Notes under the pieces: model-generated
The model's input: the letters and a program-made list of their open reading frames with translations, nothing else
What the model was told of the DNA's origin: nothing
The model's database searches: none
Shown here: piece after piece, positions 1-64,000 of the stretch
Position numbering within the stretch: position 1 is the first letter of the stretch
Layout: each line of letters begins with the position of its first letter
Position numbers and translations under genes: made by a program
NCBI GenBank assembly: GCA_040902505.1
Contig: JBBDXE010000032.1
Location: 112,399-176,398 of the forward strand
Source of the DNA: Dehalococcoidia bacterium
GTDB taxonomy: Bacteria > Chloroflexota > Dehalococcoidia > DSTF01 > JACRBR01
Direction: 5' to 3'
Length of the DNA stretch: 64,000 nt

Positions 1-1589
1 TGGCGATCTTCACGCGGTTTAGGCCCTGGGCCTTCGGTCGCACATCCGCCCGCCGCAGCGAAGCGATCGAGGAGGCCGCGAACTGGCAGCGCTCCACGTC
101 GCTGTTCACGCCGGCGCCGGTCGAATACGACCTGGTCACGCAGCTCACCTACATGTCGGCGCTGGCCACGGCGAACGTCGGGCGCGAGCAGCTGTTCGAG
201 AAGACGGCGCAGCTCGGGTACAGCACGTCCGGCTACTTCCACCGCGTGCATCTGGTGGCGCAGCGGCTGAACTACGACTACGCGCGGGCGTGCCAGCTCG
301 TGGCGGACGCCACGCACGACCAGGTCGTACGCAGCCTGCTGCTGCGGTTCTCCAGCTCGCTCTCCGCGGGTGAGCCTGAGACCACCTTTCTGGCGCGCGA
401 GACGGAGATCCAGCTGGAGCAGTATTCCCGGAAGTACGAGCGGGACCTGGATTCGCTGCGGAAGTGGACCGACGCCTACGTGGCGCTGATGGTTTCGGTG
501 ACGCTGGTGGTGGTGGTCTCGCTGGTGTCGATGATGATCTACTCCGTCGGGACGATCTTCATTCTCGGGCTGGCGGTGGTGATGATCGGCATCGCGGTGC
601 TCGGGGATTGGCTGATCTATCGCACGGCGCCGATTGAGCCGAAGACACACAAGCGGGCGATGAAGTCCCGGACGCAGCAGCAGATGCTGACGATGGCCAG
701 GGTACTGCTGCCGGCCGGCGCGCTGATCGGCGCGGTGGTGGGACTCGTCTTCAGCATCGGGGCCGGGATGGTGGCGGCGGCGGTGACCATCTTCCCGGTG
801 GGGGTGTTGGCGTTCCTGGACGACTGGCGGGTCGAGGAGCAGGACCGTGACATGTCGACGTTCCTGCGGTCGCTGGGATCGGTGGTGGGCGCCATCGGCA
901 CGACGGTGACGGACGGGATGGAGCGGCTGAACCAGCGGTCGCTAGGGTCGCTGGAGCAAGGCGTGCGGCGGCTGCACGTGCGGCTGCGCTCCGGGATCAG
1001 GCCGGACCTGTGCTGGCTGCGGTTCGTGTCTGAGACGGGGAGCGAGCTGGTCGACCGGTCGGTGAAGACGTTCTGGGACACGATCAAGCTGGGCGGGGAC
1101 CCCGACCAGATCGGGTACCTCTCGTCGATCTTCGCGCTGAAGGTCTCGCTGATGCGTCAGAACCGCAAGCTGGTGTCACAGACGTTCATGTGGCTGATGC
1201 TGCCGTTGCACGCAGTGCTGATCGCGATCCTGCTGTTCGTGACGGAGGTGATGGTGGTGTTCGCGACGCAGCTGAACGCCATCCAGGCGCAGTCGCTGGC
1301 GGGGAGCGACCTGGCGCTTGAGGGGGGCTTCGACCCCACCAGCGTACTGGCGTTCGCCTCGCCGAACGTCGGCTTCATCCGCGCATTCGCGCTTGTGGTG
1401 ACGCTGGCGCTGACGGTGGTCGACACGTGGGCACCGCACACAGCGGCGGGCGGGCATCACCACAAGCTGTGGGCCTACGCCGCGGTCATGCTGCTGCTGT
1501 CGGGGCTCGGGCTGATGGTGATCCCGTACATGGTGGGGGGGCTGTTCGAGAGCGTATCGAGCGGGCTGGCGGATCCGCCGCCGCAGTAG
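1..1589 (+). CDS. FlaJ/ArlJ- or TadC-like polytopic platform protein with two T2SS-F-type modules (5' end outside the window)
   Basis: The reading frame starting at nt 3 has no stop before 1589, so the ORF-track Met at 153 is internal. The ...LTYMSALATANVGREQLF... module and a second ...STFLRSLGSVVGAIG... module are each followed by hydrophobic helices, the duplicated layout of archaellum/type IV pilus platform proteins. Confidence 0.6.
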   Translation, partial: AIFTRFRPWAFGRTSARRSEAIEEAANWQRSTSLFTPAPVEYDLVTQLTYMSALATANVGREQLFEKTAQLGYSTSGYFHRVHLVAQRLNYDYARACQLVADATHDQVVRSLLLRFSSSLSAGEPETTFLARETEIQLEQYSRKYERDLDSLRKWTDAYVALMVSVTLVVVVSLVSMMIYSVGTIFILGLAVVMIGIAVLGDWLIYRTAPIEPKTHKRAMKSRTQQQMLTMARVLLPAGALIGAVVGLVFSIGAGMVAAAVTIFPVGVLAFLDDWRVEEQDRDMSTFLRSLGSVVGAIGTTVTDGMERLNQRSLGSLEQGVRRLHVRLRSGIRPDLCWLRFVSETGSELVDRSVKTFWDTIKLGGDPDQIGYLSSIFALKVSLMRQNRKLVSQTFMWLMLPLHAVLIAILLFVTEVMVVFATQLNAIQAQSLAGSDLALEGGFDPTSVLAFASPNVGFIRAFALVVTLALTVVDTWAPHTAAGGHHHKLWAYAAVMLLLSGLGLMVIPYMVGGLFESVSSGLADPPPQ

Positions 1590-1600
1590 GAGGAGCAACG

Positions 1601-1972
1601 ATGCGACGCTCAACTTCGCGCAGGGACGGCAAGCCGTCGGACGTTGACGGGTTCTTCCCGCGATCTATGCGGGCGCCGGAACTACAACGGTTCGCTCAGC
1701 CGGGCGACGCCAACGACGCGGAAGAGGATGTGCGCTTCCTCGCCTCGCTTGCGGAGCAGCTCGGCCAGAAGGCGCAGCCGGAGGGACGCGCGCCGACTGG
1801 CACGCCGCCGGAGGAGCCGGAGGATGAGCTGGCCGCGTTCCATGAGGCGCGCCTTGTGCCGCAGAGGCGCGCGATCCCGGCGCCATTGCGCGTCGAGGAC
1901 GTGGCGATGACCGAGCTGATCGATGAGCTGGAGACGACGGCGGCTGCCCTGCGGCTGCGGAAGGCCGCGTAA
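1601..1972 (+). CDS. hypothetical acidic protein (123 aa)
   Basis: ATG at 1601 is preceded by GGAGGAG, 11 nt after the stop of the upstream gene. The longer ORF-track start at 1427 would overlap that gene. No recognisable motif. Confidence 0.45.
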   Translation: MRRSTSRRDGKPSDVDGFFPRSMRAPELQRFAQPGDANDAEEDVRFLASLAEQLGQKAQPEGRAPTGTPPEEPEDELAAFHEARLVPQRRAIPAPLRVEDVAMTELIDELETTAAALRLRKAA

Positions 1973-1977
1973 CGCCG

Positions 1978-2988
1978 ATGATGAGAGGCTGGGCGCGGGC
2001 GCTTCTGATCGCATCGATGCTGGGATGGACGGGCCTGACAGCGAGCCTCGGTGTTGTAGCCGCGCGTGCCGGGAGCGGAGACACAGTCCCAGCCGACGCC
2101 GCGTCCTACGTCGCGGAGGCGGCGCAGGAGTCTGAGGCCGCCTCCGTGGACACAGAGGGCGATCCGGGTGGTCAGCGCGCATCGCAGGCGACCGCCACAC
2201 CGAGGCTCAGCGTCCGCACCAGCGGACGGGCGTACCCGGTACCGGAGTACGCCCTGCCGGGCGGCGTCGACCCGCGGATCCGCCCGGCGGGGCGCACCCC
2301 ACCGAGAGAGCCACAAGCTGACCCGCCCAAGGGAGTTATCGTGCTCGACCCGGGACACGGGCGCGGCGACCCTGGCGCGACGCACTACCTGCCCGACGGT
2401 TCGGGGCGCTGGGACATCACCGAGGCCAACTCCAATCTCCGAAACGCTGAGCTGATCCGCGATGAGCTGGAGCGCATGGGGTACGCGGTCTACCTGACGC
2501 GCGACGGCGAGGGGCGGGGGCCGGGGCGCCCGCTGCCGATGCAGTTCATCGTCTCGGACCTGTTCGCGCGGGTGGCGCTGGCGCAGGCCGTCGACGCCGA
2601 CGTGTACGTGGCGATCCATGGCAACGGGGCGCGGGTGAAGTCGATCAGCGGGCCGGAGACGTGGTACTGCGGCAAGCACGAGCAGGGCAGCGCGAACGAG
2701 CGGCTGGCGACAGTGCTGCAGCAGGCGATGATGGACGGGCTTCACGAGTATGGCTACGACCCGCCCGACCGCGGGATCAAGGAGGACGCCGAGTCGCACC
2801 ACTCCGGGGAGTTCTGCCAGTTCGTGGTCACGCGCGAAACGGCCGTCCCCTCGGCGCTGATCGAGTTCCTCTTTCTCAGCAACGATGAAGACGCACGCGT
2901 GCTGGTGGACGACCGTTCCCACGTGTTGCTGGCGAAGCACATGGCGGCGGCGATCGACGGGTTTCTTCAGGAGCGTGCCGCGCCCTGA
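1978..2988 (+). CDS. N-acetylmuramoyl-L-alanine amidase (Amidase_3 type) with N-terminal signal or anchor
   Basis: Hydrophobic N-terminus ALLIASMLGWTGLTASLGVVAA. Amidase_3 motifs VIVLDPGHGRGDPGA, YVAIHGNG and SALIEFLFLSNDEDARVL. Confidence 0.85.
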   Translation: MMRGWARALLIASMLGWTGLTASLGVVAARAGSGDTVPADAASYVAEAAQESEAASVDTEGDPGGQRASQATATPRLSVRTSGRAYPVPEYALPGGVDPRIRPAGRTPPREPQADPPKGVIVLDPGHGRGDPGATHYLPDGSGRWDITEANSNLRNAELIRDELERMGYAVYLTRDGEGRGPGRPLPMQFIVSDLFARVALAQAVDADVYVAIHGNGARVKSISGPETWYCGKHEQGSANERLATVLQQAMMDGLHEYGYDPPDRGIKEDAESHHSGEFCQFVVTRETAVPSALIEFLFLSNDEDARVLVDDRSHVLLAKHMAAAIDGFLQERAAP

Positions 2989-3170
2989 CCCTGCCACAGC
3001 GTCTTCGGGCGATCTTGCCCGCACGCGACGCCTGGGCCTCAGGCTTCCACAGATGTGCTTGGGGGGGGCCGCCTGCGGCGGACACACGGCCGAGGGCGGT
3101 TATGCCACGCGCTTCGCGCCTCTTTGTGAGAGTCGATGATTGGCTCGGATGCCAGATCTGCGCAACAACG

Positions 3171-3318
3171 CTAGCAGGGTGCTGAAAACCGTCAAGCCGA
3201 ACAGTTGATCTTCCCACCCGCCCGCCCAGTGGGATAGTTGTGGATCCCGGGGGGACACCCCCCGAGCCCCCCGACAAGGGGCTCTGCCCCCTGTACCCCC
3301 TTTTCAGCACCTTGCTAG
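3171..3318. mobile_element. MITE-like or structured 148-bp element bounded by 18-nt terminal inverted repeats
   Basis: CTAGCAGGGTGCTGAAAA at 3171-3188 matches the reverse complement of TTTTCAGCACCTTGCTAG at 3301-3318 in 17 of 18 positions. The interior holds short G/C hairpins (GGGGGGACACCCCCC, GGGGCTCTGCCCC). It sits between convergent genes and its right arm covers the stop codon of the LarA-like gene. Confidence 0.5.
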
Positions 3319-4688
3319 TTGTTCACGCAGACGATGGAGCAGTCAGGACCGTGGAGGCGCTCCGCCTCGGCGATGGCGTCCTCCGCTGAGGGCGCGGCGG
3401 AGAAGCCGAAGCGTGCCGGCACAGCGGGATCCGTGGCGCCGGCGACGATCACGCGTCCCGCGTGGCGCAGCCGGCGCAAGGGATGCGTTGCCAGCACGGC
3501 GTGCACGGGGTGGAACGCGCATCCCTCGCGGTAGCGCTCGATGTACCCGGAGTGGGTGGCGAACTCCTCGCCGAAGCGGGCCATGATCTCGTAGGGGTCG
3601 CGCGTCTCGGGCAGCACGCGGTCCCAGACCTCGCGGTAGGCCGGATGATGCTCCATGTCCCACGTCTCGGGGCAGGGCGAGGCCAGCACGACGGTGCAGC
3701 CGGGTTTGCCCAGCGCCTCGATGTAGCCGCCGAGGTACCCGAGGCCGGACGACACGAGCGTGAGGATGGGGTTCATGCCCGCGAAGACGGCGTAAGGGCT
3801 CCAGGCGGGCAGACCGTAGACGACGACGTCGGCGGGCTCGGCTTGCGAGCGCCGGGGCGGGTTTCGTGACGCCATGACGTCGAGAGCGGCAGCGCGGGTT
3901 TCGGTCACGCCGCCCGCCCACACGTGGGCGACCTTCGTGGGGGAGGCGAGGACGCACTCGATCTTGTAGATGCGCTTGCCCAGCGCCCGCTCCAGGTGCG
4001 CGCCCATCTCGTCGAGGACGTCGTGCATGCGGTTGTTGCGGACGGACATGGACATGCCGTCGGGATGGTGGGTGTGCCGGATCGACCGCCACGTCGATAG
4101 GCCGACGGCGACGGACTTCCAGCCGCCGCTGAAGCCCAGGTGCAGACCGGAGTTCACATAGACGCAGAGGTCAGCCTCGGCAGCGAGGCGGCTCAGCTCC
4201 ACGTCGTAGCCGTGCTGCGGCGTGGTGCCGAGGTTGACGACGTTCGCCGCGTCCTCGGCGTCGTGGCAAATCAGGCGCTCGCCGAGGCGGTCGACGAGCT
4301 CCTGGCCGATGATGGTCGCGATTTCGTCGCGGGTGAACTTGCGGTGGAGCGCGTTCGCACAGATGAGGGTGATGTTGCGTTCCGGCACGCCCGCTTCGGC
4401 GAGCTGCGCCAACACGCCCTCGATCGCCAGCCGGCGGATCGGGCCGTAGGACGTCACGGTGGGGTCGTCGAAGGCGATGACGACGCGGGCGTCCGGGCGC
4501 ACCAGCTCACGGACAGGCGGAAGCCCGAGGGGCCGATCGAGCGCCTCGCGGACGGCCGCCTCCTGGTCGGCTACGGGCTGGAGGCCCCCACCGGCGCGTT
4601 CGCCCGCGCTGCGGGAGATGATCCGGGCACGGGCGGGGACCTCGGCGGTCACGGTGGCCTCGCCGAAGGGCATCGTTACGGATGGCAT
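3315..4688 (-). CDS. LarA-family (nickel-pincer cofactor dependent) racemase/epimerase homologue
   Basis: Start taken at the ATG giving MPSVTMPFGE. LarA-like motifs are present: ANALHRKF, GLHLGFSGGWKS (His plus cofactor-tethering Lys context) and SIRHTHH. Confidence 0.7.
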   Translation of the reverse strand: MPSVTMPFGEATVTAEVPARARIISRSAGERAGGGLQPVADQEAAVREALDRPLGLPPVRELVRPDARVVIAFDDPTVTSYGPIRRLAIEGVLAQLAEAGVPERNITLICANALHRKFTRDEIATIIGQELVDRLGERLICHDAEDAANVVNLGTTPQHGYDVELSRLAAEADLCVYVNSGLHLGFSGGWKSVAVGLSTWRSIRHTHHPDGMSMSVRNNRMHDVLDEMGAHLERALGKRIYKIECVLASPTKVAHVWAGGVTETRAAALDVMASRNPPRRSQAEPADVVVYGLPAWSPYAVFAGMNPILTLVSSGLGYLGGYIEALGKPGCTVVLASPCPETWDMEHHPAYREVWDRVLPETRDPYEIMARFGEEFATHSGYIERYREGCAFHPVHAVLATHPLRRLRHAGRVIVAGATDPAVPARFGFSAAPSAEDAIAEAERLHGPDCSIVCVNN

Positions 4689-4766
4689 GGCGCCGTCATA
4701 CCACCGGCAGCGGGGCCGGCGCAAACGGCTGTGCCGCTGCGCGGCGCTCGGATACAGTAAAGCTCC

Positions 4767-5606
4767 ATGCCTGAGACCGGTGGCCTGCTGGCAATCTTCG
4801 CGCATCCCGACGACGAAACGCTCGTCGCGGGGACGATGGCGCGCTATCGAGACGCGGGGCTGGCGGTGACAATGGTCTGCGCAACCCGCGGCGAGGTGGG
4901 CGAGATCGCGCCGGGCACCGGGGCCACGCCGGAGACGCTGGGGGAGTTCCGCGAGCAGGAGCTGCGCGACGCCTGCGCGGCCGTCGGTGTAGGTGATGTG
5001 CGCTTCCTGGACTTCCGCGACTCAGGCATGCGCGGCACACCGGAGAACGACGACCCGCGGAACCTCCACATGGCGCCGGCGGACCGGGTGGTGGAGCCGC
5101 TGGTGCGGGCGATCCGCGAGCTGCGTCCCCGCGCCATCGCCACGTGGGACGAGAGCGGCGGGTATGGCCATCCCGACCACATTGCGGTGCACTATCACGC
5201 GACGGCAGCGTTCCATGCTGCGGCAGACCCGTCACACGCGGCCTCGGCGGGAGAGCCGTGGCGCACGAACGCGCTGTTCTACAGCGTCATCCCCTTCGAG
5301 GAGTTCGGCCAGGTGATGGAGGAGATGCGCGCCCAGGGCGTAGAGATCGACCCTCCCGGCGACGCCGAAGCGCTTGCGGCGCTACCACGCGTGCCGGCGA
5401 ACTGCATCATTGACGTCAGCGCGCAGTACGCGCGCAAGATGCAGGCGATGGCTTCGCACCGGACGCAAGCGGGCGACATGGACCAATTCTTCAAGATGCC
5501 GGACGAGCTACGGCGGCGGATCTTCGGGCGGGAGTGGTACCACCGGACAGCGCCAGCGGTCTCGCCCGGCAAGATGCTCGACGACCTGTTCTCCCGTCCC
5601 GCGTAG
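4767..5606 (+). CDS. PIG-L/LmbE family N-acetylglucosaminyl deacetylase
   Basis: LLAIFAHPDDETL and GYGHPDHIAVH zinc-site motifs typical of the MshB/BshB/LmbE family. Confidence 0.8.
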   Translation: MPETGGLLAIFAHPDDETLVAGTMARYRDAGLAVTMVCATRGEVGEIAPGTGATPETLGEFREQELRDACAAVGVGDVRFLDFRDSGMRGTPENDDPRNLHMAPADRVVEPLVRAIRELRPRAIATWDESGGYGHPDHIAVHYHATAAFHAAADPSHAASAGEPWRTNALFYSVIPFEEFGQVMEEMRAQGVEIDPPGDAEALAALPRVPANCIIDVSAQYARKMQAMASHRTQAGDMDQFFKMPDELRRRIFGREWYHRTAPAVSPGKMLDDLFSRPA

Positions 5607-5835
5607 CGCCGGACGGAAGGGGCGCCGCCCTCAGGACGACGACGCCCCTCCCGACCGTGCACCTCGCCGCCGGCGTTCCCGCCTCCTCGTGGCCGCGCCC
5701 GCCCTCGTCGGCCGCCCGACCACCGCCACCGTCTCGCGTCCGGGCACCGGCTGTCCCGCCGGCGCTTCCTCCTCGACGGCGGCCGCGGGTGCAGCGGCGA
5801 CGGTGAGCGCGACGATTCGCTCGACCGCCCGGCGC

Positions 5836-6048
5836 CTATCGAGGATCAGCATCGAGCGCGTTGATCTCCTGGCGGACGATCTGGCTGACGCGCTGGCGGG
5901 TGACGCCGAAGTGCTCGGCCAGCCGGGACTGAAGCCCCCACCGGCCGCCGTTGCCGGCGACCCCCCGCTTAATCAGCACGCGGGCGGCGATCCTCAGCTT
6001 CTCCGTACGGGTAAGGTCCTCCTCTGCGTATGCCCTCGCTGTCGACAT
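5836..6048 (-). CDS. small helix-turn-helix DNA-binding protein (70 aa)
   Basis: Strong RBS AAGGAGGG 5 nt upstream of the ATG. The segment LAEHFGVTRQRVSQIVRQ is HTH-like. Confidence 0.6.
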   Translation of the reverse strand: MSTARAYAEEDLTRTEKLRIAARVLIKRGVAGNGGRWGLQSRLAEHFGVTRQRVSQIVRQEINALDADPR

Positions 6049-6213
6049 CCGTGCCCTCCTTGCGCCCGATCCTGGGCGGTCCCTACCGATTGCGCGCTGT
6101 GATCAGCAGCACAGACGACTGTAATGACAACCCTATGACAAGCTGCGTGGGCGCCTCTTACGGGCTATTTCAAATCTGTCTCTAGGCTATCCGAAGCGCG
6201 AACGAGAGGACTC

Positions 6214-7368
6214 ATGGCCGCGGCCTATCCCGTCTCAGGGGGCGCCGGTACGCTGTGGCGCTTCCTGAGACCAGAAAGGCGGCCCCGTCTGAGCAGCGAG
6301 TTTTTGCACACGCCGATCACGCGCTTCCAGCCGAAGGCGGACGCCACGCTGCGCTCCTTCGTCGAGGCGCTGGGGGGGACGGGGGGGCAGCCGCGGCGGC
6401 TGGCGTCGGCAATCTCGCTGTGGGACGCGATGCTCAGCCGGGAGCGGGTGATCTTCTGTGCGATCGCGGGGGCGCCGGTGCCGCTGGGGTTCGGGCCGGC
6501 GATCGCTGCGCTGGTCGAGCGAGAGCAGATCGACGTGCTCGATATCACGGGCGCGCAGCTCACGCACGACATGCTCGAGATCATCGGGGCGAAGCACTAC
6601 CAGGGGCACGTCAACGCCGACGACGTAGCACTCGCCCGGGAGGACGTGAACCGCTTCTGGGACACGTTCGGGGAGGAAGCGGACTACCGCCGCGTGGAGC
6701 CGATGATCTTCGAGCTGGCGGAGTCGCTGCCGGACCGCCCGATGACGACGCGCGAGTACATCTACCGGATGGGGCTGTATTTCGGTGAGCGCGCGCAGCA
6801 GCCTGGCATCCTCACAGCCGCGGCGACGGCAGGCACGCCGGTGTACTGTCCGGCGATCGGGGACTCGGTGCTGGGCATGGACCTGGGGTTCTTCCGGGCT
6901 GCGAAGGGCGGCCGCATCGTCTTCGACGTGGTGCAGGACGTCCTCGAGATGGCGGCGATTGTGCTGCTAGCGGAGGAGCGGGGCCTTCGCACATCGACGG
7001 TGATCTTCGGTGGCGGGGCGCCACGCAACCACATCCAGCAGTCGCAGATCGGGTCGTACATGTTCTCGACGAAGAGCAAGGGGCACGCGGAAGCGCTGCG
7101 CTTCAGCATCGAGCCGGCGGAGACGGGGGCGCTGTCCGGCTCCACGATCTCGGAGGGCATCAGTTGGAAGAAGTTCGACCCGGAGGTGGAGTCGGCGGAG
7201 GTATTCCTCGACTCGAACCTGTCGATCGCGATCGCATCGTCGGTGCTCCAGGCGCGGTCAGCGGCACGGCGTTTCCGGTTCCGGCACGAGGACGACGGCA
7301 CGCTGACGGCGATCTGCGACGGTGAGAGCTACAACCTGTCGCAGAAGTACGGGTTCCCGCCAAACTGA
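6214..7368 (+). CDS. deoxyhypusine synthase-like protein
   Basis: DHS family signatures FGGGAPRNHIQQ and GALSGSTISEGISWKKF (equivalent to the SGA..EAVSWGK lysine region). RBS GAGAGGA upstream. Confidence 0.75.
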   Translation: MAAAYPVSGGAGTLWRFLRPERRPRLSSEFLHTPITRFQPKADATLRSFVEALGGTGGQPRRLASAISLWDAMLSRERVIFCAIAGAPVPLGFGPAIAALVEREQIDVLDITGAQLTHDMLEIIGAKHYQGHVNADDVALAREDVNRFWDTFGEEADYRRVEPMIFELAESLPDRPMTTREYIYRMGLYFGERAQQPGILTAAATAGTPVYCPAIGDSVLGMDLGFFRAAKGGRIVFDVVQDVLEMAAIVLLAEERGLRTSTVIFGGGAPRNHIQQSQIGSYMFSTKSKGHAEALRFSIEPAETGALSGSTISEGISWKKFDPEVESAEVFLDSNLSIAIASSVLQARSAARRFRFRHEDDGTLTAICDGESYNLSQKYGFPPN

Positions 7369-7432
7369 TGCTGCTTCCGATCCGGCATGGTGAGCACCGG
7401 ATGATGGCTCCCCAGCGGCCCATGGTTGCCTG

Positions 7433-8695
7433 ATGGCTCAAGATCCCGCACCCCTGCGTTCTCGCGCGCTCCCGCGTCTCGTGCGCCCCCTCCAGGAGTT
7501 CCTTTCGACGGAGACGCTCGGCGGGGTGCTGCTGCTCGCGGCAGCGGCGGTAGCGCTCGCCTGGGTAAACATCGCATCCGACAGCTATACAGACTTCTGG
7601 GGCAGGCACGCCAGCATCGACCTACCCGGGCTGCGCATCGAAGAATCGCTCCGGGAGTGGGTGAACGACGGACTGATGGCCGTCTTCTTCTTCGTCGTCG
7701 GGCTGGAGATCAAGCGCGAATTGCTGGAAGGCGAGCTGGCGGACCGCAGACGGGCCACGCTGCCGGCCGTGGCGGCGCTTGGCGGCATGGTGGTGCCGGC
7801 GTGCATCTACCTGGCGTTCAACGCGGGCGAATCGGGCTCACGGGGGTGGGGCATCCCGATGGCGACGGATATCGCCTTTGCGGTGGGGGTGCTGGCGCTG
7901 CTGGGCCGACGCGTCCCGCTGGCGCTGAAGGTGTTCCTGCTGGCGCTGGCTATCGTCGACGATCTGGGCGCGATCGCGGTCATCGCCATCTTCTACACGG
8001 AGGAGCTTTCGTACGGGTGGCTGGCCGCGGCGGCCGGGCTGTTCGCGCTCACGGCCGCCTTCAGCCGGCTCGGCGTGCGTAACGTCCTGGTCTACGCGGC
8101 GGTCGGGGTCGTGGCCTGGGTGGCGGTGCTGGAGTCCGGCGTCCACGCGACCATCGCCGGGGTGGTGATGGGGCTGCTGACGCCGACCCGTCCGCACATC
8201 GAGGGGTCGGAGGAGTCCGTCCTGGGGCGGCTGGAGCACACGCTGCATCCGTGGACGAGCTTCGGGGTGATCCCGGTCTTCGCGCTGGCGAACGCCGGGG
8301 TGGAGTTGGGGGGCGACGCCATCGCGGACGCCGTGCGATCGCGGGTGACGGTGGGGGTGTTGTTGGGGCTCGCGGTCGGCAAGCCTGCGGGGATCCTGCT
8401 GTTCTCGTGGCTGGCGGTGAGGGCGGGGCTGGCCGCGCTGCCGGCGCGGACGGGATGGGCGCAGGTCGCCGCGGCGAGCATGATCGCGGGGATCGGCTTC
8501 ACCGTGTCGCTGTTCATCGCCGAGCTGGCGTTCAGCGACGCGGCGCTCGTCGACGACGCGAAGATCGGGATCTTCGCCGGGTCGGCGCTGATCGGCGCCG
8601 CGGGCTTCGTCCTGATGCGGCTGCTGCCACTGCAGACCGGAGGCGATGCGGGCGGGGAGGTGGGGTTGGCCGACGAGGCATCGAGCGGTACGTGA
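7433..8695 (+). CDS. nhaA: Na+/H+ antiporter NhaA
   Basis: Polytopic protein with the NhaA signature LLALAIVDDLGAIAVIAIFY (paired Asp) and FALANAGV. Confidence 0.9.
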   Translation: MAQDPAPLRSRALPRLVRPLQEFLSTETLGGVLLLAAAAVALAWVNIASDSYTDFWGRHASIDLPGLRIEESLREWVNDGLMAVFFFVVGLEIKRELLEGELADRRRATLPAVAALGGMVVPACIYLAFNAGESGSRGWGIPMATDIAFAVGVLALLGRRVPLALKVFLLALAIVDDLGAIAVIAIFYTEELSYGWLAAAAGLFALTAAFSRLGVRNVLVYAAVGVVAWVAVLESGVHATIAGVVMGLLTPTRPHIEGSEESVLGRLEHTLHPWTSFGVIPVFALANAGVELGGDAIADAVRSRVTVGVLLGLAVGKPAGILLFSWLAVRAGLAALPARTGWAQVAAASMIAGIGFTVSLFIAELAFSDAALVDDAKIGIFAGSALIGAAGFVLMRLLPLQTGGDAGGEVGLADEASSGT

Positions 8696-8724
8696 CAACG
8701 CTCCGGTGACGGCCGGAGCGTTGT
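8695..8724. terminator. bidirectional terminator-like hairpin between convergent nhaA and the zinc-ribbon gene
   Basis: Perfect 12-bp stem ACAACGCTCCGG / CCGGAGCGTTGT with a 6-nt loop. It starts at the last base of the nhaA stop codon. Confidence 0.55.
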
Positions 8725-8748
8725 GCGATGATCTATCGGCTCTGCGCT

Positions 8749-9117
8749 CTAGACGGCGCGCTCTCCGCGGTCGTCGGTGGCGGTAGCGCCACGGATCTTG
8801 GTGTAGCAGCTGCTGCAGTACACGGGGCGGTCGCCGCGGGGCTGGAAGGGCACCTCGGTCATCATGCCGCACTCGGCGCAGGTGGCGGGGTGCATCTGGC
8901 GGGGGTTGCGCCCGCCGAAGCTCGCGAAGACGCCGTAGCGCACGTAGCCCTCTTCGGGCTCGTTGGTGCGGGTGGACTTCCGCGCGGAGCGGCAGGACGG
9001 GCACCGCACCGGCTCGTTCATGAGGCCCTTGTTGGCGTAGAACTCCTGCTCACCGCCGGTGAATGTGAAGTTCTGGCTGCAGTCGCGGCAGACGATGGTC
9101 TTGTCAGAGAAGCTCAA
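8749..9117 (-). CDS. zinc-ribbon domain protein (CxxC...CxxC repeated)
   Basis: Start taken at the TTG at 9117 preceded by GAGGGA, giving (M)SFSDKTIVCRDCSQNFTFTGGEQEFYANKGLMNEPVRCPSCR, plus a second CAECG...CSSC pair. The ORF-track start at 9171 is an alternative. Confidence 0.65.
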   Translation of the reverse strand: MSFSDKTIVCRDCSQNFTFTGGEQEFYANKGLMNEPVRCPSCRSARKSTRTNEPEEGYVRYGVFASFGGRNPRQMHPATCAECGMMTEVPFQPRGDRPVYCSSCYTKIRGATATDDRGERAV

Positions 9118-9151
9118 CCTGAATCCCTCTCCCTCTGTCGGGGACGTGAAT

Positions 9152-9171
9152 GTGCGGCCCTTCGGCCGCAC
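9152..9171 (-). other. 8-bp GC hairpin, either the 5' leader of the zinc-ribbon gene or a murJ terminator
   Basis: GTGCGGCC-CTTC-GGCCGCAC perfect stem. A TTGTGA-18-TATACT promoter-like pair (9205-9234, minus strand) lies just upstream. Confidence 0.3.
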
Positions 9172-9235
9172 TTCGGAAGATGCCAGCCAGTGACCACCGA
9201 CATCAGTATATCGGCCGCTATCCGGGGGTCACAAG

Positions 9236-10939
9236 TCAGGGCTTCCCCGAAGCAGATACGGGGAGACGCTCGCGGAACGGCGCAGGGAGGCGCTCGACCA
9301 GCATGGCGGCCTCCTCGCTGCGGAGCAGGCGGCTGGCGATGGCGAAGGCGGCGATGCCGAGCGCTCCACCCCCGGCGACGGCGAGGCCGGCGTCGATCTT
9401 CTGGTCGAGATCTAGGGCTCCGGCGAGGCGCAACAGCGCCAGCCACAGCGCGATCATCTCCGCCATGACGATCGTCGCGAGGAGCGTACGTCCGACGGAG
9501 ATCATCACACGTGCGGTGTCGACGCCGCGGAGCCGGCGGTCGAGCGTGCGGACGAGCATCGCGAACTCGAGGATCGTCGCGACGGACAGGGCGGCGGCGA
9601 GGCCGCGGACACCGAATTGCCACGTGAGCGGCACGGAGAGCACGAGGTTCACGGCCATGGACATCACGGCGAAGGCTACGGGCGTCCGCGTGTCGGAGAG
9701 GGCGTAGAAGCCGCGGCTGAGGATCTCGATGCCGGCGTGGGCGAAGAGGGCGACGGCGTAGAAGACCATCGCGGCGACGACGAGATCCGTCGACTCGGTG
9801 CCGAAGGCGCCGCTGCGCAGCAGGAACGCCGTCAGCGGCTTCGCGAGGATTATGAGCGCCACCGAGGCGGGGACGGTGAGGAAGAGGATGAGGCGCAGCG
9901 ACTTGGAGAGGGTCTCCTTCAGCTCCGTGTCGTCGCGGGCGGCCTGCTCGGCCATGCGGGGAAAGACGGCGGTCGAGATCGCCATGCCGAAGAGGCCGAG
10001 GGGCGTCATGACGATGAGCCACGCGTAGTTCACGGCGGAGATGGCGCCAGTCGCGAGCGTGGAGGCGAAGAACGTGGCGATGACGAAGTTCAGTTGGTAG
10101 GCGGCCAGCCCAAGCACGCGGGGGCCCATGAGGCGGCCCACCTCGCGGACGGCGGTGTCGCGCCAGTCGGAGACGGCCTGCCAGCGCATGCCCACCAGCC
10201 CGAGGGCGGGGAGCTGGACCAGCAGGTGCAGCAGGGCGCCAATGACGACGGCGAAGGCGAGCACCTTCACGTCGTCGGAGACGAGGGCGCCGACGATGAT
10301 GGCGGCGTTGTAGAACATGGGGGCGAGGGCAGGGGCGAGGAAGTGGTGGCGGGCGTTGAGGATGCCTGTGAGCATGCCGCTGACGGAGAAGAGGATGGGC
10401 GACAGCATCATGATGCGGGTGAGGTCGACGGCGAGGGACTGCAGCTCCTGCTCGCGGCCGGTGTCGTCGCCGAGGCCGGGGGCGGTGAGGGGGACGAGCA
10501 GCGGGGCGAGGAGGAGGCCGATGAAGGCGACGACGACGGTGGCTACGAAGACGAGGTTCAGGACGGACGAGGCGAGCCTCCAGGCCTCGCGGTCGCCACG
10601 GTCGGCGAGGACGCGGGCGAAGGTGGGGATGAAGGCGCTGCCGAGCGTGGCGCCGGCGAGCAGCTGGAAGATCAGGTCGGGCAAGCGAAAGGCGACGAAG
10701 TACGCATCGAGGGTGGAGCTGGTGCCGTACTCGTGGGCGATGACGACGGTACGGAGGAGGCCGAGCAGGCGGCTGCCGAGGAATCCGGCGGCGACGACGG
10801 CGGCGGCGGTGGCGAGGCTGGGCGGATCGTCGCGGGGGGCGGCGGCGGCGGGCGCGTCCGGGAAGAAGCGAGTCCGGAGGGTCCGCAGCACGGGCGCTCG
10901 CGACGGGGGGTGCGCCGGGTCCGGCATTCGGAGCATCAT
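9236..10939 (-). CDS. murJ: lipid II flippase MurJ (MviN family)
   Basis: 567-aa polytopic protein with MurJ-like N-terminal region FLGSRLLGLLRTVVIAHEYGTSSTLDAYFVAFRLPDLIFQLLAGATLGSAFIP. Confidence 0.85.
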   Translation of the reverse strand: MMLRMPDPAHPPSRAPVLRTLRTRFFPDAPAAAAPRDDPPSLATAAAVVAAGFLGSRLLGLLRTVVIAHEYGTSSTLDAYFVAFRLPDLIFQLLAGATLGSAFIPTFARVLADRGDREAWRLASSVLNLVFVATVVVAFIGLLLAPLLVPLTAPGLGDDTGREQELQSLAVDLTRIMMLSPILFSVSGMLTGILNARHHFLAPALAPMFYNAAIIVGALVSDDVKVLAFAVVIGALLHLLVQLPALGLVGMRWQAVSDWRDTAVREVGRLMGPRVLGLAAYQLNFVIATFFASTLATGAISAVNYAWLIVMTPLGLFGMAISTAVFPRMAEQAARDDTELKETLSKSLRLILFLTVPASVALIILAKPLTAFLLRSGAFGTESTDLVVAAMVFYAVALFAHAGIEILSRGFYALSDTRTPVAFAVMSMAVNLVLSVPLTWQFGVRGLAAALSVATILEFAMLVRTLDRRLRGVDTARVMISVGRTLLATIVMAEMIALWLALLRLAGALDLDQKIDAGLAVAGGGALGIAAFAIASRLLRSEEAAMLVERLPAPFRERLPVSASGKP

Positions 10940-10966
10940 ACTACGCCGGCGGCGAGCGGTCGAAGC

Positions 10967-10995
10967 TGGACAGAGCTGATAGGCGCCGGTAGCAT
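10967..10995 (+). promoter_or_regulatory. candidate sigma-70-type promoter of rpsT
   Basis: TGGACA (10967-10972), 17-nt spacer, TAGCAT (10990-10995), about 65 nt upstream of the rpsT start. Confidence 0.4.
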
Positions 10996-11040
10996 GACGC
11001 GCGTCCCTTCGGACGCGTGAGCGCGTCCTTCAGACGCGTC
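10996..11040 (+). promoter_or_regulatory. rpsT leader with four mutually complementary segments (alternative hairpins)
   Basis: CGCGTCC (11000-06), GGACGCG (11011-17), CGCGTCC (11022-28) and GACGCG (11033-38). Pairing can be 1:2 plus 3:4, or 2:3. Confidence 0.4.
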
Positions 11041-11058
11041 ATTCCAGGAGGCAGAACT

Positions 11059-11454
11059 GTGGCACATTCGAAATCAGCGCTCAAGCGCTGGCGCCAGAAC
11101 GAGAAGCGCCGCGCCCGCAACAAGCCCGTCCGGACGTCGGCGCGCACGTCGGTGGTGAAGGCGCGGGAGACGATCGGTACGGGGTCAGCCGAGGAGGCTC
11201 AGGCGGCGGTCCGCGAGGCGGCGAGCATCCTGGACCGGGCGGCGAAGCGGCACATCATCCACCCGAACTCGGCGGCACGCCGCAAGTCGCGGCTGGTGCG
11301 GCGGCTGAACGCCGCGGGCGCAGCGGGCGGCGAGGCGGATGCGCCGAAGAAGACGCGGCGGGCGGCGGCGCCGAAGGCGAAGTCTGCGGCGAAGCCGCGT
11401 GCGGCGGCGAAGAAGCCGGCGGCGCGGGGCCGGGCTTCCTCTAAGGACGCCTAA
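11059..11454 (+). CDS. rpsT: 30S ribosomal protein S20 with Ala/Lys-rich C-terminal tail
   Basis: GTG at 11059 after GGAGGCAGAACT gives (M)AHSKSALKRWRQNEKRRARNK. The tail reads AAPKAKSAAKPRAAAKKPAARG. Confidence 0.9.
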   Translation: MAHSKSALKRWRQNEKRRARNKPVRTSARTSVVKARETIGTGSAEEAQAAVREAASILDRAAKRHIIHPNSAARRKSRLVRRLNAAGAAGGEADAPKKTRRAAAPKAKSAAKPRAAAKKPAARGRASSKDA

Positions 11455-11502
11455 CAAGCCCCGTGGTGCAGTGCGGATGGGGAGTGCCACGATCCCCACT
11501 TA

Positions 11503-11757
11503 GTGTCGAATCGGGCTCGACTTCGTGCCGAAAGCCGGCGCGCGGCCGAGGCTGTCTGCATGCGCCGTTGGAACGATCTGTTCTCGACCCATCCGTCGAC
11601 GGAGCGGCGCATTCGGAACCTGCAGCGCCTGGAGTCGTCACCGCGGCCGCCGTTCCCCGAGGACTGGACCGATGTCGGGGACTTGGTGTGGCTGTTGCCC
11701 GCCGCCAGGTTGGGGATCGGGCTGTTCATGGCGGTGCTGGTTCCGGTACTGATCTGA
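11503..11757 (+). pseudogene. 3' remnant of a peptidase M48 (HtpX-like) gene
   Basis: Only the family's C-terminal signature is present (NDLFSTHPSTERRIRNLQRLE) followed by one TM helix. There is no HExxH-encoding sequence upstream, because rpsT ends only 48 nt before it. Confidence 0.45.
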
Positions 11758-12013
11758 ACTTCCCCGCAGTACCGCAAGGGAAGGTCAGGTTTTTCAGGGG
11801 GCAGGGCAAAGCCACAAACGTGTGCAGCGGCGAAGGAATGCTGGTCGAAGACCACCGCTTCGATACCCATCAGCCCCCAGGGCTGGTCCAGTAACCCAAC
11901 CACCCCAGCTACCGTTCGATCGACCAGAGACCAAGAACGGCATGAGCCACAACCATCACCGCCGCTCTAACCGCCGCAAAGGGTGACGCGAGACGGAGAC
12001 TGACCGACCTGAG

Positions 12014-14119
12014 TTACTGGCGACGCGCCTGCGACTCAGTCACTGGCTCAGCCTTAACCACGGCTTCCTTCGGCTGCCTGGTGCTCTGATCGATCTCGCC
12101 TAACCCCTCGGGATCCTCTTTGCCAACCAGCATGTTTAGGATCGTCCGAAGGTCCAAGTTCGAGTCGGCCCAGGTGAGATACCCCGCGAGTTCCGATACG
12201 TCAGAACAGATAAAATCCGCCCCATGTAGCGCACTGTCCGGCAGGAGCGAGTTGCCACGCAGTGCAAAGCACAGTAGCCCTGCCCCTCTTGCTGACTCTA
12301 TGCCATACGGCGCGTTTTCTACCACACAGCAGTCCTCTGCAGCGACTCCCAGACGTTCGACTGCCTTGGCGTACGGCTGCCGATGCGGCTTCCCATTCTT
12401 TGTGTCATCAGCTGTTATTTGGACATCAAAGAGCTTCAAGAAGTCGGGGCGCTTTGCGAACTTCGTCTCAAGAGACGTTGACCCAGTTACCAACCCAAGT
12501 CTCACGCCTTTAGACTTTAGTGATTTGATTAGATCCTCTATCCCGGGCATGATTTGCAAGTCGAACAGCCTTCTGTATTCTCGCTCTTTCGCGTCGGTGA
12601 TGCGTCTAATCGTCTCCTGATCGGGATCGCCGTCTCGATGCATTCGATACAGTGCTCGGGCCGTCTCATCCTTTTGTTCGCCTTCGCGCTTATATATCTC
12701 GACTGGATCAATGTCAATTCCAGCCGTTTTCCTAAAAGCTGTTACCCAGGCCCTCCGGTAAAAGTCCATGCTGTCAATCACGACTCCATCAAGATCGAAG
12801 AGCACGGCCTTTTGCGTCGTGAGCTTGCGCCATGCAAAGTCAAATCTTCCTTGATAAACTTCAAGCAAATGACGCTCGAAGATGGACTCGTCCTTCGCAT
12901 AGATTAGAAAGTTGCGCTCAGCTCCGACAAGCTCCATCGGGTGTGACGGATCGTACTTATACATGCCTATTAAAGCGCGTGGACTCTCGCCTACTAGATG
13001 AAAGATAAGCACGCGCGGTAACGGCTCCTCCTCGTAGAATCTAACGGCGAAGTTAACTTTGGGATTTGCTCGCGTGACTTCGGCTATCCCTGCAAGCGAG
13101 CCGATCACTTTTGCCCGCTTTCTCTGATCACGACCGGGGTTTCGAATTAGTAGGCGGATGCCCTTCGGAGTCGGGCTCTCCTCTAGACGAGAGCGAAGGC
13201 CCGAATCCAGAGTCTCATATGTGTAAAGCCACAGGTCAAGTTTCGAACTCTTCTCGAAAAGCCCATTGTCCTCAATGAAACGAAGAACATCCGGATCTTC
13301 CGCAGCGATCATATGAACAGCAGGTGGCTCTTCCGGTTGAACATGCATTTGACCCACGCGTTTGTCCCAAACGACCTCGTGAACCTTTACACTGTCCCTG
13401 AAACCTTTCAGCCTTCTCGCTTGGGGTGTGCCGAAACTAAGCCCGTTCTTGGGTGTAAACTGTCGTTTAACGTTCGCCGACACTAGGATCTGCCCCGGCT
13501 TCGCCAATCCGACCAATCGAGCCCCTCGATCGACAACGGAACCGTGCGGATCTGCGGGTACGCCCGTGAAATACTCCGCAAAGAGGACGCTGCCATAATC
13601 GATACCGATTTTGGCCTTGTACTTGTCGATCTGGCTGACAATGCCTTCATTGACTTGATGAAGATGCCGCTGGATGTCTGCGCCAATCTGAACGGCATCT
13701 TTGGCGGCAGACGGGCCCTCAACATATGCCAGGACACCGTCACCCAGGTACTTGCACAATCCGAAGGCCGTCAAACTCCTCTTGCGGACGAAGGATGCCG
13801 CGCGAGCCTCAAACACCTCTGCGACACGGCGATTGAAGGTAACGACCTTCTTGACGCCCAAGTCCATGCCGCGCTCGACCTTGTAGTCGGTGGACTGCGC
13901 CATGTCGACGAACATAATGGCAACATTGCGATGCCGCCGATTAACCCTCTCCCAGGCCTTGTCGATGCCTTCGAATTCGTCAATCAGAGACACGGGGGAG
14001 GCCCCAGTCGTCACGCGGCGGACACTCTTGGGCCGCGCGGGGAGCGGCTTCTTGCTCGCTTTTGCAGTACTTTTGCTAGCCACCTCCGAGACAGTACTGA
14101 AGGCAACATTGGCTGTCAA
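12014..14119 (-). CDS. fusion protein: class III nucleotidyl cyclase, uncharacterised (DUF5919-like) middle domain and HAD-IA phosphatase
   Basis: Cyclase motifs: NVAIMFVDMAQST, CKYLGDGVLAYV, GIDYGSVLF, GSVVDRGARLVGLAKPGQILVS. HAD motifs: AVLFDLDGVVIDS, LGLVTGS, GKPHRQPY, VVENAPYGIESARGAGL. About 50-53% GC against about 70% in flanking genes. The start is uncertain: TTG at 14119 or in-frame GTGs downstream, none with a good RBS. Confidence 0.75.
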   Translation of the reverse strand: MTANVAFSTVSEVASKSTAKASKKPLPARPKSVRRVTTGASPVSLIDEFEGIDKAWERVNRRHRNVAIMFVDMAQSTDYKVERGMDLGVKKVVTFNRRVAEVFEARAASFVRKRSLTAFGLCKYLGDGVLAYVEGPSAAKDAVQIGADIQRHLHQVNEGIVSQIDKYKAKIGIDYGSVLFAEYFTGVPADPHGSVVDRGARLVGLAKPGQILVSANVKRQFTPKNGLSFGTPQARRLKGFRDSVKVHEVVWDKRVGQMHVQPEEPPAVHMIAAEDPDVLRFIEDNGLFEKSSKLDLWLYTYETLDSGLRSRLEESPTPKGIRLLIRNPGRDQRKRAKVIGSLAGIAEVTRANPKVNFAVRFYEEEPLPRVLIFHLVGESPRALIGMYKYDPSHPMELVGAERNFLIYAKDESIFERHLLEVYQGRFDFAWRKLTTQKAVLFDLDGVVIDSMDFYRRAWVTAFRKTAGIDIDPVEIYKREGEQKDETARALYRMHRDGDPDQETIRRITDAKEREYRRLFDLQIMPGIEDLIKSLKSKGVRLGLVTGSTSLETKFAKRPDFLKLFDVQITADDTKNGKPHRQPYAKAVERLGVAAEDCCVVENAPYGIESARGAGLLCFALRGNSLLPDSALHGADFICSDVSELAGYLTWADSNLDLRTILNMLVGKEDPEGLGEIDQSTRQPKEAVVKAEPVTESQARRQ

Positions 14120-14130
14120 TCGGTAGTGGG

Positions 14131-14433
14131 TCAGCTTAAATCAGCCGTGACGGGCCGATCGCCGAGCAGTCCGGCGATCTCCTCTAGTGACCAGATACGA
14201 TCTGTCACGCCTGCGGCCATCGGTGGAGTCTCGCCGCCTAGCGTCTGGTGCAACCTCCCTGTCAGCGTGCTGTACATCCGCGCCCGGTAGTTGTAGAGCC
14301 CCAGCCCGTCGAAGTCCTCCTCCTTCTGGCCGGTGTACCAGCGGTCGGTCGCCCGGCCGTCGCCGGAGATCTCGCGCTCCGCCCCGAACGGCCAGTACTT
14401 GCGGGTGGAGACGACTTTGCCTTCGTTGCTCAC
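14131..14433 (-). pseudogene. chimeric remnant: RHS repeat-associated core segment joined to a transposase-like C-terminal tail
   Basis: YWPFGAERE...RWYTGQKEEDFDGLGLYNYRARMYSTLTGR resembles the end of an RHS/YD core. It runs directly into GETPPMAAGVTDRIWSLEEIAGLL, a motif I associate with the extreme C-termini of some IS transposases. GTG start without an RBS, 2 nt after the upstream stop. Confidence 0.45.
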
Positions 14434-14435
14434 GC

Positions 14436-14672
14436 CTATCGTTCGAGCCGTCCAAGCTTCCAGAAGTAACGTTCTCGTATGTCGGGTCGCAAGCCGTTTA
14501 GCCGCCCCACCTCTCTAACGGCAGCTGCCTTGTTGCGCAGGACGGTCTTGACCACGATGTCTTGCTCCGGGTCAAAGGGGGCCGATTCGTATTCATCGAC
14601 GCGAAATATCACGTACACGTGATCGTACTTCGCGTTCGGCCGCTCCTGTTGCCGCCCAGCACCATTCGTCAT
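14436..14672 (-). CDS. hypothetical small protein (78 aa)
   Basis: ATG preceded by GAGGGA. First gene of the co-oriented island unit. No motif recognised (YDHVYVIFRVDEY...RERYFWKLGRLE). Confidence 0.5.
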   Translation of the reverse strand: MTNGAGRQQERPNAKYDHVYVIFRVDEYESAPFDPEQDIVVKTVLRNKAAAVREVGRLNGLRPDIRERYFWKLGRLER

Positions 14673-14715
14673 CCAGTCCCTCGTGAGGTTCCCGATCCAT
14701 TCACCGTCCGCTCGT

Positions 14716-14745
14716 CATATACATCACTCGTTCTCCCGATGGCAA
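14716..14745 (-). promoter_or_regulatory. candidate promoter of the island transcription unit
   Basis: Minus strand reads TTGCCA (14745-14740), 18-nt spacer, TATATG (14721-14716), 44 nt upstream of the 78-aa ORF. Confidence 0.3.
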
Positions 14746-14802
14746 CGTCGTCATCAGGACGGAGGTGATCTGGCCGTGCTTCCGCATGGCGGGTCGTTAG
14801 GG

Positions 14803-15462
14803 TTAGCGGAAGAAGGTGAAGAGGCGGGTGGCGGGGGTGTAGGGGCGGGGCGGGGCGGTCAGGCGGTGGACGCCGACGCGGTAGCGGAGGTCGTCGGGGG
14901 CATCGTAGGCCACTTCCTCGTAGCCGGAGGCGGTGAACCAGTCGCGGATGGTGAGGGCGAAGTCGCGGTTGGGCTCGCGGCCGCGGGTCCACAGCACGGT
15001 CGCGCCGGGAGCGGCGAGCAACGGGAGGTGCTCGACGGTGCGGCGGACGTCCTCGTCCGGGACGTTGCCGAAGATGCCGCACGCCAGGATGATGTCCGCC
15101 GGGATGGCGGTGTCCGCGGGGACGGCGCCCTCGTAGCTGTCCGTCGTCCCGGCGTCGGCCTCAAGCACTTCGACGCGCTCGAGGCCGGCGGCGGCGGCCG
15201 CATCGCGCGCGACGGCGGCGTTCCGGGGGTCCAGCTCGACGAGGCGCGCGGCGATTTCCTCGCGGCGGGGGTGATCGGCGAGCACGCCGACCACATCGCG
15301 GCCCTCGCCGGCGCACATGCTGATGATGCGGAGGGGGCCGGAGTGGTCGTCGATGGCGCGGCGCAGGTGGTGCTGGACGACGGCCAGCCGGCGGGAGAGG
15401 TTGGAGGCGGGGTCGTCGTAGGCGTTGTGCCACTCGACCCAGTCGCGCGGTCCGGCCTGCAT
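14803..15462 (-). CDS. class I SAM-dependent methyltransferase
   Basis: Start at the ATG 9 nt after the rpsI stop (MQAGPRDWVEWHNAYDD). SAM-binding loop LRIISMCAGEGRDVVGVL. The ORF-track N-terminal extension would overlap rpsI. Confidence 0.7.
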   Translation of the reverse strand: MQAGPRDWVEWHNAYDDPASNLSRRLAVVQHHLRRAIDDHSGPLRIISMCAGEGRDVVGVLADHPRREEIAARLVELDPRNAAVARDAAAAAGLERVEVLEADAGTTDSYEGAVPADTAIPADIILACGIFGNVPDEDVRRTVEHLPLLAAPGATVLWTRGREPNRDFALTIRDWFTASGYEEVAYDAPDDLRYRVGVHRLTAPPRPYTPATRLFTFFR

Positions 15463-15470
15463 CGAGGCCG

Positions 15471-15872
15471 CTAGCGCTTGGTGTACTGCGGGGCCTTGCG
15501 GGCGCGCTTGAGGCCGACCTTCTTGCGCTCCTTCATGCGCGGGTCGCGCGTGAGGAGATGCTGGCGGCGAAGCGCCGGCCGCAGCGTCTCGTCGGAGGCA
15601 GCGAGCGCGCGGGCGATGCCGTGGGAGATGGCGCCCGCCCATCCGCTGATGCCGCCACCCTCGACGTGCACCTGCGTGTTGAACCGCTCGGCGGCTCCGG
15701 CGGCCTTCAGGGGCGCCAGGATGGCGTTCTGGTGCGAGCCGCGGGTGAAGATCTCCTGGTAGCCCTTGCCGTTGACCATGATCTCGCCGGAGCCCGGATA
15801 GAGGCGCACGCGCGCGACGGACGTCTTGCGGCGGCCGGTGCCGTAGAAATAGCGCTCACTCGCTGCTGCCAT
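15471..15872 (-). CDS. rpsI: 30S ribosomal protein S9
   Basis: YFYGTGRRKTSVARVRLYPGSG ... KKVGLKRARKAPQYTKR. Confidence 0.95.
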   Translation of the reverse strand: MAAASERYFYGTGRRKTSVARVRLYPGSGEIMVNGKGYQEIFTRGSHQNAILAPLKAAGAAERFNTQVHVEGGGISGWAGAISHGIARALAASDETLRPALRRQHLLTRDPRMKERKKVGLKRARKAPQYTKR

Positions 15873-15880
15873 CGATCCTC

Positions 15881-16330
15881 CTACGCGGTCGCCTCGCGAC
15901 CCTTGGGCTTGCCTTTGCCGGCGTTCACCTGCGCCGCGTGGGGGTGGTCGGGGCCGGGGTAGACCTTCAGGCGGCGGAGCAGCTTCGCGCCGTGCGCGTT
16001 GTGGGGCAGCATGCCCTTCACCGCGCGCTCGATCACCCGGTCAGGCCGCCTGGCCATCTCCTGCTCCTGTGTGACCGACTTCAAGCCGCCGGGGTACTGG
16101 GAGTGGCGCCAGTAGCGCTTCTCGCGGGTGTCGCCCGTGATCTTGACCTTCGAGGCGTTGACGACGACCACGAAGTCCCCGTTGGCCATGGATGGGGTGA
16201 AGGTGGCGCGCTTCTTGCCGCGCAGGGTGGCGGCGACATCGGACGCGAGACGGCCGAGCACCTTGCCGCCGGCGTCGACGACGTGCCAGCGCTCTTCGAT
16301 GTCTTTCGGCTTCAACGTATAGGTGGCCAT
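15881..16330 (-). CDS. rplM: 50S ribosomal protein L13
   Basis: MATYTLKPKDIEERWHVVDAGGKVLGRLAS. ATG at 16330 with GGGGAG upstream. A GTG at 16342 is an alternative start. Confidence 0.93.
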   Translation of the reverse strand: MATYTLKPKDIEERWHVVDAGGKVLGRLASDVAATLRGKKRATFTPSMANGDFVVVVNASKVKITGDTREKRYWRHSQYPGGLKSVTQEQEMARRPDRVIERAVKGMLPHNAHGAKLLRRLKVYPGPDHPHAAQVNAGKGKPKGREATA

Positions 16331-16338
16331 GCCCCTGA

Positions 16339-17136
16339 TCACTCCCCGGGCCCGAATACGAGCCCGTCATACGCTACCCGTACGAGGTAAAGGCCGCAAG
16401 GCGGTGCCGCGGGCCCCGCGCTCGACGGCTTCGCGGCCTGCAGCAGCTCTCTCAGCCAGTCCTCCGGTTGCCGGCCGAGTCCGATCTCGACCAGCGCTCC
16501 GACCGTGCGCCGCACCTGATGCGGCAAGAAGGCCTGTGCCTCCATCTCCACGGCGACCTCGTCGCCGTCCTCGCTGACGTCGCAGCGCCGGAGCGTCCGC
16601 GACGTCGAACCCTCGAACGGCGGGGCGAAGGCCGCGAAGTCGTGCGCCCCGACGAGCGCCTGCGCCGCCCTGCTCATCGCCGCGACGTCGAGCGGCTGGC
16701 CCACGTGCCACACGCGCGAACGCCGCATCGGCGACCGCACGGGGGCGGTGTGGATGCGGTACCGGTACGTGCGTCCGGTCGCATCACGCCGGGGGTCGAA
16801 CACCCCCGGTACTTCGGCTGCCACGAGGACGGCGATGTCCTCCGGCAGGAAGTGGTCCAGTCCGCGCACCAACTCTCCGGCAGACAGCCGGCAGCCAGTA
16901 TCGAATGCTGCCACTTGTCCCAGCGCGTGCACGCCGGAGTCGGTGCGGCCGGCGAACGCCGCGCGGACGGTCTCGCCGGTCAGCTTCGCGATGGCGGACT
17001 CCAGCTCCGCCTGGATGCTGGGCCCGTTCTCCTGGAACTGCGAGCCGCGGTAGGCCGACCCGTCGTACTCCAGACGCACGGCGATCCGTCGCCCGCCGGT
17101 GCGGCCGCAGCCGCGGGCGCCGTCGTCGCCGGACAT
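16339..17136 (-). CDS. truA: tRNA pseudouridine(38-40) synthase TruA
   Basis: RIAVRLEYDGSAYRGSQFQ ... AGRTDSGVHALGQV (catalytic Asp motif). The ATG at 17136 lies just after the rplQ stop. Confidence 0.9.
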   Translation of the reverse strand: MSGDDGARGCGRTGGRRIAVRLEYDGSAYRGSQFQENGPSIQAELESAIAKLTGETVRAAFAGRTDSGVHALGQVAAFDTGCRLSAGELVRGLDHFLPEDIAVLVAAEVPGVFDPRRDATGRTYRYRIHTAPVRSPMRRSRVWHVGQPLDVAAMSRAAQALVGAHDFAAFAPPFEGSTSRTLRRCDVSEDGDEVAVEMEAQAFLPHQVRRTVGALVEIGLGRQPEDWLRELLQAAKPSSAGPAAPPCGLYLVRVAYDGLVFGPGE

Positions 17137-17140
17137 GCTG

Positions 17141-17506
17141 TTATCCCGCGGCCTGCTCGACGAACTCGAGCTGCGCCATCGGTGCGCCGTCACCCCGGCG
17201 CGGGCCGAGCTTGATGATGCGCGTATAGCCACCCGGGCGCGCAGAGAACCGCGGGCCCAGGTCGTCGAACAGCTTCTTCACGACGTCCTTATCGCCGACG
17301 TAGGCGAGCGCCTGCCGACGCGCGTGCAGTGTGCCGGTCCTGCCGAGCGTGATCATCTTCTCGGCGATGGGGCGCACTTCCTTCGCCTTCGCCTCGGTGG
17401 TGTGGAGGCGTTCGTGGCGCATCAGATCGGCGACGAGCATGCGGAAGAGGGCCTTGCGCTCGTCGGAGGGACGGTCGAACTTGCGGCCGGCGATGCGGTG
17501 GCGCAC
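17141..17506 (-). CDS. rplQ: 50S ribosomal protein L17
   Basis: [25 protein letters not shown]. Confidence 0.95.
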
Positions 17507-17507
17507 G

Positions 17508-18695
17508 TCAGTCCTCCCGCTCCTGGCGGCGCACCAGCTCCGACGGGTCCTCGCCGGCTTCGCGCAGGGCCTCGATGAGGGCCGCGCCGAGCGGGCTCAG
17601 GTCTTCGCCTTCCTGGGCGTCGTCGTCTCGCGGCGGAGTCGGGGGGCGGCCCACGGACATGCCACCGAAGTCCTCGTCGTCGCCTCGCTCGCCGGGCTGG
17701 AGCAGCCCCATCTCGATGAGGCGGTCGCGCAGCTCGTCGTAGGACTTGCGCCCGAAGTTGCGGAGGGAGAGCAGCTCATCCTCGCTCTTCTCCAGGACCT
17801 GGCCGACGGTCATGAGGCCGCTCCGCTTGAGGCAGTTGTACGCCCGCACGGAGAGGTTCAGGTCTTCGATGGGCATGTTGTACTTGTCCGGCGGCAGGGC
17901 GCTGCCGACGCCGAGGCCACGCTCTACGACGGGCGGGAGGGGCTTGCCCAGCTGGGCGAAGATCCGCAACTCATCGACGAGAATGTCGGCGCTCTTGCTG
18001 ACTGCGTCGACGCCCGACATGGAGCCGTCGGTCCAGACTTCGAGGGTGAGCTTGTCGTAGTTCGTCATCTGCCCGACGCGGGTGTGCGTCACGTGGAAGT
18101 TGACGCGCCGAACGGGGGAGAAGATGGCATCGACGGGGATGACGCCGATGGGCAGGCCATCGGTCTGGCCGGCGGGGGCGTAGCCCTGTCCCGGCTCGAC
18201 GTTGAGCTCGACGGTCAGGCGCGCCTGGGGTGAGTCCAGCGTCGCCAGGTGCAGTTCGGGGTTCACGATCTCGTAGTCGGCGGTTGTCTGAATGCCCTGG
18301 GCGGTGACGAGGCCCTCGCCGTGCGCTTCGAGGTAGAGCTTCGCGGGCCGCTCGGCGAGGGCGCGGAGGCGCAGCTCCTTGATGTTGAGGAGGAACTCGG
18401 TGGTGTCCTCCTTCATGTGAGGGATGGTGGAGAACTCGTGCTCGACTTCCTCGATGCGGACGGAGGTGACCGCCGCGCCGGGGAGCGAGCTGAGCAGGAC
18501 ACGGCGCAAGGCGTTGCCCAGCGTGGTGCCGAAGCCGGCGTTGAGCGGCTCGGCGACCAGCCGCACGTACACCGCGGACTCTTCCTCGACTTCGATGTGC
18601 GCGGGCTCCAGTTCGTTCAAGGCTTCCCCTCCTGGGCGGAATGCCGGCGGCTCGTTCGCCAGCAGCCTCAGCGGCCCTTCTGTCATGGTGGTCAT
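17508..18695 (-). CDS. rpoA: DNA-directed RNA polymerase subunit alpha with about 65-aa acidic C-terminal extension
   Basis: Start MTTMTEG overlaps the rpsD stop by 1 nt (TAATG). [22 protein letters not shown] and the alpha-CTD segment [16 protein letters not shown] are present. The longer ORF-track N-terminus runs through rpsD in another frame. Confidence 0.93.
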
Positions 18696-19318
18696 TATCG
18701 GGAGTAGAACTCGACGATTACCGAGGGGTCGAACTTCGCACCCGCTTCGGTTACCGTCGGCACCGATACCACCCGGCCGGTCATCTGCTCGATGTCCACG
18801 TTCAGCCATCCTGCGATGTGCTTGCTCGCCATGCTCTCCTTCTTGACCTTGAAGATCTCGCTCTTCTTTCCCGAGGCGGTCCAGGCGATGACGTCGCCGG
18901 GCTTTGTGCGCGCTGAGGGCACGTTGGTCTTGCGCCCATTGATCATGATGTGCCCGTGGCGCACGAGCTGGCGCCCCTGGGCGAGGGAGTCGGCGAAGCC
19001 CATCCGCAGCACCATGCTGTCGAGGCGGGTCTCCAGCAGCTGGACGAGGTTCTCGCCGGTGACGCCGGGGCGGCGGACGGCCTCCTGGTAGTAGCTGCGG
19101 AACTGCGCTTCGAGCACGCCGTAGGTGTAGCGGGCCTTCTGCTTCTCGCGCAGCTGCAGGGCGCGGTCCGATGCCTTGCGGCGGCGGGTCTGCGTCGCCC
19201 CGGGCGGGGAGGGCCGCTTGTCGAGCGTGCACCTGGTCACGCACTTGTCGCCCTTGAGCATCAGCTTTTCACTGTAGCGGCGACAGATGCGGCAGACCGG
19301 TCCGGTGTATCGAGCCAT
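18695..19318 (-). CDS. rpsD: 30S ribosomal protein S4 (Cys-rich N-terminus)
   Basis: MARYTGPVCRICRRYSEKLMLKGDKCVTRC, with RBS GGAGGAGAG upstream of the ATG at 19318. Confidence 0.95.
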   Translation of the reverse strand: MARYTGPVCRICRRYSEKLMLKGDKCVTRCTLDKRPSPPGATQTRRRKASDRALQLREKQKARYTYGVLEAQFRSYYQEAVRRPGVTGENLVQLLETRLDSMVLRMGFADSLAQGRQLVRHGHIMINGRKTNVPSARTKPGDVIAWTASGKKSEIFKVKKESMASKHIAGWLNVDIEQMTGRVVSVPTVTEAGAKFDPSVIVEFYSR

Positions 19319-19335
19319 ACTCTCCTCCAGGCCGC

Positions 19336-19737
19336 CTAGACGCGACGGCGCTTTGGCGGCCGACAGCCGTTGTGGGGCACGGGCGTGGCGTCCTTGATGC
19401 TCAGCACGACGAGGCCGCTGGACTGGAGCGCGCGGATGGCCGCCTCGCGGCCGCTCCCCGGGCCCTTGACGAGCACATCGACCTGGCGCAGGCCGTGCTC
19501 CATGCCGCGGCGGGCGGCGTTCTCGGCGGCGATCTGGGCGGCGTAGGGGGTGCTCTTCCGCGACCCCTTGAAGCCGGACTGCCCGGCGCTGGCCCACGAG
19601 AGGACGTTCCCGTTCGGGTCGGTCAGCGTGATCTGGGTGTTATTGAACGTCGACTGGACATAGGCGCGGCCGCGCGGCACCGACTTGCGCTCGCGCTTGC
19701 GCCCCTTGCTCTTGGCTGGTGCCTTCCGTTCGGCCAT
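19336..19737 (-). CDS. rpsK: 30S ribosomal protein S11
   Basis: [23 protein letters not shown] ... [11 protein letters not shown]. Confidence 0.95.
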
Positions 19738-19782
19738 GCGTCTCCCTGTCCCCGTCTCTTCGCTTGCGGACCGGTCTTGCGG

Positions 19783-20166
19783 CTACTTCTTCGCGGCTGC
19801 CTTGCGCTTCCCTGCGACGGTGCGGCGGGCGCCTCGCTTGGTGCGGGCGTTGGTGCGTGTGCGCTGGCCGTGCACGGGCAGCCCGCGGCGGTGCCGCACG
19901 CCGCGATAGCAGTTGATCTCGATCAGGCGCTGGATGTTCTGCCGCACTTCGCGGCGCAGATCGCCTTCGACGGTGTAGGACTTGTCGATCAGCTCGCGGA
20001 TGCGGCTGACTTCTTCGTCGGTGAGGTCACGGACGCGCGTGGCGGGGTTTACCTGCGACTGGGAGACGATGCGCGAGGCGCTGGTGCCTCCGATGCCGTA
20101 GATGTAGCGAAGCGCGATGTCAACGCGCTTGTCGCGGGGGATGTCGACGCCGGCGATTCTTGCCAT
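19783..20166 (-). CDS. rpsM: 30S ribosomal protein S13
   Basis: [26 protein letters not shown]. Confidence 0.95.
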
Positions 20167-20172
20167 GTTCGG

Positions 20173-20286
20173 TTACCCCTGCCGCTGCTTGTGCTTCGGG
20201 ATCTCGCAGATCACGCGCAGGACGCCGTGGCGCCTGATGATCTTGCACTTGTCGCAGCGCTTCTTGATGGAAGCCCGCACGCGCAT
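20173..20286 (-). CDS. rpmJ: 50S ribosomal protein L36 (zinc type)
   Basis: [37 protein letters not shown], 37 aa inside a longer ORF-track ORF. Confidence 0.9.
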
Positions 20287-20296
20287 GACGGCTCTC

Positions 20297-20515
20297 CTAC
20301 TTGAACCGGTATGTGATCCGGCCTCGCGACAGGTCGTACGGTGAAAGCTCCACCAGCACGCGGTCACCGGGCAGGATCTTGATGAAGTTGAGGCGGATCT
20401 TCCCCGATATGTGGGCGAGCACCTGGTGCCCGTTGGGTAGTTCCACCTTGAACATTGCGTTGGGCAGGGGCTCTCTCACGAGGCCCTCGACCTCAATCGC
20501 GTCTTTTTTCGGCAT
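20297..20515 (-). CDS. infA: translation initiation factor IF-1
   Basis: [41 protein letters not shown]. Confidence 0.95.
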
Positions 20516-20602
20516 AGGCTCCTTCGACCAAGGGCCGATGATGTTTTCGGCCCATTACAATACCAAATCCGGCGCCTTGAGTGCGAACAAATGGTTCTAT
20601 CT

Positions 20603-21361
20603 TCATGGGACTGTGAGCACCTGGGCCTCTCCGTCGGTAATGGCGATTGTGTGCTCGAAGTGAGCGGCGAGGCTGCCATCGGCGGTCACGACGGTCCAGT
20701 TATCGTCTAGTTGGCGTGTCCGCCAGTCTCCGAGGGTGACCATGGGCTCGAGGGCGAGGACCATGCCCTTCTTGAGCACCGGGCCGCGGTCTTCAGGGCC
20801 GTAGTTCGGGACCTGGGGCTCCTCGTGCATCTCCCTGCCCACCCCGTGGCCTACGTATTCGCGGACGACTCCCAGGCCCCGGGACTCGATGTACGTCTGG
20901 ATGGCGTGAGAGATTGCGCCGAGGGGGTTTCCCTGGCGCGCCTGGGCGATCCCGGCCTCCAGGGCGCCCTTCGTTACGTCAACCAGTTTGGCGGTTTCGG
21001 GGCTCGCCCTCCCCACAATCACGGTCACTGCCGAGTCGGCGACGAAGCCCTTGTACGTGCACCCCAGGTCGAGGCTGACGATGTCACCGTCCTGGATGAC
21101 GCGCTTGCCGGGGATACCGTGGACGATCTCTTCGTTCACCGAGACGCAGACGGTCGCCGGATAGCCCTTGTAGTTCAGGAAGGTGGGCACGACCTTGTGC
21201 TTCTCGAACTCCTTGCGCACGATGCGATCCAGCTCCTTCACGACCAGCCCGGGGCGGAGCGCCTCGACGAGCTTCTGGAGCGTCCGCGCCACGATGCTCC
21301 CGGCCTCGCGCATGATGGCGATTTCCTCGTCGGACTTGAGTACGATAGGCATGGCGATCAC
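20603..21361 (-). CDS. map: type I methionine aminopeptidase
   Basis: EIVHGIP, DIVSLDLG, GHGVGREMHEEP and LALEPM metal-site motifs. GTG at 21361 overlaps the adk stop (GTGA). ATG at 21352 is an alternative start. Confidence 0.92.
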   Translation of the reverse strand: MIAMPIVLKSDEEIAIMREAGSIVARTLQKLVEALRPGLVVKELDRIVRKEFEKHKVVPTFLNYKGYPATVCVSVNEEIVHGIPGKRVIQDGDIVSLDLGCTYKGFVADSAVTVIVGRASPETAKLVDVTKGALEAGIAQARQGNPLGAISHAIQTYIESRGLGVVREYVGHGVGREMHEEPQVPNYGPEDRGPVLKKGMVLALEPMVTLGDWRTRQLDDNWTVVTADGSLAAHFEHTIAITDGEAQVLTVP

Positions 21362-21942
21362 GTCGCCGTCGCCGCGCCGTTGCGCAGCCCCAGCGCTTCC
21401 ATGATCGAGGCCGTCACCGCCGAGACGCCGGGTGTCCCGTCGACGTCGCGCAGCTTGCCCTCGCGGCGATAGTGGTCGAGGAGTTCCGGTGCGGGCTTCT
21501 GCTTCTCGAGACGGACGCGCATGGCCTCGGGCGTATCGTCGGAGCGGGCCGACTCCTTCGCGCGGCCCATCATGCGCTCGAGCAGGACGGCGTCGGGGGC
21601 GGTGATGTTCACCGCAAGATCGATCGCCTTGCCCTGGCCGGCGAGCGCCCGGTCGAGGGCTTCGGCCTGCACCAGGGTACGGGGGAACCCGTCGAGGACG
21701 AAGCCCTGGCCCTCGCGCAGCTCGGCGAGGCGCACCACGAACATGTCGATCACGAGGTCGTCGGGCACGAGAAGACCCTTATCCATGAAGCTCTTCGCCT
21801 TCGTCCCCAGCTCCGACCCGTCACGCACGTGCGCGCGCAGCATGTCGCCGGTGGAGATGTGAGCCCAGCCAGTGCGCTCGGCCACGATCGCGGCCTGCGT
21901 GCCCTTCCCAACGCCCGGCGGCCCGAAGAAGATGACGTACAC
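21358..21942 (-). CDS. adk: adenylate kinase
   Basis: P-loop FFGPPGVGKGTQ ... STGDMLR. The LID region has no Cys4 motif. Confidence 0.93.
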   Translation of the reverse strand: MYVIFFGPPGVGKGTQAAIVAERTGWAHISTGDMLRAHVRDGSELGTKAKSFMDKGLLVPDDLVIDMFVVRLAELREGQGFVLDGFPRTLVQAEALDRALAGQGKAIDLAVNITAPDAVLLERMMGRAKESARSDDTPEAMRVRLEKQKPAPELLDHYRREGKLRDVDGTPGVSAVTASIMEALGLRNGAATAT

Positions 21943-23316
21943 CTAGCGGATAAACCCTTCATAGTTGCGCATCAGCAGCTGGGCCTCGAGCTGCTTCATG
22001 GTGTCGAGCACGACGCCGACGACGATGAGCAGGCCGGTGCTGCTGATGGACAGCGCGGTGATGCTGAACCAGTTGGTGACCAGATACGGGATCACCGCGA
22101 CGATCCCGAGGAAGATGGCGCCGGCCCAGGTGATGCGCACCAGCACGCGCATGATGTACTCGGCGGTAGGCCGCCCGGGACGGATGCCGGGGACGAAGCC
22201 GCCCTGCTTCTGGAGATTCTCGGCCAGGTTCTGCTGCTGGAAGATTACGAGCGTATAGAAGAATGCGAAGACCACCACCAGCACGAACACCATGATGTAG
22301 AAGCCGGGGCTTGCGCCGGAGCCTCCCTGCCCGGTGCCCGGCGACAGGTAGTCGAGGAAGAAGCGAGCGGCGTCGCGCAGCCACGGCGTCGTCGACGAGT
22401 CGAGGATGAACTGGAAGAAGTAGGAGGGCAAGATGACGATCGAGAAGGCAAAGATGAGCGGGATCATGCCCGCGGAGTTCACGCGCAGCGGGATATGGCT
22501 CTGCCCCGACTGGCGGTACATCTTGCCGGCCCGGAACACGCTCTTTGCGTACTGTACGGGGATCTTTCGCGTCGCCTCCTGCATGAAGACGATCGCGCCG
22601 ACCAGCAGGACTGCCAGTCCCGCCAGGAGGAGCACGCCGAAGATGCCGACATCGGAGTTGAAGACGCGGCTGAGGAGATTGGGCGCTCCGGCAACGATCC
22701 CTCCAAAGATGATGATCGAGACGCCGTTGCCAATGCCGTTCTCGGTGATCAGTTCGCCGATCCACACCAGGAACATCGTGCCGGCGGTCATGGCGAAGAG
22801 GGCGGTGATGGTGGGGAGGGCGTTCTCGCCGCTGAACGACGGGTTGAAGACGGCCTCCGGAGCGGTGCGGTTGAGGATCACGAGCTGCGCGTACCCCTGC
22901 ACGAAACAAATGGGGATCGCGAGCCAGTGCTGGTACAGCTGCACGCGGTTCCGCCCCGCCTCGCCTTCCTGCTGCATCGCCTGGAGGGCGGGGAAGAGGG
23001 GTTGGATCAGCGTCATGATGATCGACGACGTGATGTACGGGTACACGCCCAGCGACGCGATCGACAGCTGGCGCAGGGCGCCGCCGCTGAACACGTTGAA
23101 GAGCCCGAGCAGCTCGCTCTGGTCGAACGCGGACTCAAGGAGGCGCGGATCGACGTCGGGGATGGGGACGTGGGCGACGAAGCGGAAGATGACGAGCATC
23201 ATCGCCGTGAAGAGCAGCTTCCGCCGGATGTCGGGCTGCTGCATGGCGTCGATCAGCGCCTGGAGCAGCTTGGGGCGGCTGGCCGCCTGCTGTTGTCGGC
23301 TAGCCGCCAGCGCCAT
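21943..23316 (-). CDS. secY: preprotein translocase subunit SecY
   Basis: Start MALAASRQQQ... at 23316. DIRRKLLFT, FNVFSGGALRQLSIASLGVYPYITSSII. The start region overlaps the extended 3' end of rplO by 17 nt. Confidence 0.92.
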   Translation of the reverse strand: MALAASRQQQAASRPKLLQALIDAMQQPDIRRKLLFTAMMLVIFRFVAHVPIPDVDPRLLESAFDQSELLGLFNVFSGGALRQLSIASLGVYPYITSSIIMTLIQPLFPALQAMQQEGEAGRNRVQLYQHWLAIPICFVQGYAQLVILNRTAPEAVFNPSFSGENALPTITALFAMTAGTMFLVWIGELITENGIGNGVSIIIFGGIVAGAPNLLSRVFNSDVGIFGVLLLAGLAVLLVGAIVFMQEATRKIPVQYAKSVFRAGKMYRQSGQSHIPLRVNSAGMIPLIFAFSIVILPSYFFQFILDSSTTPWLRDAARFFLDYLSPGTGQGGSGASPGFYIMVFVLVVVFAFFYTLVIFQQQNLAENLQKQGGFVPGIRPGRPTAEYIMRVLVRITWAGAIFLGIVAVIPYLVTNWFSITALSISSTGLLIVVGVVLDTMKQLEAQLLMRNYEGFIR

Positions 23317-24040
23317 CGTCCGCCTCTTCCCGGGGTGCGGGGGCCGCATCCTCCGTGACCGCTTCCGGCTGCTCCGTCTCCGGTGGCCGCTCGGCCTTGG
23401 GGGCGCGGACCTTCTTCGGCTTGTCCTGTGCGCCTTCGCCGGCCTTCGCCTTCTTCGGCTTGCCGCCGGCGGCCTTCACGGCAGCCCGCTCGGCCTTCGC
23501 GGTCGCCGCGGTTTCGACGCGGGCCGCCTGCGCCGCGATGGCCCCGGCCACGCGCTTCGCGCGCTTGCCGTCCGCGGGCCTCTCGACCGGCTGGGCGCCG
23601 ACGCGGCTCACGCTCCCACCGGCAGCCTCGATCTTCTGCTGCGCCGCCGCGGAGAAGCGGTCGGCCTCGACGGTGAGGGCAACGCTCAGCTCACCTTCGC
23701 CCAGCACCTTCACAGGCTTGTGGGCGCCGCGAATCAGCCGCGCGACGGCGAGCGCCTTCGCCGTGACGACGGTGCCCGCGGGGAAGCGCGTGAGCGCGCC
23801 CACGTTCACCTCTTCGTATTCGATGCGGAACGGGTTCCGGAAGCCGCGTTTGCGGGCCATGCGCCGGATGAGCGGCAGCTGGCCGCCCTCGAAGCCGGGG
23901 CGCACGCCTCCGCCGGAGCGCGCCTTCTGGCCCTTGAGGCCGCGCGTGGAGTAGGTGCCGTGCCCGCTGGCGTTCCCGCGCCCGACGCGCTTGCGCGGGC
24001 GGGTGGAGCCGGCGGCGGGCCGCAGCTCGTGCTGCCGCAT
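23300..24040 (-). CDS. rplO: 50S ribosomal protein L15 with about 95-aa Lys/Ala/Glu-rich C-terminal extension
   Basis: MRQHELRPAAGSTRPRKRVGRGNASGHGTYSTRGLKGQKARSG, then a tail after about aa 150 (AKAERAAVKAAGGKPKKAKAGEGAQDKPKK...). Confidence 0.9.
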   Translation of the reverse strand: MRQHELRPAAGSTRPRKRVGRGNASGHGTYSTRGLKGQKARSGGGVRPGFEGGQLPLIRRMARKRGFRNPFRIEYEEVNVGALTRFPAGTVVTAKALAVARLIRGAHKPVKVLGEGELSVALTVEADRFSAAAQQKIEAAGGSVSRVGAQPVERPADGKRAKRVAGAIAAQAARVETAATAKAERAAVKAAGGKPKKAKAGEGAQDKPKKVRAPKAERPPETEQPEAVTEDAAPAPREEADDGAGG

Positions 24041-24226
24041 CTAGGCCCCCTCCTGCACGTGCACCAGGTGGCGCACCTTGTGGACCATCCCGCGGATAGT
24101 CCGGTTGTCCTCGTGCTCGACTGTTTGCCCGAGGCGGCGCAGCCCCAGCGCGCGGACGGTGCGCTTCTGGTCCTCGCGGTGGTTGATGCCGCTGTGCACG
24201 AGGGTGATCCGCAACTTGGCCATCAC
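24041..24226 (-). CDS. rpmD: 50S ribosomal protein L30
   Basis: [35 protein letters not shown]. Confidence 0.93.
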
Positions 24227-24741
24227 GCCCCCGTACCTGCCGTCCGGACGGTCGCGCGGCGGCGAGCGGTCACGACCTTAGGATCGCGCAACGCCGCGAG
24301 CCCGGCGATGGTCGCTTTCACGACGTTGATGGCGTTGGCCGAGCCGAGCGACTTCGTGAGCACGTCCTTCACGCCGGCCGCCTCCATGACGGCGCGGACG
24401 CCGCCGCCGGCGATGACGCCGGTACCGGGCGCCGCCGGCTTCATCATCACCTTCGCGGCGCCGTAGTGCGCGACGATGGGGTGGGCGATGGTGGTCTTGT
24501 TCATCGGCACGCGGAGCAGATTTTTCCGGGCGATGGCGCCGCCCTTGCGGATCGCTTCGGGCACTTCGTTCGCCTTGCCCATGCCGGCGCCCACGTGGCC
24601 CTGCCCGTCGCCGACGACGACGACGGCGCTGAAGCTGAAGCGACGGCCGCCCTTCACCACCTTGGAGACGCGGTTGATGAAGACCACCTTCTCCTGGAGG
24701 TCGAGGTCACGGGCGTCGATCTTGTCCTTCTGGGTCACCAT
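24223..24741 (-). CDS. rpsE: 30S ribosomal protein S5
   Basis: [39 protein letters not shown]. Confidence 0.95.
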
Positions 24742-24757
24742 GTCTCAGCCTTCATCA

Positions 24758-25120
24758 CTAGAACTTCAGCCCTGCTTCGCGGGCGGCATCGGCCAGCGCC
24801 CGCACCCGGCCGTGGTAGCGGTTGCCGCCGCGGTCGAACACCACCTGGGTGACGCCAGCGTCCAGCGCCTTCTTCGCGACGGCGGCGCCGACCGCCTTTG
24901 CGCGCTCCGTCTTCGTGCCCTTCGCGCCACGCAGGTCCTTCTCGACGTCGGAGGCGGCGGCGAGGGTGCGCCCCGCTTCGTCGTCGATCACCTGGGCGTA
25001 GATGTGCGTGAGGCTGCGGAAGACGGCGAGCCGGGGCCGTGCGGGTGCACCGGCGACGTGCTTGCGCACGCGCTCGTGGCGCCGGACGCGGGCGGCTCGG
25101 GCGGTGGTGCTGCCCTTCAT
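24758..25120 (-). CDS. rplR: 50S ribosomal protein L18
   Basis: [35 protein letters not shown] ... [26 protein letters not shown]. Confidence 0.95.
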
Positions 25121-25666
25121 CTACTTGCCTGCCTTGCCGGCCTTGCCGGCCTTCCTGCGCACCCGCTCGCCCAGGTAGCGGATGCCCTTGCCCTTGTATG
25201 GCTCGGGCTTGCGGATCTTGCGGATGTTCGCCGCCACCTGCCCGACCAGCTCCTTATCGATCCCCCTCACGTGGACGCGTGAGGTGCCTTCGACCTCCAG
25301 CTGGATGCCGGGCGGGGGGTCCACCTCGACGGGGTGAGAATACCCGACAGCGAGGGTGACCTTCGGGCCGGCCTGCTGGGCGCGGTAGCCGACGCCCTGC
25401 AGCTCCAGCGTCTTGGTGTATCCCTCCGCGACGCCGGTCACCATGTTCGCCAGCAGCGACCGGGAGAGCCCGTGCAGCGAGCGCGAGGACTTCTCGTCGT
25501 TGGGGCGGGCGACGGTGACCTTGCCGTCGTCCACGTTGAAGCTGATCCCGGCGGGAAAGTCGCGGACGAGCTCCCCCTTCGGGCCCTTGACGCGCACCGT
25601 CGAGCCCTGGACGTCCACCTGGACGCCTTTGACGATGGTTACCGGCAGTTTTCCTATTCGCGACAT
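25121..25666 (-). CDS. rplF: 50S ribosomal protein L6
   Basis: [33 protein letters not shown]. Confidence 0.95.
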
Positions 25667-25670
25667 TGTC

Positions 25671-26069
25671 CTACCACACGTAACAGATGACTTCGCCGCC
25701 GATGCGGCGCCGCCATGCGTCCTGTCCCGTCATCACACCGTGCGGCGTCGACAGGATGGCGACGCCGAGGCCACCGTAGACGCGGGGGATCTCCCGCTTC
25801 TGCACGTACACGCGCAGGCCGGGCTTGCTCACCCGCTGCAGGCCGCTCAGCACCGGTTCCTTCTTCCCGGTGTAGTTGAGCTGCACGCGCATCAGCTTGC
25901 GGGGCCCTTCTTCGAGGACCTCGAAACCACGGATGAAGCCCTCGCGTTGCAGCACCTCGGCGATGGCGACTTTCATCTTCGAGGCGGGGATATTCACGTG
26001 TTCGTGCTTCGCGGTCACGGCGTTCCGGATCCGCGTCAGCATGTCGGCGATGGGGTCCGTCATGTTCAA
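25671..26069 (-). CDS. rpsH: 30S ribosomal protein S8
   Basis: (M)[19 protein letters not shown] start lies 8 nt after AAGGAGG. Confidence 0.93.
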
Positions 26070-26147
26070 GGCTCGCGCCTCCTTGTGCTCCCGTGCTCAC
26101 CGCTCGTCCGGTGCTACGGGACGTCCCTCCGGAGAAGGACGATGTCT

Positions 26148-26333
26148 CTACCAGCTCGACTTCTTCACGCCCGGCAGCTGACCCTTGAGGGCGAGCCCCC
26201 GGAAGCAGATACGGCACAGACCGAAGTGGCGGATGAAGGCCCGGGGCCGCCCGCAGAGGTGGCAGCGGTTCTTCTTCCGCGTCGAGTACTTCGGGTCGCG
26301 CTTTGACCTGACGATCATCGAGATCTTGGCCAT
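26148..26333 (-). CDS. rpsZ: 30S ribosomal protein S14 type Z (zinc-binding, 61 aa)
   Basis: [45 protein letters not shown] with CxxC...CxxC. Confidence 0.93.
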
Positions 26334-26335
26334 GC

Positions 26336-26887
26336 TTAGGTCCGCTCCTTGGCGAAGGGCATGCCCATCATCTCGAGCAGCCGCCGCCCTTCCTCGTCCG
26401 TCCGTGCCGTGGTCACGATGTTCACCTGCATCCCCCGGATGCGGTCGACCTTGTCGTAGTCGATCTCCGGGAAGATGAGTTGCTCCCGTACGCCCAGGCT
26501 GAAGTTTCCGCGCCCGTCGAAGGCCTTGGTGGGCACGCCGTGAAAGTCGCGGATGCGGGGCAAGGCGGCGTTGAGCATGCGGTCCAGGAACTCGTACATG
26601 CGGTCGCCGCGCAGCGTCACGGCGACGCCGACGGGCATGTTCTCGCGGATCTTGAAGTTTGCGATCGCCTTCTTCGCGCGGGTGACGATCGGGCGTTGGC
26701 CGGTAATCGTCGCGATGTCCGCCGTGGCAGACTCGACGGCGCGCGCGTTGTCTTTCGCCTCGCCGAGGCCGATGTTCACGGTCACCTTCTCGACGCGCGG
26801 AACCTGCATGACGTTGTGATAGCTGAACTCGCGCATCAGCTCGGGGACGATCTCCGCCCGGTAGCGTTCCTTCAATCTCGGAGCCAT
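26336..26887 (-). CDS. rplE: 50S ribosomal protein L5
   Basis: [35 protein letters not shown]. The ATG overlaps the rplX stop by 1 nt (TGATG). Confidence 0.95.
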
Positions 26888-27243
26888 CAGTCGATGTCCT
26901 CGCCGCACTTCTTGCAGACCCGGTGCTTGCCGTCGTCGCGCAGGACGAAGCCTACGCGCACCGGCTTGGTGCAGCTCTTACAGATGAGCATGACCTTCGA
27001 GAGGGGCATGGGCATCTCCTTCTCGATGATGCCCGCCTGGGCGACGCCGGGCCGCTGCTTGCGGTGGCGTTTCGCCATGTTGATGCCGGTCACGAAGAGC
27101 ACGTCTTCCTTCACCTTGGGGCGCCGGCCTTTGCGCTTGAGCACAGTCCCCTTGCCGCCGAGGATCTGGCGCACGACGCCGGTCTTGCCGCGGTCCTTCC
27201 CGCCGATCACCAGCACGGTGTCCTCGCGCTTGATCTTCCGCAC
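26887..27243 (-). CDS. rplX: 50S ribosomal protein L24 (variant with CxxC...CxxC)
   Basis: (M)[23 protein letters not shown] ... [29 protein letters not shown]. Confidence 0.93.
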
Positions 27244-27245
27244 GG

Positions 27246-27614
27246 CTAGACCACCTCCGGTGCCAGCGAGACGATCTTCATGAAGTTACGGTCGCGCAGC
27301 TCGCGGGCCACGGGGCCGAAGATGCGCGTGCCCCTCGGGTTCTGCTTGTCCGAGAGCACAACGGCGGCGTTCTCGTCGAAGCGGATGTATGAGCCGTCGG
27401 GGCGGCCGTAACCCTTGGCCGTGCGCACGACCACCGCCCGCACGACTTCACCCTTCTTCACGCCGGCTCCCGGCTGGGCCGCCTTCACGGAGGCGACGAT
27501 GATGTCGCCAACGCGGGCGTAGCGGCGCCGGGTGCCGCCGAGCACCGTGATGCACATCAGCGAGCGGGCACCGGAGTTGTCCGCGACCTTGAGCCGGGAA
27601 TACTGCTGAATCAT
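27246..27614 (-). CDS. rplN: 50S ribosomal protein L14
   Basis: [27 protein letters not shown]. Confidence 0.96.
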
Positions 27615-28018
27615 CCTTCGTCCTCAGCGTCCTTCGTCTCTTCCGGTGCGTCCGCGGCGGCACGGGCAGCCGCCTCGGCTTCGGCGCGCGCCTGAGACTC
27701 GGCCCGGGCGGCGGCGCGCGTCTCTTCGATCAGGCTGGTGCCGATGTCGCGCGGCGCCACTTCGGCCACGTCGCCGCGGGTGAGGATCTCCACAACGCGC
27801 CAGCGCTTCTCCCGCGAGAGCGGGCGCGTCTCGGAGATGGATACCACGTCGCCGAGGTGGCACTCGTTCTTCTCGTCGTGGACCTTGTAGCGCTGTGTCA
27901 CGCGGGTGCTCTTGCGGTACAGGCGGTGGCGCTTGAAGCGATCGATGCGCACGACGACGGTCTTGTCCATCTTGTCGCCGACCACGACGCCGACCTGCAG
28001 CTTCTCCGTCGAGCCCAT
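27611..28018 (-). CDS. rpsQ: 30S ribosomal protein S17 with Ala/Glu-rich C-terminal tail
   Basis: [31 protein letters not shown]. Tail [34 protein letters not shown]. Confidence 0.93.
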
Positions 28019-28022
28019 GTCG

Positions 28023-28253
28023 CTATCCCTTCTGAGCGTGCGCGGCCAGCTCGCGCTCGCGCTGGATGGTCCGGATGCGGGCGATCTGGCGTTTGACCTT
28101 CGCCCGCTCCGTGGTGTTGGTCTGCTGGCGGGTCGCCAGTTGCAGGCGGACGGTGAACAGCCGCCGGTAGGCGTCCGTCAACTCACCACCCAGCTTCTCG
28201 TCCGAGAGGCTGCGCAGCTCATCCGCGTGCTCCTTCTTCTTCCGGCCCGCCAT
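28023..28253 (-). CDS. rpmC: 50S ribosomal protein L29
   Basis: [43 protein letters not shown]. The ATG overlaps the rplP stop by 1 nt. Confidence 0.9.
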   Translation of the reverse strand: MAGRKKKEHADELRSLSDEKLGGELTDAYRRLFTVRLQLATRQQTNTTERAKVKRQIARIRTIQRERELAAHAQKG

Positions 28254-28672
28254 CAGATTCCCTCGTGCTCCCGCGCGACGGTGCGCGTCTCCAGCGGCAG
28301 CTTGTGGGCCGCCAGTCGCAGCGCTTCGCGCGCCAAGTCTTCCTTCACGCCAGCCACCTCGAACAGCACGCGACCGGGCTTCACAACGGCGACGAAGTGG
28401 TCGGGCGCGCCCTTGCCGCTTCCCATCCGGGTCTCCGCCGGCTTGGCGGTGACCGGCTTGTCCGGGAAGATGCGGATCCAGACCTTGCCGCCACGCTTGA
28501 GTTCGTGCGTGATGGCGCGCCGGGCGGCCTCGATCTGGCGGCTGTCGACCCAAGCGTGACCGACGGCCTGCAGCCCGTATTCACCGAAGTTCACGGTGTT
28601 GCCCGAGTTAGCCTTACCGCGCATGTGGCCGCGGTGCTGCTTGCGAAACTTCTGGCGTTTGGGTTGCAGCAT
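28253..28672 (-). CDS. rplP: 50S ribosomal protein L16
   Basis: [36 protein letters not shown]. Confidence 0.95.
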
Positions 28673-28676
28673 CGTT

Positions 28677-29537
28677 CTACTCGGTTGCTCCTGCACTGGC
28701 GGGGGCCGGGGCGTCCGGCGCGGCGGGTGCGGCCGCGGGCACGCCGTCCGGCACGACGGGCGCCGTCGCAGGCACCGCGTCCGGCACGGCGGGGGCCGCC
28801 GCAGTCACGGCATCCGGGACGACGGTGGCGGCAGGCACCGCATCAGTCGCGACGGGTGCGGCCGGCGGGGCCGCTTCCGGCGCCGCTTCGACCACCGGCC
28901 GCCGCTTCGGCTCCGGCTGGATATCGCCTTTGTAGATCCAGACCTTCACACCGATGCGGCCGAAGGTGGTGTGGGCCTCGGCGAGGCCGAAGTCGATGTC
29001 GGCGCGGAGGGTGTGGAGCGGGATGCGTCCCTGTTTCTCGGACTCTCGCCGGGACATTTCTGAGCCCCCGAGGCGGCCGGCGACGGTGACTTTGATGCCC
29101 TTGGCGCCGCGCGCCATCGTCCGGGCCACGGTCTGCTTGATCGCCCTCCGGAAGGCGACGCGGCGCTGCAGCTGGTCGGCGATGCTCCGGGCGACGAGGT
29201 AGGCATCCAGCTCGGGCTGGCGGATCTCGTTGATGTTCACACGGACGCGCCGCCCGGTGGTGCGCTCCAGCTCGTTCCGCAGCTCATCGACGTTGGCGCC
29301 GCCGCGCCCGATGACGATGCCCGGCTTGGCGGTGTGGATCGTCACGGTCATGGCGTTGGCGTTCCGGTCGATATCGATGCGGGAGATGCCGGCATCGGGT
29401 GCGGTCTTCATGATCCGCTGGCGGATGGCGATGTCCTCGTGCAGCTGCTGGCGGTAGTTCTTGCCGGCGTACCACTTGCTCTGCCAGTCGTAGATGACGC
29501 CGATGCGGAACCCCGTGGGGTGGACTTTGTGACCCAT
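28677..29537 (-). CDS. rpsC: 30S ribosomal protein S3 with about 65-aa Pro/Ala/Val repeat tail
   Basis: [24 protein letters not shown], followed by KH and S3-C regions and then the repeat tail. Confidence 0.95.
28700..28870 (-). repeat. degenerate tandem repeat of about 30-33 nt, 4-5 units, inside the rpsC 3' end
   Basis: Peptide units [11 protein letters not shown] / [12 protein letters not shown] / [10 protein letters not shown] / [12 protein letters not shown] / [11 protein letters not shown]. The plus-strand DNA shows recurring CACNGCNTCCGGNACGNCGG-like blocks. Confidence 0.6.
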
Positions 29538-29538
29538 T

Positions 29539-29880
29539 TTACCGCTCCTCCGTATCTTCGACGATCACCGTCACGTGACTCGTGCGACGGAGGATCGGGG
29601 CGGCGCGTCCGCGCGCCTTTGCCTTGAAGCGCTTGAGCGTGCGCGCCTCGCCGGCGTAGGCGCGCTTGATGCGCAGCCCGCCGGCGTTCAGCGAGAAGTT
29701 GTTCTCGGCGTTGGCGGCGGCGGACTTCACCACCTTCTCGACGAGGCGGGCGTGTGGGGTCGGCAGGAAGCGGAGCATCATGATGGCGTCGCCCACGCGC
29801 TTGCCCGGCAGCTGGTCGAGGACCAGCCGGACCTTTCGGGCCGACACCGGCAGATACTTCGCGGTTGCGCTGACTTCCAC
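29539..29880 (-). CDS. rplV: 50S ribosomal protein L22
   Basis: (M)EVSATAKYLPVSARKVRLVLDQLPGKRV. Confidence 0.95.
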   Translation of the reverse strand: MEVSATAKYLPVSARKVRLVLDQLPGKRVGDAIMMLRFLPTPHARLVEKVVKSAAANAENNFSLNAGGLRIKRAYAGEARTLKRFKAKARGRAAPILRRTSHVTVIVEDTEER

Positions 29881-29892
29881 CCTGGCTCCTTC

Positions 29893-30189
29893 TTACGTCT
29901 TGCGGGGCGCCGGTGACGACGTCTTCTCGGACTTGCTGCTGTGCCCGCGAAACGTCCGGGTGAGGGCGAACTCGCCCAGCTTGTGGCCGACCATGTTTTC
30001 GGAGACGAAGATCGGCACGTGCCGCCGGCCGTCGTGCACGCCGATGGTCAGACCCACCATCTCGGGCATGATCGTGGAGGCGCGCGACCAGGTACGGATG
30101 ACCGTGCGCGCGTTGCTGCGCTGCACGAGCTGCACCTTCTTCAGCAACTTTGCGTCGATGAACGGCCCCTTCTTGACGGATCTTGACAT
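29893..30189 (-). CDS. rpsS: 30S ribosomal protein S19
   Basis: [19 protein letters not shown] ... [16 protein letters not shown]. Confidence 0.96.
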
Positions 30190-31014
<825 letters not shown>

Positions 31015-31016
31015 CT

Positions 31017-31313
31017 CTACACGCCCTCGAACAGTTCGATTTTCTCGCCCGGGGCGAGGGTTACGACGGCCTTCTTCCAGTCCGGCTGCTTGGTCTCGCG
31101 CCGGCCGTAGCGACGCATTTTGCCCTTCATCATCATGGTGTTCACGCGGGCGACGCTGACGCTGAACGCCACCTCGACCGCTTCCTTGATTTGCGGCTTG
31201 TTCGCGCGCACATCCACCTCGAACACGTACTTGCCGTGGCTGGAGAGGATCTGCGCCTTCTCGGTGATGATGGGGCGGAGGATGACGCCGTACGCCTGGA
31301 GCTGCTTGGGCAT
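31017..31313 (-). CDS. rplW: 50S ribosomal protein L23
   Basis: [41 protein letters not shown]. Confidence 0.95.
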
Positions 31314-31315
31314 GG

Positions 31316-31987
31316 TTAGGCCTCCGCCGCCTGCGGCACCAGACGCCTGCGCGCCCGCTCGCCGCCCCAGAGCGCCTCGGCGCCGCGCACGGCCTCGACG
31401 GTCATCACGAGCCCCTGACTGTTCAGCAGGTCCGCGACGTTGAGGTATCCGGCGGGCAGCAGGCTCACCTTCGGCAGGTTGCGCACGCTCGCTTTCACGT
31501 GCGCGTCGGGGGCGCCGGTCACGACGAGGACCGAGCGCTCGAAGCCGAGCGCCTTGAGCACGCCGGCCATGGTCTTCGTGCTCGGCGCGGCTACGGGCAA
31601 CCCGCTGACGATGCGCAGCGAGCCGTCGGCGGCCTTCGCCGAGAGCAGCGATCGGATGGCCAGCCGTCGCATGCGCTTGGGCAGCGCCTTGTCGTAGCTC
31701 CGGGGGCGCGGCCCGAAGGCGATGCCGCCGTGCCGGTGGTGCGGCGCGCGGATGGAGCCCTGGCGCGAGCGGCCGGTGCCCTTCTGGGCCCGGATCTTCA
31801 CCGTCGAGCCGCGCACTTCGCTGCGGGTCTTGGTGGTGGCTGTCCCGGCACGCCTGTTCGCCATGGAGGCCACGAACGCCTGGTGGACGACGGCGCGATT
31901 CGGCTCGATGCCGAAGACAGCGTCATCCACGTCGATGGCCTCGATTTCCTTGCCCGCCGCGTCGTAGACGTTCAGCCGCATGGTCAC
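31316..31987 (-). CDS. rplD: 50S ribosomal protein L4
   Basis: [34 protein letters not shown] ... [23 protein letters not shown] at 31987 overlaps the rplC stop; ATG at 31981 is an alternative. Confidence 0.94.
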
Positions 31988-32616
31988 TTCTTGTCCTGTC
32001 GCTTCGCCTTGCGCACGCGGACGATGCCGTTGGTGGCACCCGGGAGCGCGCCGCCGATGAGCAGCAGCCCCTTCGCCTCGTCCGTCCGCACGACGCGGAG
32101 GTTGCGCACGGTGACGCGCTCGGCGCCCATGTGGGTCGCCATCTTCAGTCCCTTGTACACGCGTCCGGGCGTGGTGCCGGAGCCGATGGACCCCGGCGCG
32201 CGGTGCCGGTCCGACTGGCCGTGCGTCTTCGGGCCGCCGGCGAACCCCCAGCGGCGTACGCCGCCGGCGAAGCCGCGCCCGCGGGAGACGCCGGTGACGT
32301 CCACGATGTCGCCAGCCTCGAACAGCTCGACGCCCACGCGGTCGCCGAGGGTGTAGGCGTCATCGCCGGTGGCGCGAAATTCGCGCAGCAGGCGGAAGTC
32401 TCCGAGCTTCTTGAGGTGCCCGCGCATAGGCTTGTTCAGGCGCTTGCGCTGGCCGAAGCCCACCTGCACGGCGGCGTAGCCGTCCTTCTCGGGAGACTTC
32501 AACTGGGTAACGACGACCGGGCCGGCCTCGACGACGGTGACGGCGAGCGACCGGCCTTCGTCGTCGAAGACCTGCGTCATGCCCAGCTTGCGTCCCAGGA
32601 GTCCTTCGATCGGCAT
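31984..32616 (-). CDS. rplC: 50S ribosomal protein L3
   Basis: MPIEGLLGRKLGMTQVFDDEGRSLAVTVVEAGP. Confidence 0.96.
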   Translation of the reverse strand: MPIEGLLGRKLGMTQVFDDEGRSLAVTVVEAGPVVVTQLKSPEKDGYAAVQVGFGQRKRLNKPMRGHLKKLGDFRLLREFRATGDDAYTLGDRVGVELFEAGDIVDVTGVSRGRGFAGGVRRWGFAGGPKTHGQSDRHRAPGSIGSGTTPGRVYKGLKMATHMGAERVTVRNLRVVRTDEAKGLLLIGGALPGATNGIVRVRKAKRQDKK

Positions 32617-32624
32617 CTCGTCCT

Positions 32625-32936
32625 CTACAACTTGATCTCGATGTCCACGCCGGACGGCAGTTGCAGCCGCATGAGCGTGTCCACGGTCTTCGACGTCGGC
32701 TCCAGGATGTCGATCAGGCGCTTGTGCGTGCGCACCTCGAACTGTTCCTGCGAGTCCTTGTGCACGAACGGCGAGCGGACGACGCAGAACTTCTTGATCT
32801 CGGTCGGGAGGGGCACGGGACCGGCGACGGCGGCACCGGTGCGCTCCGCCGCCTCGACGATCTGCTCGGCCGACTGGTCAAGGATGCGGTGGTCGTAAGC
32901 CTTCAGCCGGATCCGGATCTTCTGCTTCGTCGCCAT
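32625..32936 (-). CDS. rpsJ: 30S ribosomal protein S10
   Basis: [35 protein letters not shown]. Confidence 0.96.
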
Positions 32937-32983
32937 GCTGTCGCCTTCTCGCCGCCACACGGACGGCTAGCGCTTACGCGCCG

Positions 32984-35077
32984 CTACACGCCCGCGCGCA
33001 CTGCCTTCTTCGTCCTTGTCCCTAAGATTTCGTCAACCAGAAAAGGAGGGACCTCCGCATAGTGGTCGAACTCCATACTGTAACTCGCACGGCCTTTGGT
33101 GAGCGAGCGCAGCTCCGTGGCGTAGCCAAAGGTCCTCGACAGAGGGACGATAGCGCGGATGACCTTCAGAGTGCCGCGCTGGTCCTGGTCGGTGATCTGT
33201 CCGCGCCGGGCGCTGAGGTCGCCCAGCACGTCGCCGTAGTACTCCTCGGGTGTGTTGATCTCCACGCGCATGACGGGCTCCAGCAAGACCGGGTTGGCGC
33301 GTTCCATCGCATGCTGGAACGCCATCGATCCAGCCGTCCGGAAGGCCATCTCCGACGAGTCGACGGGGTGGTAGTCACCGCCGGTGACGGCCACACGCAC
33401 ATCGATGACCGGATAGCCGGCGACGACGCCGCTTTCGAGCGCGGCGCGCACGCCCTGCTCGATGGCGGGGATGTACTCGCGCGGCACCTCGCCGCCGACG
33501 ACGGCGTTCTTGAACTCGAAGCCGGTCCCGCGTTCGAGCGGCTCCAGCTCGAGGCGCGCGACGGCGAACTGGCCGCGTCCGCCGGTCTGTCGCACGAGGC
33601 GGCCCTCGGCCCTGGCGGACGACTTGATGGTCTCCTTGTACGCGACCTCGGGCTCGCCGACGTTCGACTCGACGCGAAACTCGCGGCGCATGCGGTCGAC
33701 GATCACTTCCAGATGGAGCTCGCCCATGCCGGAGATGATGGTCTGCCCGGTCTCCTGGTCGTACTTCATGCGGAAGCTGGGGTCTTCCTCGGCAAGCTTC
33801 GCCAGCGCTTCGCCCATGCGATCCTGGTCTTCCTTGGTGCGAGGCTCGACGGCGATGTGGATCACGGGCTCGGGGAAGCTGATCGATTCGAGGATGATGG
33901 GGTGGGCGGGGTCGCAGAGGGTGTCGCCGGTGGTGGTGACCTTGAGGCCCATGGCGGCGATGCCGCCGGCGCCGACCTCCGGTACGTCCTCGCGGTGGTT
34001 CGCGTGCATCTGCATGACGCGGCTCACGCGCTCGGTCTTCTCGCGGGTCGAGTTGTAGACGCTCGATCCGGCGGCGAGCTTGCCGGAGTAGACGCGGAAG
34101 TACACCAGCCGTCCCAGGTGGGGGTCGCTGACGATCTTGAACGCGAGCGCGGAGAATGGCTCCTCATCGGAGGGGAGGCGGGTGATGGCCTCGCCGGTCT
34201 TGGGGTGGGTGCCAACCATCGGCGGCACGTCGTCCGGTGAAGGCAGGTATTCCACGACCGCATCGAGCAGCAGGCGCACGCCCTTGTTGCGCAGAGCGCT
34301 GCCGCAGAGGACGGGGGTGCCCTGGTTCGCGAGGGTGACGCGACGGAGCGCGGCGATCACCTCATGCGCGGAGATCTGATGACCCTCGAGCAGGCTGAGG
34401 CCCATCTGGTCGTCGGTGTCGCCGATGGAGTAGAGCATCTTCTCGCGCCACTCGCCGGCCTGGGCGCGGTAGTTCTCCGGGATCTCGATCTGGGCCGGGG
34501 GGTCGTCGCGCTCGCCGGTGAAGACCCAGGCGCGCATCTCGATCAGGTCGATCACGCCCTGGAAGTCCGCTTCGGCGCCGAGGGGGATCTGGATGGGGAT
34601 GGGCTTCGCGCCGAGCCGCTCGACGATCATGTCGAGGGTGCGCCAGAAGTCGGCGCCCATGCGGTCCATCTTGTTCACGAAGCAGATGCGGGGGACGCTG
34701 TAGCGGTCCGCCTGGCGCCATACCGTCTCGGACTGCGGCTCCACGCCGGCTACGGCATCGAAGACGACGACGCCGCCGTCGAGCACGCGGAGGCTGCGCT
34801 CGACCTCGATGGTGAAGTCGACGTGCCCGGGGGTATCGATGATGTTGACCTGATGATCCTGCCACTCGGCGGTGGTGGCGGCGGCGGTGATGGTGATCCC
34901 GCGCTCGCGCTCCTGGTCCATCCAGTCCATCACCGCGGTGCCCTCGTGCACCTCACCGATCTTGTAGGTGCGGCCGGTGTAGTACAGGATGCGTTCGGTC
35001 ACGGTCGTCTTGCCGGCATCGATGTGAGCGATGATGCCGATATTGCGGATCCGTTCGATTGGTATTGTTCTGTCCAT
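32984..35077 (-). CDS. fusA: elongation factor G
   Basis: [39 protein letters not shown]. Confidence 0.97.
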
Positions 35078-35216
35078 CTTGCCGTGTGTTCCGTCCGCTT
35101 TGCCGTTCTGCCGGCGCCCGAATCGCGTTCCCGCGGCGGCGTTGGCGGCAAAGTTCGCCGCCGGTGAGCTTGCGCATCGCCGGCGGCGGGGCCGCCCGAA
35201 AGCGGAGCGGTATCGG

Positions 35217-35687
35217 TTACCACCGATAGTGAACGAAGGCGCGGTTCGCCTCCGCCATGCGGTGGGTGTCCTCCTTCCGCTTGATGGTGGCGCCTTGCCC
35301 GGAGGCGGCGTCCATGAACTCCTGCGCGAGCCGGTCTGCCATCGAGCGGCCAGCCCGGGAGCGAGCCGACCGCAGCAGCCACCGGATGGCGAGCGCCATG
35401 CGGCGTTCCGCGCGGATATCGACCGGCACCTGGTAGGTGGCTCCGCCGACGCGGCGGGGCTTGACCTCGATCATGGGCGTGGCGTTGCGCACCGCTACGT
35501 CGAAGGTGTCGATGGCGCTTTTGTGCGTCTGCGCCTCGACGCGCTCGAGAGCGTCGTACATGATCCGTTCGGCGGTGCTCTTCTTGCCCCGCTCCATGAT
35601 CTTGTTGATAAACATGGTCACCGTCCGGCTGCTGTAGCGGCTGTCGGGCAGGACTTCGCGCTTGGCGATCTTGGCGCGTCGCGGCAT
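35217..35687 (-). CDS. rpsG: 30S ribosomal protein S7
   Basis: [37 protein letters not shown] ... AFVHYRW. Confidence 0.96.
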
Positions 35688-35688
35688 G

Positions 35689-36105
35689 CTATGCCTTTGC
35701 CTTTCTGGTCCCGTACTTGCTGCGTCCGCGCCTACGGCTGGCCACACCCTGTGCATCGAGCGCGCCGCGGACGATGTGGTAGCGCACGCCCGGCAGGTCT
35801 TTCACGCGGCCGCCGCGGATGAGCACCACCGAGTGCTCCTGCAGCGAGTGCCCTTCGCCGGGGATGTACGCCGTGACCTCGATGCCGTTCGTCAGGCGCA
35901 CGCGGGCGATCTTGCGCAGCGCGGAGTTCGGCTTCTTCGGGGTCATCGTGCGCACCTGTGTGCAGACGCCGCGCTTCTGGGGCGAGCCCTTCCCGCGCTG
36001 CGTGCGGTTCTTCAGCGAGTTGAAGGTGAAGCGCAGGGCAGGCGCCTTGGTCTTCTTCACGATCTTCTTGCGGCCCTTGCGCACGAGCTGATTAATCGTC
36101 GGCAC
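35689..36105 (-). CDS. rpsL: 30S ribosomal protein S12
   Basis: GTG start after AAGGAAG gives (M)[13 protein letters not shown] ... [10 protein letters not shown]. Confidence 0.95.
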
Positions 36106-36321
36106 GCGCTTCCTTCTTCCTCTTCTCGCGCCTGAGTCGCGGTGGCTCAAAGACACGCGAAAGGCCGGCAGCCTTATTCCTGAGCCAGTCCGGCGTAACC
36201 GTCCCCGCCACCCTGAAGGGCGGCCAGACGGCCACTCTTGCCGGCCGTTGTCACTTTGGGGTCTTCCGACCTGTGTGTGCAGCTGGCCGTGCATCCGCCG
36301 GCGCGGCGGAAACACCGCGGC

Positions 36322-36351
36322 ATCCTAGCAGCGGCCCGATCGGAGTGTCAA
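36322..36351 (-). promoter_or_regulatory. candidate strong promoter of the rpsL-led supercluster
   Basis: Minus strand reads TTGACA (36351-36346), 18-nt spacer, TAGGAT (36327-36322), with an A/T-rich ATTCGATTTTGC stretch just upstream. This implies a leader of about 210 nt before rpsL. Confidence 0.5.
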
Positions 36352-36525
36352 GCAAAATCGAATCTGGGATCGCCCTGTGCGGCGCCTCCCGATCGACCTA
36401 TGTCTTTGCCTCGTACCGATGACTCCCGGCAGCGCGTTGCATGATGACGGCCAGGGCGACGACCGGGCGCACCGGGCCGACCGGGGGTTGACAACGCGCG
36501 CGGCGGTCACCTACCCTTCGCTGAT

Positions 36526-36539
36526 AGAACAAGAGTTCC
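36526..36539 (+). promoter_or_regulatory. LexA (SOS) box upstream of lexA
   Basis: AGAACAAGAGTTCC contains GAAC-N4-GTTC, 53 nt upstream of the lexA ATG. It overlaps a TTCCGA-17-TATGAT promoter-like pair and lies downstream of TTGACA at 36488. Confidence 0.65.
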
Positions 36540-36591
36540 GAACGGACGAGTGCCGGATTATGATCACCGGTGCAAAGGAGACGGGCAGCGC

Positions 36592-37224
36592 ATGAAGGGT
36601 CTCTCTGACAAACAGCAGGGCATCATGCAGTTCATCCGGAGCTTCATCGACGAGCACGATTATCCGCCGAGCATCCGCGATATCCAGCTCGGCTGCCAGA
36701 TCAGCTCGACGTCCGTCGTCGACTACAACCTGAAGGCTCTCGAGCGGCTGGGTTACATCCGGCGCGACCGCGAGGTCTCGCGCGCCATCGAGCTGGTGGG
36801 GGCGCGGCGGCAGCGCACGGTGCCTATCCCCATCATCGGGACAATTGCCGCGGGGCAGCCGATCCCGGTGCCCACGGCCGACACGTGGCAATCGGCGTCC
36901 GAGGACGTCTTCGAGGCGACGGACGAGCTGACGAAGGGCCGCGAGCACGTCTTCGCCCTCAAGGTGCGCGGGACGTCGATGATCGATGCGCTGGTGAACG
37001 ACGGCGACCTGGTGATCCTCGAGGCAACGAAGACCGCCGACGACGGGGACATGGTGGCGGCGTGGCTGAAGCGCGAGAACGAGGCCACGCTGAAGAAGTT
37101 CTACCGGGAGGGCAACCGCGTGCGCCTGCAGCCGGCGAACAGCACCATGAAGCCAATCTACACCGAGGCGGACAACGTGGAGATCCAGGGCCGCGTCCTG
37201 GCGACCATCGGCCGCCGCGACTGA
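36592..37224 (+). CDS. lexA: LexA repressor
   Basis: MKGLSDKQQGIMQFIRSFIDEHDYPPSIRDIQ winged-helix N-terminus. Cleavage region IIGTIAAGQP. S24 peptidase motifs VRGTSM (Ser) and ATLKKF (Lys). Confidence 0.93.
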   Translation: MKGLSDKQQGIMQFIRSFIDEHDYPPSIRDIQLGCQISSTSVVDYNLKALERLGYIRRDREVSRAIELVGARRQRTVPIPIIGTIAAGQPIPVPTADTWQSASEDVFEATDELTKGREHVFALKVRGTSMIDALVNDGDLVILEATKTADDGDMVAAWLKRENEATLKKFYREGNRVRLQPANSTMKPIYTEADNVEIQGRVLATIGRRD

Positions 37225-37317
37225 TCCGTCCGGTCTCACGTCACTCCTCAGGCTCCCCGGCAACGGCGCTGTCCGTATACTGCCGGGGTATCCAGCGCCT
37301 ACTTCCGGGACGCTCCC

Positions 37318-38316
37318 ATGGGCGAACTCCTCCGCATCGACAACCTAAGCGTGTCGTATCGCGACCGTGACCGCGTGGTCCGGGCGATCGACGGGGTGAG
37401 CCTCACGCTCCGCGAAGGTTCGACGCTCGCGCTCGTAGGCGAGAGCGGGTGCGGCAAAACGACGCTCGCGATGGCCATCCTGAACCTGGTGGTCCAGCCG
37501 GGGCGTGTGGAATCAGGCCGGATCGAGTACGACGGCCGCGACCTCCTGCAACTCAAGGGGGACGACGTCCGCCGCGTGCGGGGGAACGAGATCGCGATGA
37601 TCTTCCAGGACCCCCTTAGCGGGCTCAACCCTGTGCTCTCGATCGGGACTCAAGTCGAGGAGATCGTGCGGGCCCACCGCGACGTCTCCAAGCGCGAGTC
37701 GCGCCGCATGGCGGTGGAGGCGCTGACCGCCGAGGGGCTGCCGCAGGCCGAGCGCATCTTCGAGTCGTACCCGTTCCAGCTCTCCGGCGGCATGTGTCAG
37801 CGGGTGATGATCGCCATCGCGACGATCCTCCGGCCGCGCATCATCATCGCCGACGAGCCCACATCGGCCCTGGACGTGACGGTGCAGGCCTCCGTGTTGC
37901 ACCGGCTCGGGCGGCTGAAGACCGAGCTGGGCGCTTCGATCCTGTTGATTACGCACGACCTCGGCGTCGTCGCCCGCATGGCCGACGACGTTGCGGTGAT
38001 GTATGCCGGGCGGATCGTCGAGAGTGGGGCGGCCGGGGCCGTCTTCGCGCGCACGTATCACCCCTACACGGCCGGCCTGCTGGCGGCGCTCCCTCGCCAC
38101 GATGCGGTGACGCACCAGCTGCAGCCGATCCGGGGCGTGCCGCCGGATCTGGCCGAACTCACGGGCGAATGCGCATTTCTTGCCCGATGCCCGAAGGCGA
38201 TCAGCCGCTGCCGCACGGAACCCTGGCCCGCGCTCGATGCCCTCGAGGGGAGCCATGCCGTGGCGTGCTACAACCCGGTCTATCAGCCGGAGCGTGAGGC
38301 GGCCGAGCGCGTGTAG
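37318..38316 (+). CDS. ABC transporter ATP-binding protein, oligopeptide/dipeptide (OppD/DppD) type
   Basis: Walker A GESGCGKTT, signature LSGGMCQRV, Walker B IIIADEPTSALD, and a C-terminal HPYT/oligopeptide-type extension with Cys residues. Confidence 0.85.
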   Translation: MGELLRIDNLSVSYRDRDRVVRAIDGVSLTLREGSTLALVGESGCGKTTLAMAILNLVVQPGRVESGRIEYDGRDLLQLKGDDVRRVRGNEIAMIFQDPLSGLNPVLSIGTQVEEIVRAHRDVSKRESRRMAVEALTAEGLPQAERIFESYPFQLSGGMCQRVMIAIATILRPRIIIADEPTSALDVTVQASVLHRLGRLKTELGASILLITHDLGVVARMADDVAVMYAGRIVESGAAGAVFARTYHPYTAGLLAALPRHDAVTHQLQPIRGVPPDLAELTGECAFLARCPKAISRCRTEPWPALDALEGSHAVACYNPVYQPEREAAERV

Positions 38317-39338
38317 CCGGCCCGGGCGCGCCCGGGCGCCAAGGCGCACAGCTGGTGCAGTACGAGCTGCAGGGCAGACTCGTCGTCCTGGAGACCGCGC
38401 TTCACGCTGAGGTCGGCTTCGAGCAGGAGCCCGTACGCCTCGGCGAGTTGCGCCCAGCTGTAGCGATTGGCCAGGGCTGTGACGGTGTTGAGCTTGAACG
38501 CCGGCACGCCCGCCACCCGCGCGACCTCATCCTGGCGGACGCGGCGCTCTCGCAGATCCTTCACGTGCACGAGCTGTCGGTAGTGCCGTGCGACCATGAA
38601 GGCCAGCATTGTCGCCGGCTGGCCCTCGTCGAGCAGGCGTCGGAGCGACCCGACGGCGCGGGCTTCGTCGCCGGCGACCACGGCATCGGTCATCTCCCAG
38701 ACCTTCGTCTCCTGGGCAGCGCTGACGAGCGCCTGCACCTGCTCGACATCGACCGTCCCACCGGCGCCGTAGGCCGCCAGCTTGTCCAGTTCGCTGTCCA
38801 GCGCCCACAGGTCCGGGCCGACGAGCTGCGCCAGGGCGCCCAGCGCGCGCGGTGCCAGTCGCAATCCTTTGCGCGCCGCACGTGCCTCAATCCACGGGGG
38901 CAGCTCGTTTTTCGTGAGGCCGAGGCATTCGGAGACCTCCGCAACGATCGAGAGCATCACGAGCGCGGGGTTCGTCTTCGAGAGCTCGCCGTCGACGAAC
39001 ACGACGACGGTGGTGGGCGGCACCTGCTCCGGATCGGCGAGCCGTGCGGCGAGGTCGCGCCAGGGCTGCAGCGCATCGTCGGCGCCGGCCTTCTTGCGCC
39101 CACGGCCGCGCTGCCCCTCGCCGAGATGCGCGAGCAGACCCTCGACGATCACGAGACGGGCGGACGCGAGGAAGGGGACGGCGGACGCGTGGAGGAGCAC
39201 CTCCTGCGGCGTGAGCTTCGAGCCGTCGAGGACGCTGGTGTTGCTCTCGAGGCCTTCGCCGAGGCCGTCGCGGATCTGCGTCAGAGCCTCGCGGATCTGG
39301 AAGTTGTCACGCCCGTAGAGGATGCGGATCACAAGCAC
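38283..39338 (-). CDS. holA: DNA polymerase III subunit delta
   Basis: About 350 aa with N-terminal ...ILYGRDNFQIREAL and HolA-like helical C-terminal region. The 3' end overlaps the convergent ABC gene by 34 nt. Confidence 0.7.
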   Translation of the reverse strand: MLVIRILYGRDNFQIREALTQIRDGLGEGLESNTSVLDGSKLTPQEVLLHASAVPFLASARLVIVEGLLAHLGEGQRGRGRKKAGADDALQPWRDLAARLADPEQVPPTTVVVFVDGELSKTNPALVMLSIVAEVSECLGLTKNELPPWIEARAARKGLRLAPRALGALAQLVGPDLWALDSELDKLAAYGAGGTVDVEQVQALVSAAQETKVWEMTDAVVAGDEARAVGSLRRLLDEGQPATMLAFMVARHYRQLVHVKDLRERRVRQDEVARVAGVPAFKLNTVTALANRYSWAQLAEAYGLLLEADLSVKRGLQDDESALQLVLHQLCALAPGRARAGYTRSAASRSG

Positions 39339-39372
39339 AGTGTAGAGGAGCGGGCGGTCAGGGCCGAGGATC

Positions 39373-39717
39373 TCAGCCGAGCGGGCCGAGACCGCTGAGC
39401 CGGCAGACGCGCTGCCCGTCGACGAAGGCGGTGGCGCTCATGCGGGCGCGTCCCGTGCGGCCGTCCTCGAGGCGGAGGAGGACTTCGCGAACGCCGCCGG
39501 CGAAGTACGCCGCGGCGACCTGGCCCGGCTCCTCGAGCTGGCTCAGGGTTGCGGTCCAGCCGGCGGCAGCGCTGGTGACTTCGGCCAGGCAGCGCGTGAG
39601 CATCCGTCCGTCGAGCGTGGCGGCGCTGGCCTTCTCGATGCGCCGGGGCGCGGGCAGGGCCAGTGGCATCGGGGCGATGGCCGGAGCTGAGAGCGCTGTC
39701 GACGGCGCGGGACGCAT
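39373..39717 (-). CDS. hypothetical protein (114 aa)
   Basis: ORF in genome-typical composition immediately upstream of holA on the same strand. No motif recognised. Confidence 0.4.
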   Translation of the reverse strand: MRPAPSTALSAPAIAPMPLALPAPRRIEKASAATLDGRMLTRCLAEVTSAAAGWTATLSQLEEPGQVAAAYFAGGVREVLLRLEDGRTGRARMSATAFVDGQRVCRLSGLGPLG

Positions 39718-39867
39718 CTGGATGGCCTTTCGGACGATGATCGGGATGTCGCTTCCTACCCTACTCCAGCATCGGTTGCCGCTGCGTAACGATTGATGAA
39801 AGGAGCATTAAGAGGCCGTTAACCGGCTCCCGCGTTGAGGCGGATGCCCAACCGACGGAGCGGGACA

Positions 39868-39915
39868 GGCCAGCGGCGGACGGCGTTCCCCGCCGGTCCG
39901 CGCCCGCCGCTGGCC
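39868..39915 (-). terminator. strong stem-loop 15 nt downstream of the radical SAM gene
   Basis: GGCCAGCGGCGG (39868-79) pairs perfectly with CCGCCGCTGGCC (39904-15). The 24-nt loop contains an inner CGGCG/CGCCG hairpin. No U-tract follows. Confidence 0.4.
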
Positions 39916-39929
39916 GTAACCCCCAGCGC

Positions 39930-40823
39930 TCACATCGCGAGCTTGAGCTGGCCAGCGGCCGGCTGCAGACGCTCGCGCGGGATCAGTCCGTACTTCGCGC
40001 GCAGCTCCGCGACGGTCTGATGCACGTCCTGCGTGTAGCTGCGCGGGGCATACGCGCCTCGGTAGTACTTCGCGTAGCGCTCGGCGAGGTGCGGGTAGGC
40101 CTCGCGCAGGAAGGGCATGAACCACTCCTTCGTCCCGGGCTTCAGGTAGAGGACGTTGTCGTGGACGTAGGACGCGCCGTGGTCACGGGCGGCCGACACG
40201 ACCTCCTCGAGCTTGCGCGGGTCGTCGGTGAGGCCGGGGAGCACCGGCGCGACGAGCACGCCGCACGTGACCCCCCGCTCGACGAGCACCTTCATCGCTT
40301 CCAGGCGCTTCACCGGCTTCGCCGTAGAGGGCTCGGTGCGGCGCCAGACGTCCTCATCGAGCGTCGCGATGCTGAAGTTCACCTGGACGTCGGCGACCTT
40401 CGTGAGGTCCTGGAGGATGTCGGCGTCCCGGATGACGAAGGGCGACTTGGTGATGATGCTGATGGGGTTGGCGAAGTCACGCAGCACCTTCAGGACGCGA
40501 TGGGTCAGTGAGTACTTCAGCTCGGCGGGCTGGTAGGGGTCGCAGGCCGTCCCGATGGCGATCGCCTCGCGGCGCCAACCGGGGCGGGAGAGGTCGGCGC
40601 GCAGGGCCTCGGGGGCGTTGACCTTCACGATCACCCGGCTCTCGAAGTCGCGGCCCGCGTCGTAGCCGAGGTATTCGTGGGTGGCCCGGGCGAAGCAGTA
40701 CGTGCAGGCGTGCTGGCAGCCCCGATAGGGGTTCAGCGTCCATCGGAAGGGCATGTTGGTGACGCTGACCCGGTTCACAGCGCTCTTGCACTCGATCTCT
40801 TCAAAGATGACAGGGATGGCCAT
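39930..40823 (-). CDS. radical SAM protein of the SplB-like 'DNA repair photolyase' group (COG1533-like)
   Basis: CQHACTYC (CxxxCxxC) cluster near the N-terminus, about 297 aa. ATG at 40823 after GAGGTGA; the ORF-track GTG at 40829 is an alternative. Confidence 0.75.
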   Translation of the reverse strand: MAIPVIFEEIECKSAVNRVSVTNMPFRWTLNPYRGCQHACTYCFARATHEYLGYDAGRDFESRVIVKVNAPEALRADLSRPGWRREAIAIGTACDPYQPAELKYSLTHRVLKVLRDFANPISIITKSPFVIRDADILQDLTKVADVQVNFSIATLDEDVWRRTEPSTAKPVKRLEAMKVLVERGVTCGVLVAPVLPGLTDDPRKLEEVVSAARDHGASYVHDNVLYLKPGTKEWFMPFLREAYPHLAERYAKYYRGAYAPRSYTQDVHQTVAELRAKYGLIPRERLQPAAGQLKLAM

Positions 40824-40913
40824 GGGCACTCACCTCTGGATGTTGTTTCCTCACTGTTGGGTCTTCCGGCAGCCCCCCGCTCCGTATGGGTGGGGTTTTG
40901 ACCAGCGTCCCGT

Positions 40914-40927
40914 AGAACGGGTGTTCT
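40914..40927. promoter_or_regulatory. LexA (SOS) box upstream of the radical SAM gene
   Basis: AGAACGGGTGTTCT has perfectly palindromic AGAAC/GTTCT arms with a 4-nt spacer. It lies 91 nt upstream of the ATG and 2 nt downstream of a -10-like hexamer. Confidence 0.6.
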
Positions 40928-40929
40928 GA

Positions 40930-40959
40930 TTTCTACACCCTCGCGGGCCTCCCCGTCAA
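40930..40959 (-). promoter_or_regulatory. candidate promoter of the radical SAM gene
   Basis: Minus strand reads TTGACG (40959-40954), 18-nt spacer, TAGAAA (40935-40930). Confidence 0.4.
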
Positions 40960-41167
40960 GCCCTCCAGGGTCACTAGAGGGAGGGCTCCTATGGGTCGTG
41001 GTGTTCCCAAGCCTCTTGGACGCAAGGAAGGAGAACGTAGACGCGGGGGCTGGAGCGGTGGAGCAGCGCGCGAGGATCCCTCGCCGGGCTCGGGATGACA
41101 ACGCTGCGACGGGCGGCTATCTGCCGACGGCCGGCTGGATTACGATTGGGCCGCGAAGGAGGCAGTC

Positions 41168-42019
41168 ATGGAGTTCGAGACCATCCTGTACGAGAAGGAA
41201 GGCGGGAAGGCGCGGATCACGCTCAACCGCCCAGAGAAGCTCAATGCCCTCTCGATGCGGCTGCAGCGAGAGCTGAACGAGGCGCTCTGGGAGGCCGACA
41301 ACGACGCGCAGGTCCACGTGACCATCCTCAAGGGCGCGGGGCGGGCCTTCTCGGCTGGGTACGACATGACGCCCATGGGCGGGGCGGGCACCCGGCCCGA
41401 CCGGGACGAGGCGTACACGAACGTCTACCGGGGCGGGGCGACCTTCGACGACGACGCGTGGCACCTGGAACGGCAGCAGCGGGAGCGGATGGCGATCTGG
41501 GACCTGCACAAGCCGGTCATCGCGCAGGTACACGGCTACTGCCTCGCCGGGGGCACGGACCTGGCGCTGCTCTGCGACATCGTCGTCGCGGCGGACGACG
41601 CGCGCATCGGCTTCCCGGCGGTGCGGGCGATGGGGTCGCCTGTCGCGCACATGTGGACGTATCTCGTGGGCCCGCAGTGGGCGAAGTACTTCCTGCTCAC
41701 GGGCGACAGCGTCACGGGCAAGCAGGCAGCAGAGATCGGTCTTGTGTGGAAGTCCGTCCCGGCCGGGCAGCTGGAGGCGGAGGTGGAGGGGCTGGCGTCG
41801 AAGATGGAGATGATCGACATCGAGCTGCTCTCGCCGAACAAGCGCATCGTCAACGTGGCGATGGAGATGATGGGGGCGCGGACCGTGCAGCGGATGGCGG
41901 CGGAGATGGACGCGCGGGGGCACCTGGCGCCGGCGGTGCGGGAGTTCGCGCGGATCGCAATGACGGACGGGTTGAAGGCGGCGCTGGACTGGCGGGACGG
42001 GAAGTTCGGCGACCGGTGA
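41168..42019 (+). CDS. enoyl-CoA hydratase/isomerase (crotonase) family protein
   Basis: Strong RBS GAAGGAGG. ARITLNRPEKLNALS ... KGAGRAFSAGYDM ... VHGYCLAGGTDLAL. Confidence 0.85.
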   Translation: MEFETILYEKEGGKARITLNRPEKLNALSMRLQRELNEALWEADNDAQVHVTILKGAGRAFSAGYDMTPMGGAGTRPDRDEAYTNVYRGGATFDDDAWHLERQQRERMAIWDLHKPVIAQVHGYCLAGGTDLALLCDIVVAADDARIGFPAVRAMGSPVAHMWTYLVGPQWAKYFLLTGDSVTGKQAAEIGLVWKSVPAGQLEAEVEGLASKMEMIDIELLSPNKRIVNVAMEMMGARTVQRMAAEMDARGHLAPAVREFARIAMTDGLKAALDWRDGKFGDR

Positions 42020-42028
42020 CCGGGTCGC

Positions 42029-42619
42029 CTAGGGGTGTGTCGCCAAAGCTGCGCGCACCGACTCCACCATGGCACGGCCGACGACCTCTACGGCCGTCGC
42101 CGAACGCGCCGCCCGGCTCAGGATGAACGCTCCCTCGAGAGCTGCCACAGCCTCAATCGCGAGGTCGCGAGCCCGAGATTCGGGGATGCCGGCGGAAGCC
42201 AGTCGCGAGGAGAGGGCAGCCAGCCATGTCTCGAAGACATCAGCGGTGGCCTGACGGAGCGGTTCGTTCGTGCTGGCGACCTCCAGCGCCACCGTCGCGA
42301 TCGGGCAGGCGTCGGCGTAGTCCGTGGCGCGGAGCGTCTCCGCGGCGCCCAAAAAGAAGTTCCTGATGCCGGTGACCACATCGGGCGAGGCGTCAACGAT
42401 GGATTCGAACAATCGCAGGTAGAACTCGCCCGAGCGCCGGATGACGGCGTCAGCCAGCTCTTCCTTGCCGCCGGGGAAGAAGTGATAGAGCGAGCCGAAC
42501 GGGGCGCTAGCCGTCTCGGCGATGCTCTTGATACCGGTGCCAGCGTAGCCCTGGCGCCGGAACAGCTCCGCGCTAGCCTCGATGATGCGTTCCTTTGTGC
42601 CGACTGGCGCCACCCTCAC
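42029..42619 (-). CDS. TetR/AcrR family transcriptional regulator
   Basis: KERIIEASAELFRRQGYAGTGIKSIAETASAPFGSLYHFFPGGKEEL HTH region. The start may be the GTG at 42613. Confidence 0.88.
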   Translation of the reverse strand: MRVAPVGTKERIIEASAELFRRQGYAGTGIKSIAETASAPFGSLYHFFPGGKEELADAVIRRSGEFYLRLFESIVDASPDVVTGIRNFFLGAAETLRATDYADACPIATVALEVASTNEPLRQATADVFETWLAALSSRLASAGIPESRARDLAIEAVAALEGAFILSRAARSATAVEVVGRAMVESVRAALATHP

Positions 42620-42663
42620 CTCCCGGGGGCTTGCAGATCCGCCCGAACCGATCGTACACTAGC

Positions 42664-42675
42664 TAGAACGTTCTA
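42664..42675. promoter_or_regulatory. perfect 12-nt palindrome, candidate TetR operator
   Basis: TAGAACGTTCTA in the 77-nt divergent region between the TetR gene and the membrane-protein gene, nested in CTAGCTAGAACGTTCTATC. Confidence 0.45.
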
Positions 42676-42696
42676 TCAAGAGAGATGGAGGGTTAG

Positions 42697-43152
42697 ATGG
42701 CAGCCGCATTGTCCCGCGCCGGTCAGGTCTCCAATTCCATGAGCCACGAGCGGAGGCTGGCTGTGCTGGGCGTCCTCATCGTCGCCTGCATGGTCTCCAC
42801 CACGGCCCACTACACGCACAACTACCTGGAGATCGAGCACTACCCGCCGTCGGGCCTCTTCAGCAACTCGACGATCAAGCTTGCGATCGTCGTCGCCTGG
42901 CCGGCCCTCACGGCGATCGGGATCCTGGGGTACTGGCTTTACGCCAGCCGGCGCTATGCGGCCTCGTATCCGCTGCTCGCGGTCTATTCCCTGCTCGGCA
43001 TCGCGACGCTGGGGCACTTCACCGAGGGGTCGCCGCACATTCCGCCGTTCTGGTACGCGACGATCTTCACGGACGCCCTGCTCGGCTTCGCGATCCTGGC
43101 GTTCGCTCACTGGTCGGCGGTGATGGCGGCCGGGCGAGATCGACGTGGGTGA
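42697..43152 (+). CDS. hypothetical 4-TM membrane protein
   Basis: RBS GGAGGG. Four hydrophobic segments. Divergent from the TetR gene. Confidence 0.55.
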   Translation: MAAALSRAGQVSNSMSHERRLAVLGVLIVACMVSTTAHYTHNYLEIEHYPPSGLFSNSTIKLAIVVAWPALTAIGILGYWLYASRRYAASYPLLAVYSLLGIATLGHFTEGSPHIPPFWYATIFTDALLGFAILAFAHWSAVMAAGRDRRG

Positions 43153-43173
43153 GGCGCCTGCACGTGCGAGCTG

Positions 43174-43716
43174 CTACTTCCCATGTAGGGAGTAGAACTC
43201 GTCGCGGAGGATGCCCATGATGTGCGTGTCGGTGTACTCGCCGCGGGCGAAGCGGTCCTGCCGCAGGCGGCCCTCCTCGACGAAGCCGCACTTCCGGTAG
43301 CAGGCGATGGCGCGGGCGTTGTCCGCGAAGACGCGCAGCTCCACGCGGTTCAGGTTCATCTCGTCGAAGCCGAAGCGGAGGAGCGTCACGATGGCGTCGG
43401 TGCCGTAGCCCTTCGCCCAGTATTCCTTCTCTCCGATCATGATGCCGAGGCTCGCCTTGCGCTCCTCGGGCACGATGATGTGATAGTTGAGTGACCCGAT
43501 GTGCACGCCATCCTTCGTGTCGATGGAGAAGGCGACGCGGTCGTACGCCATCGGCTGCGAGACGAGTTCCGAGAGCCACTTCTCCTCCGCCAGCAGGGAC
43601 ATTTGATAGCGCATCGAGAGGTGGCGCGTGACCTCGGTGTCGTTGATCCAGCGGGTGAAGTTCGCCAGATCGGTCATCTCTCGCGCGCGCAGGTTGACGA
43701 TCTTGCCTTCGATCAT
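43174..43716 (-). CDS. GNAT family N-acetyltransferase (RimJ/RimL-like)
   Basis: RBS GAGGAGGG. WAKGYGTDAIVTLLRFGFDEMNLNRVELRVFADNARAIACYRKCGF. Confidence 0.85.
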   Translation of the reverse strand: MIEGKIVNLRAREMTDLANFTRWINDTEVTRHLSMRYQMSLLAEEKWLSELVSQPMAYDRVAFSIDTKDGVHIGSLNYHIIVPEERKASLGIMIGEKEYWAKGYGTDAIVTLLRFGFDEMNLNRVELRVFADNARAIACYRKCGFVEEGRLRQDRFARGEYTDTHIMGILRDEFYSLHGK

Positions 43717-43741
43717 GATGCACCCTCCTCACTGGAAATGA

Positions 43742-43769
43742 GCAGGCCCACCATCGCTGGTGGGCCTGC
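43742..43769 (-). other. perfect 12-bp hairpin in the GNAT 5' region
   Basis: GCAGGCCCACCA-TCGC-TGGTGGGCCTGC. On the minus strand it is followed by TCATTTCC and then the RBS. Confidence 0.35.
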
Positions 43770-44000
43770 GTTCGCTCGACGGTTGCTTCTGTCAGGTACG
43801 GCGGGCGGTGGCAGGCCTCGGGACGCGATCGCAGGCCGACGAGAGGCGCGCCGCCCCTAGCACCTGCTGCATCGCGATGATCCTCGTCGTCCGCATCAGC
43901 CTTCCTCCGAAGTGGCGTGAGTATAGCCCATCGCCGTCATCGTGCGTGGCCACCTCGTGGGACGACCGTTAGACTGAGCGAAACTCGTACCGGAGGGCCG

Positions 44001-44993
44001 TTGAGCCTCGACCTCGCCGCCATCAACGAGCGTGTCCGCGCCCAGAGCCGCTTCATCGAGGGGGTGAAGGGGGAGGTGGCAAAGGTCATCGTCGGGCAGG
44101 ACCAGCTCGTCGAGCGGCTGCTGATCGGGATGCTGTGCCGCGGCCACGTCCTGATCGAGGGGGTGCCGGGGCTGGCGAAGACGCTGACGGTCAGCACTCT
44201 GGCCCGGGCGATCAACGCGAGCTTCGTCCGCATCCAATTCACGCCCGACCTCCTCCCCGCCGACATCACCGGCACGACGATCTTCAACCCGCAGGACAGC
44301 CAGTTCCACGTCCGGAAGGGGCCGATCTTCGCGAACATCGTCCTGGCCGACGAGGTGAACCGGGCGCCGGCCAAGGTGCAGTCGGCGCTGCTGGAGGCGA
44401 TGCAGGAGCGGCAGGTGAGCATCGGCGGGACGACGTTCCCGCTCGAAGAGCCGTTCATGGTGCTGGCGACGCAGAACCCGATCGAGCACGAGGGCACGTA
44501 CCCGCTTCCGGAGGCACAACTCGACCGGTTCATGCTGAAGGTGCACGTGACCTACCCCACGCGCGAGGAGGAGAAGCGCATCGTCGAGCGGTTCGCTCTG
44601 TCCGGCGAGGAGCCGGAGGTAGTGCGCATCGTGGGGCCGGAGGCCATCGTCAGCGCGATGCGCGCGATGCAAGACGTGCACATGGACGAGCGGCTGCGCG
44701 ACTACATCGTGCATCTGGTGTACGCCACACGGGAGCCGGAGGCGTACAAGTTGAAGGAGCTGCGCCCGCTCGTGGAGTACGGGGCCTCCCCCCGGGCGAC
44801 GATCTACCTCGCGCAGGCGGCGCGGGCTCACGCGTTTGTCGGGGGCCGGGGCTACGTGGAGCCCGACGACGTAAAAGCGGTGGCGCTCGATGTCCTGCGG
44901 CACCGCATCGTCGTCACGTACGAGGCGGAGGCGGAGAACGTGACCGCCGAGGACCTGGTCCGCCGCGTGCTAGCCGGCGTCGAGGTGCCTTGA
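44001..44993 (+). CDS. MoxR-family AAA+ ATPase
   Basis: VIVGQDQLVERLLIGMLCRGHVLIEGVPGLAKT (Walker A), ANIVLADEVNRAPAKVQSALLEAMQE (Walker B). TTG at 44001 after GGAGGG gives a typical 330 aa; the ORF-track start at 43917 is an alternative. Confidence 0.88.
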   Translation: MSLDLAAINERVRAQSRFIEGVKGEVAKVIVGQDQLVERLLIGMLCRGHVLIEGVPGLAKTLTVSTLARAINASFVRIQFTPDLLPADITGTTIFNPQDSQFHVRKGPIFANIVLADEVNRAPAKVQSALLEAMQERQVSIGGTTFPLEEPFMVLATQNPIEHEGTYPLPEAQLDRFMLKVHVTYPTREEEKRIVERFALSGEEPEVVRIVGPEAIVSAMRAMQDVHMDERLRDYIVHLVYATREPEAYKLKELRPLVEYGASPRATIYLAQAARAHAFVGGRGYVEPDDVKAVALDVLRHRIVVTYEAEAENVTAEDLVRRVLAGVEVP

Positions 44994-45158
44994 GTCTCCG
45001 TTATGTCGCCTAGACCCTTGACGCGCGCCACCTCCGATTTAGCACAAATCTGGTTGAATTTGGCCCCGAGCCGGGTACAGTTGTAAGCCCCCGCCCGGCC
45101 GCCCGCCACCGTGCATGAACGCGCCTGCCCGCCGAACGGAACGTGAGGTCCATCGCCT

Positions 45159-46181
45159 GTGGCGTTTTTCTCCGTGGCCTTCGCCGTAGCCTTCACCGTC
45201 GTGGCCGCGGTGGTGCCTCCCATCCACACACCCGGCCTCGCCGACGGTGAGGAGGCGTTATACCCCGCGCCGCCCGGCTACCTGCTGCCGTGGGCGGGGG
45301 GCGAGATCCACAGCGTCAGCCAGGGCGAAGAGACGACGTTCACTCACAACGGCCTTGCCGCCTACGCCTTCGACCTTGACCTTTCGTACGACGCGGTGAT
45401 CGCCGCCCGGCCCGGGCGGGTGACGCTGATCCGCGAGGACTCAAACACCGGTGGATGCAGCGCGCTGTTCTCGTCGTCGGCGAACTACGTGGTGATCGAC
45501 CACGGCGACGGAACATCGGCGCTCTACCTGCACCTGGCGTACGACTCGGTCCTCGTACAGCCGGGCGACCTGATCGAGCGCGGGCAGGCGATCGCCGTCT
45601 CAGGCGAGACGGGCCTGACGTGCGCGGACGACGAGAGCGGCCCGGGGGGCCACCTGCACTTCCAGGTGCAGCGCACCGAGGAGAATCGCTACTTCACGCA
45701 GTCGCTGCCGGTCACCTTCGACGACGTGCGCGCGGGCGAGGGTGTGCCTGCCGAAGGCACGTCGTACATGTCGGGCAACTACGGGCGGGGCAAGCCGCAG
45801 AAGGTGAAGCTCATACCGCGACGCGTCGAGCGTCCATTCAACCCCGTGGCGAAGCCCGCCGACCCGACACTCATCGAGGCGGACCCGGCGCCGGTCGCGC
45901 CGCCGGCGGATGCCATCGCGGAGACTCCCGAACCGGAGGTGCCAGCGGACACGCCATTGCCTGAGGACACCGCCGAGCCCGAACCGACCGAAACCGCGAC
46001 GGAAACGCCAACACCGACGCCGACGCACACGCCGACGGCGACGTGGACGCCCGTGCCGACGGAGACACCCACGCCGCTTCCAGATACCGCCACGCCCGAG
46101 CCGACTGCGACCGATACGGTCGAGGCGGCAACCGATACGCCGGAACCGGCGCCAACCGATACACCGACCCCGGAGGGCTGA
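45159..46181 (+). CDS. secreted M23 (LytM-type) metallopeptidase with Pro/Thr/Glu-rich C-terminal tail
   Basis: Signal-like AFFSVAFAVAFTVVAAVV. M23 motifs VVIDHGDGTSALYLHL and GGHLHFQV. The tail reads TPTPTPTHTPTATWTPVPTETPTP... Confidence 0.85.
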   Translation: MAFFSVAFAVAFTVVAAVVPPIHTPGLADGEEALYPAPPGYLLPWAGGEIHSVSQGEETTFTHNGLAAYAFDLDLSYDAVIAARPGRVTLIREDSNTGGCSALFSSSANYVVIDHGDGTSALYLHLAYDSVLVQPGDLIERGQAIAVSGETGLTCADDESGPGGHLHFQVQRTEENRYFTQSLPVTFDDVRAGEGVPAEGTSYMSGNYGRGKPQKVKLIPRRVERPFNPVAKPADPTLIEADPAPVAPPADAIAETPEPEVPADTPLPEDTAEPEPTETATETPTPTPTHTPTATWTPVPTETPTPLPDTATPEPTATDTVEAATDTPEPAPTDTPTPEG

Positions 46182-46189
46182 GGCCGCGA

Positions 46190-48877
46190 CTACGTCAGGG
46201 TCACGGGGTCGATGTCCACGACGCAGGACGGGGGCAGCGGGAGGCCGCGCAGCAGCTGCGACGGGTCACGGCCACGCAGCAGGAGCTGCCAGCGCCAGCG
46301 GCCGCGCAGGCGCTGCACGTAGGCCGGCGACGGCCCCAGCACCTCGACATCCGAGCCCAGCTCCGCGCGGCGATGCGCGAGCGTCCGCTGCAGGCGCAGC
46401 GCTTCATCGCGGGCGCGGCGGGGGTCGGTCTGCGACACGGTCAGCCGCGCGAGGCGGGCGAAGGGCGGATAGCCCGTCTGCGGGCGTCCCTTCAGTTCGA
46501 GTGCGGCGAACCCCTCGTAGTCGTAACGCGCGGCTGCCCCGATGGCGTAGTGGTCCGGCGTGTAAGTCTGGATGATCACGCGCCCGGGACGCTCGGCGCG
46601 CCCCGCCCGGCCGGCCACCTGCGTGAGCAGCTGGAACGTGCGCTCGCCGGTGCGATAGTCGGGCAGGTGCAGACTCACGTCGGCGCTGATGACGCCGACG
46701 AGCGTCACGGCGGGCAGGTCGAGCCCCTTCGCCAGCATCTGGGTCCCGATGAGCACGTCCGCCTCGTGGGCCAGAAAAGTGGCGAGGATGCGCTCGTGCG
46801 CGTGGCGGCCGCGCGTCACGTCGCGGTCCCAGCGCAGCAGCCGCGCCTTCGGGAACAGCCGCTGCGCCTCGGCTTCGACCTTCTCGACGCCGGCGCCGAG
46901 CAGCCGGATGCGGGCGCTTCCGCACTGCGGGCAGGCAGCCGGCATCCGCTTCGGGCGGTTGCACTGGTGGCAGACCAGCCGATCCTGCTGGCGGTGGTAG
47001 GTGAGGGCGACGGCGCAGCTGCTGCACTCCGGCACGTGGCCACAGTCGCGGCACTGGACGTGCCCGGCGAGGCCGCGGCGGTTCAGGAAGAGGATCGCCT
47101 GCTCGCCGGCGGCCAGGGTTTCGGAGAGGGCGTTCTGGAGCGCCTGGCTGAAGATGCTGCGGTTCCCCGCCTTCAACTCTTCGCGGAGGTCGATGACGGT
47201 GACGTGCGGCATGGCGGGCGTCGCCGACGGACGTCCGTCGCCGTCCGGGCGGATCCGCTCCGGCAGCGAGAGCAGCGTGTACCGGTCGCGCGTCGCATGC
47301 TCGTACGACGCGACATCCGGGGTCGCGCTTCCGAGCACGACGACGGCGTCCTTACGCCGGGCCAGCTCGATCGCCGTGTCGCGGGCGTGGTAGCGCGGCG
47401 ATGCGTCGTGCTGCTTGTAGGTCCACTCATGCTCCTCGTCGATGACGATGAGGCCGAGATCTGGCTGCGGGGCGAAGACGGCGGAGCGCGAGCCGATCAC
47501 AACGTCGTAGCGGCCCTCGGCGATCCCGTGCCATTGGTCGAACATCTCGCCGTCGCTGAGGCCGCTGTGCAGCACCGCCACACGCTCGAAGCGCTCACGG
47601 AAGCGGCGCACGGTCTGCGGGGTGAGGGCGATCTCCGGCACCATGACGATGGCACGGCGGCCGCCGGCGATGCAGCGGTCGAGGGCCGCGAGGTAGACCT
47701 CGGTCTTGCCGCTGCCGGTAACGCCGTGGAGCAAGAACGTCTGTGCCTGCCGTTCGTCGAGCGCCTGACCGATGGCCGCCGCCGCAGCGGTCTGCGCAGG
47801 CAGCAGTTCCGGCGCCGGCCGGCGGACCACGTGCATCTCCGCCAGGGGGTCGCGTTCCACTGCTCGGTCGGTGATCTCGATCAGCCCCAGCTCGGCCAGC
47901 CAGCGGGCGGTCGGGGCATCGACGGCGAGCTTCGCTCGCAGGGCGGACAGATCCTGCCCGCCCTCCGATGCCAGCGCGTGCACGAGATTGTGGGCCTGCT
48001 CGGCCCGCTTCGTCCGGCGCAGGCGCCGGGCCTCCTCGGATGCTTCGAGAGCGGAGGCCGAAAGCTGTACGTCACGCCCGCCGCGGCCGGCGTAGCGGAC
48101 GGCGCCCGCACGCACGAGGCGTTCGAGGTTCGCGCGCGACCCGGCGAGCTTCATTGCGGTTTCGACCGGCGTCGTGCGTTCGACCGAAAGCAGCTCCAGC
48201 AGCGCTGCCCGGCGCGAGTGCTTCGGCGGCTCGGCCTCGTCGATGCGGCGGTGCGCTTCCCGCTCCGGCACGCGCAGCGACGCCGTCTCGACCGTCTTCG
48301 GGCCGATCCGTGGGCGAGCCAGACGGTACTCGCGCAGTGCGTAGCCTTTCCGTTCGAGCTGAGCCACCGCGGTCTCGACGGGGGCGCGCAGCCTCCTCCG
48401 GAGCAGCTCGAGGTCCGTCGCACCCGAGGCCGCGATAGCGGCGAGCACGTCGCGCTGGCGGCGGGTGAGGTCGAGGCCGTCGATCTCGGCCGGGTCGACC
48501 AGCGGGCGGACGAGGGTCAGCGGGCGGCGTTCGAAGCCCGGTGGCAGCATCAGGGCGAGAGCGTCGAAGATTGGGGCGAGGTAGTAGTCCGAGATCCAGC
48601 GAGCGAGGGCGACGCGATCGTCGTCGAGCAGCGGCTGTTCACCGATGGTCGACCGCAGGGGGCGGATCTTCTCCGGAGCGGAGAAGACGGGGGTGTCGTG
48701 GACTTCGACAACGATACCCTGCAGCGTGAGCTTGCCGAAGGGGACGTACACGGCGTGGCCGGCGCGGAGGTCCAGCCCGAGGGGCACGGCGTAGCTGAAC
48801 GTTTGCTGATGGGGGAACGCGGAGTTCACCGCCACCTCGGCGTAGAGCTGCGTACGGGGAGGAGCGGTGGCGGTCAT
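46190..48877 (-). CDS. priA: primosomal replication-restart helicase PriA
   Basis: GVTGSGKTEVYL (Walker A), DEEHE, and the Cys-rich insertion CRDCGHVPECSSCAVALTYHRQQDRLVCHQCNRPKRMPAACPQCGS. Confidence 0.93.
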   Translation of the reverse strand: MTATAPPRTQLYAEVAVNSAFPHQQTFSYAVPLGLDLRAGHAVYVPFGKLTLQGIVVEVHDTPVFSAPEKIRPLRSTIGEQPLLDDDRVALARWISDYYLAPIFDALALMLPPGFERRPLTLVRPLVDPAEIDGLDLTRRQRDVLAAIAASGATDLELLRRRLRAPVETAVAQLERKGYALREYRLARPRIGPKTVETASLRVPEREAHRRIDEAEPPKHSRRAALLELLSVERTTPVETAMKLAGSRANLERLVRAGAVRYAGRGGRDVQLSASALEASEEARRLRRTKRAEQAHNLVHALASEGGQDLSALRAKLAVDAPTARWLAELGLIEITDRAVERDPLAEMHVVRRPAPELLPAQTAAAAAIGQALDERQAQTFLLHGVTGSGKTEVYLAALDRCIAGGRRAIVMVPEIALTPQTVRRFRERFERVAVLHSGLSDGEMFDQWHGIAEGRYDVVIGSRSAVFAPQPDLGLIVIDEEHEWTYKQHDASPRYHARDTAIELARRKDAVVVLGSATPDVASYEHATRDRYTLLSLPERIRPDGDGRPSATPAMPHVTVIDLREELKAGNRSIFSQALQNALSETLAAGEQAILFLNRRGLAGHVQCRDCGHVPECSSCAVALTYHRQQDRLVCHQCNRPKRMPAACPQCGSARIRLLGAGVEKVEAEAQRLFPKARLLRWDRDVTRGRHAHERILATFLAHEADVLIGTQMLAKGLDLPAVTLVGVISADVSLHLPDYRTGERTFQLLTQVAGRAGRAERPGRVIIQTYTPDHYAIGAAARYDYEGFAALELKGRPQTGYPPFARLARLTVSQTDPRRARDEALRLQRTLAHRRAELGSDVEVLGPSPAYVQRLRGRWRWQLLLRGRDPSQLLRGLPLPPSCVVDIDPVTLT

Positions 48878-48931
48878 CCATTCATGATGGACGTTCGTGG
48901 GGGAAGCTCAAAGCGGGGAGGGGGCGAAGGG

Positions 48932-49291
48932 TCAGGAAGGGGCGGCTGTCGGGCGGACCTTCTCCTTGATGCGGGCCGCCTTCCCGGTGAGGCCCCGGAG
49001 GTAGTAGAGGCGCGCCCGCCGCACCCGGCCCTCACGCATCACCTGCACCTTCTCAAGGCGGGGCGAGTGGAGGTTGAACGTCCGCTCGACGCCCACACCG
49101 TGGGCGATACGGCGGACGGTGAAGTTGGCGCCGGAGCCGCCGTGGTTGCGCCGGATGACCACGCCCTCGAACACCTGCGTGCGCTCGCGCTCGCCCTCGA
49201 CGACCTTCGCGCTCACGCGCACGGTGTCGCCGGGGCCGAACGATTCGACCGCTTCGTTCTCAGGCAAATCGACCAGGTGACTGACATCCAT
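48932..49291 (-). CDS. rplS: 50S ribosomal protein L19
   Basis: MDVSHLVDL...[35 protein letters not shown]...FTVRRI. Confidence 0.93.
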
Positions 49292-49330
49292 AACGGGGGG
49301 CAGGATAGCCGCCGGGGGCGGCCGTCGCAA

Positions 49331-49903
49331 TCAGGGTGCTGGCGAGAGCCCCCGAAACGGCCCTTGCAGGCCGCGCGGCGCGTCGAGATCGATGATGGCC
49401 CAGGCGGGCATGGGGATCGACCGCCACAGCGCAAAGGGCTCAGGTACACCTCGCAGGCCGGAGAGATACGCGGTCAGCACGCGGCCATGCGTCACGGCGG
49501 CCGCAGGGAACGGCCCGGCCGCGATCAGATCCAGCGCGGCCGCGAAGCGCGCGGCGGCGGCAACAGCGCTCTCCGCGCCGGCATGCGAGAGCTCGGGCTC
49601 TTCCAGCACACGCCGCACGCGCTCGGCGAACTCGTCGGCGTTGGCGATCCAGTCGTCGATCCGGAGTTCCTCCAGGCCCTCGACGGCGTTCGGCACGAGG
49701 CCCGCCGGTCCGCCGAGCATGAGCGCGGTGCCGCGCGCCTTGGCTTCGGAGCTGCAATAGAGGGCGCGCAGGTTCCAGCCCACGGCGACGCGGGCGAGCG
49801 CCCGCGCTTCCTCGGCGCCCCGCGGCGACAGCTCCCAGGTGGCCGTGGGGACAGCCGGATCGACGCGGGGCGAGGCGTGGCGGACGAGGTAGAGCAGACG
49901 CAT
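49331..49903 (-). CDS. histidine phosphatase (phosphoglycerate mutase-like) family protein
   Basis: MRLLYLVRHASP (RH-type catalytic motif) and later VTHGRVL. Confidence 0.75.
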   Translation of the reverse strand: MRLLYLVRHASPRVDPAVPTATWELSPRGAEEARALARVAVGWNLRALYCSSEAKARGTALMLGGPAGLVPNAVEGLEELRIDDWIANADEFAERVRRVLEEPELSHAGAESAVAAAARFAAALDLIAAGPFPAAAVTHGRVLTAYLSGLRGVPEPFALWRSIPMPAWAIIDLDAPRGLQGPFRGLSPAP

Positions 49904-49908
49904 GAGCG

Positions 49909-50760
49909 TTACACCGGGACGCCGGTGAGGAAGAGCAGCCCGCGGGCCAGCAGCTCGCCGACCAGCACCGCCCCGACGGCGATGTAGAGGAGCCCAGTCG
50001 CGGACATCATGGCGTTCTCGTTCGCCGGGTAGCCCTTGCTGGACACGTAGGACATGTAGGTCAGGGCGGCCGGGAAGAGCAGGCCGATGCCGATCCGCAG
50101 CCAGAACGCCGGGTTCGCACCGAGCGAGGTAGAGCCGAGGAACGCCGTCGCCTCGGGCGCCTCGCGGACGGGGATGGAGACGTTGATGATGAGGAGCACC
50201 GCCTGAAGAGCGATGGCGGCGAGGAGCACCAGCGTCAGCTCTTCAAGCGGCTGGCGGGGGAGGCGCGGCGTCACCAGGTACCAGTGTCCGAGCGTCATCG
50301 CGCCGACGACAGCGCCGACGGCCAGCGTGCCGGCGGCGATGCTGAGCAGCGCTCCGGCGACGCCCCACGTCGGCAGACTGACATAGAGGGCGACGGCGAC
50401 GACGAGCGCCAGCCCGACCGTGCTGGCGGCGGCGCCCGTCAGCATCGACTCGCGGCGGCGCTCGCCGAGCACGGCCCGGTTGTAGGGCAGCGTGGCGACG
50501 AGGAATGCGGCGGTGAGCACCTTCACGGGCGTGAGAAGGTCGCCGTCCAGTTCATATCCGCCGACGACCGACTGCGGGTCGAGGACGAGGGCGTTCAGCA
50601 GCGCGAGAAGCGCCGCGCAGGCGGCCATGGCGGCGCTGAACTTCACGAAGCTGGCAGCGACGCTCCCTCGCCAGTCGGCGAGCAGGCAGACGAGCAGGCT
50701 CCCGACGGAGAACTCGACGAGGACGATGAACGAGGTGTACGGCAGGGCATCGAGGTTCAT
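49909..50760 (-). CDS. hypothetical polytopic membrane protein (about 8 TM)
   Basis: Hydrophobic throughout, with a GHWYLVTPRLP segment. The ATG overlaps the upstream gene's stop (ATGA). Confidence 0.55.
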   Translation of the reverse strand: MNLDALPYTSFIVLVEFSVGSLLVCLLADWRGSVAASFVKFSAAMAACAALLALLNALVLDPQSVVGGYELDGDLLTPVKVLTAAFLVATLPYNRAVLGERRRESMLTGAAASTVGLALVVAVALYVSLPTWGVAGALLSIAAGTLAVGAVVGAMTLGHWYLVTPRLPRQPLEELTLVLLAAIALQAVLLIINVSIPVREAPEATAFLGSTSLGANPAFWLRIGIGLLFPAALTYMSYVSSKGYPANENAMMSATGLLYIAVGAVLVGELLARGLLFLTGVPV

Positions 50761-51434
50761 GCAGGATCATGGTAGGAGCGGCGATCCCGCCGGGCAACGC
50801 GAGGTTGACAGTCGATCTCGCTGAGCAGCGCTCCCAACCGGCGCCAGTCGTCCTCCTGCCTTTCCTGCGACCGGTGCAGCGTCGACTGGCGCGAGGGATG
50901 GTACATGGCGACGAGCACGCGCCCGTCCCACGGCACCGCCAACGGTACGCCGCGAGGGAGCTCGGCGTCGTGTGGCGCGATCGCGCGAAGCGACTCGAGC
51001 GCGGCCCGTCCCAGCGCCACGACGACCGGCGCCCGCACGATCTCCAGAGTCCGGGCGAGGAAGGTGCGGCAGCGCGCGACTTCGCGCAGGGCGGGCGGCC
51101 GGTTCCGGCCGGCGGCGTCGATGGGGTTGCAGAGGACGGCGTTGGTCACGAAGACGTCCTCACGCCGTAGCCCAGCGAGCGAGAGGAAGGCCGCGAACCG
51201 CCGCCCGGACTCGTCGCGGGTGAGCGGGACGCCGGTGACGGCGCCGCCGCGCCGGCCGACCGCCTCCGCGACGAAGATCACACGGGCGTCACGCCGGCCG
51301 TTGCCGTCGCCGAGCACGTGGGCGTGCGTCATCCGGTCGCAAGCGGTGCAGGCGTGCACGTCGCGTACCAGATCGTCGAAACGGCGGTCTGGCGACGGCG
51401 GCGAGACGGGCGGCGGCGCGGGATGAGAGCGCAT
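50757..51434 (-). CDS. uracil-DNA glycosylase superfamily protein (family 4/5-like)
   Basis: Start MRSHPAPPP at 51434. CTACDRM, VIFVAEAVGRRGGAVTGVPLT, FVTNAVLCNP, HPS. The ORF-track N-terminal extension is low-complexity. Confidence 0.7.
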   Translation of the reverse strand: MRSHPAPPPVSPPSPDRRFDDLVRDVHACTACDRMTHAHVLGDGNGRRDARVIFVAEAVGRRGGAVTGVPLTRDESGRRFAAFLSLAGLRREDVFVTNAVLCNPIDAAGRNRPPALREVARCRTFLARTLEIVRAPVVVALGRAALESLRAIAPHDAELPRGVPLAVPWDGRVLVAMYHPSRQSTLHRSQERQEDDWRRLGALLSEIDCQPRVARRDRRSYHDPA

Positions 51435-51537
51435 CGCAGACAGTGTAGACCTGTGACGAGTTCGATCAGGGCACTTGTAACCGTCCGGCGATCGGCGTAG
51501 GATCGCGATCGAGACGTCTGTGGACGGAGGCGAGGCG

Positions 51538-52035
51538 ATGCGCCCGGTGCCTGAGTACGACGCGAAGAACTGGCTGCTGAAGGCGCTGCGCGAGACCGCG
51601 CACGCGATGGAGTCGCTGATCTGGGAGCTGGACGAGGACGCGCTCGACCGCCGGCCGGCGGACGACGAGTGGTCCTGCCGCGAGCTGGCGCTGCACATGT
51701 GCGAGATGGAACGCCACTACATCGACCGGCTCGAGTGCATGGTGAGCGAAGAACAGCCCCGGATCGATGCGTTCGATGCGGACTCGATCGAGCACGACGA
51801 GGCGGCGGCGTTCCAGACGGTGTTCGACCTGATGGAGGAGTTCGCGGTGCTGCGCCGGCAGGCGGTGTACCTGCTCTGGTCGCTCGCGGAGATCGACTGG
51901 GAGCGGCGGGGCGTGCATCCGTACCTCGGGCCGCTGACGATCACGCAGGTCGCGCGCGAGATGAACGAGCACGACCTGTCGCACCTCTGGCAGCTCCGCC
52001 GCCTCGCCGACCGCTACGAGCCTGCCTCCGTCTGA
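51538..52035 (+). CDS. DinB-family (DinB_2) four-helix-bundle protein
   Basis: ATG at 51538 after GGAGG. ELALHMCEMERHY ... EMNEHDLSHLWQLRRL His triad-like pattern. Confidence 0.65.
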   Translation: MRPVPEYDAKNWLLKALRETAHAMESLIWELDEDALDRRPADDEWSCRELALHMCEMERHYIDRLECMVSEEQPRIDAFDADSIEHDEAAAFQTVFDLMEEFAVLRRQAVYLLWSLAEIDWERRGVHPYLGPLTITQVAREMNEHDLSHLWQLRRLADRYEPASV

Positions 52036-52088
52036 TCGTTCCTGACCCCGGGGCGCGCTTGGTAGCATGTCGGCCGAGGTGAGCTGAG

Positions 52089-52607
52089 GTGGGCATCCTC
52101 CCGATCCGCATCGCCGGCGACCCTGTGCTCCGCGAGAAGGCGAAGCGCGTGCGCCGCATCGACGCGTCCATCGAGAAGCTGATCGACGACATGATCGACA
52201 CGATGCACGCTGCCCCGGGCGTGGGCCTGGCGGCGCCGCAGGTCGGGCACCCGCTGCGGGTCGTGGTCATCGAGACGCCGGATGACGGCCTGATGGTGCT
52301 GATCAACCCGGAAGTGGTGAAGTCGTCCGGCGAGCGCCGGCTGATCGAGGGCTGCCTCTCCGTGCCCGGCTACCAGGCGGAGATCACGCGCCACCGCAAC
52401 GTCACCGTGAAGGCGCTCGACCGCGACGGCAAGGAGGTGCGCATCAAGGCGTCCGACAACCTGCTTGCCCAGGCGCTGGAGCACGAGATCGACCACATCA
52501 ACGGGATCCTGTACATCGATCACCTGACGAGCACCGACGAGCTGATCCCCGTCCGCCCGTCGGTCGACGACGATGCGCCGCGGGAGGCCGAGGTCATCCT
52601 CGCCTAG
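52089..52607 (+). CDS. def: peptide deformylase
   Basis: GVGLAAPQVG, EGCLSVPG and HEIDHINGILYID motifs. Confidence 0.95.
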   Translation: MGILPIRIAGDPVLREKAKRVRRIDASIEKLIDDMIDTMHAAPGVGLAAPQVGHPLRVVVIETPDDGLMVLINPEVVKSSGERRLIEGCLSVPGYQAEITRHRNVTVKALDRDGKEVRIKASDNLLAQALEHEIDHINGILYIDHLTSTDELIPVRPSVDDDAPREAEVILA

Positions 52608-52628
52608 CGGCCGGTCCAGCCTCATTCG

Positions 52629-54125
52629 ATGCCGAATTTCGTCCCACCGTCCGCACTGAAGCCGTTGCTGGCGCGCATCGCCCCGCTGGCGCGTGATGCC
52701 GGCGTCGAGGCGTATGTGGTCGGAGGCGCGGTCCGTGACGCACTGCTCGGGCGAGACGTCCATGACCTGGACCTCGCCGTCGACCGCGCCGCGATGGCGT
52801 TCGCGCAGCAGCTCGCCGGTGCCCTCGGCGGCCACTTCGTGCCGCTCGACGAGGAGAACGCCGTCGCCCGCGTGGTGCTGGACGATGGTCCGCTTCGCAC
52901 CGTCGACGTCGCGGAGCTGCAGGGCACGCTCGACGAGGACCTGCGCCGACGCGACTTTACAGTAGACGCGATGGCCGTTCCGCTCGAAGGCGGGGAGGTC
53001 ATCGACCCGCTCGGCGGGCTCGACGACCTCAGCCGGCGCCTGGTGCGCATGACGTCGGACACGGTCCTCGATGCTGACGCGCTGCGCTTGCTGCGGGGCG
53101 TCCGCATCGCCGCCGAGCTGGCGTTCGACATCGAACCGGCGACGGCGGCGGCCATCCACCGGCGGGCGGCGGCCGTGCTCGAGGCTTCGCCGGAGCGCCA
53201 GCGCGACGAGGTGGCGCGGATCTTCGCGCTCGAGGACGTGTACGGCGCCCTCCGCACGCTCGATGCGCTAGGACTGCTCGACGTTCTGCTGCCGGAGGTA
53301 GCGGCCGGAAAGGGCGTCGCTCAGCCGGAGCAGTTCCATGCGTATGACGTGTTCGAGCACGCCATGCGGGCCGTCGAGTCGCTCGACATGATGTTGCGGG
53401 CGGAGGCGCCGGCCGACGATGGATGGCTGTGGGCGGATGTGTGGGACGCCTTCGGGTCGCTGGCGGGCGTACTGCGGACATACTTCGGCGAGGAGCTGAC
53501 GCCTGGCCGCTCGCGCCGCGCGCTCGTCAAGCTGGCGGGACTGCTGCATGACGTCGCGAAGCCACAGACGCGGCGCATCGAGGCGGACGGGCGGGTGCGG
53601 TTCTTCGGCCATGCGGACCTGGGCGGCAGGGTGGCGGCGGCCGTGCTGCGACGACTGCGCTTCTCGTCAAGAGAGGTCCGGTTCGTGGCGCTGCTGGTGA
53701 CGGAGCACCTGCGGCCAGTGCAGCTCGCGCACGCAGGAGAGGCGCCGACGCGGCGAGCGCTGTATCGCTTCTGGCGCGACCTGGGCGACGCGGCGCCCGG
53801 CGTGGTGTTTCTCGCGCTCGCGGACGCGGCCGGGGCGCGCGGGCCTGGCCTCACGCACGAGTCGTGGTCAAGGCAGGCGCGGTATATGAACAGCGTGCTC
53901 GTGCGTTCCTATGGGGATGAGGGTATAGTTCACGCGCCCCGCCTTCTGAGCGGGCGCGACATCATGACTGCCCTCGGATTGGCGGAGGGCCCCGCGATCG
54001 GACGGCTGCTCTCAGCGCTGGACGAGGCGCAGGCGGCGGGCGAGGTCACCGGCACAGAGGGTGCGCTGGCGTTCGTGAGGGAGCTCGCGGAGGCAGAAAA
54101 CATCACGGACGGCAGGAAGCGTTGA
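52629..54125 (+). CDS. cca: CCA-adding enzyme / poly(A) polymerase family nucleotidyltransferase with HD domain
   Basis: VVGGAVRDALLGRDVHDLDLAV, RRRDFTVDAMA, LLHDVAKP, GHADLG. Confidence 0.85.
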   Translation: MPNFVPPSALKPLLARIAPLARDAGVEAYVVGGAVRDALLGRDVHDLDLAVDRAAMAFAQQLAGALGGHFVPLDEENAVARVVLDDGPLRTVDVAELQGTLDEDLRRRDFTVDAMAVPLEGGEVIDPLGGLDDLSRRLVRMTSDTVLDADALRLLRGVRIAAELAFDIEPATAAAIHRRAAAVLEASPERQRDEVARIFALEDVYGALRTLDALGLLDVLLPEVAAGKGVAQPEQFHAYDVFEHAMRAVESLDMMLRAEAPADDGWLWADVWDAFGSLAGVLRTYFGEELTPGRSRRALVKLAGLLHDVAKPQTRRIEADGRVRFFGHADLGGRVAAAVLRRLRFSSREVRFVALLVTEHLRPVQLAHAGEAPTRRALYRFWRDLGDAAPGVVFLALADAAGARGPGLTHESWSRQARYMNSVLVRSYGDEGIVHAPRLLSGRDIMTALGLAEGPAIGRLLSALDEAQAAGEVTGTEGALAFVRELAEAENITDGRKR

Positions 54126-54451
54126 GCGAAGCCACCGTTGCGTCGATCGTCGTTGTCAGCGTGATTGTTGCGTTCTACCTGATTATCCTGCGGCCGCAGC
54201 AGCAGGAGCAGAAGCGGCAGCAAAAGGACATCAAGGACCTGCAGGTGGGCGACGAAGTGCTGACCACGTCCGGTTTCCTGGCGACCGTCAAGGACATCTA
54301 CATTCCGGAGACGGGGCCCGTGCAGATCGTGCTCGAGTTCGGGAGCGGCATCGAGGTACACGCGCTCTCGACGGCGATCGCCCAGCGGGTGGCGGCGGGA
54401 CAGACGAGGCATGCCGGGGCGCTGGCCGGACATGAAGAGGGCCGCAGATGA
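54122..54451 (+). CDS. yajC: preprotein translocase subunit YajC
   Basis: Single TM segment, then LRPQQQEQKRQQKDIKDLQVGDEVLTTSGFLATVKDI. The TTG start overlaps the cca stop. Confidence 0.8.
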   Translation: MSEATVASIVVVSVIVAFYLIILRPQQQEQKRQQKDIKDLQVGDEVLTTSGFLATVKDIYIPETGPVQIVLEFGSGIEVHALSTAIAQRVAAGQTRHAGALAGHEEGRR

Positions 54452-56130
54452 TGCGCGGGTGGTGGGACCGGACCTTCATGGTCATCCTCGTGCTCGTCGC
54501 CGCCGGGTCGATCTACGCCATCTGGCCGGACGAACCTGACCGCTATCTGCCGGATGCCATCCCGTGGCCGTCGGGGCGCGGCGTCCCCGGTGAGATCGCC
54601 GGACTCCAGCTCCCGTGCCATTCCGAAGATCAGACGAACGAGAGCGACTCGGCCGACTGCAAGGGCATGACGCTGGGGTTGGACCTCCAGGGAGGCTCGC
54701 GCATCGTGCTGCAGGCCGACCTCCAGGGGCGGACCGACATCGACCTCGACGAAGCGCTCTCGGCGGCGAAGGAGATCGTCGAGAGCCGGATCAACCCGTT
54801 CGGCGTATCGGAGGCGCAGGTGCAGCGCTCGGGGAAGGACCGCCTGGTCGTCGAGCTGCCGGGCGTGAGCGCGAACACCGCGCGCGACATCACGCGTCCG
54901 GCGATCCTCATGTTCTGCGAACCGCTCCAGCAGGGCGCGCAGGGCAGCGGCGCGGGCGCCCAGATCGCGAGTGCGCCTCAGGGATCACGAGTGGCGTACA
55001 AGGCCGGCGGCTGCGAGCCGGATGTTGACGAGAACGGTGCCGTGGCCGTCATCAACGCCGACGGATCCATCGGCAGGCTCGCGCCAACGTACACCACACT
55101 GCAAGAGGTCGATCTGAGCAGCGGGCGCGACAATATCGTGTGGACGCCGGCGACCGGCGATCTGAACGGCGCGCAGACGGTGATGACCGGGGCGTTCCTG
55201 AAGTCCAACACGACCGTGCAGTTCGACCAGCTCGGCCAGCCCTTCCTGATCTTCAACATGACCGACGACGGGAAGCAGGTGTTCGGATCGCTCACGCGGC
55301 GTGTCCAGGGCCTTCCGCTGGCGACGTTTCTGGACGGCGACCCGATCCGCGGGCGCGAAGGCGGCATCATTGCGCCGACGGTCCAGGGCGAGATCACGGA
55401 CACGGGGCAGACGACCGGGCTGGCCCTGAAAGACGCCCAGCGTCTCAAGACGTTGCTCAACAACGGGGCCTTCCCGGTACCGCTGAAGGTGGTGCAGCAG
55501 CAGGACGTGGACGCCACACTCGGGGATGAGGCGGTCCGCCATTCGGTGCAGGCGGGCATCGTCGCGCTGCTCATCATCATGGCGTTCATGACGCTGTACT
55601 ACCGGCTGCCGGGGATCCTGGCGAGCGGTGCGCTGGTGGTGTACACGGCGGTGGTGCTGGCGATCTTCAAGATCGGTATTCCCGGGGTGGGGCCGGTGAC
55701 GCTGACGCTCGCGGGGGTGGCGGCGTTCGTGCTGTCCGTGGGCATGGCGGTCGACGCGAACATCCTGATCTTCGAGCGCACGCGCGAGGAGCTCCGGGCG
55801 GGCCGCAGCCTCATCCCCGCGGTCGAGGCGGGATTCGAGCGAGCGTGGTCCTCGATCCGGGACAGCAACGTCTCGACGCTCATCACCTGCGCCATCCTTT
55901 ACTGGATGGGCAACGCACTCGCGTCGACGCTCATCAAGGGGTTCGCACTGACGCTGGCGGTCGGCGTCGTGATCAGCATGTTCTCCGCGATCACGGTCAC
56001 GCGGACGCTCCTGCGCCTGGCGCTGGGCACGCCGCTGCGCCGCTTGCTGTGGCTCTGGACGGACGACCAGCCGGAGGGGCGCCTGCGGACAACGGCCGTC
56101 AGCGGGGCGGAGGGGGCCGAGCATGCGTAA
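54448..56130 (+). CDS. secD: protein translocase subunit SecD
   Basis: MTLGLDLQGGSRIVLQAD ... large periplasmic domain ... GMAVDANILIFERTREE. Confidence 0.93.
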   Translation: MMRGWWDRTFMVILVLVAAGSIYAIWPDEPDRYLPDAIPWPSGRGVPGEIAGLQLPCHSEDQTNESDSADCKGMTLGLDLQGGSRIVLQADLQGRTDIDLDEALSAAKEIVESRINPFGVSEAQVQRSGKDRLVVELPGVSANTARDITRPAILMFCEPLQQGAQGSGAGAQIASAPQGSRVAYKAGGCEPDVDENGAVAVINADGSIGRLAPTYTTLQEVDLSSGRDNIVWTPATGDLNGAQTVMTGAFLKSNTTVQFDQLGQPFLIFNMTDDGKQVFGSLTRRVQGLPLATFLDGDPIRGREGGIIAPTVQGEITDTGQTTGLALKDAQRLKTLLNNGAFPVPLKVVQQQDVDATLGDEAVRHSVQAGIVALLIIMAFMTLYYRLPGILASGALVVYTAVVLAIFKIGIPGVGPVTLTLAGVAAFVLSVGMAVDANILIFERTREELRAGRSLIPAVEAGFERAWSSIRDSNVSTLITCAILYWMGNALASTLIKGFALTLAVGVVISMFSAITVTRTLLRLALGTPLRRLLWLWTDDQPEGRLRTTAVSGAEGAEHA

Positions 56131-57130
56131 CCTGGTCGCCAAGCGCAACTGGTTCTACGCGATCTCGGTGCTGGCCCTGATTCCGGGCGCCATCTCTCTG
56201 ATGGTGCCGCCGCGACTGAAGGCGGGCATCGAGTTCACCAGCGGCACCACGTTCGCGTTCCGGTACGCGGAGCCGGCCACGTCGGAGCAGGTGAAGGACC
56301 TGATCGACGGGCTCGGGCACCCGGAAGCGCGGGTGCAGCGCACGGGCGAGGGCCAGTTCCTGATACAGACAAAAGAAGTGGAGGGCTCGACGAGCACGCC
56401 GCCCGTCGGGCCGGCGATCCCCTCCGAGCGGGAGCGCCTTGAAGCGGAGCTGGGGGGGCAATTCGGCGGGTTCCTCGATACGAGCGGCCAGCCGGCCACG
56501 CAGTTCATCGAATTCTCCACGGTTTCCGCGGCGGTCTCGCGCGACATCGGCCGCAACGCCGGATACGCGGTCCTGGCCGCCGCGGCGGCGATCGCGCTGT
56601 ATATCTCGTGGTCGTTCCGCAACGTGCCGAACTCGATGCGGTACGGCGTCTCCGCGATCATCGCGCTGGTGCACGACGTGATCCTGGTCGTCGGCATCTT
56701 CTCGATCCTGGGGAAGATCTTCGACATCGAAGTCAACACGTTCTTTATCACGGGGCTGCTGACCGTCGTGGGCTTCAGCGTGCACGACTCGATCGTGGTG
56801 TTCGACCGCATCCGCGAGAATGTGGCTCGCGGAGCCATTCGCAGCTTCCCGGACGCCGTGAACCACAGCCTGCTGCAGACGATGGGGCGCTCGTTCAACA
56901 CGTCGCTCACGCTGATCTTCTCGATCCTGGCGTTGCTCCTGCTGGGTGGCGGGAGCATCCGCGACTTCCTGCTGGTGCTGCTGATCGGGATTTCGACGGG
57001 GACGTACAGTTCGGTGTTCATCGCCAGCATGCTGCTGGTCACGTGGCAACAGGGCGACATCCCGCGCTTCTGGCGGAGGATCACCGGCCGCAAGCCAGCC
57101 CCACATGCCGCCGAAGGCATCGCCGACTGA
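56123..57130 (+). CDS. secF: protein translocase subunit SecF
   Basis: GIEFTSGTTF ... GFSVHDSIVVFDRIREN. Overlaps secD by 8 nt. Confidence 0.93.
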   Translation: MRNLVAKRNWFYAISVLALIPGAISLMVPPRLKAGIEFTSGTTFAFRYAEPATSEQVKDLIDGLGHPEARVQRTGEGQFLIQTKEVEGSTSTPPVGPAIPSERERLEAELGGQFGGFLDTSGQPATQFIEFSTVSAAVSRDIGRNAGYAVLAAAAAIALYISWSFRNVPNSMRYGVSAIIALVHDVILVVGIFSILGKIFDIEVNTFFITGLLTVVGFSVHDSIVVFDRIRENVARGAIRSFPDAVNHSLLQTMGRSFNTSLTLIFSILALLLLGGGSIRDFLLVLLIGISTGTYSSVFIASMLLVTWQQGDIPRFWRRITGRKPAPHAAEGIAD

Positions 57131-57217
57131 CCGGCGGCATCCGCTCCGTCGTGCACGACCGCTTCATCACGCGACCCAACCCCGGCCCCTTCCCTGAAGG
57201 CAAGGGGAGAGTTTAGT

Positions 57218-58264
57218 GTGGCGTTCATGGCTGAACGTCCCGTTGGATTCGCGTATGACGCACTGTTCCTCGAACACGACACGGGTGAGCACCCGGAGAA
57301 CCCGCGCCGGCTGACGGCGACGATGGCGCTGCTCGAAGAGAGCGGCATCCTCGGGCGGTTGCGGCGCGTTGACGCACGCGACGCGACGCCGGATGAGCTG
57401 GCGCTGGTGCACGACCCGGCCTACGTCGAGGGCGTGCGGCGGGTGGCGGGGCGGGGCGGAGGGTGGGCCGACCCCGACACGCTCATCACGGCACGATCGT
57501 ACGATGTCGCGGCGCGAGCGACGGGCGCAGCACTCGCGGGGCTCGACGCGGTCATCGACGGCGAGGTGTCATCAGCGTTCTGCCTGGTGCGGCCGCCGGG
57601 ACATCACGCCACGCCGGTGCAGGCGATGGGGTTCTGCCTGTTCAACCACGTCGCGGTCGCGGCGGCCTACGCGCGGGCGCGTCATGGCCTCGAACGGGTG
57701 GCGATCGTCGACTTCGACGTGCACCACGGCAACGGGACGCAGGACGCGTTCTACGCCGACCCCGGCGTGCTCTACATCTCGACACACGAGTATCCGTTCT
57801 ATCCGGGCACCGGCGCCGCGCACGAGACCGGGGCCGGCGACGGGCGCGGCTACACCATCAACATTCCGCTGCCGGCCGGTTGCGGCGACGCGGAGTACCG
57901 GCGGGCATTCGGGGAGGCCGTGTTGCCGGCGCTGGAGCGCTACCGGACGGAGCTCATCATCGTTTCGGCGGGCTTCGATGCGCACTTCGCCGACCCGCTG
58001 GCGCTAATGGAGCTGAGCGTCGACGGCTACGGCGCGCTCGTCTCGATGCTCATGCAGGCAGCGACGGCGCTCTGCGGCGGGTCGCTCCTGCTTGCGCTTG
58101 AAGGCGGCTACGACCTCGTAGCGCTGCCGTGGTGCGTACGCCGTACGCTGGAGTTGCTGCTCGGCGATGCGCCTGCGGCCGACCCGCTCGGCACGATCGT
58201 GTCGCCGGAGGCGCCGCGCATCGACGAGATCCTGCGTCAGGTCCGAGAGCTGCACGGCCTCTGA
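57218..58264 (+). CDS. histone deacetylase-family (AcuC/acetylpolyamine amidohydrolase-like) protein
   Basis: RPPGHHA, DFDVHHGNGTQ, EGGY motifs. Confidence 0.88.
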   Translation: MAFMAERPVGFAYDALFLEHDTGEHPENPRRLTATMALLEESGILGRLRRVDARDATPDELALVHDPAYVEGVRRVAGRGGGWADPDTLITARSYDVAARATGAALAGLDAVIDGEVSSAFCLVRPPGHHATPVQAMGFCLFNHVAVAAAYARARHGLERVAIVDFDVHHGNGTQDAFYADPGVLYISTHEYPFYPGTGAAHETGAGDGRGYTINIPLPAGCGDAEYRRAFGEAVLPALERYRTELIIVSAGFDAHFADPLALMELSVDGYGALVSMLMQAATALCGGSLLLALEGGYDLVALPWCVRRTLELLLGDAPAADPLGTIVSPEAPRIDEILRQVRELHGL

Positions 58265-58301
58265 TCGTCGCGCGCGCATCGGGCAGGCGATACCCTGAGG
58301 C

Positions 58302-59768
58302 ATGACCGTACGCACGCGCTACGCGCCGAGCCCGACCGGCGGGCCGCACATCGGGAACATCCGCACGGCGCTGTTCTCGTGGCTGCTGGCGCGGCATCAC
58401 GGCGGTCAGTTCCTGCTGCGCATCGAGGATACGGACCAGAAGCGCTACGACCCGGCGGCGGTCGATCTCATCATCGAGGGGCTGGCGTGGCTGGGACTCG
58501 ACTACGACGAGGGGCCGGGCATCGGCGGGCCCTACGCGCCGTACGTGCAGTCGGAGCGGCGGGAGCTGTACCGGGCGGCGGCCGACCGGCTGCTGGCGCA
58601 GGGCGACGCGTACGAGTGCTGGTGCTCCTCGGAGCGGCTCGACGCCCTCCGCGCCGAGCAGACGCGGAAGAAGCTGCCGCCGAAGTACGACCGCCGCTGC
58701 CGCGACGAAGCCGGGCGCGCTGCTTCTCGCGGGGAGGCGGAGGCCGAAGCCCGCTCGTGCGTCGTGCGCTTCGCCACGCCGCTCTCCGGCGCGATCACGC
58801 TGCATGATGCTGTCCGCAGCGACGTCACGTTCGATCTCGCCACGCTCGACGACTTCGTGATTCTCAAGTCCGACGGTTACCCGACGTACCACCTGGCGTA
58901 CATGGTGGATGACGAGATCATGCGCATCTCGCACGTACTGCGGGGAGAGGAGTGGCTCTCGTCCACCCCGCGGCACCTGCTGCTGTACGGCGCGCTGAGG
59001 TTCGAGCCGCCGGTGATCGCGCACCTGCCGGTGATCCTGGGGCCGGACGGCTCGAAGCTAAGCAAGCGTCACGGGGCCACCAGCGTCTTCGAGTATCGCG
59101 ATCAGGGGTTCCTTCCGGAGGCGTTGTTCAACTTCCTGGGACTGGTTGGCTGGTCGCTCGACGACAAGACGGAGATCCTTTCGCGGGAGGAGTTCGTCCA
59201 GCACTTCTCGCTGGAGCGGGTGGTGCGCAACCCGGCGGTGTTCAATGTCGAGAAGCTGGCGTGGATGAACGGCGTGTACATCCGCGAGATGCCGCTCGAC
59301 CAGCTGGCGGAGCGAATCGCCGATCGGCTGGAGCGCGACCTCCCCGCGAATGTCCCGCGCCCGGTCGACCGGGGCCTGGTCGCGCGCATCACGCCGCTGA
59401 TCCGTGAGCGCATCAAGCTGCTCTCGGAGGTCGTGGACTATACAGACTTCTTCTTCACCGACGAGCTTCGCTACAGCGTCGAGGACCTGCTGGGGAAGGC
59501 GTACCGCGAGCGGCCTGCGGACGCCCGCGAGGCGCTGGGCCGCGCGACCGACGCGGTGTCCGCGCTCGACACGTGGTCACACGATGGGTTGGAGGCGGCG
59601 CTGCGCGCACTGGCGGAGGAGAGGGGCATGAAGGCGGGCGACCTGTTCTCGGTGGTGCGGGTGGCGGTGACGGGGCGTCGCATCACGCCCCCGCTGTTCG
59701 AGAGCATGGAGATCCTGGGCCAAGAGCGCTGCCTGCGGCGGCTGCGCGAGGCGGCGGAAAAGCTGTGA
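58302..59768 (+). CDS. gltX: glutamate--tRNA ligase
   Basis: RYAPSPTGGPHIGNIRTALF (HIGH) and KLSKRHG (KMSKS). Confidence 0.95.
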   Translation: MTVRTRYAPSPTGGPHIGNIRTALFSWLLARHHGGQFLLRIEDTDQKRYDPAAVDLIIEGLAWLGLDYDEGPGIGGPYAPYVQSERRELYRAAADRLLAQGDAYECWCSSERLDALRAEQTRKKLPPKYDRRCRDEAGRAASRGEAEAEARSCVVRFATPLSGAITLHDAVRSDVTFDLATLDDFVILKSDGYPTYHLAYMVDDEIMRISHVLRGEEWLSSTPRHLLLYGALRFEPPVIAHLPVILGPDGSKLSKRHGATSVFEYRDQGFLPEALFNFLGLVGWSLDDKTEILSREEFVQHFSLERVVRNPAVFNVEKLAWMNGVYIREMPLDQLAERIADRLERDLPANVPRPVDRGLVARITPLIRERIKLLSEVVDYTDFFFTDELRYSVEDLLGKAYRERPADAREALGRATDAVSALDTWSHDGLEAALRALAEERGMKAGDLFSVVRVAVTGRRITPPLFESMEILGQERCLRRLREAAEKL

Positions 59769-59833
59769 GCGGCTTCGGATCAGGGGTCTTCCCGTTGTCG
59801 GCCTCAGAATGCCCGTGCTAAGATCAGGCGCAC

Positions 59834-59907
59834 TGGGGATTCGTCTAACGGTAGGACAGCGGACTCTGGATCCGTATGTGGGGGTTCGAATCCTCCATCC
59901 CCAGCCA
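59834..59907 (+). tRNA. tRNA-Gln (anticodon CTG), CCA encoded
   Basis: Hand-folded cloverleaf. Acceptor TGGGGAT/ATCCCCA, anticodon arm GCGGA-CTCTGGA-TCCGT, T arm GGGGG-TTCGAAT-CCTCC, then GCCA. Confidence 0.85.
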
Positions 59908-59910
59908 TCC

Positions 59911-59987
59911 GGCGCATTCGTCTAGCGGCCCAGGACACCGCCCTCTCAAGGCGGAGATCGCGGGTTCGAATCCCGCATGCGCTACCA
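59911..59987 (+). tRNA. tRNA-Glu (anticodon CTC), CCA encoded
   Basis: Acceptor GGCGCAT/ATGCGCT, D arm GTCTAGCGGCCCAGGAC, anticodon arm CCGCC-CTCTCAA-GGCGG, T arm GCGGG-TTCGAAT-CCCGC, then ACCA. Confidence 0.85.
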
Positions 59988-60000
59988 GCAGACACCGAAC

Positions 60001-60024
60001 AGGCCGGGCACCAACGCCCGGCCT
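60001..60024 (+). terminator. terminator-like hairpin after the tRNA pair
   Basis: AGGCCGGGC-ACCAAC-GCCCGGCCT, perfect 9-bp stem, followed by ATCGTCGTC. Confidence 0.5.
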
Positions 60025-60110
60025 ATCGTCGTCCCCTCGTAGACTCGCATCCCGCCATGCGGTACCGTCGCAACTACCGGCGCGCTGGAGCCGCCGGCTG
60101 TGAGGAAGCA

Positions 60111-61688
60111 ATGCGCGTCCCTCTTCTCATCGGCGACTTCCTGCGACGGGCAGCGAAGCTGTACCCGGACAAGACCGCCATCATCGATGGCGAGCGGCGC
60201 TTTACGTACCTCGAGTTCCAGCAGCGGGCGAACCGGCTCTCGCACGCGCTGGTCCGCCTCGGGGTGCAGGCGGGCGACCGGGTCTGCATCCTGAGCCCCA
60301 ACTCGCACTTCTTCCTCGAGAGCTACTACGGGGTGGCGCAGATCGGCGCCATCATCGTGCCGCTGAACTACCGGCTGGCGGCGGCCGACCACGAGTACAT
60401 CATCAACCACGCGGGGGTGACCGTGGTGCTCGTCGACCATGAGTACGTGCCGGTCGTCGACGGGATCCGGGCGCAGCTCACGGCGGTCCAGCACTGGATC
60501 GTCGCCCAGGACGGCGGTGACGCGCCGGACGGCTGGACGGACTGGGAGCGCCTGATCGCCGGTGAGCCGGACACACCGGCGTCCCCGGCGGAGATCGACG
60601 AAGACGACGTGTTCTCCATCAACTACACGTCGGGCACGACCGCCCGTCCGAAGGGCGTGATGCTCACCCACCGGAACTGCTACATCAACGCCTACAACTT
60701 CATCGCCCACCTGCGCATCCAGCATGAGGACGTGGAGCTGTGGACGCTGCCGATGTTCCACGCCAGCGGGTGGGGCGGCCCGTTCGCGATCACAGCCATG
60801 GGGGGGACGCACGTCGTGCTGCGGGCGGTCGTCCCGGGTGACATCTACACGCTCATCGAGCGCCACGGCGTGACGTTTGCGTGCATGGCGCCGGCGGTGC
60901 TCAGCGCGATCCTCAACTACCCGGACAAGCAGGAGCACCGCATCACGACGCGGCCCCGCTTCACCATCGCCGGGGCGCCCCCGCCCGCGGCGTTCATCCA
61001 GCGGCTCGAGGAGGAGTTGGGGTGGGAGTTCATCCAGATCTACGGCCTGACCGAGACGTCGCCGATTCTGACCGTCTCGACGCCGGACGCGCACACGTCG
61101 AAGGACGATTATGCGCGGCGGGCGCGAGCGGGCGTCGAGGCCATCGGCACGGACATCCAGGTGCTCGACGACGACGCCCAGCCTGTACCGAAGGACGGGA
61201 CGACGATCGGCGAAGTCTGCGCCCGCTCGAACGTGGTGCTGAAGGGCTACTGGCTCCAGCCGGAGGAGACGGACGCGGCGATCTATGACGGCTACTTCCA
61301 CACCGGCGACCTGGCGGTGTGGGACGAGTTCTCGAACATCCACATCGTCGACCGCAAGAAGGACGTGATCATCTCCGGCGGCGAGAACATCAGCTCGCCG
61401 GAGATCGAGGACGCCCTGTACAAGCACCCGGCGGTGCTGGAGTGCGCGGTGGTGGGCGTGCCGAGCGAAACGTGGGGCGAGACGCCGAAGGCGCTCATCG
61501 TCCTGCGGGCGGAGATGCGGGCGACGGAGGAGGAGATCATCGCCTTCAGCCGGGAGCGGCTGGCGCACTTCAAGTGCCCGACGTCGGTGGAGTTCGTGGA
61601 CTCGTTGCCCCGGACGGTCACGGGCAAGCTGCAGAAGTTCCTGATCCGCGAGCGGTACTGGGCCGGGGCGACCCGGCGCGTGAACTGA
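60111..61688 (+). CDS. AMP-dependent acyl-CoA synthetase/ligase
   Basis: ATG at 60111 after GAGGAAG. YTSGTTARPKGV, GLTETS, HTGDLA..D, and GKLQKF at the C-terminus. Confidence 0.88.
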   Translation: MRVPLLIGDFLRRAAKLYPDKTAIIDGERRFTYLEFQQRANRLSHALVRLGVQAGDRVCILSPNSHFFLESYYGVAQIGAIIVPLNYRLAAADHEYIINHAGVTVVLVDHEYVPVVDGIRAQLTAVQHWIVAQDGGDAPDGWTDWERLIAGEPDTPASPAEIDEDDVFSINYTSGTTARPKGVMLTHRNCYINAYNFIAHLRIQHEDVELWTLPMFHASGWGGPFAITAMGGTHVVLRAVVPGDIYTLIERHGVTFACMAPAVLSAILNYPDKQEHRITTRPRFTIAGAPPPAAFIQRLEEELGWEFIQIYGLTETSPILTVSTPDAHTSKDDYARRARAGVEAIGTDIQVLDDDAQPVPKDGTTIGEVCARSNVVLKGYWLQPEETDAAIYDGYFHTGDLAVWDEFSNIHIVDRKKDVIISGGENISSPEIEDALYKHPAVLECAVVGVPSETWGETPKALIVLRAEMRATEEEIIAFSRERLAHFKCPTSVEFVDSLPRTVTGKLQKFLIRERYWAGATRRVN

Positions 61689-61720
61689 CATCGATCTATG
61701 ACGCCTGCCAGCCACAACAG

Positions 61721-62143
61721 ATGACGGAAACGTACACGAAGCCGCTGCCGCTGCCCGACGAGGAGTCCGCGCCGTTCTACGAGGGCGCCCGCCGCCACGA
61801 GTTGATGCTCATGCGCTGCCGGCGCTGCGGGGCCTGGCGGCTGCCTTCTCGGCCGCGCTGCCCGGACTGCTGGTCGACCGACACCGAGTGGGCGCAGGCG
61901 AGCGGGCGGGCCACGCTGTACAGCTTCGGGGTCATGCACCAGAAGCTCCATCCCGGGTTCGCCGAGGAGACGCCGTACCAGTTCGCCGTGGTCGAGCTGG
62001 AGGAGGGGCCGCGGATGGTCTCGGCCGTAACGGACGTCGCCGCGGATGAGCTGCGCGTCGGCATGGAGTTGGAGGCGGCGTTCGACGACGTATCGGACGA
62101 CGTGACGCTCATCCGTTTCCGCCCGGCAGCGAGCGTGTCGTGA
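61721..62143 (+). CDS. Zn-ribbon/OB-fold protein (DUF35 family)
   Basis: MTETYTKPLPLPDEESAPFYEGARRHELMLMRCRRCGAWRLPSRPRCPDCWS, then an OB-like region. Lies inside a longer ORF-track ORF that overlaps the ligase gene. Confidence 0.75.
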   Translation: MTETYTKPLPLPDEESAPFYEGARRHELMLMRCRRCGAWRLPSRPRCPDCWSTDTEWAQASGRATLYSFGVMHQKLHPGFAEETPYQFAVVELEEGPRMVSAVTDVAADELRVGMELEAAFDDVSDDVTLIRFRPAASVS

Positions 62144-62814
62144 CGTTCAGCATCATCGCCCGCGACCCGGGCAGCGCCGCGTTCGGGGTGGCCGTCTCGA
62201 CGGCGGTGCCTTGTGTCGGGGCGATCGTCCCGCACGCGAAGAGCGGCGTCGGCGCGATCGCGACGCAGTCGTACGCGAACGTGGCGTTGGGTCGGGAGGG
62301 GCTGCGGCTGCTGGAGCTGGGGCTGAGCCCTCGGGCTGCCCTCGAAGGGCTGCTCGCGGAGGATGTCGGCGCGCACCTGCGGCAGGTGGCGGGGATCGAT
62401 GCGAAGGGGCGCACGTTCGCGTACTCCGGGAAGGACTGCGTCGACTGGTACGGCAGCCGCGAGGGGCAGGATTACTCCGTGCAGGGCAACATGCTCGTCG
62501 GGCAGGCGACGGTGGACGCGATGGCGGAGGCGTTCGAGGGGAGCGCCGGCAAGTGGCTGGGGCTGCGGCTGATGGCGGCGCTGGAAGCGGGGCAGGCGGC
62601 CGGCGGTGACAAGCGGGGGCGGCAGTCGGCGGCGCTGCTGGTGACCCCGATGGTCATCGGCACGGGGGCGGAGCTGGACTTCGACCCGCGCCGCTACGAG
62701 ATGAACGTCCGGGTCGACGATCACGCGCAGCCGGTTGCGGAACTGCGCCGCATCTTCGACCTCATCCTCGACGAAGGGCGGCGCGCCGCCGCTACACCAG
62801 CCTCCACCGCCTGA
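62140..62814 (+). CDS. DUF1028 family (Ntn-hydrolase-like) protein
   Basis: (M)TFSIIARDPGSAAFGVAVSTAVPCVGAIVPHAKSGVGAIATQSYAN. The GTG start overlaps the upstream stop (GTGA). Confidence 0.7.
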   Translation: MTFSIIARDPGSAAFGVAVSTAVPCVGAIVPHAKSGVGAIATQSYANVALGREGLRLLELGLSPRAALEGLLAEDVGAHLRQVAGIDAKGRTFAYSGKDCVDWYGSREGQDYSVQGNMLVGQATVDAMAEAFEGSAGKWLGLRLMAALEAGQAAGGDKRGRQSAALLVTPMVIGTGAELDFDPRRYEMNVRVDDHAQPVAELRRIFDLILDEGRRAAATPASTA

Positions 62815-62815
62815 C

Positions 62816-62830
62816 GGCCTCTGTGAGGCC
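62816..62830. terminator. small hairpin between convergent genes
   Basis: GGCCTC-TGT-GAGGCC. Short, so weak support. Confidence 0.25.
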
Positions 62831-62837
62831 CTGTCGA

Positions 62838-64000
62838 CTACGGGGCATAGAACACCACTTCTCCGCGGGTATAGCCTTCGGTTTCGAGTCCCGCGGCTTG
62901 CTTCGAGAGCAGGTGGGTGTCACCGGCGCGCCAGTCGTACACCGGGCGGTACGTCAAGAGGGATCCGTCGACCTTCTGGGCGAGAGGCGCGTAGAACAGC
63001 GGCTCGCCCCGCTCGAAGCCCTCGGGTGCGTCCGCGCCGAACATCGTCTCCTCACCGCGGGTCCAGGCGTAGATGCGCGCGAAGCCCGGGAGGAGTACGT
63101 CGGACGCGTAGAAGGCGATGCCTTCATCAGCCCCGGACGGCGGGGTGACACCGTAGGTAACGGTGCCGTCGTCGGGGCGGTACTTGCGCACGGGCGTCGC
63201 CGGGCGCAGCTCCAGGGCCACGACGTCGTAGGTCGCGAGGCGGGTCAGGGTGAGGAAGATCGTCCGGCCGTCCTCCGAGGCCAGCTGCGGATGCTGATAC
63301 GGGCTGTAGCAGACGGGCACCGCGGGCTGGGCGAACGACGTGCAGTCCAGCCAGTCGACCGGCGCGCTCCAGGGGCCTTCGAGCCGGGCGGCCGTCCGGG
63401 CGACCAGCCGCGCCGCGCCGACGTTCACGATCGAGAGGTAGCGGCCGCCCGCATCGTCGTACGCGATCGTCCCGGCCGCCTCCTCCGAGACCAGTCTCTC
63501 GAGGTCTGATGACGCGGCTGCGATGGCCCATAGCGGGGCCGCACGCGCTTCGTCCGCGGTCCAGCCGTCGCCGTCCCAGAACTCGTACGCAGCAGCCTCG
63601 GCGATCTGGCCGGGCGATGCGCGGGCGAGGAGCCGATGCCCCGACTCCGTCTCCAGCACGAAGCGCAGGCGGCCATCGCTCCCGGCCTCGACGACCTGCG
63701 TCCCGATCACCTGCGAGCGAAAGCCGCTGTCGGCGTCCCAGAGCCGGCGGGCCAGCACCTCCGCAGTCATCGTGCGCGTATCGACGCGGGCGACGCCGAC
63801 CTCACCGATCCAGTAGTCGTACGGACCCTGTCCGTAGACGTACGTGGCGTAGACGAGGAAGGAGGCGTCATCGAGCGGCCAGGCGCCCGACGGCCAAACG
63901 GTGAGGGAGCCGTCCTTCTCGAGGAACGGCACGGCGCCAGAGGGGCCTGCGTGGTAAGTCAGCTGCGGGCAACCCCGGCCGGCCGGGACGGCGGACGAAG
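62838..64000 (-). CDS. hypothetical protein, possibly beta-propeller glycoside-hydrolase-like (DUF4185-like); 5' end outside the window
   Basis: The frame stays open from the ORF-track start (GTG at 63932) to nt 64000. YEFWDGDGWTADEA, GRYLSIVNVG and LEGPWSAPV resemble propeller-type hydrolase-like families. Assignment is from memory only. Confidence 0.4.
   Translation of the reverse strand, partial: SSAVPAGRGCPQLTYHAGPSGAVPFLEKDGSLTVWPSGAWPLDDASFLVYATYVYGQGPYDYWIGEVGVARVDTRTMTAEVLARRLWDADSGFRSQVIGTQVVEAGSDGRLRFVLETESGHRLLARASPGQIAEAAAYEFWDGDGWTADEARAAPLWAIAAASSDLERLVSEEAAGTIAYDDAGGRYLSIVNVGAARLVARTAARLEGPWSAPVDWLDCTSFAQPAVPVCYSPYQHPQLASEDGRTIFLTLTRLATYDVVALELRPATPVRKYRPDDGTVTYGVTPPSGADEGIAFYASDVLLPGFARIYAWTRGEETMFGADAPEGFERGEPLFYAPLAQKVDGSLLTYRPVYDWRAGDTHLLSKQAAGLETEGYTRGEVVFYAP

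Follow-up and report, generated by a model that had tools for sequence, protein, structure and literature searches.

What is a low-GC open reading frame (ORF) encoding 701 aa doing between two ribosomal protein genes of a Dehalococcoidia bacterium, and does its product represent a working protein or the residue of an old insertion? The window analysed here is a stretch of 64,000 nucleotides (contig JBBDXE010000032.1 of assembly GCA_040902505.1). Within it, the ORF is part of an insert that separates rpsT from rpsI, the final gene of an rplQ-truA-rplM-rpsI cluster. The features at this site are as follows.

11017..11454, plus strand: rpsT (ribosomal protein S20), conserved flank, assigned by Pfam and synteny
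11455..15470, no strand: strain-specific insert of ~4 kb between rpsT and rpsI, absent from related loci
11503..11757, plus strand: short ORF, putative C-terminal remnant of an M48/HtpX-type peptidase, judged by eye only
12014..14119, minus strand: complete ORF of 701 aa, TTG start at 14117-14119 and stop at 12014-16
14131..14433, minus strand: remnant of a gene immediately upstream of the ORF, in which an Rhs-associated-core-like piece is joined to a transposase-C-terminus-like tail
14803..15462, minus strand: methyltransferase-like gene in the insert with host-like GC, likely start at M61 of the listed ORF
15471..15872, minus strand: rpsI (ribosomal protein S9), conserved flank, assigned by Pfam and synteny

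The initial annotation had described a low-GC foreign island, and this was borne out by the deviant composition of the ORF and its absence from relatives at the conserved rpsT/rpsI site. The GC content was 0.531 and 0.546 within 12001-14000 against 0.63-0.73 elsewhere in the window (53-55% for the ORF against ~68-70% in the flanks), and the low-GC stretch extended from ~11700 to 14800 with a minimum of 0.475 at 200-nt resolution. Third codon positions of the ORF had a GC3 of 0.60 compared to ~0.85-0.95 in the neighbouring genes. The ORF is missing from all the relatives, in which only 0.2-2.6 kb separate rpsI from rpsT; translated pieces of 11455-15470 had no match in 38 related Chloroflexota loci. 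The methyltransferase-like gene of the insert, whose likely start lies just past the rpsI stop, is unrelated to the methyltransferase that occupies the same site in relatives. At the island ends, target-site duplications, terminal inverted repeats, a tRNA and an intact mobility gene were all searched for and not found.

The four other ORFs of the island (11451-11903, 14131-14433, 14436-14672 and 14803-15642) revealed little, as three had no Pfam family at E <= 0.01 and the fourth had only a weak methyltransferase match (Methyltransf_20, E 3.8e-4, under the cutoff; PADLOC mad2 at E 4e-7). The piece at 14131-14433 matched NCBIfam TIGR03696 at E 2.7e-4, likewise under the cutoff, and its transposase-like tail was judged by eye only. 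The peptidase-like character of 11503-11757 was read from FSTHPSTERRI followed by a hydrophobic tail in its translation. These flanking remnants (Rhs-core-like, transposase-like and peptidase-like), together with the lack of GC amelioration and a promoter and terminator scan that stayed at background level with no promoter-like site upstream on the minus strand, would be in keeping with a decaying passenger of an old insertion that has no role in its host. However, the 2.1-kb frame is unbroken, and the motifs of cyclase and HAD catalysis and the conserved residues of the middle domain are intact, so that non-functional cargo is a highly improbable account of the locus.

A chance ORF is ruled out by two full-length homologues (P0002 and P0003) that share 40-42% identity across 85-89% of the length. 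A 100% identical public gene call (P0001) comprises 666 aa and begins at an internal GTG, which makes the start codon uncertain while leaving all domains unaffected; inspection by eye revealed no clear ribosome-binding site at the TTG or the GTG. The ORF is thus an intact, horizontally acquired gene in a soil Chloroflexota genome. Its product had been read as a class III nucleotidyl cyclase, a DUF5919-like domain and a HAD phosphatase in one chain. All motif strings quoted for this reading are present in the translation, and the three modules with their residue ranges proved correct through Pfam matches for the cyclase and the HAD and through a modelled fold for the middle part. The parts of the gene are listed below.

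13355..13942, minus strand: class III nucleotidyl cyclase catalytic domain, residues 60-255 (Pfam PF00211)
12812..13336, minus strand: middle domain, residues 262-436, modelled phospholipase-D-superfamily (PLD) fold with no conserved His
12170..12811, minus strand: BT2127-like phosphatase of HAD subfamily IA, residues 437-650 (Pfam, NCBIfam, PDB, Foldseek)
12017..12169, minus strand: C-terminal tail, residues 651-701, predicted disordered and with no counterpart in aligned homologues
14012..14014, minus strand: alternative start, a GTG at residue 36 from which the public gene call begins

The cyclase domain matched Pfam Guanylate_cyc (PF00211) over residues 61-245 with 24.1 bits, where the gathering score is 21.9, and a profile built from the eight cyclase domains of the family retrieved solved class III adenylyl cyclases from the PDB, the best being Ma1120 (E 6e-12). 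The key residues are D72, K123, D127, D190, D197 and R201, among which D72 (FVDM) and D127 (LGDG) form the metal-binding Asp pair. K123 and D190 correspond to the residues that specify adenine in canonical adenylyl cyclases and would point to ATP as the probable substrate. At the transition-state Asn position (G-x-x-V-N-x-A-x-R), seven of the eight members carry Asp (here D197) and one, P0034, has Asn; the transition-state Arg is present as R201. The first metal Asp is invariant among the family cyclases and the second is found in seven of eight, having been lost in P0019 along with the Lys, although that protein retains its HAD. With this degenerate head, catalysis by the cyclase cannot be a universal property of the family. 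Mobility is seen in the cyclase head too, as two members of the same clade (P0080 and P0081) carry a different C-terminal domain.

The middle domain could be modelled with AlphaFold2 from 50 sequences at a pLDDT of 94.3, and the model has a PLD fold. Foldseek matched it to the SauUSI nuclease domain (E 1.7e-5) and further to the FAM83 pseudo-PLD, Streptomyces PLD, PPK1, MITD1, PssA and Tdp1, with probabilities of 0.99-1.0 and TM scores of 0.45-0.56 to SauUSI, PLD, PPK1, MITD1 and FAM83. The HxK(x)4D motif is absent, there being no His or Lys in the invariant or near-invariant columns of either 14 or 50 aligned domains, and pattern matching suggests that R369 takes the place of the Lys and that a hydrophobic residue takes that of the His. 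To our knowledge, every characterised catalyst of the PLD superfamily requires this His, and an active PLD-type nuclease or transferase was rejected on the ground that it is not conserved. What is conserved is a set of other residues, namely Y299, E302, T303, R322, R326, Y362, P366, R369, G385, Y387, G399, E401, N403, R425 and W430. The proposed likeness to DUF5919 (PF19319, gathering score 23.5) held in part: similarity recurs in four of 50 relatives at E 0.0023-1 (13.1 bits for P0002), co-linear with the C-terminal half of the model, but all these matches are sub-threshold and the middle domain of the window protein itself had no Pfam match. No publication on DUF5919, DUF7931 or PF19319 was found in the literature searched.

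The third module was matched by Pfam HAD_2 and Hydrolase over residues 437-618 at about E 1e-25 (HAD_2 E 3e-25). It contains the four HAD motifs and the C1 cap (D442/D444, T545, K577, E601-N602) and is closed by a W-x-D-x-N helix. By sequence and by structure it is closest to the inorganic pyrophosphatase BT2127: PDB entry 3qu2 was matched at E 1.6e-28, the identity to BT2127 is ~32% across 200 residues, and the top 23 Foldseek matches were all BT2127 (TM 0.81-0.87, rmsd 2.1-2.8 A). The full-length AlphaFold2 model was poor (pLDDT 60 from four sequences) and served for the HAD part only; residues 649-701 had a pLDDT below 50. E479 aligns with the cap Glu47, which is the Glu mutated in PDB 3R9K, 3QUB and 3QYP, the residue roles of BT2127 having been read from the titles of PDB entries and the sequences of the mutants. 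The equivalents of D11 and D13 and the 'EN' of motif IV are kept in all complete HADs of the family, and 'Y..EG' in all except P0043. The best NCBIfam model was the inorganic diphosphatase NF053653, at 143.9 bits. As the equivalog cutoff of 245 was not reached, PPi is not assured as the substrate of the HAD. Public sources label several family members 'beta-phosphoglucomutase'.

The family defined by the middle domain is small, with 62 representatives among 1.84 billion proteins. A scan of GTDB species representatives with a four-sequence alignment returned no relative, IMG/VR had no match to a 41-bit degenerate DNA pattern (G.Y-x11-GAE.N-x21-RF...W), and tblastn with the middle domain found none in phage and plasmid collections. 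A word-indexed homologue search with a 50-sequence profile added four distant members only. The 41-bit pattern had a single match on a JGI metagenome contig, which lay inside an aminotransferase-like gene and was discarded as chance. The rarity of the family fits the earlier statement that no characterised protein has a cyclase-X-HAD order, as does the finding that the combination of a cyclase, a His-less PLD-fold domain and a HAD occurred in no paper of the literature searched.

The usual partner of the middle domain is a BT2127-like HAD, either fused or encoded by the next-door gene, while the N-terminal heads vary: eight are cyclases, ~11 have two transmembrane segments (two-TM), ~9 are other soluble domains and three are Nuc_deoxyrib_tr-like (NDT/TIR-like). 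Proteins that combine a two-TM head, the middle domain and the HAD form the largest subgroup. Among the other soluble heads, HTH and AbiEii matches were obtained, all of them sub-threshold. The unassigned 210-aa head of P0037 reached a probability of 0.8% against the cyclase profile in hhalign; by eye it resembles a degenerate cyclase or palm domain, which is not claimed here. Separate HAD genes adjoin middle-domain genes at three places (L043, L044/L045 and L054), with NF053653 as the best match in all of them (142-166 bits), and this shows that the coupling of PLD-like domain and HAD survives gene fission. The PLD-like domain and the BT2127-like HAD are therefore a conserved pair with interchangeable N-terminal heads.

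This census bears directly on the earlier suggestion that the HAD removes PPi in cis. Class III cyclases release PPi. A HAD that hydrolyses the PPi of its own cyclase could pull the reaction forward and relieve product inhibition, with the PLD-like domain acting as a linker or dimerisation scaffold, and the resemblance to BT2127 in sequence and structure, including the retained cap E479 and 'EN' motif IV, is consistent with such coupling, as would be the AbiEii-like head, a nucleotidyltransferase type that releases PPi, were its sub-threshold match genuine. However, two-TM heads make up the largest subgroup and neither these nor the HTH-like heads make PPi, so that removal of cyclase PPi cannot be the general or ancestral role of the pair. 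In addition, the HAD adjoins TM-middle-domain genes that have no cyclase, P0034 combines cyclase and middle domain but has neither a fused HAD nor one among the neighbouring gene calls on the contigs read, P0019 keeps its HAD next to a degenerate cyclase, and the pocket residues of the middle domain are more strongly conserved than a linker needs. As an explanation of the fusion, cis-coupling of this kind is therefore considered unlikely, although removal of PPi in cis is plausible and gains specific support from the closeness of the HAD to BT2127.

The fusion had also been compared with the cyclases of Pycsar-type anti-phage systems. Abortive infection in the manner of Pycsar or CBASS would have the cyclase respond to a phage either by making a cyclic nucleotide, to which an effector from another locus reacts, or by draining NTP pools with the aid of the phosphatase. 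The position of the gene in a foreign island at a variable locus is compatible with this, and some relatives occur among defence-type genes: P0019 adjoins a CAP12/PCTIR TIR-like gene (PADLOC candidate PDC-S35, E 7.5e-24), P0072 has NsnA-, LmuB-, IetA- and BrxP-like neighbours, PemK- and E1-like genes are close to P0031, and the island of P0032 contains a serine recombinase. The repertoire of heads (TM, NDT/TIR-like, NTase-like) also resembles that of defence effectors. The PADLOC models of PycC did match the window protein, if weakly (E 6.4e-6 and 1.6e-4), with scores that do not exceed that of the generic Pfam cyclase match. On the other hand, none of the other ORFs of the island was found to encode an effector in which a domain for cyclic-nucleotide binding is fused to TIR or TM; Pycsar membership is not supported. 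The two family proteins tested, the window protein and P0072, matched no other PADLOC model, the searches of the viral, phage and plasmid collections gave no match to the family, the ~10 neighbourhoods seen were heterogeneous, and the TIR-like neighbour belongs to the very member whose cyclase is degenerate. An anti-phage role of this type thus appears doubtful.

Alternatively, the PLD-like domain and the HAD could process a phosphorylated metabolite in consecutive steps, for example a sugar phosphate or lipid head group, and the cyclase would be no more than a regulatory add-on. The HAD falls in the beta-phosphoglucomutase-like group of HAD-IA enzymes, whose name several members bear in public sources, a 1-phosphofructokinase-type kinase comes after the HAD and TM-middle domain in L044/L045, P0023 has a HAD gene and one of the inositol-monophosphatase family in its vicinity, and the PLD superfamily includes phosphatidyl-transferases (compare the Foldseek matches to PssA). 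A middle domain that lacks the conserved His of characterised PLD-superfamily catalysts would be a poor candidate for one of the two steps, however, and a very rare family that is patchily distributed in variable regions is unlike core metabolism. A metabolic pair is accordingly quite improbable.

The reading tentatively preferred here is that a constant core, made up of a phospho-ligand sensor and a phosphatase, drives a swappable output, which in the window protein would be the cyclase. The PLD-like domain would provide a non-catalytic, Arg/Tyr-rich pocket that binds a small phosphate-bearing ligand and aids dimerisation; what suggests ligand sensing is the loss of the His together with the pattern of conserved residues. 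The HAD would hydrolyse this same ligand, with PPi as the leading candidate, and thereby set or reset the switch. The state of the core would then control the head, here presumably a dimeric cyclase that converts NTP to a cyclic NMP and PPi, and in this particular fusion the HAD could additionally clear the PPi of its own cyclase. Several points qualify this scheme: the HAD scores under the BT2127 equivalog cutoff, one cyclase head of the family is degenerate, the cyclase has Asp for the canonical transition-state Asn, an always-catalytic HAD fits an effector enzyme equally well as a signal-resetting one, and the two-TM heads may be plain membrane anchors instead of outputs.

A more far-reaching version, put forward as speculation, would see in the PLD-like domain and BT2127-like HAD an unrecognised module of bacterial conflict or signalling systems that senses and resets a phospho-ligand, onto which heads such as a cyclase, a two-TM pore-former, an NDT/TIR-like nucleotide hydrolase, an NTase-like toxin or an HTH are swapped. 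The window protein could then be a single-chain immune or stress switch leading from sensor to second messenger. If the core were a ligand-gated switch, it would represent a new sensor type for one-component signalling or defence, in which a PLD-shaped pseudo-enzyme is joined to a phosphatase. DUF5919-like domains would thereby gain a first lead on their function, and a nucleotide cyclase would be shown to be permanently tied to an enzyme that destroys either its by-product or its regulator. These hypotheses are cheap to test, since the family is small with clear limits and obvious point mutants are available for every module.

Pycsar systems consist of a pyrimidine cyclase together with a receptor/effector for cyclic pyrimidines (PMC11224242). 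The window protein shares with them a class III-type cyclase in a foreign variable locus and a weak match to PycC, but its island has no effector gene and its cyclase is fused to two domains that are not described for PycC.

P-type ATPases contain a HAD-fold phosphorylation domain. The alveolate guanylate cyclases that are fused to a P4-ATPase (PMC6592433) consequently resemble the window protein in joining a nucleotide cyclase and a member, in the broad sense, of the HAD superfamily in one polypeptide. They differ in being eukaryotic, huge and membrane-embedded with the reverse domain order, and their flippase is accompanied by no PLD-like domain, whereas the window protein has a small soluble HAD-IA phosphatase.

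Multidomain bacterial class III adenylyl cyclases with C-terminal regulatory modules, such as the type with an AAA_16 ATPase and TPR (P0010 is an example), likewise have an N-terminal cyclase that precedes non-cyclase modules. The window protein has the metal-binding Asp pair of these enzymes as well as their Lys/Asp pair and Arg, and a homodimeric mechanism would be expected. The C-terminal modules differ, being a His-less PLD-fold domain and a HAD in the window protein. Canonical class III cyclases have a transition-state Asn where the window cyclase has Asp, and Ma1120 is its nearest solved counterpart. The inactive PLD folds of FAM83 DUF1669 / BJ-TSA-9 (PDB 4URJ) and MITD1 (PDB 4A5Z) resemble the middle domain in consisting of a single PLD-superfamily domain, here with no conserved His, although at 8-14% identity they have no detectable sequence relationship to it. 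Finally, BT2127 of Bacteroides thetaiotaomicron (PDB 3QU2 and mutants) shares with the HAD the equivalents of D11, D13 and the cap Glu47 as well as 'GKP' and 'ENAP.G', but the putative pyrophosphatase of the window forms one part of a 701-aa protein and is always paired with a PLD-like domain.

On the minus strand at positions 12014-14119, the window holds an uninterrupted 701-codon frame with a TTG start, for which the public gene call (P0001) gives a 666-aa product with a GTG start at 14012-14014; all domains are intact with either start. Every motif quoted in the initial annotation is found in the translation. GC content across the ORF is 0.53-0.55 versus 0.63-0.73 in the remaining window, the low-GC stretch runs from ~11700 to 14800, and third-position GC is 0.60 in the ORF versus ~0.85-0.95 in neighbouring genes, so that the region is compositionally foreign. 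That the gene could be dead cargo is scarcely credible, as its reading frame and all of its motifs are intact. It lies within a 4-kb insert flanked on both sides by housekeeping genes:

11017-11454, plus strand: rpsT, forming one flank together with murJ
11503-11757, plus strand: 84-aa peptidase-like ORF, probably a remnant, where the insert meets rpsT
12014-14119, minus strand: the 701-codon ORF
14131-14433, minus strand: 100-aa gene-remnant ORF directly upstream of the 701-codon ORF, Rhs-core-like and transposase-like
14803-15462, minus strand: methyltransferase-like gene with host-like GC
Other flank: rpsI, rplM, truA, rplQ and the remainder of the ribosomal-protein cluster

Scanning GTDB (one genome per species) with MurJ as query gave 38 loci, 37 of them from uncultured Chloroflexota (Dehalococcoidia-class MAGs; top identity 81%) and one a Microbacterium match at 29% identity. 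The order rplQ-truA-rplM-rpsI-rpsT-murJ(-nhaA) is kept in about half of the 38, with 0.2-2.6 kb between rpsI and rpsT. This gap is a variable spot among these Chloroflexota (L004-L040), in which a SAM methyltransferase, an alpha/beta-hydrolase-like ORF, a HAD-like ORF or a Cys-rich ORF is carried in different genomes (for example L007 7413-9579, L033 8165-9472 and L005 8505-9385). The ORF is missing from all 38 loci, and translated pieces of window 11455-15470 gave zero matches in them. The low-GC foreign island of the initial annotation is thus borne out by both GC profile and absence from related loci, and the gene is of foreign origin. The methyltransferase-like gene has weak matches to Pfam Methyltransf_20 and PADLOC mad2 and is unrelated to the SAM methyltransferase filling the same gap in L034, L012, L024 and L007. 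The 14131-14433 ORF starts with an Rhs-associated-core-like YD repeat (TIGR03696, E 2.7e-4, below cutoff) and seems to join what is left of two genes; by eye, its tail (…LGGETPPMAAGVTDRIWSLEEIAGLL) resembles the C-terminus of a DDE transposase. In the 11503-11757 ORF, FSTHPSTERRIRNL followed by a hydrophobic tail looks, again by eye, like the C-terminus of a peptidase of the M48/HtpX type. A tRNA, terminal repeats and an intact mobility gene were looked for at the insert and none was found.

Three folds are combined in the encoded protein. The first, at residues 60-255, had been called a class III cyclase, and this assignment holds: Pfam Guanylate_cyc scores just over the gathering score, and a profile built from eight cyclase domains of the family matches solved class III adenylyl cyclases, Ma1120 first (E 6e-12), followed by photoactivated cyclases and CyaB. 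The metal ligands D72 and D127, the adenine-type substrate pair K123/D190 and R201 are all present, with Asp (D197) replacing the canonical transition-state Asn. The same cyclase clade occurs at 41-43% identity in P0080 and P0081 (333 aa), joined there to an unrelated C-terminal domain of ~110 aa with no Pfam match, indicating that the cyclase head shuffles between C-terminal modules.

The third fold, at residues 437-650, has strong Pfam matches and intact catalytic motifs, in agreement with the earlier assignment to HAD subfamily IA. Among NCBIfam models it scores best against that for the inorganic diphosphatase of the BT2127 type (BT2127 being a Bacteroides HAD-type inorganic pyrophosphatase); at 143.9 bits this match outscores beta-phosphoglucomutase models but stays under the equivalog cutoff of 245. 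The nearest solved proteins by sequence are BT2127 and its mutants (E 1.6e-28), and the top 23 structural matches are all BT2127 (TM 0.81-0.87). BT2127 residues Asp11, Asp13 and Glu47, mutated by the depositors according to PDB titles, correspond to D442, D444 and E479, and motif IV 'ENAP.G' is common to both proteins. Every complete HAD of the family keeps the catalytic motifs and the 'EN' of motif IV, and all except P0043 keep the BT2127-like 'Y..EG' cap. A C-terminal [W/F]-x-D-x-N…[L/F][L/F] helix follows the HAD in nearly all cyclase-headed members (residues ~635-650 in the window protein, roughly 12170-12215; L-M-D-T-N variant in the cyclase-headed P0023) and in several other soluble-headed members, and is missing from nearly all members headed by two TM helices (P0027 has a terminal FADAN). 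Two subfamilies can be told apart by its presence or absence, and this distribution hints that the helix may be a docking or autoinhibitory element.

Between these two lies the domain that defines the family (residues 262-436); the sequence of the window protein itself gives no Pfam match here. Its AlphaFold2 model, built with 50 homologous domains (pLDDT 94.3), is placed by Foldseek in the phospholipase D superfamily, with the SauUSI nuclease domain at E 1.7e-5 and further matches to FAM83 pseudo-PLD, Streptomyces PLD, PPK1 C-domains, MITD1, PssA and Tdp1; a phage protein annotated as PPK C1 domain likewise matches. The conserved set comprises Y, T, E, T, several R, Y, P, G-x-Y, G-A-E-x-N and R-F...W, and no His or Lys is conserved among the aligned domains. 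The PLD catalytic His is lost and, by the standard mechanism, the domain is therefore not a PLD-type catalyst. This also makes it very unlikely that the protein is a two-step metabolic enzyme. The domain had previously been likened to DUF5919, on which our literature search found no paper; 4 of 50 members do match DUF5919, all below threshold (best E 0.0023), which suggests, at the sequence level, a remote kinship rather than membership.

Only 62 of 1.84 billion representative proteins match a profile of this PLD-like domain at E <= 0.001, a number that includes the repeat artefact P0066, and the count falls to 42 at a limit of E <= 1e-10. The majority of members were recovered on short contigs from Logan or ENA. 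The family was not found in GTDB (185,579 species representatives, pattern-limited scan), in IMG/VR, in JGI metagenome contigs searched with a hand-made pattern, or in phage and plasmid collections. Local domain mapping gave the following architectures:

Cyclase, PLD-like domain, HAD: window protein, P0002, P0003, P0013, P0019, P0023
Cyclase, PLD-like domain, no fused HAD: P0017, P0034
Two TM helices, PLD-like domain, HAD: ~11 proteins, the largest group
Other soluble heads, PLD-like domain, HAD: ~9 proteins
Nuc_deoxyrib_tr-like head, PLD-like domain: P0042 and P0050 (profile match), P0049 (grouped by eye)
210-aa head, PLD-like domain: P0035, P0037, P0046
TM, PLD-like domain: further, distant members

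Sub-threshold matches in the heads include HTH (P0032, P0048) and AbiEii (P0018). The 210-aa head (…IVYFDLLGFD…KTSADGYMLLF…ICVNCGD…) looks by eye like a degenerate cyclase/palm domain; an hhalign comparison of the P0037 head with the cyclase profile gave a probability of 0.8%. In the cyclase of P0019, NN replaces GD and N replaces the substrate Lys, and with these losses it is probably inactive. The core of PLD-like domain and HAD is thus conserved and the heads are variable. If there is no fused HAD, a separate gene for one often lies alongside: a HAD of 234-236 aa adjoins P0037 (L054), P0013 (L043) and P0072 (L044/L045, where the stop of one gene overlaps the start of the other), in each case with the BT2127-type model on top (142-166 bits). 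This pattern of fusion and fission is the strongest evidence that the two core domains work together.

We tentatively infer that the core is a phospho-ligand switch governing the N-terminal output. The PLD-like pocket would bind a phospho-ligand, the HAD would hydrolyse that ligand or PPi, and the state of the switch would govern the head, here a dimeric cyclase whose products would be PPi and a cyclic NMP, probably cAMP. Alternatively, PPi removal in cis, as the initial annotation had also considered, could be the main reason for the fusion; the BT2127 likeness of the HAD is consistent with this idea, but TM and HTH-like heads and cyclase members without a HAD argue against it as a general rule, and we regard it as unlikely.

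About ten genomic contexts of family members were readable; they point to variable or defence-type regions but are too few and too mixed to prove this. P0019 is encoded convergently to a neighbouring CAP12/PCTIR TIR-like gene with a 347-aa product (L046 179-3282 / L047 2332-5435; PADLOC PDC-S35 at E 7.5e-24, PycTIR at E 3e-8). In L044 439-2980 / L045 713-3254, genes for a HAD (236 aa), P0072 (TM and PLD-like domain; 292 aa) and a 1-phosphofructokinase-type kinase (312 aa), the first two overlapping, adjoin NsnA/GmrSD-, LmuB-, IetA- and BrxP-like genes, and none of the three matches a PADLOC model. P0031 is close to PemK- and E1-like genes, P0032 lies within a variable island carrying a serine recombinase, P0034 is close to Trypsin_2 and VWA genes, and P0023 is close to HAD, inositol-monophosphatase-family and HNH_repeat genes. 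P0004 (TM, PLD-like domain and HAD; L002 185-4147) is encoded 170 bp downstream of an 800-aa Ser/Thr protein kinase gene on the same strand. The link to defence is only suggestive. A Pycsar-like or nucleotide-depleting defence system, the former an analogy drawn earlier, is improbable for the window protein, as a search of the island found no effector gene and the PycC match is weak. These explanations are partly compatible with the proposed switch, which could act within a defence context while the HAD also clears the PPi of the cyclase.

Our literature search turned up neither a characterised protein nor a publication with the order cyclase, PLD-like domain, HAD, in agreement with the initial annotation. 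The protein is rare, belongs to a sharply delimited family and lends itself to testable hypotheses. Each of its parts belongs to a known superfamily and its cyclase-first layout is reminiscent of cyclase-ATPase-TPR proteins (P0010); we regard it as a class III cyclase of the multidomain type whose putative regulatory or enzymatic core has no known precedent.
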